Positions 1-20,000 are shown, counted from the stretch's first letter. The stretch: 20,000 nt of DNA from an uncultured virus (IMG/VR IMGVR_UViG_3300042890_004141) (IMGVR_UViG_3300042890_004141:115793-135792), one strand, 5' to 3'. The notes: generated by a model not told the origin, from the sequence alone. Numbers and translations are program-made.

Positions 1-1
1 A

Positions 2-733
2 TTCTTGGGCGGCTAATCTAGGATCACCTAGTAATTCATCTTGTCTTTTTCTCCAATCCTCATTTCGTTCTGGGTGGACATACCAAGGTAATTTAATTGG
101 CAAGAAGTCATTTTCAGCATTTTCAGCTGATACCCATGTTTTATGAAACCAGTTTCCAGTACCATAAGGAGTAGACAACACAATAGCACCACCACCAGTT
201 GCTAACGTTTGTTGAGCAGAAGCCCAAATCTCACCGATTTGTTCAATAAACGCTGCCTCATCGACAATTAGCAAAGATACTGCTTCTGATCGACCAGCAT
301 CACTACTTGCTGAAGTGGCTTTAATTTGAGATCCATTACTTAATCGTAATGTTAGTTTGTTATTTTCTTCAGCTTCAATTTTTAACCATGAAGGTAAGTT
401 ATCAAACATAAACTTAACCTTGGTTACCATGTTTTTAGCTGTTTCTTGCTTAGTTGCAATACACAACACGTTTTTATCTTTATGGAATAACATTAACCAT
501 AAAGAATAACCAGCAGCTAAAGTTGATATACCTAACTGACGAGACTTAAGTACAATTGAATATGGATTATCTCTCCATAAGTGTAATACCTTATCTTGGA
601 AAGGATACAAATTGAATATCACTCGACCTCTTTGTGGGTGCTGGATATTACAATATTTTTTCATAAAGTGGGCTGGATCTTGGGCACACTTTAAGTATTC
701 TTCTCTGATTATTTGTCTTAAATCCTGACTCAT
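2..733 (-). CDS. terL: Phage terminase large subunit (T4 gp17-like), N-terminal ATPase part; runs off the window edge
   Basis: Not in the ORF track. Manual translation from ATG at 733 gives MSQDLRQIIREEYLKCAQDPAHFMKKYCNIQHPQRG...LYPFQ (Q motif)...LKSRQLGIST (Walker A)...LLIVDEAAF (Walker B)...VLSTPYG (motif III)...GDPRLAAQE. ATGA overlap with the upstream stop. Confidence 0.95.
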   Translation of the reverse strand, partial: MSQDLRQIIREEYLKCAQDPAHFMKKYCNIQHPQRGRVIFNLYPFQDKVLHLWRDNPYSIVLKSRQLGISTLAAGYSLWLMLFHKDKNVLCIATKQETAKNMVTKVKFMFDNLPSWLKIEAEENNKLTLRLSNGSQIKATSASSDAGRSEAVSLLIVDEAAFIEQIGEIWASAQQTLATGGGAIVLSTPYGTGNWFHKTWVSAENAENDFLPIKLPWYVHPERNEDWRKRQDELLGDPRLAAQE

Positions 734-1137
734 AAAAGAGCTACTAGAAAACCAATTGTTGTTATAAAGAAAGCACCTACAATACCTCTAAATTTAGATT
801 CAAGGTCAGTTATCTTTTTATTTCTTTCTTCAATCTGTCCGTCTTTAGCTTTAATAATGCCCTTTTGATCTTCTATTTTACCTTCTAAAACTATTCTTGT
901 AGTATCACAAATAAATAAGGCACTATCTTGTCTAAGGATAATTGTACTCATAGTAGAGATAGAGTCACGAGAAATTACTAATTCTTTTTTAAGATTATCT
1001 CTATCAGCTTTAACTAATAAAGCATTTTTTAAGGATTTAATGGGAACTATTACCGTTGAATCACTTAAACGCTGTTGTGAACTGGCTGATGATATCATCA
1101 TCAGACATACTATTAAGGCGATCGCGTTCTTTTTCAT
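730..1137 (-). CDS. Exported/membrane coiled-coil protein with signal peptide and C-terminal TM helix (possible spanin-like component)
   Basis: Probable start is ATG 1137 (MKKNAIALIVCLMMISSASS|QQ), a Sec-type signal. A heptad-rich middle follows, then a hydrophobic C-terminus (IVGAFFITTIGFLVALL). Overlaps the upstream gene by 77 nt. Confidence 0.6.
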   Translation of the reverse strand: MKKNAIALIVCLMMISSASSQQRLSDSTVIVPIKSLKNALLVKADRDNLKKELVISRDSISTMSTIILRQDSALFICDTTRIVLEGKIEDQKGIIKAKDGQIEERNKKITDLESKFRGIVGAFFITTIGFLVALL

Positions 1138-1402
1138 ATTGGTCTTTGTATTGTTGAGCTTTTTTAGCAATACCAGCTAATTTAGCTTTGTCTATTTCAA
1201 TTAATGAGTCTAAAATTTTCCTAGTAGAATCTAAAGATGAAATAATTGTGTCTTTTTTACTAATTTCAAGCGCTAAAGAATCTATAGTTTTTTGGTATTG
1301 TTTGTCTTTGTCTGAGGAATAACCTTGTTTATAAGTAAATAACCCATAGATTATTACACCTAATAAACAAACTAAAACCAATTGTAAAACAAATTTTTTC
1401 AT
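1061..1402 (-). CDS. N-terminally anchored coiled-coil membrane protein (i-spanin-like architecture)
   Basis: N-terminal TM (FVLQLVLVCLLGVIIYGLF) followed by a helical coiled-coil region. Confidence 0.6.
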   Translation of the reverse strand: MKKFVLQLVLVCLLGVIIYGLFTYKQGYSSDKDKQYQKTIDSLALEISKKDTIISSLDSTRKILDSLIEIDKAKLAGIAKKAQQYKDQYEKERDRLNSMSDDDIISQFTTAFK

Positions 1403-1403
1403 A

Positions 1404-1844
1404 TTAATCTTCTTCAGAAGAAGGAAGAATAATTTTTTCTAATGCTTTTTTATCAGCAGTTAATTTTTTTAATTCATCCTTAATTTTTTCTTTTTTATCA
1501 CCTTTAGCTTCAGTGTATTCTTTAGCTAATTCTTTCATTTTAGTTACAAGTTTTTGTAATTTATTTGAAGCAGTAGTGATTGAATCTTTTTTTTCTAATT
1601 CTGCTTTTGATGGTTCTTGGTCTTCATCATCTGATTCAAATACAGGAAAACCAAATAAAACAGCAGCTATTGTTTGCTCATCTGTTCCTAATTTTTTAGC
1701 TACATCATTAAAGGTAGTAGATGGATTTTTACCAAACATTTCATTATATGTTTTTTTAATTACATCAGATGTTGGTTTAGTATCTTCAGATAAAAGTTCG
1801 TATATGTTATCTTTAATTTGCTTCTTTAATTCAGACAATTTCAT
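1404..1844 (-). CDS. Hypothetical protein with shared leader motif (putative virion internal protein)
   Basis: Likely start ATG 1844 (MKLSELKKQIKDNIYELLSE), just downstream of an ATATTTAT motif; K/E-rich helical C-terminus. Confidence 0.7.
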   Translation of the reverse strand: MKLSELKKQIKDNIYELLSEDTKPTSDVIKKTYNEMFGKNPSTTFNDVAKKLGTDEQTIAAVLFGFPVFESDDEDQEPSKAELEKKDSITTASNKLQKLVTKMKELAKEYTEAKGDKKEKIKDELKKLTADKKALEKIILPSSEED

Positions 1845-1848
1845 GATA

Positions 1849-1856
1849 ATAAATAT
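1849..1856 (-). promoter_or_regulatory. Putative phage late-promoter motif ATATTTAT
   Basis: Same octamer sits just upstream of starts at 1844, 6216, 12514, 13999 and 19789. Confidence 0.55.
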
Positions 1857-2386
1857 CAACCAAAGATTGTTTCTTTAATTTTTGCAATACGTTCTTCAGT
1901 AGTACCTGAAAGTTCAACTAGTTTTTTAATTTTATGACTACTTCTATATAAAATCAAATGAATAATACTGTCAATAGTTTCTCTATATTTCAAATCAGTA
2001 GTTCTAACTCCATTATCTTCCATTTCAACACCAACAGGAGATACATAAAAAATATAATCATATTCTTCAACTAATTTATAAGCAGCATCACAAAACGCTT
2101 CAGCCTCATAATAATCAATTGATTTAGCTGCTTTAGTAAACGCCATAACATCAATTACAGTACGATCTGTAATAATATTTTCATACATTAACTCAGCACA
2201 ACGTTCAGCTAAAAATATAAATTGACCTTTTAATGTTGAATCAGTATTCAATGGAATACCTAAATCACGCAAGTACTTAGAACGTTCAGTAGCAAAATTA
2301 TAATCTGCAAATTCAGGTAATTCTTTCAAAGCATTTACCAATGTAGTTTTACCTACACTCATTGTTCCACACAATCCTATCTTCAT
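1856..2386 (-). CDS. NadR/Ttd14-like (AAA_28) P-loop nucleotide/nucleoside kinase
   Basis: True start is probably ATG 2386 (MKIGLCGTMSVGKTTLVNAL, Walker A). Also IITDRTVID, YDYIFYV and EDNGVR lid motifs typical of this kinase family. Confidence 0.8.
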   Translation of the reverse strand: MKIGLCGTMSVGKTTLVNALKELPEFADYNFATERSKYLRDLGIPLNTDSTLKGQFIFLAERCAELMYENIITDRTVIDVMAFTKAAKSIDYYEAEAFCDAAYKLVEEYDYIFYVSPVGVEMEDNGVRTTDLKYRETIDSIIHLILYRSSHKIKKLVELSGTTEERIAKIKETIFG

Positions 2387-2387
2387 A

Positions 2388-2636
2388 TTAGTTTCTATTT
2401 TGACCTGCCTGACCCATTGCTGTTTTGTACCAAGGTAAACCTTCACGATTGCGTCTTCTTTCTTTCCAATCATCATGACTATATTGAATACCATGAATAT
2501 GATATTCTTTTTTACCATTTGGATGGATTAAAGCTGCTTCTTCCATATTGTGCAATTTCCCTTCCCAAACCCAAGCAATAGTACCATCAGCTTTTACTAA
2601 TTTTTTACTTGGTTGAAATTTATTTTTATCACTCAT
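2388..2636 (-). CDS. Small hypothetical phage protein (one LHxxxxPA-like beta-repeat unit)
   Basis: GTIAWVWEGKLHNMEEAALIHPNGKKEYHIHG resembles the common phage 'GKLHRxDGPA...G.KEWY..G' repeat unit; has its own promoter-like motif. Confidence 0.65.
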   Translation of the reverse strand: MSDKNKFQPSKKLVKADGTIAWVWEGKLHNMEEAALIHPNGKKEYHIHGIQYSHDDWKERRRNREGLPWYKTAMGQAGQNRN

Positions 2637-2642
2637 AATATT

Positions 2643-2672
2643 AATATAACATATTTTTTACAAAAAGCCAAA
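2643..2672 (-). promoter_or_regulatory. Putative Bacteroidota-type (-33/-7) promoter TTTGGC-N18-TATATT
   Basis: Identical boxes and spacing at 4039-4068; a variant at 19807-19836. Confidence 0.65.
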
Positions 2673-2674
2673 CA

Positions 2675-4033
2675 TTATTTCCAGCTAATAATATCACCAT
2701 GCAAATTATCCCACTCGCATCCTTTATTAATTAATTTAGATACAGCTAAAATACCTTGAGCACCTGATACTGTAATACCACGAGCTGATAAAGCATCTCC
2801 TACAAAGTGAACATTCTGGTATTCAACTAAAGCTAAATCACTATGATAAACAAGTGGTTCAGGTGAAAGATATTTTACTTCAGGAACATAAACACCCCAA
2901 TCATCTTGTAATGTTGGAAATACTTTTTTCATATCTTCAATAAAGTCTTCAATATAATCCCAATACTCACCCATTCCCTGTCTTACAATACTTAAATTAT
3001 CAATTTGAACAGAACTAACTCTTTCACCTTCTGATGTTGTTGATGGTTTACGAGATGGACTATAATATAAACCTGTTCCAGCAAACTGTAATTCATTTAC
3101 TACTTTACGAGACCAAGCAAATGGATCTTCAATGTTATTAATTTCCATAATAATACCAAAGTTAGTCATGTTGTTTCTATAACGTTCATCTTTTTTAGCA
3201 TGACCATTATATGAATGATTACCGTAAGTGTCTTCTACAGCAACATAAGCGGCATTATTATTAGTACAAAACGAACGTAATGAAACACCTTTATCTTCAA
3301 ACTTACGATACAATTTAAAATCATAACTAATGTCAATTAGTTTCTGAAAGTGTTTTTGTGGTGCTTCAAATCGAACTCCAATTTGTACTGATTTAGGTTC
3401 AGTTTCTAGTTGATATTCGTCTTGAATACTTTGAGCAAAGTCAATACCTGATTTACCTACTCCAAAAATCAATTCATTATATTCAATAGCATATTGTCCT
3501 TCTTTGCCTTTAACAGTTACATAAACTAAATTAGATTCAAAGTCAACTTTAAACACACGTTCATTCCAAACAAACTTAACACCTTTAGACACTAAATAAT
3601 CATACCAATTCTTACCAATTTCATGAAGATAATCTGTACCAACATGCCATACAGGAAATAAACGAAGACCAAAATATGGTTTAATAAAGTCTGGTTCTTC
3701 TACTGGATTTGAACATTGTACTTCTTCAGGTTTAGGGTGAAATCGTTTAAAGTTATTAATAACTTCATCCATTAATTCCATTGCTTTCTTTTCACCAACA
3801 TACTTTGAAAGTTGACCTCCAATTGCTGTATGGTAAGTCAATTTACCATCAGACCAACCTCCAGCACCTAGAAAACCTGTCATTACTTCTTCTGGTTTTC
3901 GGTTGTAAGGATCATTACCCATGTCAATGATAGTAATGTTTTTGCCTGGATAACCATTGTCAACTAATTTAGTAGCGGCATTAACACCTGCTACACCTGC
4001 TCCTACAATTACAATTTTCTTATTCATGTTCAT
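2675..4033 (-). CDS. FAD-dependent oxidoreductase (COG2509-like uncharacterised flavoprotein)
   Basis: Rossmann IVIVGAGVAG, GAGGWSDGKL, RSFC...NGH...TNFG and C-terminal FVGD...GI..SGAQG motifs. The start could be 4033 or 4027. Confidence 0.85.
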   Translation of the reverse strand: MNMNKKIVIVGAGVAGVNAATKLVDNGYPGKNITIIDMGNDPYNRKPEEVMTGFLGAGGWSDGKLTYHTAIGGQLSKYVGEKKAMELMDEVINNFKRFHPKPEEVQCSNPVEEPDFIKPYFGLRLFPVWHVGTDYLHEIGKNWYDYLVSKGVKFVWNERVFKVDFESNLVYVTVKGKEGQYAIEYNELIFGVGKSGIDFAQSIQDEYQLETEPKSVQIGVRFEAPQKHFQKLIDISYDFKLYRKFEDKGVSLRSFCTNNNAAYVAVEDTYGNHSYNGHAKKDERYRNNMTNFGIIMEINNIEDPFAWSRKVVNELQFAGTGLYYSPSRKPSTTSEGERVSSVQIDNLSIVRQGMGEYWDYIEDFIEDMKKVFPTLQDDWGVYVPEVKYLSPEPLVYHSDLALVEYQNVHFVGDALSARGITVSGAQGILAVSKLINKGCEWDNLHGDIISWK

Positions 4034-4038
4034 TTGTT

Positions 4039-4068
4039 AATATATCATACTTTACACTAAAAGCCAAA
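4039..4068 (-). promoter_or_regulatory. Putative Bacteroidota-type (-33/-7) promoter TTTGGC-N18-TATATT
   Basis: Exact match in boxes and spacing to 2643-2672; lies 5 nt upstream of the oxidoreductase ATG at 4033. Confidence 0.65.
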
Positions 4069-4071
4069 TTA

Positions 4072-4145
4072 AAGATGGCACCTTTTTAGGGGCGCCACAG
4101 CTGCCATATATTAGACTCTTGCGAGCGACTGGCTATGAATCAGTC
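4072..4145 (-). ncRNA. Candidate structured RNA (pseudoknot; ribozyme- or riboswitch-like) with alternative terminator hairpin
   Basis: GC-rich island in AT-rich DNA. Pairings on the minus strand: GACUG/CAGUC, GCUC-GCAA-GAGU (GNRA loop), loop CAUAGC with GCUGUG, and AUGGCA/UGCCAU. Alternative fold: UGGCGCC/GGUGCCA followed by UCUUUAAUUU. Confidence 0.5.
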
Positions 4146-4412
4146 TTTATTTATTTTAATTACAAGTTTTCCTTCGCCTTTTATAACTCGGTGCCACTCA
4201 TGTCTTAATATACATATCAAAAGGTTAGGTTCCAAATTCCAAGGTAATTCATTTTCAAACTGGAATTTCCATCCTTTACCTGGTTCAATAATTTCAATTG
4301 TTCTATCTTCATCATCACGATGCCACATTAGCTCTATAGGGTCAATGTTTTCATCAAATTCCCTAATAATGTATTTGTCTGTAACCTCTAAATCTTTATA
4401 CGGCTTTGTCAT
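4140..4412 (-). CDS. Small cupin-like protein
   Basis: Probable start ATG 4412 (MTKPYKD). LMWHRDDEDR and RHEWHRVIKG resemble cupin metal-binding motifs 1 and 2. Confidence 0.65.
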   Translation of the reverse strand: MTKPYKDLEVTDKYIIREFDENIDPIELMWHRDDEDRTIEIIEPGKGWKFQFENELPWNLEPNLLICILRHEWHRVIKGEGKLVIKINKD

Positions 4413-4821
4413 TTGTGATAGGACCACCTACAACCCAAGCATCACAAGTTCGAGCCGCAGCACATTTAAATTTTAAAAACCTGCAGTATCCTAATTGGCC
4501 TGCTTCAATAACATCAAATGGATCTTCAGTACCTTCATCATCACCAATCCCTTTAGCTATACAATCTAATGTTTTAGTTGTAACATCAAAAGCAGCGCAA
4601 TTACCACAACGAGATGTTTTAGCTTCTTTTACAGAATCAAGCTTCCACATATCTGCTTTAGCCTGCCAGAATTTATTATTTGGTTGATTAGGATTTAAGG
4701 GACCATATCCATACTCATTAATTGCCTTCTGTCTATTCTGGAGATTAAGTTCAATATTTTGAGTTGGTGCAGGGCATTTTGCTACCTCTGCCTCACTTAG
4801 TATATCTAATAAATTGATCAT
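4396..4821 (-). CDS. Cys-rich protein with HiPIP-like Cys spacing and shared leader
   Basis: RCGNCAAF...GYCRFLKFKCAAARTCDAW; N-terminus MINLLDILSE. Confidence 0.6.
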   Translation of the reverse strand: MINLLDILSEAEVAKCPAPTQNIELNLQNRQKAINEYGYGPLNPNQPNNKFWQAKADMWKLDSVKEAKTSRCGNCAAFDVTTKTLDCIAKGIGDDEGTEDPFDVIEAGQLGYCRFLKFKCAAARTCDAWVVGGPITNDKAV

Positions 4822-5147
4822 TTTTTATTTCTAATTAAAAGTTCACCTAAAACCTCTAAACGACCAACTTCTCTTTGAAAATCTACAGGAGACATATTAA
4901 GAGATATTTTTCCTAAGGTTTGATTAAATTCTTGTTTAGCCTTTTTTTCATCAAATTTACCTTTTGATGCTTTATCATAGTAAGGAGCTTTAACTTTAAA
5001 ATGATTATAAGTTAACATAGCTAAACCACCTTTTGATTGAGCTGTATCTGCTATTTTAGATGCACCTTCACCTCTAGTTTTAGCAAACTCTTCAAAAGTT
5101 TCTTTAACTTTTTTTGCTTCGTTTAATATATCTTGAAATTTAATCAT
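4818..5147 (-). CDS. Hypothetical protein with shared leader
   Basis: Begins MIKFQDILNE; ATGA coupling to the downstream gene. Confidence 0.7.
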   Translation of the reverse strand: MIKFQDILNEAKKVKETFEEFAKTRGEGASKIADTAQSKGGLAMLTYNHFKVKAPYYDKASKGKFDEKKAKQEFNQTLGKISLNMSPVDFQREVGRLEVLGELLIRNKK

Positions 5148-5152
5148 TTGGC

Positions 5153-5584
5153 TTATTGTGCTTTTTTAGTATTTTTCACAAATTGTTTTCCTTTTTTACC
5201 CCCAGCTATCTTTTTAGCAACTGTTGATCTTCTTTCAGATTGGGATAAAGATTGAGCTTTTGCTTGGGGTAAACAACGAGTTGTAGCTTTACCTTTTTTC
5301 ATAGTACCACAATCACCAGTTATATTACCTTGTGTATCTATACGAACCCATTTTTCCTTAAACCAATCACGAAGACTTTCTTGAATTATTTTTTTTAATT
5401 GTTCTTCATCAATTTGTCCCTTACATACTTTAGCGGCTCTACCTGAAAGATAAGCTGAATGTTTTTCACCTCCGCCTCCTTTAGATTTAGGTTTCATTCT
5501 TCTTTGACGATATGCTTCGCCTTTTTTACAAAGTTTTTTTTCAGTAATTATTTCTTTAATAAGTTTTTTTAATTTATCTTCCAT
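5153..5584 (-). CDS. Basic phage protein, DUF5872-like
   Basis: Start ATG 5584 overlaps the upstream TAA (TAATG). Motifs SAYLSGRAAKVCK and LRDWFKEKWV...CG...RCLP recall DUF5872-type viral proteins (recognised from memory only). Confidence 0.6.
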   Translation of the reverse strand: MEDKLKKLIKEIITEKKLCKKGEAYRQRRMKPKSKGGGGEKHSAYLSGRAAKVCKGQIDEEQLKKIIQESLRDWFKEKWVRIDTQGNITGDCGTMKKGKATTRCLPQAKAQSLSQSERRSTVAKKIAGGKKGKQFVKNTKKAQ

Positions 5585-6216
5585 TACCAAAATCCTGAAA
5601 AGTTTGACTTTAATCCTAATAATTTAGCGTAGCGAGGTAAACGACAAGACCAATAAGATGCTTTAGTTCTATCTTTTTTGTTAGGACAATCATGTCTTTT
5701 AGAAAAAGCAGCTCTTGCTTTTGAATTATTTATTTTAGCTGATAAGCCTGAAGTATCACCAAAGGATACTTTTTTAATTTTACCTTTATCTTTTACATAA
5801 ACATAAAACTTTTTAGCTCCACCACGTTTTGGTTTACCAATTGGTGGGTCTTTTTTTTCTTCTTCTAGTTCCATATCTTCCATTATGAAATCTAATGGAA
5901 CTTTTTTATCTTCATAAATACCAAATTCACCTAAATGTGTTTCGGTTAATATAGCTAAATCATCACCTGAAAAATCTAAAATACCACGAGTGTATAATGT
6001 TCTCGCTTCAGCCCATAAATTAAAATAATTTGATGAACCAGCGCGGTATACATGCTCAGTAAGCGGTTTTTTATTGTCTATATGGTACTTTAATCCCTCA
6101 GACAATATCTCTCGCGGAGCAACACTTTCGTTTAATATAGGCGCTTTAGTTGGCTTTGTCGCTGTACAACAATCCTTATTTTCTAAAGTTTCCCTAATTA
6201 ACTGTTTTAAATTCAT
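5584..6216 (-). CDS. Two-module phage protein; basic C-terminal module DUF5754/DUF6321-like
   Basis: C-terminal KKVSFGD...ARAAFSKRHDC...ASYWSCR motif; leader MNLKQLIRETLE. Confidence 0.6.
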   Translation of the reverse strand: MNLKQLIRETLENKDCCTATKPTKAPILNESVAPREILSEGLKYHIDNKKPLTEHVYRAGSSNYFNLWAEARTLYTRGILDFSGDDLAILTETHLGEFGIYEDKKVPLDFIMEDMELEEEKKDPPIGKPKRGGAKKFYVYVKDKGKIKKVSFGDTSGLSAKINNSKARAAFSKRHDCPNKKDRTKASYWSCRLPRYAKLLGLKSNFSGFW

Positions 6217-6220
6217 AGTT

Positions 6221-6228
6221 ATAAATAT
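6221..6228 (-). promoter_or_regulatory. Putative phage late-promoter motif ATATTTAT
   Basis: 4 nt upstream of ATG 6216. Confidence 0.55.
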
Positions 6229-7202
6229 TACTTAAATAATTTAGGAAAATTCATTCCTAACTCTGATGAAGAAACATAAACACCATTTAATATTCTTTCA
6301 TCATCTATAGCATCCACTATAGCATCATTTATAGTATAAAATTTACCTTGTCCTGTTTCACTTACGTTTAATATAAATCCTATTTCTTTACCCATTCTTG
6401 GTTTTTTAAGAAGTTTAGTTTTTAGTATTCTTTTTAAAAGTTTAGCAGCACCTTCTTCAGCAGTAGCATCAGATGATAAACCTAATTTAGCATATAATGA
6501 ATCAATACGAGAATATAAAGGTTTAAACATTTCTACATCTCTTAATGCTTTATTTTTTTCAAGACTAGCCATAATAGAAAAAGCAGGAACAATATCTCTA
6601 GCTTTAAAGTTACCTGGATTGATTGTGATTTGTTTTGTTTCATCAAACTCACTAAATAATGTTAAAATACCAAATACTTTATTTAGTAAAGCTACATTTT
6701 CTTTATCATTAGCAAATTTACCTAAAGTAATATTTGATGTATCATATGATTTAATTTCACATCCATACCCATCAATAGTTAAATCCGGGTCTTCACCTTT
6801 TCTTGAGTCAGTTACAGTGTGTGGTTTAGCATTATATTCAAAAGCCCAATAAGTAGCTATTTCTCCTTTACCAGCTCCCGCTGTTGGAACATCACTGTCT
6901 TTTTTTAATGGTAAAATAGGATATAATTTAGACCAAATACCTTCATCTTCACCTTCTAAATTAAAATCAGTACCTAAAGTTAAAGAAGTTTTACAAGTTG
7001 GAATTGATTCATTTTCTTGTAAACCTAAAGCTTTACGTATCCTTTGATCATAATCAGATTGAGCTTCATTAATATTTTTATCACCAGTAATATTTCCTAT
7101 TAATTCAAACAATAATCTTTTGTCCTTAGGATTACTGATATCAGGATATCCCTTATCAAATTTGTAACTGTATTTTTTAAAAAACAGATCTAGGGCATCC
7201 AT
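6228..7202 (-). CDS. Putative PD-(D/E)XK nuclease-fold protein
   Basis: GAGKGEIA...EDPDLTIDGYGCEIKS matches the E...PD-x(n)-E-x-K catalytic arrangement. Confidence 0.55.
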   Translation of the reverse strand: MDALDLFFKKYSYKFDKGYPDISNPKDKRLLFELIGNITGDKNINEAQSDYDQRIRKALGLQENESIPTCKTSLTLGTDFNLEGEDEGIWSKLYPILPLKKDSDVPTAGAGKGEIATYWAFEYNAKPHTVTDSRKGEDPDLTIDGYGCEIKSYDTSNITLGKFANDKENVALLNKVFGILTLFSEFDETKQITINPGNFKARDIVPAFSIMASLEKNKALRDVEMFKPLYSRIDSLYAKLGLSSDATAEEGAAKLLKRILKTKLLKKPRMGKEIGFILNVSETGQGKFYTINDAIVDAIDDERILNGVYVSSSELGMNFPKLFK

Positions 7203-7203
7203 T

Positions 7204-8130
7204 TTATTTGAATTTTGTTTTAAGTTTATTTAAAAGTGGAGTTAATTTAGAACTAGATTTTAAAGTAGTATTCATACCATCAAAAATCATGTTTAAAACA
7301 GATTCTAATTCATTGATATCATTTATACTACTTAAAGCAGTTTTACCAGCTGTGGCTAAATATTTACTTAAAGTAACTACTTCAGGTTTCCCAGTTTCTA
7401 ACTCGTTTAATATTTGTTCTTTAATTAATTTTTTTAAGTCTGATTTTTTCATTTTGTTTTCTTTTATTAATTTTGTTGCTAATTTCCCTCCAGATTTAAG
7501 AGCGACAGCAAATGCTTCTATTAATGGTTTTAAAAAATTAAATATAATTTCAACTCCTTTTACAATAGGTTGTAAAAATCCTAAATACGATTGAAAATCT
7601 GTTAATTTCCCTAAAACGTCTGTTACGAATGTAGGTGAAAAGTATTTTGTTAAAAAATCTTTAACAGCATCAGGAGCTAAAGATTTTAATTTTTCTATAA
7701 TAAAAGTTATTATACTTCCTGCTGTAACTAAGGCCATAAATTTTTTCCAACCTTGTAAGGATTTAATTTTATCTATAAATTGTTTAATTTTTTCAATAAA
7801 AGAATCTAATTTAATTTTTTTAAGAAAATCTGTAAGTGGTTGAATTAATTTTTCTACTCTTCTTTCTAATGGTTTTAAAAAATCATTTAGTAAATCTCCA
7901 TTAGACAATACCTTACCCATAACAACAGCTGCGTCTTTCCAATCTTTAATAGTTGTTATTACTTGATTAAATTTTTCTTTAGCAAAGGTTTTAATTGAAT
8001 CTAAAAATGATTCATATATTAATTGTTCGTGAATAATACGTAATCTTAAAGATTCATTTACATTAACTGATTCATTAAGAGGAATAGGAATACCTAAAGT
8101 AAAAGCAATATGTTCTCTAGATATATTCAT
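7204..8130 (-). CDS. Hypothetical protein with amphipathic/hydrophobic helices and an internal leader motif
   Basis: 308-aa ORF; hydrophobic stretch FMALVTAGSIITFII; internal MKKSDLKKLIKEQILNE at ATG 7452. Confidence 0.7.
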   Translation of the reverse strand: MNISREHIAFTLGIPIPLNESVNVNESLRLRIIHEQLIYESFLDSIKTFAKEKFNQVITTIKDWKDAAVVMGKVLSNGDLLNDFLKPLERRVEKLIQPLTDFLKKIKLDSFIEKIKQFIDKIKSLQGWKKFMALVTAGSIITFIIEKLKSLAPDAVKDFLTKYFSPTFVTDVLGKLTDFQSYLGFLQPIVKGVEIIFNFLKPLIEAFAVALKSGGKLATKLIKENKMKKSDLKKLIKEQILNELETGKPEVVTLSKYLATAGKTALSSINDINELESVLNMIFDGMNTTLKSSSKLTPLLNKLKTKFK

Positions 8131-8132
8131 AA

Positions 8133-8603
8133 TTAAGCTTCAGCTGTTGTATCTTCTTCTGCTGCTGGTTCTTCGGTAGGTGTTTCTGCTGTTTCACCTT
8201 CAGCTCCTGGTTCTGTTTTTTCTTCAGTCATACCATAAGCTAAAACACGAGCAATAGCTTCTGTAGCTGATTCTTCTTCACTTAAATTTAATAAGTAATA
8301 TTTTTTACCTTCAATTTGTGCTACCCAACTTCTTGGAGAATAAGTTAACATAAAAGGTTCTCCATTTCCAAGTATAATTCTAAAAGTTGTTGGTTTAGGA
8401 GCGACCCACTGAATATCTGTTACAAAAATCTCATATTGGTCTGTTAATAAATTAACAATAATATCTTTAAGTTCAGGGAATTTTTGTAATACAGGAAACT
8501 TAGGAGCGTCTAAAGAGATTGTGTCCTGAGCCTTTAATGTTTTAGGCTTATATACTTGTTGTACAAATACTTTGATCTTCTCTTTTAGTTCGTCTTTAGT
8601 CAT
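8133..8603 (-). CDS. Hypothetical protein with acidic tail
   Basis: 156-aa ORF in operon context; leader MTKDELKEKIK; E/T/A-rich C-terminus. Confidence 0.75.
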   Translation of the reverse strand: MTKDELKEKIKVFVQQVYKPKTLKAQDTISLDAPKFPVLQKFPELKDIIVNLLTDQYEIFVTDIQWVAPKPTTFRIILGNGEPFMLTYSPRSWVAQIEGKKYYLLNLSEEESATEAIARVLAYGMTEEKTEPGAEGETAETPTEEPAAEEDTTAEA

Positions 8604-8606
8604 TTT

Positions 8607-10079
8607 TTATTTATTAGCATGATAAGCTTGTAAAGCATCTTCAGCGTCTTTTTTAGAATTATAAGTTTGAGGCCACATTTTACCTGTTTTACCAGATAAA
8701 ACTCTCCATTTACCTTTACTATCCTTTCTAATATTAGAGCCAGGCACTACATCCTCATCAATATAAGGTTTAGCTATTTTTTCAGCAGTTTCAATTTTAT
8801 CATCATTCATAGCTTTTCTAGCTTGTTTGATATTATTTTGATCCTCAGCTGATTTGTTTTTTGGGTCTTTTAAAGCTTTAGCAATTTTAGCTGCTAATTT
8901 ATCTACTTTAGTTACTTCACCTTCCATCATTGGAGCTTCATTGTCTATCATATCTTCAGCACTAGCCACACCTACCATAGCATCAATAGCTGGTTCTTTT
9001 AATTCAAAGTCTAAGTAATGTTTAGCTGATACCATCATTTCTTGGGCTTTAGTAATTTTTGACTGCCACCAAGCAGGAAAATCAACCTCACCTTTACCTT
9101 CAAATCCATCCACCATTTGGTATAATTCCATAGCGTATTTTCCAATACGATATAATTCAGCTTTAATCATATGTGGTTCGTCATCTTCATGACCTAAGTC
9201 AAGATCTTCTTTAAGTATGTCTAAATTTGTAAGTGTTTCTCTAAAATCAGGAACGCTTTCAATCCAACTTATTAAAGCTTCTTCACCTCCAGGATTATTT
9301 TCAAAAAAATCTTCAAATGAATCATATCCAATAGCCTCAATATATGATTCTACATTAGTAGTACCATAATATCCTTCTTTAACACCTTTTGCTTTTTTAA
9401 TAGCTTTATCTTTAACACCTTTATATTCTTCTTCAGATGATTCTATTTCACCATCTCCATCATAATCTTTTGTAGCTTTTTTAGGATTTTTACCTTCACC
9501 CATCTCAGATCTATAATCTTCATAAGTTTCAAGTAAACCTTTTATAGCATCTCTAAGACTTATATAATTTTTTGAAGGAGAAATATATGATTGAATATCT
9601 TCAACTGTGAATTGAGGAGTTTCAAAATATTTAATTAAATTATAATCATAATTTTTTCGCTCTTCAAGACTAAATCCTTCTGAAAAAATTAAATCATATA
9701 ATAATAATTTTTTATTTATATTTTCTAAAGTTTTTTTCGTCTTAAACTGGTGCATTAAGTCATTACTATCAATGATACCTTTCTTTTTTAATTCTTCTTT
9801 TCTTTTAGTAAAAAGATTATCAAAAAGTCCAGTTTCATCCATTGTAATAGGTTTAGAATTAGATTCCTGTTGTAAGGTTTTTCTAACGAGTTCTTTTAGT
9901 TTTTGTTGGTTCATTGATTCGGCTTGTTTTTTAGCTATGTTAATAGCTCTTCCATACATAACTGCTTCAGCGTCCTTACCATAACGTTTAACTAAAGAAC
10001 GTTTTTCTTTTTTAAGATTTTTAAGAATTTTTGGAATTTTCTCTAGTTCGGTTTTGGTAAGGTGACGCTCGTTAAGCAT
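8607..10079 (-). CDS. Mosaic multi-module phage protein (putative head-internal polyprotein)
   Basis: 490 aa. Modules include DYDGDGEIE (DxDxDG loop) and EPHMIKAELYRI...PAWWQSKITKA, plus a basic C-terminal module; boundaries fall at ...E. Confidence 0.75.
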   Translation of the reverse strand: MLNERHLTKTELEKIPKILKNLKKEKRSLVKRYGKDAEAVMYGRAINIAKKQAESMNQQKLKELVRKTLQQESNSKPITMDETGLFDNLFTKRKEELKKKGIIDSNDLMHQFKTKKTLENINKKLLLYDLIFSEGFSLEERKNYDYNLIKYFETPQFTVEDIQSYISPSKNYISLRDAIKGLLETYEDYRSEMGEGKNPKKATKDYDGDGEIESSEEEYKGVKDKAIKKAKGVKEGYYGTTNVESYIEAIGYDSFEDFFENNPGGEEALISWIESVPDFRETLTNLDILKEDLDLGHEDDEPHMIKAELYRIGKYAMELYQMVDGFEGKGEVDFPAWWQSKITKAQEMMVSAKHYLDFELKEPAIDAMVGVASAEDMIDNEAPMMEGEVTKVDKLAAKIAKALKDPKNKSAEDQNNIKQARKAMNDDKIETAEKIAKPYIDEDVVPGSNIRKDSKGKWRVLSGKTGKMWPQTYNSKKDAEDALQAYHANK

Positions 10080-10084
10080 AATTA

Positions 10085-10255
10085 TTATTTTTTATCTTCG
10101 TCGATAGAAGCTTTACGGTACTCAGTAACCAATTTCTTGATTTCACCTAATGCCTTACGGGCACGACCATGAGCTGCTTTAGTAGTTTTAGCATGTTCTG
10201 CCTTAAACTCTTCAAATAATAACTCGATTTTTTCTGCTAATTCTTGTGTGTTCAT
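10085..10255 (-). CDS. Histone H1-like Hc1-family small DNA-binding protein
   Basis: Missed by the track (56 aa). Translates as MNTQELAEKIELLFEEFKAEHAKTTKAAHGRARKALGEIKKLVTEYRKASIDEDKK. The KAAxxRARK...K...E.RK.S signature matches short Hc1 homologues, and the ORF fills the gap between two genes. Confidence 0.8.
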   Translation of the reverse strand: MNTQELAEKIELLFEEFKAEHAKTTKAAHGRARKALGEIKKLVTEYRKASIDEDKK

Positions 10256-10261
10256 ATACTT

Positions 10262-12514
10262 TTATTTTATTTTATCTTTAATATAATCTATTACTTCTGA
10301 TGAAGCACTGTCATAATCTTTGTTTGGGAATAAATCAATAAGTTCATCAATTAATTCATTTTCAAACCAATCGGCTTTTTTTAATTCTTCAAATTCTCCA
10401 TCTTTTTTAGAATCAGCTATAGCTTTATTAATAAAAGATTTTACTTTTGAAGTTAAAGGCACTTCATCTTCATCCTCTGAAATTTCATTTAATTTTTGTT
10501 TATATTGAGTTTCTGTAATAATACCAGCTCGTTTTTGAAGTAATAAAATTTCTTTTATATTCTCAGCTACAGTAGTGTCTTTAACAACATGCTGCTTATT
10601 AAAGAAAGTAATTGTGTTACCAACTTGAGTAGCTAATTTTTCGTCACCTAAAGCTCTAGCGGCTTCTAAAGCTGCTTCTAAATTGTCTTGAACGTCTTTT
10701 TTAGTACCTGTTAAATCTGCGTTTGCGTTTTGAGTGACATCAATTTTACCTGGACCTTGAGGTTCTTCCATAGAAAAATCATCAGTTACGTCTACTGTTT
10801 CTTCACCATCTGTTACATCGTCTGTAACTTCTTCAGTATTTGTTTCTTTGTCTTTTTTAGCTTCACTTACATTTTTAAATTTTTTGCTTACTTGTCTGAA
10901 GATATTATCTAAATCATCATCCATAGAACCTTCCCAGTCTCTATCATAAGCATAATAATCATAAACATCATCAGGAGTGTTAAGTTTTTTAATATCATCT
11001 AAAAATTGTTGTGCTTCATCTTCACCACTTATATCTTTTTCATAGTTGTAAACGTATTTTTGAAGAGGAGTTAAACCATTTTCATCATCTTTAACTTCTT
11101 TTAAAGTAGTGCCTTCTTTAGCCCTTTTAGCTTTATTTAAGTCATTTTCATCTTTAATTTTTTTATCTCTCCAAGCATTAAACTCTTCCTGAGTATTAAA
11201 TGTTTTAATTATATCTAAAGATTTTCTAGCTTCATCATTTCCAAATCTTTCTTTTGTATAGCTGTATCTTGCTCTTTGAAAAGGAGTTAAATCATCTGTT
11301 GTAATTAAATTTTTAAATTTTGTTTTTACTTGTTTGAATATATTATCTAGATCAGAACCTTCCCAACCTCTATCATAAGCATAATAATCATAAACATCTT
11401 GTGGTGTTTTTAATTGTTTAATAGCATCTAAAAACTCTTGTTCTTCTTCTTCATCTCTTTCATCACTTACCTTAGATTCAAAATCATAAACATATTGTTG
11501 AAGATCAGTTAAACCATTTTTATCATCTAACATGCCTTCTAATTCGGCTAAGAAATCTGTTTCTGGAGTTGGAGCGTAAGTATCTTCGTTCATATCCTCT
11601 TTAGATGAAGACATTTTAGTGCCATTAGGTATGCTTGTAGGATTATCTTTAAAGCCCATCTTTTGACCAGCTTCATTGCTTTTAAATCCAACTCCATATT
11701 GGTGAGTACCAACTACAGTTTTTCCATCCATAGTAGTCACCATATTAATAGGAGCATTTGCTTCTGCTAAAACCATTTCTCTAATTTTAGCTGTTAATTC
11801 TGATTTTTTCATTTTTGTATTTGTAGTTTTTACTTCATTTAAATTTAACATATCTTTAATATCTGAAATGTAGTCTTCAACTTCTTTAGCAGTAGTAAAT
11901 TCAGTAAATCTGTCATAAGAATTTTCATCCATTTCCTCAATTTCAGCTGTTATTTTATCAGCCATTTCCTTACCATATTTTTGTTCTAGATACTCAGGAG
12001 CATAAAATTGACCCATATATCCTTCTTCTAATTCTTCTTCATCATCATCATATCCATATACCTCTTCATCATTTTGATCAATAAAATCTTCATCTTCTTC
12101 AGCAGCATACCAAGATTGATTAGGATCGTGTTTTGCTTCTTGAGTAAAATCATGAGTTGTGTAATCAAACTCACTAGGTCTAGTAATTAAAGCAGGGAAT
12201 AATATAGGTGTTGAGGTTTCTTCTTTATTAAAAGCTAAATCAATACCTCTACTTCTATCACCTGAACCGCCATTCATTTGGTCTAGTAATTCATAGTAAT
12301 CCATACCACCAAATACACCATATCCATCATAATTTGGTTCATAATAGTACTTGCCTTTATCATCAAACATGTAGACAGGAATCATGTTTTCTTCTTCAGA
12401 TCCAATTTGTTGTCCTGTATCTTGAGTCATCCAAGAGAATTGACCCTCAGTTAATGAGCCAAAGAATGTAGCTTTATTTTTAGCTATATGTTCTTTTAAA
12501 TTAAATTTAGTCAT
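10262..12514 (-). CDS. Large acidic mosaic protein with internal duplication (putative head-internal polyprotein)
   Basis: 750 aa; two copies of a ~72-aa module; internal MKKSELTAKIREMVLAE leader; LQKRAGIITE motif near the C-terminus. Confidence 0.8.
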   Translation of the reverse strand: MTKFNLKEHIAKNKATFFGSLTEGQFSWMTQDTGQQIGSEEENMIPVYMFDDKGKYYYEPNYDGYGVFGGMDYYELLDQMNGGSGDRSRGIDLAFNKEETSTPILFPALITRPSEFDYTTHDFTQEAKHDPNQSWYAAEEDEDFIDQNDEEVYGYDDDEEELEEGYMGQFYAPEYLEQKYGKEMADKITAEIEEMDENSYDRFTEFTTAKEVEDYISDIKDMLNLNEVKTTNTKMKKSELTAKIREMVLAEANAPINMVTTMDGKTVVGTHQYGVGFKSNEAGQKMGFKDNPTSIPNGTKMSSSKEDMNEDTYAPTPETDFLAELEGMLDDKNGLTDLQQYVYDFESKVSDERDEEEEQEFLDAIKQLKTPQDVYDYYAYDRGWEGSDLDNIFKQVKTKFKNLITTDDLTPFQRARYSYTKERFGNDEARKSLDIIKTFNTQEEFNAWRDKKIKDENDLNKAKRAKEGTTLKEVKDDENGLTPLQKYVYNYEKDISGEDEAQQFLDDIKKLNTPDDVYDYYAYDRDWEGSMDDDLDNIFRQVSKKFKNVSEAKKDKETNTEEVTDDVTDGEETVDVTDDFSMEEPQGPGKIDVTQNANADLTGTKKDVQDNLEAALEAARALGDEKLATQVGNTITFFNKQHVVKDTTVAENIKEILLLQKRAGIITETQYKQKLNEISEDEDEVPLTSKVKSFINKAIADSKKDGEFEELKKADWFENELIDELIDLFPNKDYDSASSEVIDYIKDKIK
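10871..11527 (-). repeat. Diverged intragenic direct repeat, two ~220-bp copies (10871-11089 and 11309-11527)
   Basis: Both copies encode DDxNGLTxLQxYVY...FLDxIKxLxTPxDVYDYYAYDRxWEGS..DLDNIFxQVxxKFKN and share the identical DNA core ctatcataagcataataatcataaacatc. Confidence 0.9.
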
Positions 12515-12526
12515 AATATATATGTG

Positions 12527-12534
12527 ATAAATAT
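12527..12534 (-). promoter_or_regulatory. Putative phage late-promoter motif ATATTTAT
   Basis: In the 21-nt gap upstream of ATG 12514. Confidence 0.55.
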
Positions 12535-12535
12535 G

Positions 12536-13999
12536 TTATTTTTTTAACTTAGCGAGAATAGTCTCAGCTAATTCTTTTTCCCTACGTTTCATATAATCCG
12601 TTTTACCTGAAGGATTTGGGTTTGATGATTTTTTAGGTTTGTCTTTTTTATTAACAGCGTAATCATCTTGGGCTTGTCTACGTTTCATGTAGTCTGTAGC
12701 TTCAGTTACTTTATTATATAAATCTTCATCCGCATTCCATTTCCAATCACTCGCTTTAAAAGATTTTAATTTTTTAGCTATTTGATATTCCGCAGAAGAT
12801 AGTTTTGACTGATTTTGTAAACCTCTTCTTTTATCTCCTCTTCCATAAAATCCTTCTTCAATTTCTTCAGTAGCACCTACAATAGTATCATAATCTTCCA
12901 TAGATAAAATACCTTTTTCTTTATTTAAAGAAATTGCTTTTTCTGTGATATCATGTAAATCCATATCTTCAGCAGCATCTTCTCTTGAATATTCTAACAT
13001 ACGAATAAACAAAGGAACATCCATTGTAATAGTATCTACTTTATCTTCTTCTTCTGCTTCATTAACTGGGCTTTCAAATGAAGCATTATTAAAGAAATCA
13101 AAAATCCATTCAGCCATTTCTATTGTAAATCTAGATTCACCAATCATATCAATTAATTGATTCACTTTAGCTATAGCTTTAGGATAATTTCTTAATTTAG
13201 CGTTAATAAAATCTTTACCTGATAGTAAACCAGACATGAATTTAGCTTCTTCCATTGTTGTTTTTTTAATAGCAGTAATACCACCACCAAAATTGGGTTT
13301 AGCATCCCAACCTTCTGCTTCAAACCTTCTAATCATTCTTTCTCTAGTGGCATCATCCATTGGTTCTACAATTACAATTTTTTCAAAACCTTCACCGGAG
13401 GTTTTTCTATAGGGGTATCCTGCTGTTAATGATTCACTCATTTTTTGTTTTACAGCGCTTTCTAAATTAAATTCATAAACAATTCTATTAAATTTACCAT
13501 AAAATTCATTGGATTCATTCTTTGGTCTATAAATTGCTTTAAAAGGGATGAATTTATTACCTGACATTTCATATTCAACACCTAAAGCATCTAATTGCTT
13601 TTTAGCCATATCAACAGCTGTTTCTTCTTCTTCAGCTTCATCTAATGAAGGAGAAGCCATTTTAATAAACTTATCTGATATAGCAAATACTTGTACTTTA
13701 CCATTTTTTAAATCTTTTACTTCAATATCGTCACTATCAATTTTGTATCTTGCTTCTAATTTTTTAGCAATATTATTACCCATTGATAATGCTTTAGCAG
13801 CTCCTGATTCTCTATCTTGACCACCCATAGTTTTAGATCCACCAACAGATAAAACATCTGAACCTGCTGGATAAGCTATATCAACGTATAGAAAGTCAGG
13901 GTATGATTTGTCCTTACGGAATACGGGTTTAAAATATTCTTCGTTACCTTCGTTTAAGGGTTTAGAGAAAAATTCTTTTATTTTTTGAATGTCTTTCAT
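12536..13999 (-). CDS. Mosaic multi-module phage protein
   Basis: 487 aa; modules delimited by LNE/LDE/MSE/MEE/VNE/VTE; contains DTITMDVPLFIRMLEYSRED and two TDYMKRR repeats. Confidence 0.75.
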   Translation of the reverse strand: MKDIQKIKEFFSKPLNEGNEEYFKPVFRKDKSYPDFLYVDIAYPAGSDVLSVGGSKTMGGQDRESGAAKALSMGNNIAKKLEARYKIDSDDIEVKDLKNGKVQVFAISDKFIKMASPSLDEAEEEETAVDMAKKQLDALGVEYEMSGNKFIPFKAIYRPKNESNEFYGKFNRIVYEFNLESAVKQKMSESLTAGYPYRKTSGEGFEKIVIVEPMDDATRERMIRRFEAEGWDAKPNFGGGITAIKKTTMEEAKFMSGLLSGKDFINAKLRNYPKAIAKVNQLIDMIGESRFTIEMAEWIFDFFNNASFESPVNEAEEEDKVDTITMDVPLFIRMLEYSREDAAEDMDLHDITEKAISLNKEKGILSMEDYDTIVGATEEIEEGFYGRGDKRRGLQNQSKLSSAEYQIAKKLKSFKASDWKWNADEDLYNKVTEATDYMKRRQAQDDYAVNKKDKPKKSSNPNPSGKTDYMKRREKELAETILAKLKK

Positions 14000-14011
14000 G
14001 TGTAATATATA

Positions 14012-14019
14012 ATAAATAT
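14012..14019 (-). promoter_or_regulatory. Putative phage late-promoter motif ATATTTAT
   Basis: In the short gap upstream of ATG 13999. Confidence 0.55.
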
Positions 14020-14591
14020 TATTCTTTCTTTTGTTTCTTTAAATACTCAAGAGCTTCCTCTTTATATTTAAGTAATTGTTCTTTACCATTGCCATCCCAC
14101 TTTTCAATATCGCCAGCTTCAGTAATAAATGATTCTTTTTCATTAATTAATTCATCAAACCAAGTTTCAAAATCTTGAATAGTACCTTCTAAGTGGTCAT
14201 TAATAACTTGTTTTTCTACTTCTTCTAATCTGCCTTCTTTTCTAAGTTGTTGTTCATAGTCTACCTGGCAATTAAAGCAATGTCCATTCATTATAAACCA
14301 TTTTTTATCTAGGTAAGGCTTCATAGCATTAGAACAAGAAGGACAAAACAAAGGCACAACAATACCTTCTTTTGCTTTGTCTAGTTTAGTAATGTTTTGT
14401 TTAATGCCGTTTTTAATAGTCCATTGACGCCCATCTTCCTCCCAAACATCACCTTCATTATGGAATTCTTTTGCCTTATTATAACCTGTTCCCATAGTAG
14501 TTTTTTCTCCATACTTGCCTTGAACCAAGTTACGGAGACGTTCTACATCTCTATGTTTGAACTCTTTTTTTAAAACCGAATCTTTACTCAT
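14019..14591 (-). CDS. Zinc-finger (CxxC...CxxC) phage protein
   Basis: PLFCPSC-x17-CFNC; EGDVWEEDGRQWTIKNG beta-hairpin motif. Confidence 0.75.
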   Translation of the reverse strand: MSKDSVLKKEFKHRDVERLRNLVQGKYGEKTTMGTGYNKAKEFHNEGDVWEEDGRQWTIKNGIKQNITKLDKAKEGIVVPLFCPSCSNAMKPYLDKKWFIMNGHCFNCQVDYEQQLRKEGRLEEVEKQVINDHLEGTIQDFETWFDELINEKESFITEAGDIEKWDGNGKEQLLKYKEEALEYLKKQKKE

Positions 14592-15562
14592 TATTTATAG
14601 TATTCTTTTTTAATAATTTCTTTTAATTGTGTTACAGTTAATTTACCTGTTTTCTTTAACAATTCATATAAGTCAAAATCAGAGTATGAAGTAGCACCAG
14701 GTGTTGCTCCTGGTCGTGAAGCCATATCTCTGGTTTGTTTAGGTATAGAATCAGAAGAATTACTTGGTTTTTCAGGTGCTAAATTTATTTTTTTAGGACT
14801 GTAACCTGGTTCTTCAAATTTAATATTATAACTTTGAGCCAATTTATTAAATATTTCACTTTCTGTAAAGTCAGATAAAGCGTCCTCTGATCCTTTAAAT
14901 AATCTTGTATTTTCTAAATCATCAATAAAACTAGAATAGTTACTTCCTGGCTCATAATCAAACTCAATTTCTTGGTTTTTGTATTTTTCAAAAACTTTTT
15001 TAATTTTATCAATCATTTTTGGTTTTGGAGCTTCTTCTTCTTTTATTTTATTACCAGACACCTGTCCTTTTAAAGATTTCATAATATTAGCTTTACGTTT
15101 TTCCCATTCATCTTCTAGTTCTTGGCCGGTTGGGGGTTTTGGATTTTCTTTTAAAGCTACTTTTTTATCTTTACTGTAGCTTTTAAATTTACCAAGTGGT
15201 GCTGCTGTTGAATTATCTCTTGTTCGACTCATTTCAACTTGATCTTTAATTTTAGAAGCAATAACTGTTTCACCTTCACCACTAATTTCTACTTTCATTT
15301 GTCCCTTTTCTATCATAGGGATAAATTTAATAGTTGATTTTTTATTGTCAATGATTTTACCATTTTTATCTTTTAAAGGTTCTTGAACTTTAATAATACT
15401 AATGTCTTTTTCAAGAATTTCTTTAGTATCAGGATCTTGAAACTTACGTTTTTCAGTACCTTCTTCAGTTGTATAATTACTGTTTTTAAACCAATCCTTA
15501 ACATGGTTTACAATTTTTTCTAAATCTTCTTCTGAGTTTGCTACTATTCTTTTAAATGCCAT
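14591..15562 (-). CDS. Hypothetical protein
   Basis: 323-aa ORF coupled at both ends; ends with leader-like LTVTQLKEIIKKE. Confidence 0.7.
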   Translation of the reverse strand: MAFKRIVANSEEDLEKIVNHVKDWFKNSNYTTEEGTEKRKFQDPDTKEILEKDISIIKVQEPLKDKNGKIIDNKKSTIKFIPMIEKGQMKVEISGEGETVIASKIKDQVEMSRTRDNSTAAPLGKFKSYSKDKKVALKENPKPPTGQELEDEWEKRKANIMKSLKGQVSGNKIKEEEAPKPKMIDKIKKVFEKYKNQEIEFDYEPGSNYSSFIDDLENTRLFKGSEDALSDFTESEIFNKLAQSYNIKFEEPGYSPKKINLAPEKPSNSSDSIPKQTRDMASRPGATPGATSYSDFDLYELLKKTGKLTVTQLKEIIKKEYYK

Positions 15563-16088
15563 ATGCTTGTAGTTGTTTAAGTGTGTCTGCTGTGTTAGTG
15601 TGTAATATTCCTATACCGCCTTTTGATCTCCATTGTTCAATGTTATCAGGACGGTCATCAATAAGTATTTTATTCATTCCAGAATAATTCTGTTTTTTAG
15701 AAGCTGAAGCTAGGATTAATTTAGTTCCAGGTATGTTATTTTTAACCCATAATCTTTTTCCTAAACGAGATTCATTTTCTCTAGAAGGAGCTGAGAGTAG
15801 GGTTGGTTTATATTTTTCAATATAACTCCATAATTCTTTACCATCAGGCATCCACTCCATTCCTACCCAAAACTTAACTCCTATTTCTCCATCAATTAAC
15901 TGCCAAAACTTATCAGTACCATATTTGGTTTGATATTGTGATGGTGATAATCTTTCAGGATTAGAATTTTTAAAACGTTTATCAAAGTCAGTTAATACCC
16001 CATCCATATCACAATAAATTTTATATTGTTGTTCAGGTTCAACTTCTGCTTCTTTAATTTGTTTATATAAATCTGTTAACTTATACAT
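15552..16088 (-). CDS. HAD-superfamily 5'(3')-deoxyribonucleotidase (NT5C-like)
   Basis: Motif I IYCDMDGVLTDF, motif II LSAP, GKRLWV, motif IV ILIDDR and the WxxxGGIGILH tail. Confidence 0.88.
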   Translation of the reverse strand: MYKLTDLYKQIKEAEVEPEQQYKIYCDMDGVLTDFDKRFKNSNPERLSPSQYQTKYGTDKFWQLIDGEIGVKFWVGMEWMPDGKELWSYIEKYKPTLLSAPSRENESRLGKRLWVKNNIPGTKLILASASKKQNYSGMNKILIDDRPDNIEQWRSKGGIGILHTNTADTLKQLQAYGI

Positions 16089-18579
16089 TTTTAATATTAT
16101 CCTCCCAATTACGTAATATAATACCCCCTATTTCAATTGCTTCTCTTTCAATTTTATCTAAATGACCATCTTCACTAGTATTGGTAGTATTAATATTACC
16201 TAATCTACCTTCTAAATTTTGCATATGATGCACCATTTCATGAGAAAAAGAACGTAAAACATCTTTTGGGTGTCTATTCATAGTGAATAAAGTTATAGAC
16301 TTATCAGCCGGATTGTAATAAGCTGTTTTACCCAAAAGATTGGATGCATTTTCTTTATCATCCTTTATAACCTTAATTTTAGGCAATGGTTTAATATTCA
16401 TTCCATTGTCCATCATATACTTAGTTAAAGATAACATCCCATCTTGGAGATTCCAATCTTCTTCAAAAGCTTCTTTAACAAAAGTTTCAACTAATTTATT
16501 TAAACCAAACAAATCTTCTTTTACAGGAGCAAAACCAGAACCATAAGGTAAAGCTGTTCCTGCTTGTGGATTTGATGCTTCTTTAATTGGAGGTAAGTTT
16601 AATGCTTTTAATCTTTTAGTCCATAAGTTAAGAACATCTTGTTTATCTTCACCTTCTAAACCTACTTTTTCAAAATAATCACTAATAATATCTTTAAAAG
16701 GTGTTTTAGATTTTTTAGCTTTTAAGTACATGCCTTGTAACATAGCATCTACTTCTTTTTCTAATTTAAAGTATTCGGCTTGAGGCAATAAACCCCAATT
16801 AATCATTTGTCTGATAGACTGGTCATTAGCCATTTCTTTAGAAGAAATAACATTTGTTCCTGACTGAGTTAAGTGTTCTATTTCATGTCTAACAACGTCT
16901 ATTAAGTCATTATATATAGTAGACCACATTTTAGGTAAATTCCGTGGGTCAACCTGGAATGTAACTTCTAAGTATGGAGGATCTAATTCCTCATTAGCAC
17001 CACCATCTACAATGTATGTTTTATCTTCTGTTTCTTCTAACTTTAAAACAGCTAAAAGTTCAAAGTCAATGGGTTGGCCTTTAGAATTTTCTAACTCATA
17101 GTCTTCCTCAAATCTTAACTCACCTTCTTTACCATTAAATTGACTTTTCCAACTATCCATTATGTCTTTAACTACTAATCTAGTTATAGAATCATAACGA
17201 CCTTCATTAAGTGTTTCTTTATCAGGTAAAATAGCTGTTATAAAGTTTGAGTTTTTTTCAAACCTCACACCTGGTATTGCTTTAGAAATAAATACTCTGT
17301 ATAAATTATCTCTTTGAGAACCAAAATCTTCCTCATCTGATTTTTTAGAAGGTGAATAGGAAATAGCTTTGGCTTTAAATTTCTTTGCATAATATTTAAC
17401 TATGTCTGTTATAGTGGCCATTACTCTATAAAGTTCACCTTTATTGACTATTATTTTAGCAGATGAACCTTGAGCGTCTTTAGGTTTAGCTAAAAACTCG
17501 ATTTCTAAAGCTTTGTAATTATTTAAATCATTATCAAAATAAGGAACAGTTGCTATATCTACACTATATTCAGTCTCACTCTCTGTTGTAAACTCAACAT
17601 AAGTAACCCAACCATCTACATCAACCTCTTTCCATTTGTATGGTTTAAGATTTGCCTCGCCTACCTCAAACACTAATTTAGGACTTGAAGACATAAAATT
17701 ATCTTTCCTCATAATAGTTTTAGCTATCGCTTTATTAGTCATGTTAAGGAAAGGAATGTTTAAGTCTGTTCTTTTATCTGTAGCAACAATCTCTTTATAT
17801 TTTTTAAAGAAATCAAAAAATTCTTTTTTGTTTTGACCTAATCTTTTAAAGAAACCAATTAATTGAGCTAAAGTAACATCTGAGTCTCTACCTGTTAGTC
17901 TATCAAAAACATGTTTTGAGGTTAAATCAACATCAATAGGGGCTAATTGTTTGTCAGCAAAAGCATCTGCTTGTTTTATTTGGTCAGGAGTAATTTCTTC
18001 TTTAACTAAGGGATAAATAATATCCCATATTTGTTCTTTTTCTTCAATATCTGGAATGAATTGGAAGAATTGTTCTTTATCTCTTGCTTTAAGGGCTTGT
18101 CTTGTTTTAGTGCCACTAATACCACCTGTTGAGGTAATCACTTTAACCTCAACATTTGTAACTTCAGGATATTTTTTTAATAAATTTTTTCTTTGCTCTA
18201 CATCTTTTATATCCCCTTTATCACCATCTCTAGCACCTAAAAACCAATATATTTTTTCTTCAGGATGTTTTTTAGCATAACGAATAACATCCATTGTTGG
18301 TTCTCCTTGTGGTGAAGGTTCAACATTGACTTTATCTGAGAGATAATTTTTATAAATATCCCAAATCTGGATTGATTTGTCTTGAGTGATTCTGATTCCG
18401 TCTCTAATACCTTTCCCAACAAATATCTTTAACTCGTCTATTTCAGGAAAATCACTTAATATTTGTTTAGCAACAGTAAAGTGACCTTTGGTAGGAGGTT
18501 TAAAACCACCACCATAAATAGCTACTGTTTGAGGCTCATCTAACAGTTCCTTAAGAAGGAATTTAGTTAGTTCATTCAT
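16081..18579 (-). CDS. Multi-domain protein: N-terminal HxGH (cytidylyltransferase-like) nucleotidyltransferase plus two unknown modules and two HExxH zincin-like modules
   Basis: YGGGFKPPTKGHF and ISGTKTRQAL (class I NTase motifs); VVRHEIEHLTQ...E and RSFSHEMVHHMQ...EREA. Confidence 0.8.
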   Translation of the reverse strand: MNELTKFLLKELLDEPQTVAIYGGGFKPPTKGHFTVAKQILSDFPEIDELKIFVGKGIRDGIRITQDKSIQIWDIYKNYLSDKVNVEPSPQGEPTMDVIRYAKKHPEEKIYWFLGARDGDKGDIKDVEQRKNLLKKYPEVTNVEVKVITSTGGISGTKTRQALKARDKEQFFQFIPDIEEKEQIWDIIYPLVKEEITPDQIKQADAFADKQLAPIDVDLTSKHVFDRLTGRDSDVTLAQLIGFFKRLGQNKKEFFDFFKKYKEIVATDKRTDLNIPFLNMTNKAIAKTIMRKDNFMSSSPKLVFEVGEANLKPYKWKEVDVDGWVTYVEFTTESETEYSVDIATVPYFDNDLNNYKALEIEFLAKPKDAQGSSAKIIVNKGELYRVMATITDIVKYYAKKFKAKAISYSPSKKSDEEDFGSQRDNLYRVFISKAIPGVRFEKNSNFITAILPDKETLNEGRYDSITRLVVKDIMDSWKSQFNGKEGELRFEEDYELENSKGQPIDFELLAVLKLEETEDKTYIVDGGANEELDPPYLEVTFQVDPRNLPKMWSTIYNDLIDVVRHEIEHLTQSGTNVISSKEMANDQSIRQMINWGLLPQAEYFKLEKEVDAMLQGMYLKAKKSKTPFKDIISDYFEKVGLEGEDKQDVLNLWTKRLKALNLPPIKEASNPQAGTALPYGSGFAPVKEDLFGLNKLVETFVKEAFEEDWNLQDGMLSLTKYMMDNGMNIKPLPKIKVIKDDKENASNLLGKTAYYNPADKSITLFTMNRHPKDVLRSFSHEMVHHMQNLEGRLGNINTTNTSEDGHLDKIEREAIEIGGIILRNWEDNIKNV

Positions 18580-18968
18580 TATTGCTTAAGTTTTTGAATT
18601 CTTTCTTTAGCAGTTGCTTTTTTCTTTTCAATTTCTTCTTTAGCTGAGCGAAAATCTTCCATAGCCTCTTCCATTTCTTTAAGATTAGTTTCATATGCTT
18701 TAATAGCTTCAGTAGCTGCTCTACGAGCATCTGATTTTTGCTTGTAAATGCCTAGAACACTTTTTTCATCTAGACCACCTCTAACTTGGTTAGCAAAGTA
18801 AGTCACAGTTGATTCAAATACTAAATCTTCAATAGTATCACCTTTTGATTTAGGTTTTTCAACTACAAAGAATTTACCAATTTCATCTACCATATTAGTT
18901 TCAGCTTCATCAATTGAGGTCATTTGTTTTTCTTCTATTTCATTTAATAGATCTAGTAATGTTTTCAT
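18579..18968 (-). CDS. Hypothetical protein with shared leader and C-terminal coiled coil
   Basis: Begins MKTLLDLLNE; translationally coupled on both sides. Confidence 0.75.
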   Translation of the reverse strand: MKTLLDLLNEIEEKQMTSIDEAETNMVDEIGKFFVVEKPKSKGDTIEDLVFESTVTYFANQVRGGLDEKSVLGIYKQKSDARRAATEAIKAYETNLKEMEEAMEDFRSAKEEIEKKKATAKERIQKLKQ

Positions 18969-19789
18969 TTGTTTATAAAGTTAGTGATTTTTGTTTTTGC
19001 TTGTTCTTTTGATACTGATGTATTTATAATGTTGTTTATTTCTTCCGAATTTAAAAATTCTTCCATTTGTCGGTTTAACTCTTTATTTAGTTTTTCAACT
19101 TTAGCTTGTTCCTTTTCTGTTTTAGGTTTAGCATCCGCAGGCTTAAATGGGTCAATATATTTTTGAAATATTTTTTCTATATCTTTTAATGTTTCATCTT
19201 TACCAGTGTTAGCAACAGATATAAAATTATCTCCAAATAATTGCTTATATTCATCAAAATTTTTATAAACTTGCAACCAAGTTCTATAAACAGCTGAAGG
19301 CATTAGACTTCTATCTTTACCACCTGATTTTTCAAAACGTTTTTCGTTTCTGTCTAGAGCTGTCTCTAAATCAGTATAAACAAAAAGCATCATAACATCA
19401 TAACCATTATCTATTAATTGATTATATAATGTTTTAGTTTGGTTATATGATGCTGAAGTGCCATCTAATATGAATGATTCTTTATTTTCTATGGTTTGCG
19501 GTATATCTCCTTTTATTTTTTTCTTTACATCACCCCCTAGTTTTTCTCTTGCTGTGTACATAGCAGACATAAACTTACTTCTATTTTCAGCGTCAGCTGC
19601 TTTTTGGTTTAGAGTAAAACCATCCTGCTTTGATAAAGCAGCTATTGTGTCATCTATATTTAGAATTTTAAACTTAGATAAGTCTAACTCTCTTGTGACT
19701 GATCCTTTACCAGCCCCGGGTGAGCCAGCCAAAATTATAGCTTTTGGCTTGCTTTGTACTTCTTTTAAGAGTGATATCAGTCCAATCAT
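18965..19789 (-). CDS. Zeta-toxin/PNK-like P-loop kinase (AAA_33-type)
   Basis: KAIILAGSPGAGKGS (Walker A), LNIDD, FILDGT (Walker B) and the ALDRNEKR lid. Confidence 0.8.
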   Translation of the reverse strand: MIGLISLLKEVQSKPKAIILAGSPGAGKGSVTRELDLSKFKILNIDDTIAALSKQDGFTLNQKAADAENRSKFMSAMYTAREKLGGDVKKKIKGDIPQTIENKESFILDGTSASYNQTKTLYNQLIDNGYDVMMLFVYTDLETALDRNEKRFEKSGGKDRSLMPSAVYRTWLQVYKNFDEYKQLFGDNFISVANTGKDETLKDIEKIFQKYIDPFKPADAKPKTEKEQAKVEKLNKELNRQMEEFLNSEEINNIINTSVSKEQAKTKITNFINK

Positions 19790-19803
19790 GGATACGGTTT
19801 GCC

Positions 19804-19836
19804 ATAAATATAATAAAAAAGGCTTGGATAACCAAG
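19804..19836 (-). promoter_or_regulatory. Composite promoter: CTTGGT-N18-TATATT overlapping ATATTTAT
   Basis: Minus strand reads CTTGGT TATCCAAGCCTTTTTTAT TATATTTAT, 14 nt upstream of ATG 19789. Confidence 0.55.
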
Positions 19837-19847
19837 CCCTTTCTTTT
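19815..19847 (-). terminator. Intrinsic terminator, potentially bidirectional
   Basis: GGCTTGG-TTAT-CCAAGCC hairpin followed by T6 on the minus strand; T-rich tail also present on the plus strand. Confidence 0.75.
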
Positions 19848-19878
19848 AAAGATTTTTTATTATATGTTGTATAAAAAA

Positions 19879-19998
19879 TTAATTAAGTTCTAATTGTTTA
19901 ATAAGAGATTGTACTTCAGGTTTTTTAAATAACTCTTGAGCTACTTTATTTCCTTCATCTGCTTTTTTCTTTAAATATTTTAAATAATTTTCTTTTTG
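19879..19998 (-). CDS. 3' end of a hypothetical protein (partial)
   Basis: Longest minus frame from the window edge: ...QKENYLKYLKKKADEGNKVAQELFKKPEVQSLIKQLELN*, ending just before the terminator. Confidence 0.6.
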   Translation of the reverse strand, partial: QKENYLKYLKKKADEGNKVAQELFKKPEVQSLIKQLELN

Positions 19999-20000
19999 TT

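What the first reader, a model, noticed from the sequence alone, without database searches (positions are those of the whole stretch)
4072..4145. Compact pseudoknotted RNA with pistol-like helix order and a competing terminator, overlapping a stop codon
Seen (minus strand): GACUG-AUUCAUAGC-CAGUC GCUC-GCAA-GAGU CUAAUAU AUGGCA GCUGUG GCG CCCCUAAAAAG GU GCCAU CUUU. P1 contains the cupin UGA stop, and its loop CAUAGC can pair with GCUGUG (one G-U). AUGGC(A) pairs with (U)GCCAU, and a GNRA hairpin sits in the linker. The G-U pairs work only on the minus strand. Known: pistol ribozymes have the order P1/pseudoknot loop, A-rich linker, P2, AG, pseudoknot strand, GCG, P3, GU, P2'. This element follows that order but has a weak P3 and an extra hairpin. 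An exclusive fold (UGGCGCC/GGUGCCA plus U-rich tail) would be a terminator ahead of the flavoprotein gene. Inference: a variant self-cleaving RNA or a termination switch between late and metabolic genes.
Basis: partly seen in the sequence, partly recalled or inferred. Interest (0 to 1): 0.75.

Follow-up and report, generated by a model that had tools for sequence, protein, structure and literature searches.

The report
Phage kissing-loop transcription termination switch
A small, very strongly conserved RNA in front of a phage flavoprotein gene can fold either into two hairpins whose loops pair with each other or into a transcription terminator, so it looks like a new, still ligand-less genetic switch rather than a self-cutting RNA.

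Summary
Alone it does not fold better than shuffles, but relatives settle the matter. The element recurs in at least 198 distinct versions on viral contigs. The same FAD-dependent dehydrogenase gene lay downstream in 107 of 118 pattern hits; the other 11 hold too little DNA to tell. Covariation supports four helices. P1 carries an invariant 9-nt loop, AUUCAUAGC. Six base pairs join the two loops, with compensatory double changes at two positions. The fourth helix is an intrinsic terminator whose 5' arm reuses loop 2 and the 3' strand of P2. The nucleotides shared by the two folds covary with both partners, so both folds are under selection: a kissing-loop antiterminator against a terminator. 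The pistol-like P2 (AUGGCA/UGCCAU) pairs in only 39% of cells, no G-U junction is conserved, and no Rfam family matches, pistol included. Pistol membership is therefore rejected. The effector is unknown. One complication is that the flavoprotein gene's own promoter overlaps the terminator, so the switch gates read-through from upstream genes. I read it as an orphan riboswitch-like attenuator, a new variant of a known kind.

The parts
4146..4154 (-). 5' flank of P1. In relatives this is a conserved A/U-rich stretch (consensus WAAYWUAYA). In this window it is coding sequence of the 95-aa ORF and diverges from that consensus (AUAAAUAAA).
   Evidence: Column frequencies in 121 non-redundant loci; window letters. 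No covarying partner turned up in the mutual-information scan.
4127..4145 (-). Hairpin P1: GACUG (4145-4141) with CAGUC (4131-4127), closing the 9-nt loop L1 AUUCAUAGC (4140-4132).
   Evidence: 99.6% of cells paired. Pair 15-27 occurs as UA 38, AU 26, CG 18, GC 16, GU 1, UG 1 in 100 sequences. RNAalifold found the helix independently on the MAFFT alignment. L1 is invariant in 40 of 42 distinct sequences of the gene-anchored set; the other two carry the compensated changes.
4140..4142 (-). UGA stop codon of the upstream 95-aa ORF (4427-4140), lying inside P1.
   Evidence: ORF list. This placement recurs in only 6 of 98 non-redundant loci.
4115..4126 (-). Optional hairpin P1a, GCUC-GCAA-GAGU (GNRA loop), in the linker.
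   Evidence: Present in 50 of 198 distinct elements; 35 of those have GNRA loops. Seen in the MFE fold.
4106..4114 (-). A/U-rich linker between P1a and P2.
   Evidence: Across the family the linker is 15-27 nt (median 19) and 50% A.
4091..4105 (-). Hairpin P2: GGC (4105-4103) with GCC (4093-4091), closing the 9-nt loop L2 AGCUGUGGC (4102-4094). Together with the loop-loop helix it forms the antiterminator.
   Evidence: RNAalifold on an alignment that was not fitted to any structure. 96.0% of cells paired, and all 3 pairs show compensatory changes. 3 of 3 pairs form in 178 of 198 elements and 2 of 3 in the other 20.
4096..4101 (-). L2 strand GCUGUG of the loop-loop (kissing) helix. It pairs with CAUAGC at 4137-4132 in L1, and the helix includes an invariant U.G wobble.
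   Evidence: 95.7% of cells paired. Natural double changes: C-G to U-A at pair 1 (9 loci plus L029); G-C to A-U (6 loci) and G-C to U-A (10 loci plus L063, L064, L066) at pair 5. No uncompensated family member was found.
4075..4098 (-). Intrinsic terminator hairpin: GUGGCGCC, loop CCUAAAAA, GGUGCCAU. Its 5' arm reuses the 3' part of L2 and the 3' strand of P2.
   Evidence: Terminator scan and MFE fold. A hairpin using the P2 3' strand is present in 196 of 198 elements. The P2 5' strand and the terminator 3' arm carry the same letters.
4066..4074 (-). U-rich tract CUUUAAUUU after the terminator stem.
   Evidence: At least 5 U among the 9 nt after the stem in 157 of 196 elements.
4037..4068 (-). 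Promoter-like module of the flavoprotein gene: TTTG (4068-4065), a 20-nt spacer, TATATTAA (4044-4037), then ATG 3 nt later.
   Evidence: Promoter scan. An 84% identical repeat stands before the next gene at 2641-2672. The same motif stands directly before ATG at further sites of the 135.8-kb genome. TTTG, 20 nt, TAYMWT is found in 137 of 198 elements, and with 19 nt in 18 more.
2675..4033 (-). Downstream gene: FAD-dependent dehydrogenase of unknown function (452 aa; gene callers elsewhere start it at 4027).
   Evidence: Pfam Pyr_redox_2 matches the N-terminal Rossmann segment only. Sources name it 'uncharacterized FAD-dependent dehydrogenase'. It lies downstream of the element in 107 of 118 pattern hits.

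Best explanation
The element is a cis-acting RNA switch that decides whether transcription coming from the upstream genes stops at an intrinsic terminator or reads on into the flavoprotein gene.

As the RNA is made, hairpin P1 forms first and then the small hairpin P2. Their 9-nt loops pair over six base pairs (a kissing loop). Together P2 and the kissing helix hold 9 of the 11 nucleotides that the terminator needs for the base of its stem. While they hold, the terminator cannot close next to the U tract and the polymerase reads through. If the kissing complex is not held, the more stable terminator forms and transcription ends just before the flavoprotein gene's own promoter.

What is shown: the four helices, their mutual exclusion, and selection on both folds.

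What is inferred:
- The kissing complex is stabilised by an effector. The many invariant unpaired nucleotides point to a bound small molecule, which would make this an orphan riboswitch of 'ON' logic.
- The regulated output is expression of the flavoprotein gene, or of an operon containing it.
For: 1. Family and gene link. The flavoprotein gene lies downstream in 107 of 118 true hits (98 within 200 nt); the other 11 hold too little DNA to tell. The 135.8-kb genome holds a single copy.

2. Helices. P1 is 99.6% paired, the kissing helix 95.7% and P2 96.0%. 0 of 500 shuffles reach the observed values, and structures slid by 1-3 columns fall to 27-48% paired. P1 and P2 were also found by RNAalifold on an alignment that was not fitted to any structure.

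3. Kissing helix. Three kinds of double change occur (C-G to U-A; G-C to A-U; G-C to U-A). Every family member with a changed loop nucleotide has the matching change.

4. Mutual exclusion under selection.
- nt 71 pairs with C (169) or U (18) in the terminator. In the 8 distinct A71 variants it pairs with U in 8 of 8, and L1 carries U in 8 of 8.
- In the A67 variants nt 67 pairs with U in the terminator in 12 of 12, and L1 carries U.
- The P2 5' strand carries the same letters as the terminator 3' arm.

5. Terminator. A hairpin is present in 196 of 198 elements, with a U-rich tail in 157 of 196.

6. Energetics. Blocking GCUGUG costs 6.1 to 19.1 kcal/mol, while the loop-loop duplex is worth about -5.9 to -7.4. 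The terminator is therefore the default, and the other fold needs help or a kinetic head start.

7. Strand. The wobble pairs are G.U on this strand only (10 cells in P1, and the invariant U.G in the kissing helix).

8. Conservation beyond pairing. L1 AUU, the A before GCUGUG and the GGC after it are invariant or nearly so in 42 distinct gene-anchored sequences, although the neighbouring proteins have diverged to about 73% identity.

9. Separable parts. Three relatives keep the terminator and promoter but lack P1 and P2.
Against: - No effector is known and none can be inferred. The regulated gene has no known function.
- The flavoprotein gene has its own promoter-like module, which lies after or overlaps the terminator. 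The element is therefore not in the 5' leader of that promoter's transcript, as a textbook riboswitch would be. It can only act on transcripts that start further upstream.
- No conserved promoter was seen upstream of P1.
- In 39 of 196 elements the U tail is weak, so termination may be poor in those.
- No expression data could test any of this. The RNA-library contigs cannot show transcript ends.
- Pairs 2-4 of the kissing helix never vary, so they say nothing for or against pairing.
Confidence: 0.6

Rival explanations
1. Protein-dependent antitermination. The invariant loops and 5' flank are the binding site of a phage or host protein, or of RNA polymerase itself, in the manner of lambda nut or HK022 put sites (recalled, not tested here). 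The protein, not a metabolite, sets the balance between kissing complex and terminator.
For: The structural evidence is the same as for the best explanation. The strictly conserved unpaired nucleotides fit a protein site as well as they fit a ligand pocket. The element sits at a boundary between transcription units in a large phage, where timed read-through would be expected.
Against: No candidate RNA-binding protein is linked to the element. The upstream genes vary. The one copy per genome and the strict link to a single gene are unusual for a general antitermination system.
Confidence: 0.17
2. Constitutive structure without switching. The two kissing hairpins and the terminator simply form a stable 3' end for the upstream transcript (protection from exonucleases, or a 3'-derived small RNA) and insulate the flavoprotein promoter.
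For: The element follows an upstream ORF closely: the stop codon lies 2 to 44 nt before L1 in 87 of 98 loci. It precedes a promoter. The terminator is thermodynamically dominant.
Against: P2 plus the kissing helix and the terminator cannot coexist, because they share nucleotides, yet both are maintained by covariation. A generic 3'-end element would not be expected to be single-copy and tied to one downstream gene family in 107 of 118 cases.
Confidence: 0.13
3. Self-cleaving ribozyme, either a pistol variant or a new class. On this reading P1, the loop-loop helix and the third helix stack as in pistol, and the RNA cuts itself.
For: The order P1, six-pair pseudoknot from the P1 loop, third helix is shared with pistol as described in PMC6154101 (passages read). 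The invariant core, including an invariant U.G pair, would suit a catalytic site. Pistol ribozymes are often found near phage genes.
Against: The pistol P2 is paired in only 39.0% of cells. No conserved G-U junction of fixed length follows the third helix; what follows is a U tract. The Rfam scans returned no pistol match in the window or in 20 relatives. Selection on a competing terminator is the mark of a switch, not of a static catalytic fold.
Confidence: 0.05
4. A DNA-level element: an operator, UP element or cruciform upstream of the flavoprotein promoter, with no RNA function.
For: It lies directly upstream of, and overlaps, a promoter-like module.
Against: The stem arms vary while keeping complementarity, whereas the 'spacer' is invariant. 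That is the opposite of a protein-bound palindrome. The wobble pairs are G.U on one strand only and would be A.C on the other. Two long-range pairings covary.
Confidence: 0.03

Closest known systems
Guanidine-IV (mepA) riboswitch
   Same: Two hairpins whose loops form a kissing interaction. The kissing interaction prevents completion of an intrinsic terminator stem, so the bound state gives read-through ('ON' logic). This is as described in PMC11611296 (passages read).
   Different: - The Rfam scans returned no guanidine-IV match, and the loop sequences are different.
- Here the second hairpin is not the top of the terminator. It is a separate 3-bp helix whose 3' strand is taken over by the terminator.
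- The associated gene is a phage flavoprotein, not an exporter.
- The ligand is unknown.
Pistol self-cleaving ribozyme
   Same: A P1 hairpin whose loop forms a six-pair pseudoknot with a strand lying directly 5' of another helix, and an association with phage genes.
   Different: - No conserved P2.
- No conserved G-U cleavage junction.
- No Rfam match.
- The pseudoknot strand sits in a closed 9-nt hairpin loop and competes with a terminator.
Pseudoknot riboswitches with transcription terminators (such as preQ1-I and SAM-II; recalled, not tested here beyond the Rfam scan)
   Same: A small aptamer in which a hairpin loop pairs with a downstream strand, an A-rich linker, and an expression platform built on a terminator.
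   Different: - The downstream strand lies in a second hairpin loop (a kissing loop, not an H-type knot).
- The linker is 15-27 nt.
- The knot competes directly with the terminator, which gives ON logic.
- The Rfam scans returned none of these families.
Candidate structured RNAs of viruses catalogued from IMG/VR (PMC10690425)
   Same: That study mined intergenic regions of the same collection and reports 8,495 new candidates, 1,241 of them with predicted Rho-independent terminators (passages read).
   Different: I could not check whether this motif is among them. The alignment and model files could not be read, and the readable tables hold no sequences. The paper's main text holds none of the words 'riboswitch', 'dehydrogenase' or 'FAD'.

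Membership tests
Pistol ribozyme | A P1 hairpin whose loop forms a six-base-pair pseudoknot (definition from PMC6154101) | tested here: met
   The loop-loop helix is 95.7% paired and has compensatory changes at two pairs.
Pistol ribozyme | A P2 helix formed by the strand before the pseudoknot strand and the strand after P3 | tested here: not met
The linker and the 3' tail show no covariation.
Pistol ribozyme | A G-U cleavage junction of conserved length linking P3 and P2 | tested here: not met
   In the alignment a U tract follows the third helix, with no conserved G-U.
Pistol ribozyme | A match to the curated family model | tested here: not met
   The Rfam 15 scans returned no pistol match: the window at gathering score, 301 nt around the element at E up to 10, and 20 homologous loci at E up to 5.
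Pistol ribozyme | Self-cleavage | not testable with these tools
   This needs an in vitro cleavage assay.
Guanidine-IV riboswitch | Two hairpins with a loop-loop interaction that blocks a terminator (PMC11611296) | tested here: met
   This holds for the architecture only: P1, P2, kissing helix and competing terminator.
Guanidine-IV riboswitch | Family sequence consensus / curated model | tested here: not met
   No Rfam match.
Guanidine-IV riboswitch | Association with guanidine export or detoxification genes | tested here: not met
   The downstream gene is an FAD-dependent dehydrogenase in 107 of 118 hits.
Riboswitch (generic) | A conserved structured domain with covariation and conserved unpaired nucleotides | tested here: met
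Riboswitch (generic) | An expression platform with mutually exclusive folds | tested here: met
   Shared nucleotides covary with both partners.
Riboswitch (generic) | A constant position upstream of one gene family | tested here: met
   107 of 118 hits; the other 11 are uninformative. In the gene-anchored set, 61 of 69 flavoprotein loci with enough upstream DNA carry the element.
Riboswitch (generic) | Lies in the 5' leader of the regulated transcript | tested here: inconclusive
   A promoter-like module lies between the terminator and the gene, or overlaps the terminator. No promoter was seen before P1. The element can act only on read-through transcripts.
Riboswitch (generic) | Direct, selective binding of a small molecule | not testable with these tools
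   This needs in-line probing or a similar assay.
Intrinsic (Rho-independent) terminator | A G+C-rich hairpin directly followed by a U tract | tested here: met
   In the window: 8 pairs (5 G-C), then CUUUAAUUU. In the family: 196 of 198 hairpins, 157 of them with a U-rich tail.

The most novel reading that the evidence does not exclude
This is a new riboswitch class carried by phages. A small molecule, perhaps the substrate or product of the uncharacterised FAD-dependent dehydrogenase, or a signal tied to the DenV-like repair gene that sometimes sits in the same unit, locks a kissing-loop complex of two 9-nt loops. That turns off a terminator, so the phage expresses the enzyme from read-through transcripts only when the molecule is present. 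Finding the ligand would also give a first functional handle on a very large protein family of unknown function.
Probability: 0.35. Interest if true: 0.85.

Novelty: new variant of a known kind. Interest (0 to 1): 0.72.

Why it matters
RNA switches that work by a loop-loop contact against a terminator are rare. The guanidine-IV class is the one example I read about here.

This element is short (about 80 nt) and abundant in aquatic viral contigs. It has natural compensatory mutants for both competing folds, which makes it an unusually clean case for studying co-transcriptional switching.

Its strict link to one phage gene of unknown function (an 'uncharacterized FAD-dependent dehydrogenase' family with thousands of members) means that identifying the effector could reveal what that enzyme does during infection.

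The terminator also overlaps the gene's own promoter, a compact way of combining read-through control with independent initiation.

Tried and rejected
- **Rfam.** No family reached its threshold in the window. At E up to 10 the only match was a Plasmodium RNA at 11.3 bits against a threshold of 70. In 20 homologous loci there were 11 weak matches, all far below threshold.
- **Cultured phages.** A DNA search of the phage collection found nothing. The flavoprotein has only about 25% identical relatives in cultured phages, all Campylobacter phages.
- **Pistol-like P2.** Rejected.
- **A promoter before P1.** The conserved WAAYWUAYA has no TTTG box at the right distance, so a separate small-RNA gene is not supported.
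- **Coupling to the upstream stop codon.** Stops cluster at -14 (25 of 98) and inside P1 (6 of 98) but are otherwise scattered, so ribosome-mediated attenuation is not supported as a general rule.
- **Variant scans for kissing pairs 2, 4 and 3.** The first 120, 119 and 120 rows held only chance hits (parsed).
- **Genome collection.** 120 rows, again cut at the limit. Only 3 are family members (L355, L358, L369, all contigs of metagenome bins) and the rest are chance. This allows no conclusion about hosts or cellular copies.
- **RNA libraries.** 15 runs hold small shares of the stretch. The contigs laid from 4 runs cannot show ends or strands. One 261-nt contig of run X1 bridges 3995-4255 across the element, one of X3 covers 3928-4107, and one of X4 covers 4122-4363. 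This is no evidence for or against termination.
- **Catalogue paper PMC10690425.** The supplements holding alignments could not be read. The readable tables contain none of the four motif strings searched (the L1 and L2 cores in DNA and RNA letters), and the table of genes within 25 bp downstream holds none of the Pfam or flavoprotein terms searched.
- **Earlier findings of this scan.** Nothing by place, sequence or words.
- **Literature searches.** Searches found no description of this motif.

Full report
**What is in the window.** All genes near the finding lie on the minus strand. A 95-aa ORF (4427-4140) ends with UGA at 4142-4140. A 452-aa gene with an N-terminal FAD/NAD Rossmann segment starts at 4033.

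The 106 nt between them read, 5' to 3' on the minus strand:
- GACUG-AUUCAUAGC-CAGUC (4145-4127)
- GCUC-GCAA-GAGU (4126-4115)
- CUAAUAUAU (4114-4106)
- GGC-AGCUGUGGC-GCC (4105-4091)
- CCUAAAAA (4090-4083)
- GGUGCCAU (4082-4075)
- CUUUAAUUU (4074-4066)
- a promoter-like TTTG (4068-4065), 20 nt, TATATTAA (4044-4037), then ATG.

On its own the stretch is not remarkable: the MFE is -27.3 kcal/mol, z = -1.28, and 20 of 200 shuffles fold as well. The plus strand gives z = -0.47. The simple scan does call 4098-4075 a terminator-like site. Rfam has nothing.

**Relatives.** I searched viral contigs with each of the two flanking proteins and kept 80 loci for each. A blastn of the spacer against these 160 loci found 54 distinct homologous copies.

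Of the 80 flavoprotein loci, 69 have at least 220 nt of upstream DNA:
- 56 carry the exact core;
- 5 carry a variant core (L029, L046, L063, L064, L066);
- 3 keep only a terminator and promoter (L057, L062, L076);
- 5 have nothing recognisable.

The flavoprotein gene lies downstream in 107 of them: within 200 nt in 98, after a DenV-like gene in 4, and 373-771 nt away in 5. The remaining 11 hold too little downstream DNA to tell. The upstream gene varies.

The window's own genome is a 135,792-bp virus record with a single copy of the element. Its large terminase is closest to that of Flavobacterium phage vB_FspM_immuto, at 64% identity.

**Helices.** I built a covariance model from a MAFFT alignment of 54 sequences and used it to align 100 diverse members.

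- P1 is paired in 99.6% of cells. One position occurs as UA 38, AU 26, CG 18, GC 16, GU 1, UG 1.
- The helix between loop 1 (CAUAGC) and GCUGUG is paired in 95.7% of cells. Its outermost pair is lost in the 26 sequences that have U instead of G there.
- RNAalifold, run on the MAFFT alignment that was not fitted to any structure, returned P1 and a helix nobody had proposed: the three nucleotides before A-GCUGUGGC pair with the three after it.
- On the 100-sequence alignment this P2 is 96.0% paired, and all three pairs show compensatory changes: GC 55, CG 29, UA 10, AU 5, UG 1; GC 51, AU 48, GU 1; GC 60, UA 23, AU 5, other 12. 0 of 500 shuffles reach the observed values, and slid structures drop to 27-48% paired.

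So the 'pseudoknot strand' sits in the 9-nt loop of a second hairpin. The interaction is a kissing loop between two 9-nt loops.

**Test of the kissing helix.** The main pattern fixed both loops, so I scanned for members with a changed loop-1 letter and left the partner free.

- Pair 1 (parsed): 10 of the 117 stretches have a full P1. One of them is a chance hit. The other 9 are family members, and all of them have U in loop 1 and A in loop 2, as does L029.
- Pair 5 (parsed): all 16 stretches with a full P1 are family members. Six have A with U and ten have U with A, as do L063, L064 and L066.
- Among 198 distinct elements both positions form a standard pair in every case, including one G.U.
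- Scans for pairs 2, 4 and 3 gave only chance hits in their first 120, 119 and 120 rows (parsed). Those three pairs, among them the U.G wobble, appear invariant and give no information either way.

**Two exclusive folds, both selected.** A hairpin that uses the 3' strand of P2 as part of its 5' arm is predicted in 196 of 198 elements, and 157 of these have at least 5 U in the next 9 nt. In most, the arm also runs into loop 2: it starts at the G of GUGGC in 95 and further 5' in 44.

The shared nucleotides follow both partners:
- G71 pairs with C (169) or U (18) in the terminator. In the 8 distinct A71 variants the terminator partner is U in 8 of 8 and loop 1 carries U in 8 of 8.
- In the 12 distinct A67 variants the terminator partner is U in 12 of 12 and loop 1 carries U.

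A mutual-information scan puts P1, P2 and terminator pairs at the top. It also shows that the P2 5' strand and the terminator 3' arm carry the same letters (GG 47, UU 21 at one position), as expected if they compete for one strand.

Blocking GCUGUG costs 6.1 kcal/mol in the window and up to 19.1 in members with long terminators. The loop-loop duplex is worth about -5.9 to -7.4. The terminator is therefore the ground state. The kissing complex can form first during transcription, but it needs stabilisation to win.

**What does not fit a textbook riboswitch.**
- The motif TTTG, 20 nt, TATATTAA, then ATG a few bases later, recurs before other genes of this genome and before the next gene in the window.
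- Across the family the 20-nt spacing is kept in 137 of 198 elements (19 nt in 18 more), even though the TTTG lies inside the terminator loop in most members and after the terminator in the window.
- From memory, this resembles the -33/-7 promoter type of Bacteroidota, which would agree with the terminase relative.
- The flavoprotein gene therefore has its own promoter, and the switch can only act on transcripts arriving from upstream.
- Upstream of P1 there is a conserved A/U-rich stretch but no promoter-like box at the right distance. It has no covarying partner.
- Upstream ORFs end 2 to 44 nt before loop 1 in 87 of 98 loci, with no single preferred position apart from a TAA at -14 in 25.

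**Comparison with known families.**
- Pistol, as described in PMC6154101 (passages read), has P1, P2 and P3, a six-pair pseudoknot between the P1 loop and the P2-P3 junction, and a G-U cleavage junction. Only the first and third of these features are found here, so membership is rejected. Self-cleavage itself cannot be excluded without an assay.
- The logic is closest to the guanidine-IV riboswitch, in which a kissing loop hinders completion of the terminator stem and gives read-through (PMC11611296, passages read). Sequence, gene context and the way the second hairpin relates to the terminator all differ, and no Rfam model matches.
- A catalogue of 8,495 candidate structured RNAs from the same viral collection exists (PMC10690425, passages read). 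I could not read its alignments, so the motif may already carry a catalogue number there.
- Six literature searches found no description of the motif.

**Verdict.** The 'termination switch' reading is supported and refined to a kissing-loop antiterminator against an intrinsic terminator. The pistol reading is rejected as a family assignment and is unlikely as a mechanism.

The effector and the biological output remain inferred. The gene it precedes is annotated only as an uncharacterized FAD-dependent dehydrogenase. It has no solved relative detectable by sequence.

Noticed in passing
window 4037-4068 and 2641-2672 (minus strand); further sites of the genome listed: A repeated promoter-like module: TTTGG, a 20-nt spacer, TATATTAA, then ATG only 3-8 nt later. 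It stands before several minus-strand genes, which suggests nearly leaderless transcripts and a Bacteroidota-type promoter (the promoter type is recalled, not tested).
   Followed up: partly
L192:1594-2067 (+); the same arrangement in L175, L238 and others: In some relatives a gene with a Pyr_excise (pyrimidine dimer DNA glycosylase) domain (Pfam E = 1.6e-06) sits between the RNA element and the flavoprotein gene. This hints at a functional link between the two genes.
   Followed up: partly
relatives, a few bases after the -7 box, for example L017:1399-1526 and L023:2374-2502: A short palindrome of the form TTAAC-NN-GTTAA follows the TATATT box in many relatives (outputs). It may be an operator. 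In the window it is only partly present (TTAACAAATGAA).
   Followed up: no
L057, L062, L076 (about 90 nt upstream of the flavoprotein start): Three relatives have a plain hairpin plus U tract plus promoter before the flavoprotein gene, but no P1 or P2. The sensing part and the terminator-promoter part are therefore separable.
   Followed up: partly
window 10867-11528: Direct repeats of 85-111 nt at 64-86% identity, spaced 216-438 nt apart, lie inside the 750-aa ORF at 10262-12514 (families D1, D2, D3 and D8). The protein therefore has an internally repeated domain. It has no family match.
   Followed up: no
Even so, it has at least 449 relatives on viral contigs and usually lies 0.25-1.4 kb upstream of the element.
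   Followed up: partly
Campylobacter phage records, for example NC_015464.1:3926-5092: The only cultured-phage relatives of the flavoprotein, at about 25% identity, are the 'NAD(FAD)-utilizing dehydrogenase' genes of 38 Campylobacter phage records. I did not check whether an RNA element precedes them.
   Followed up: no
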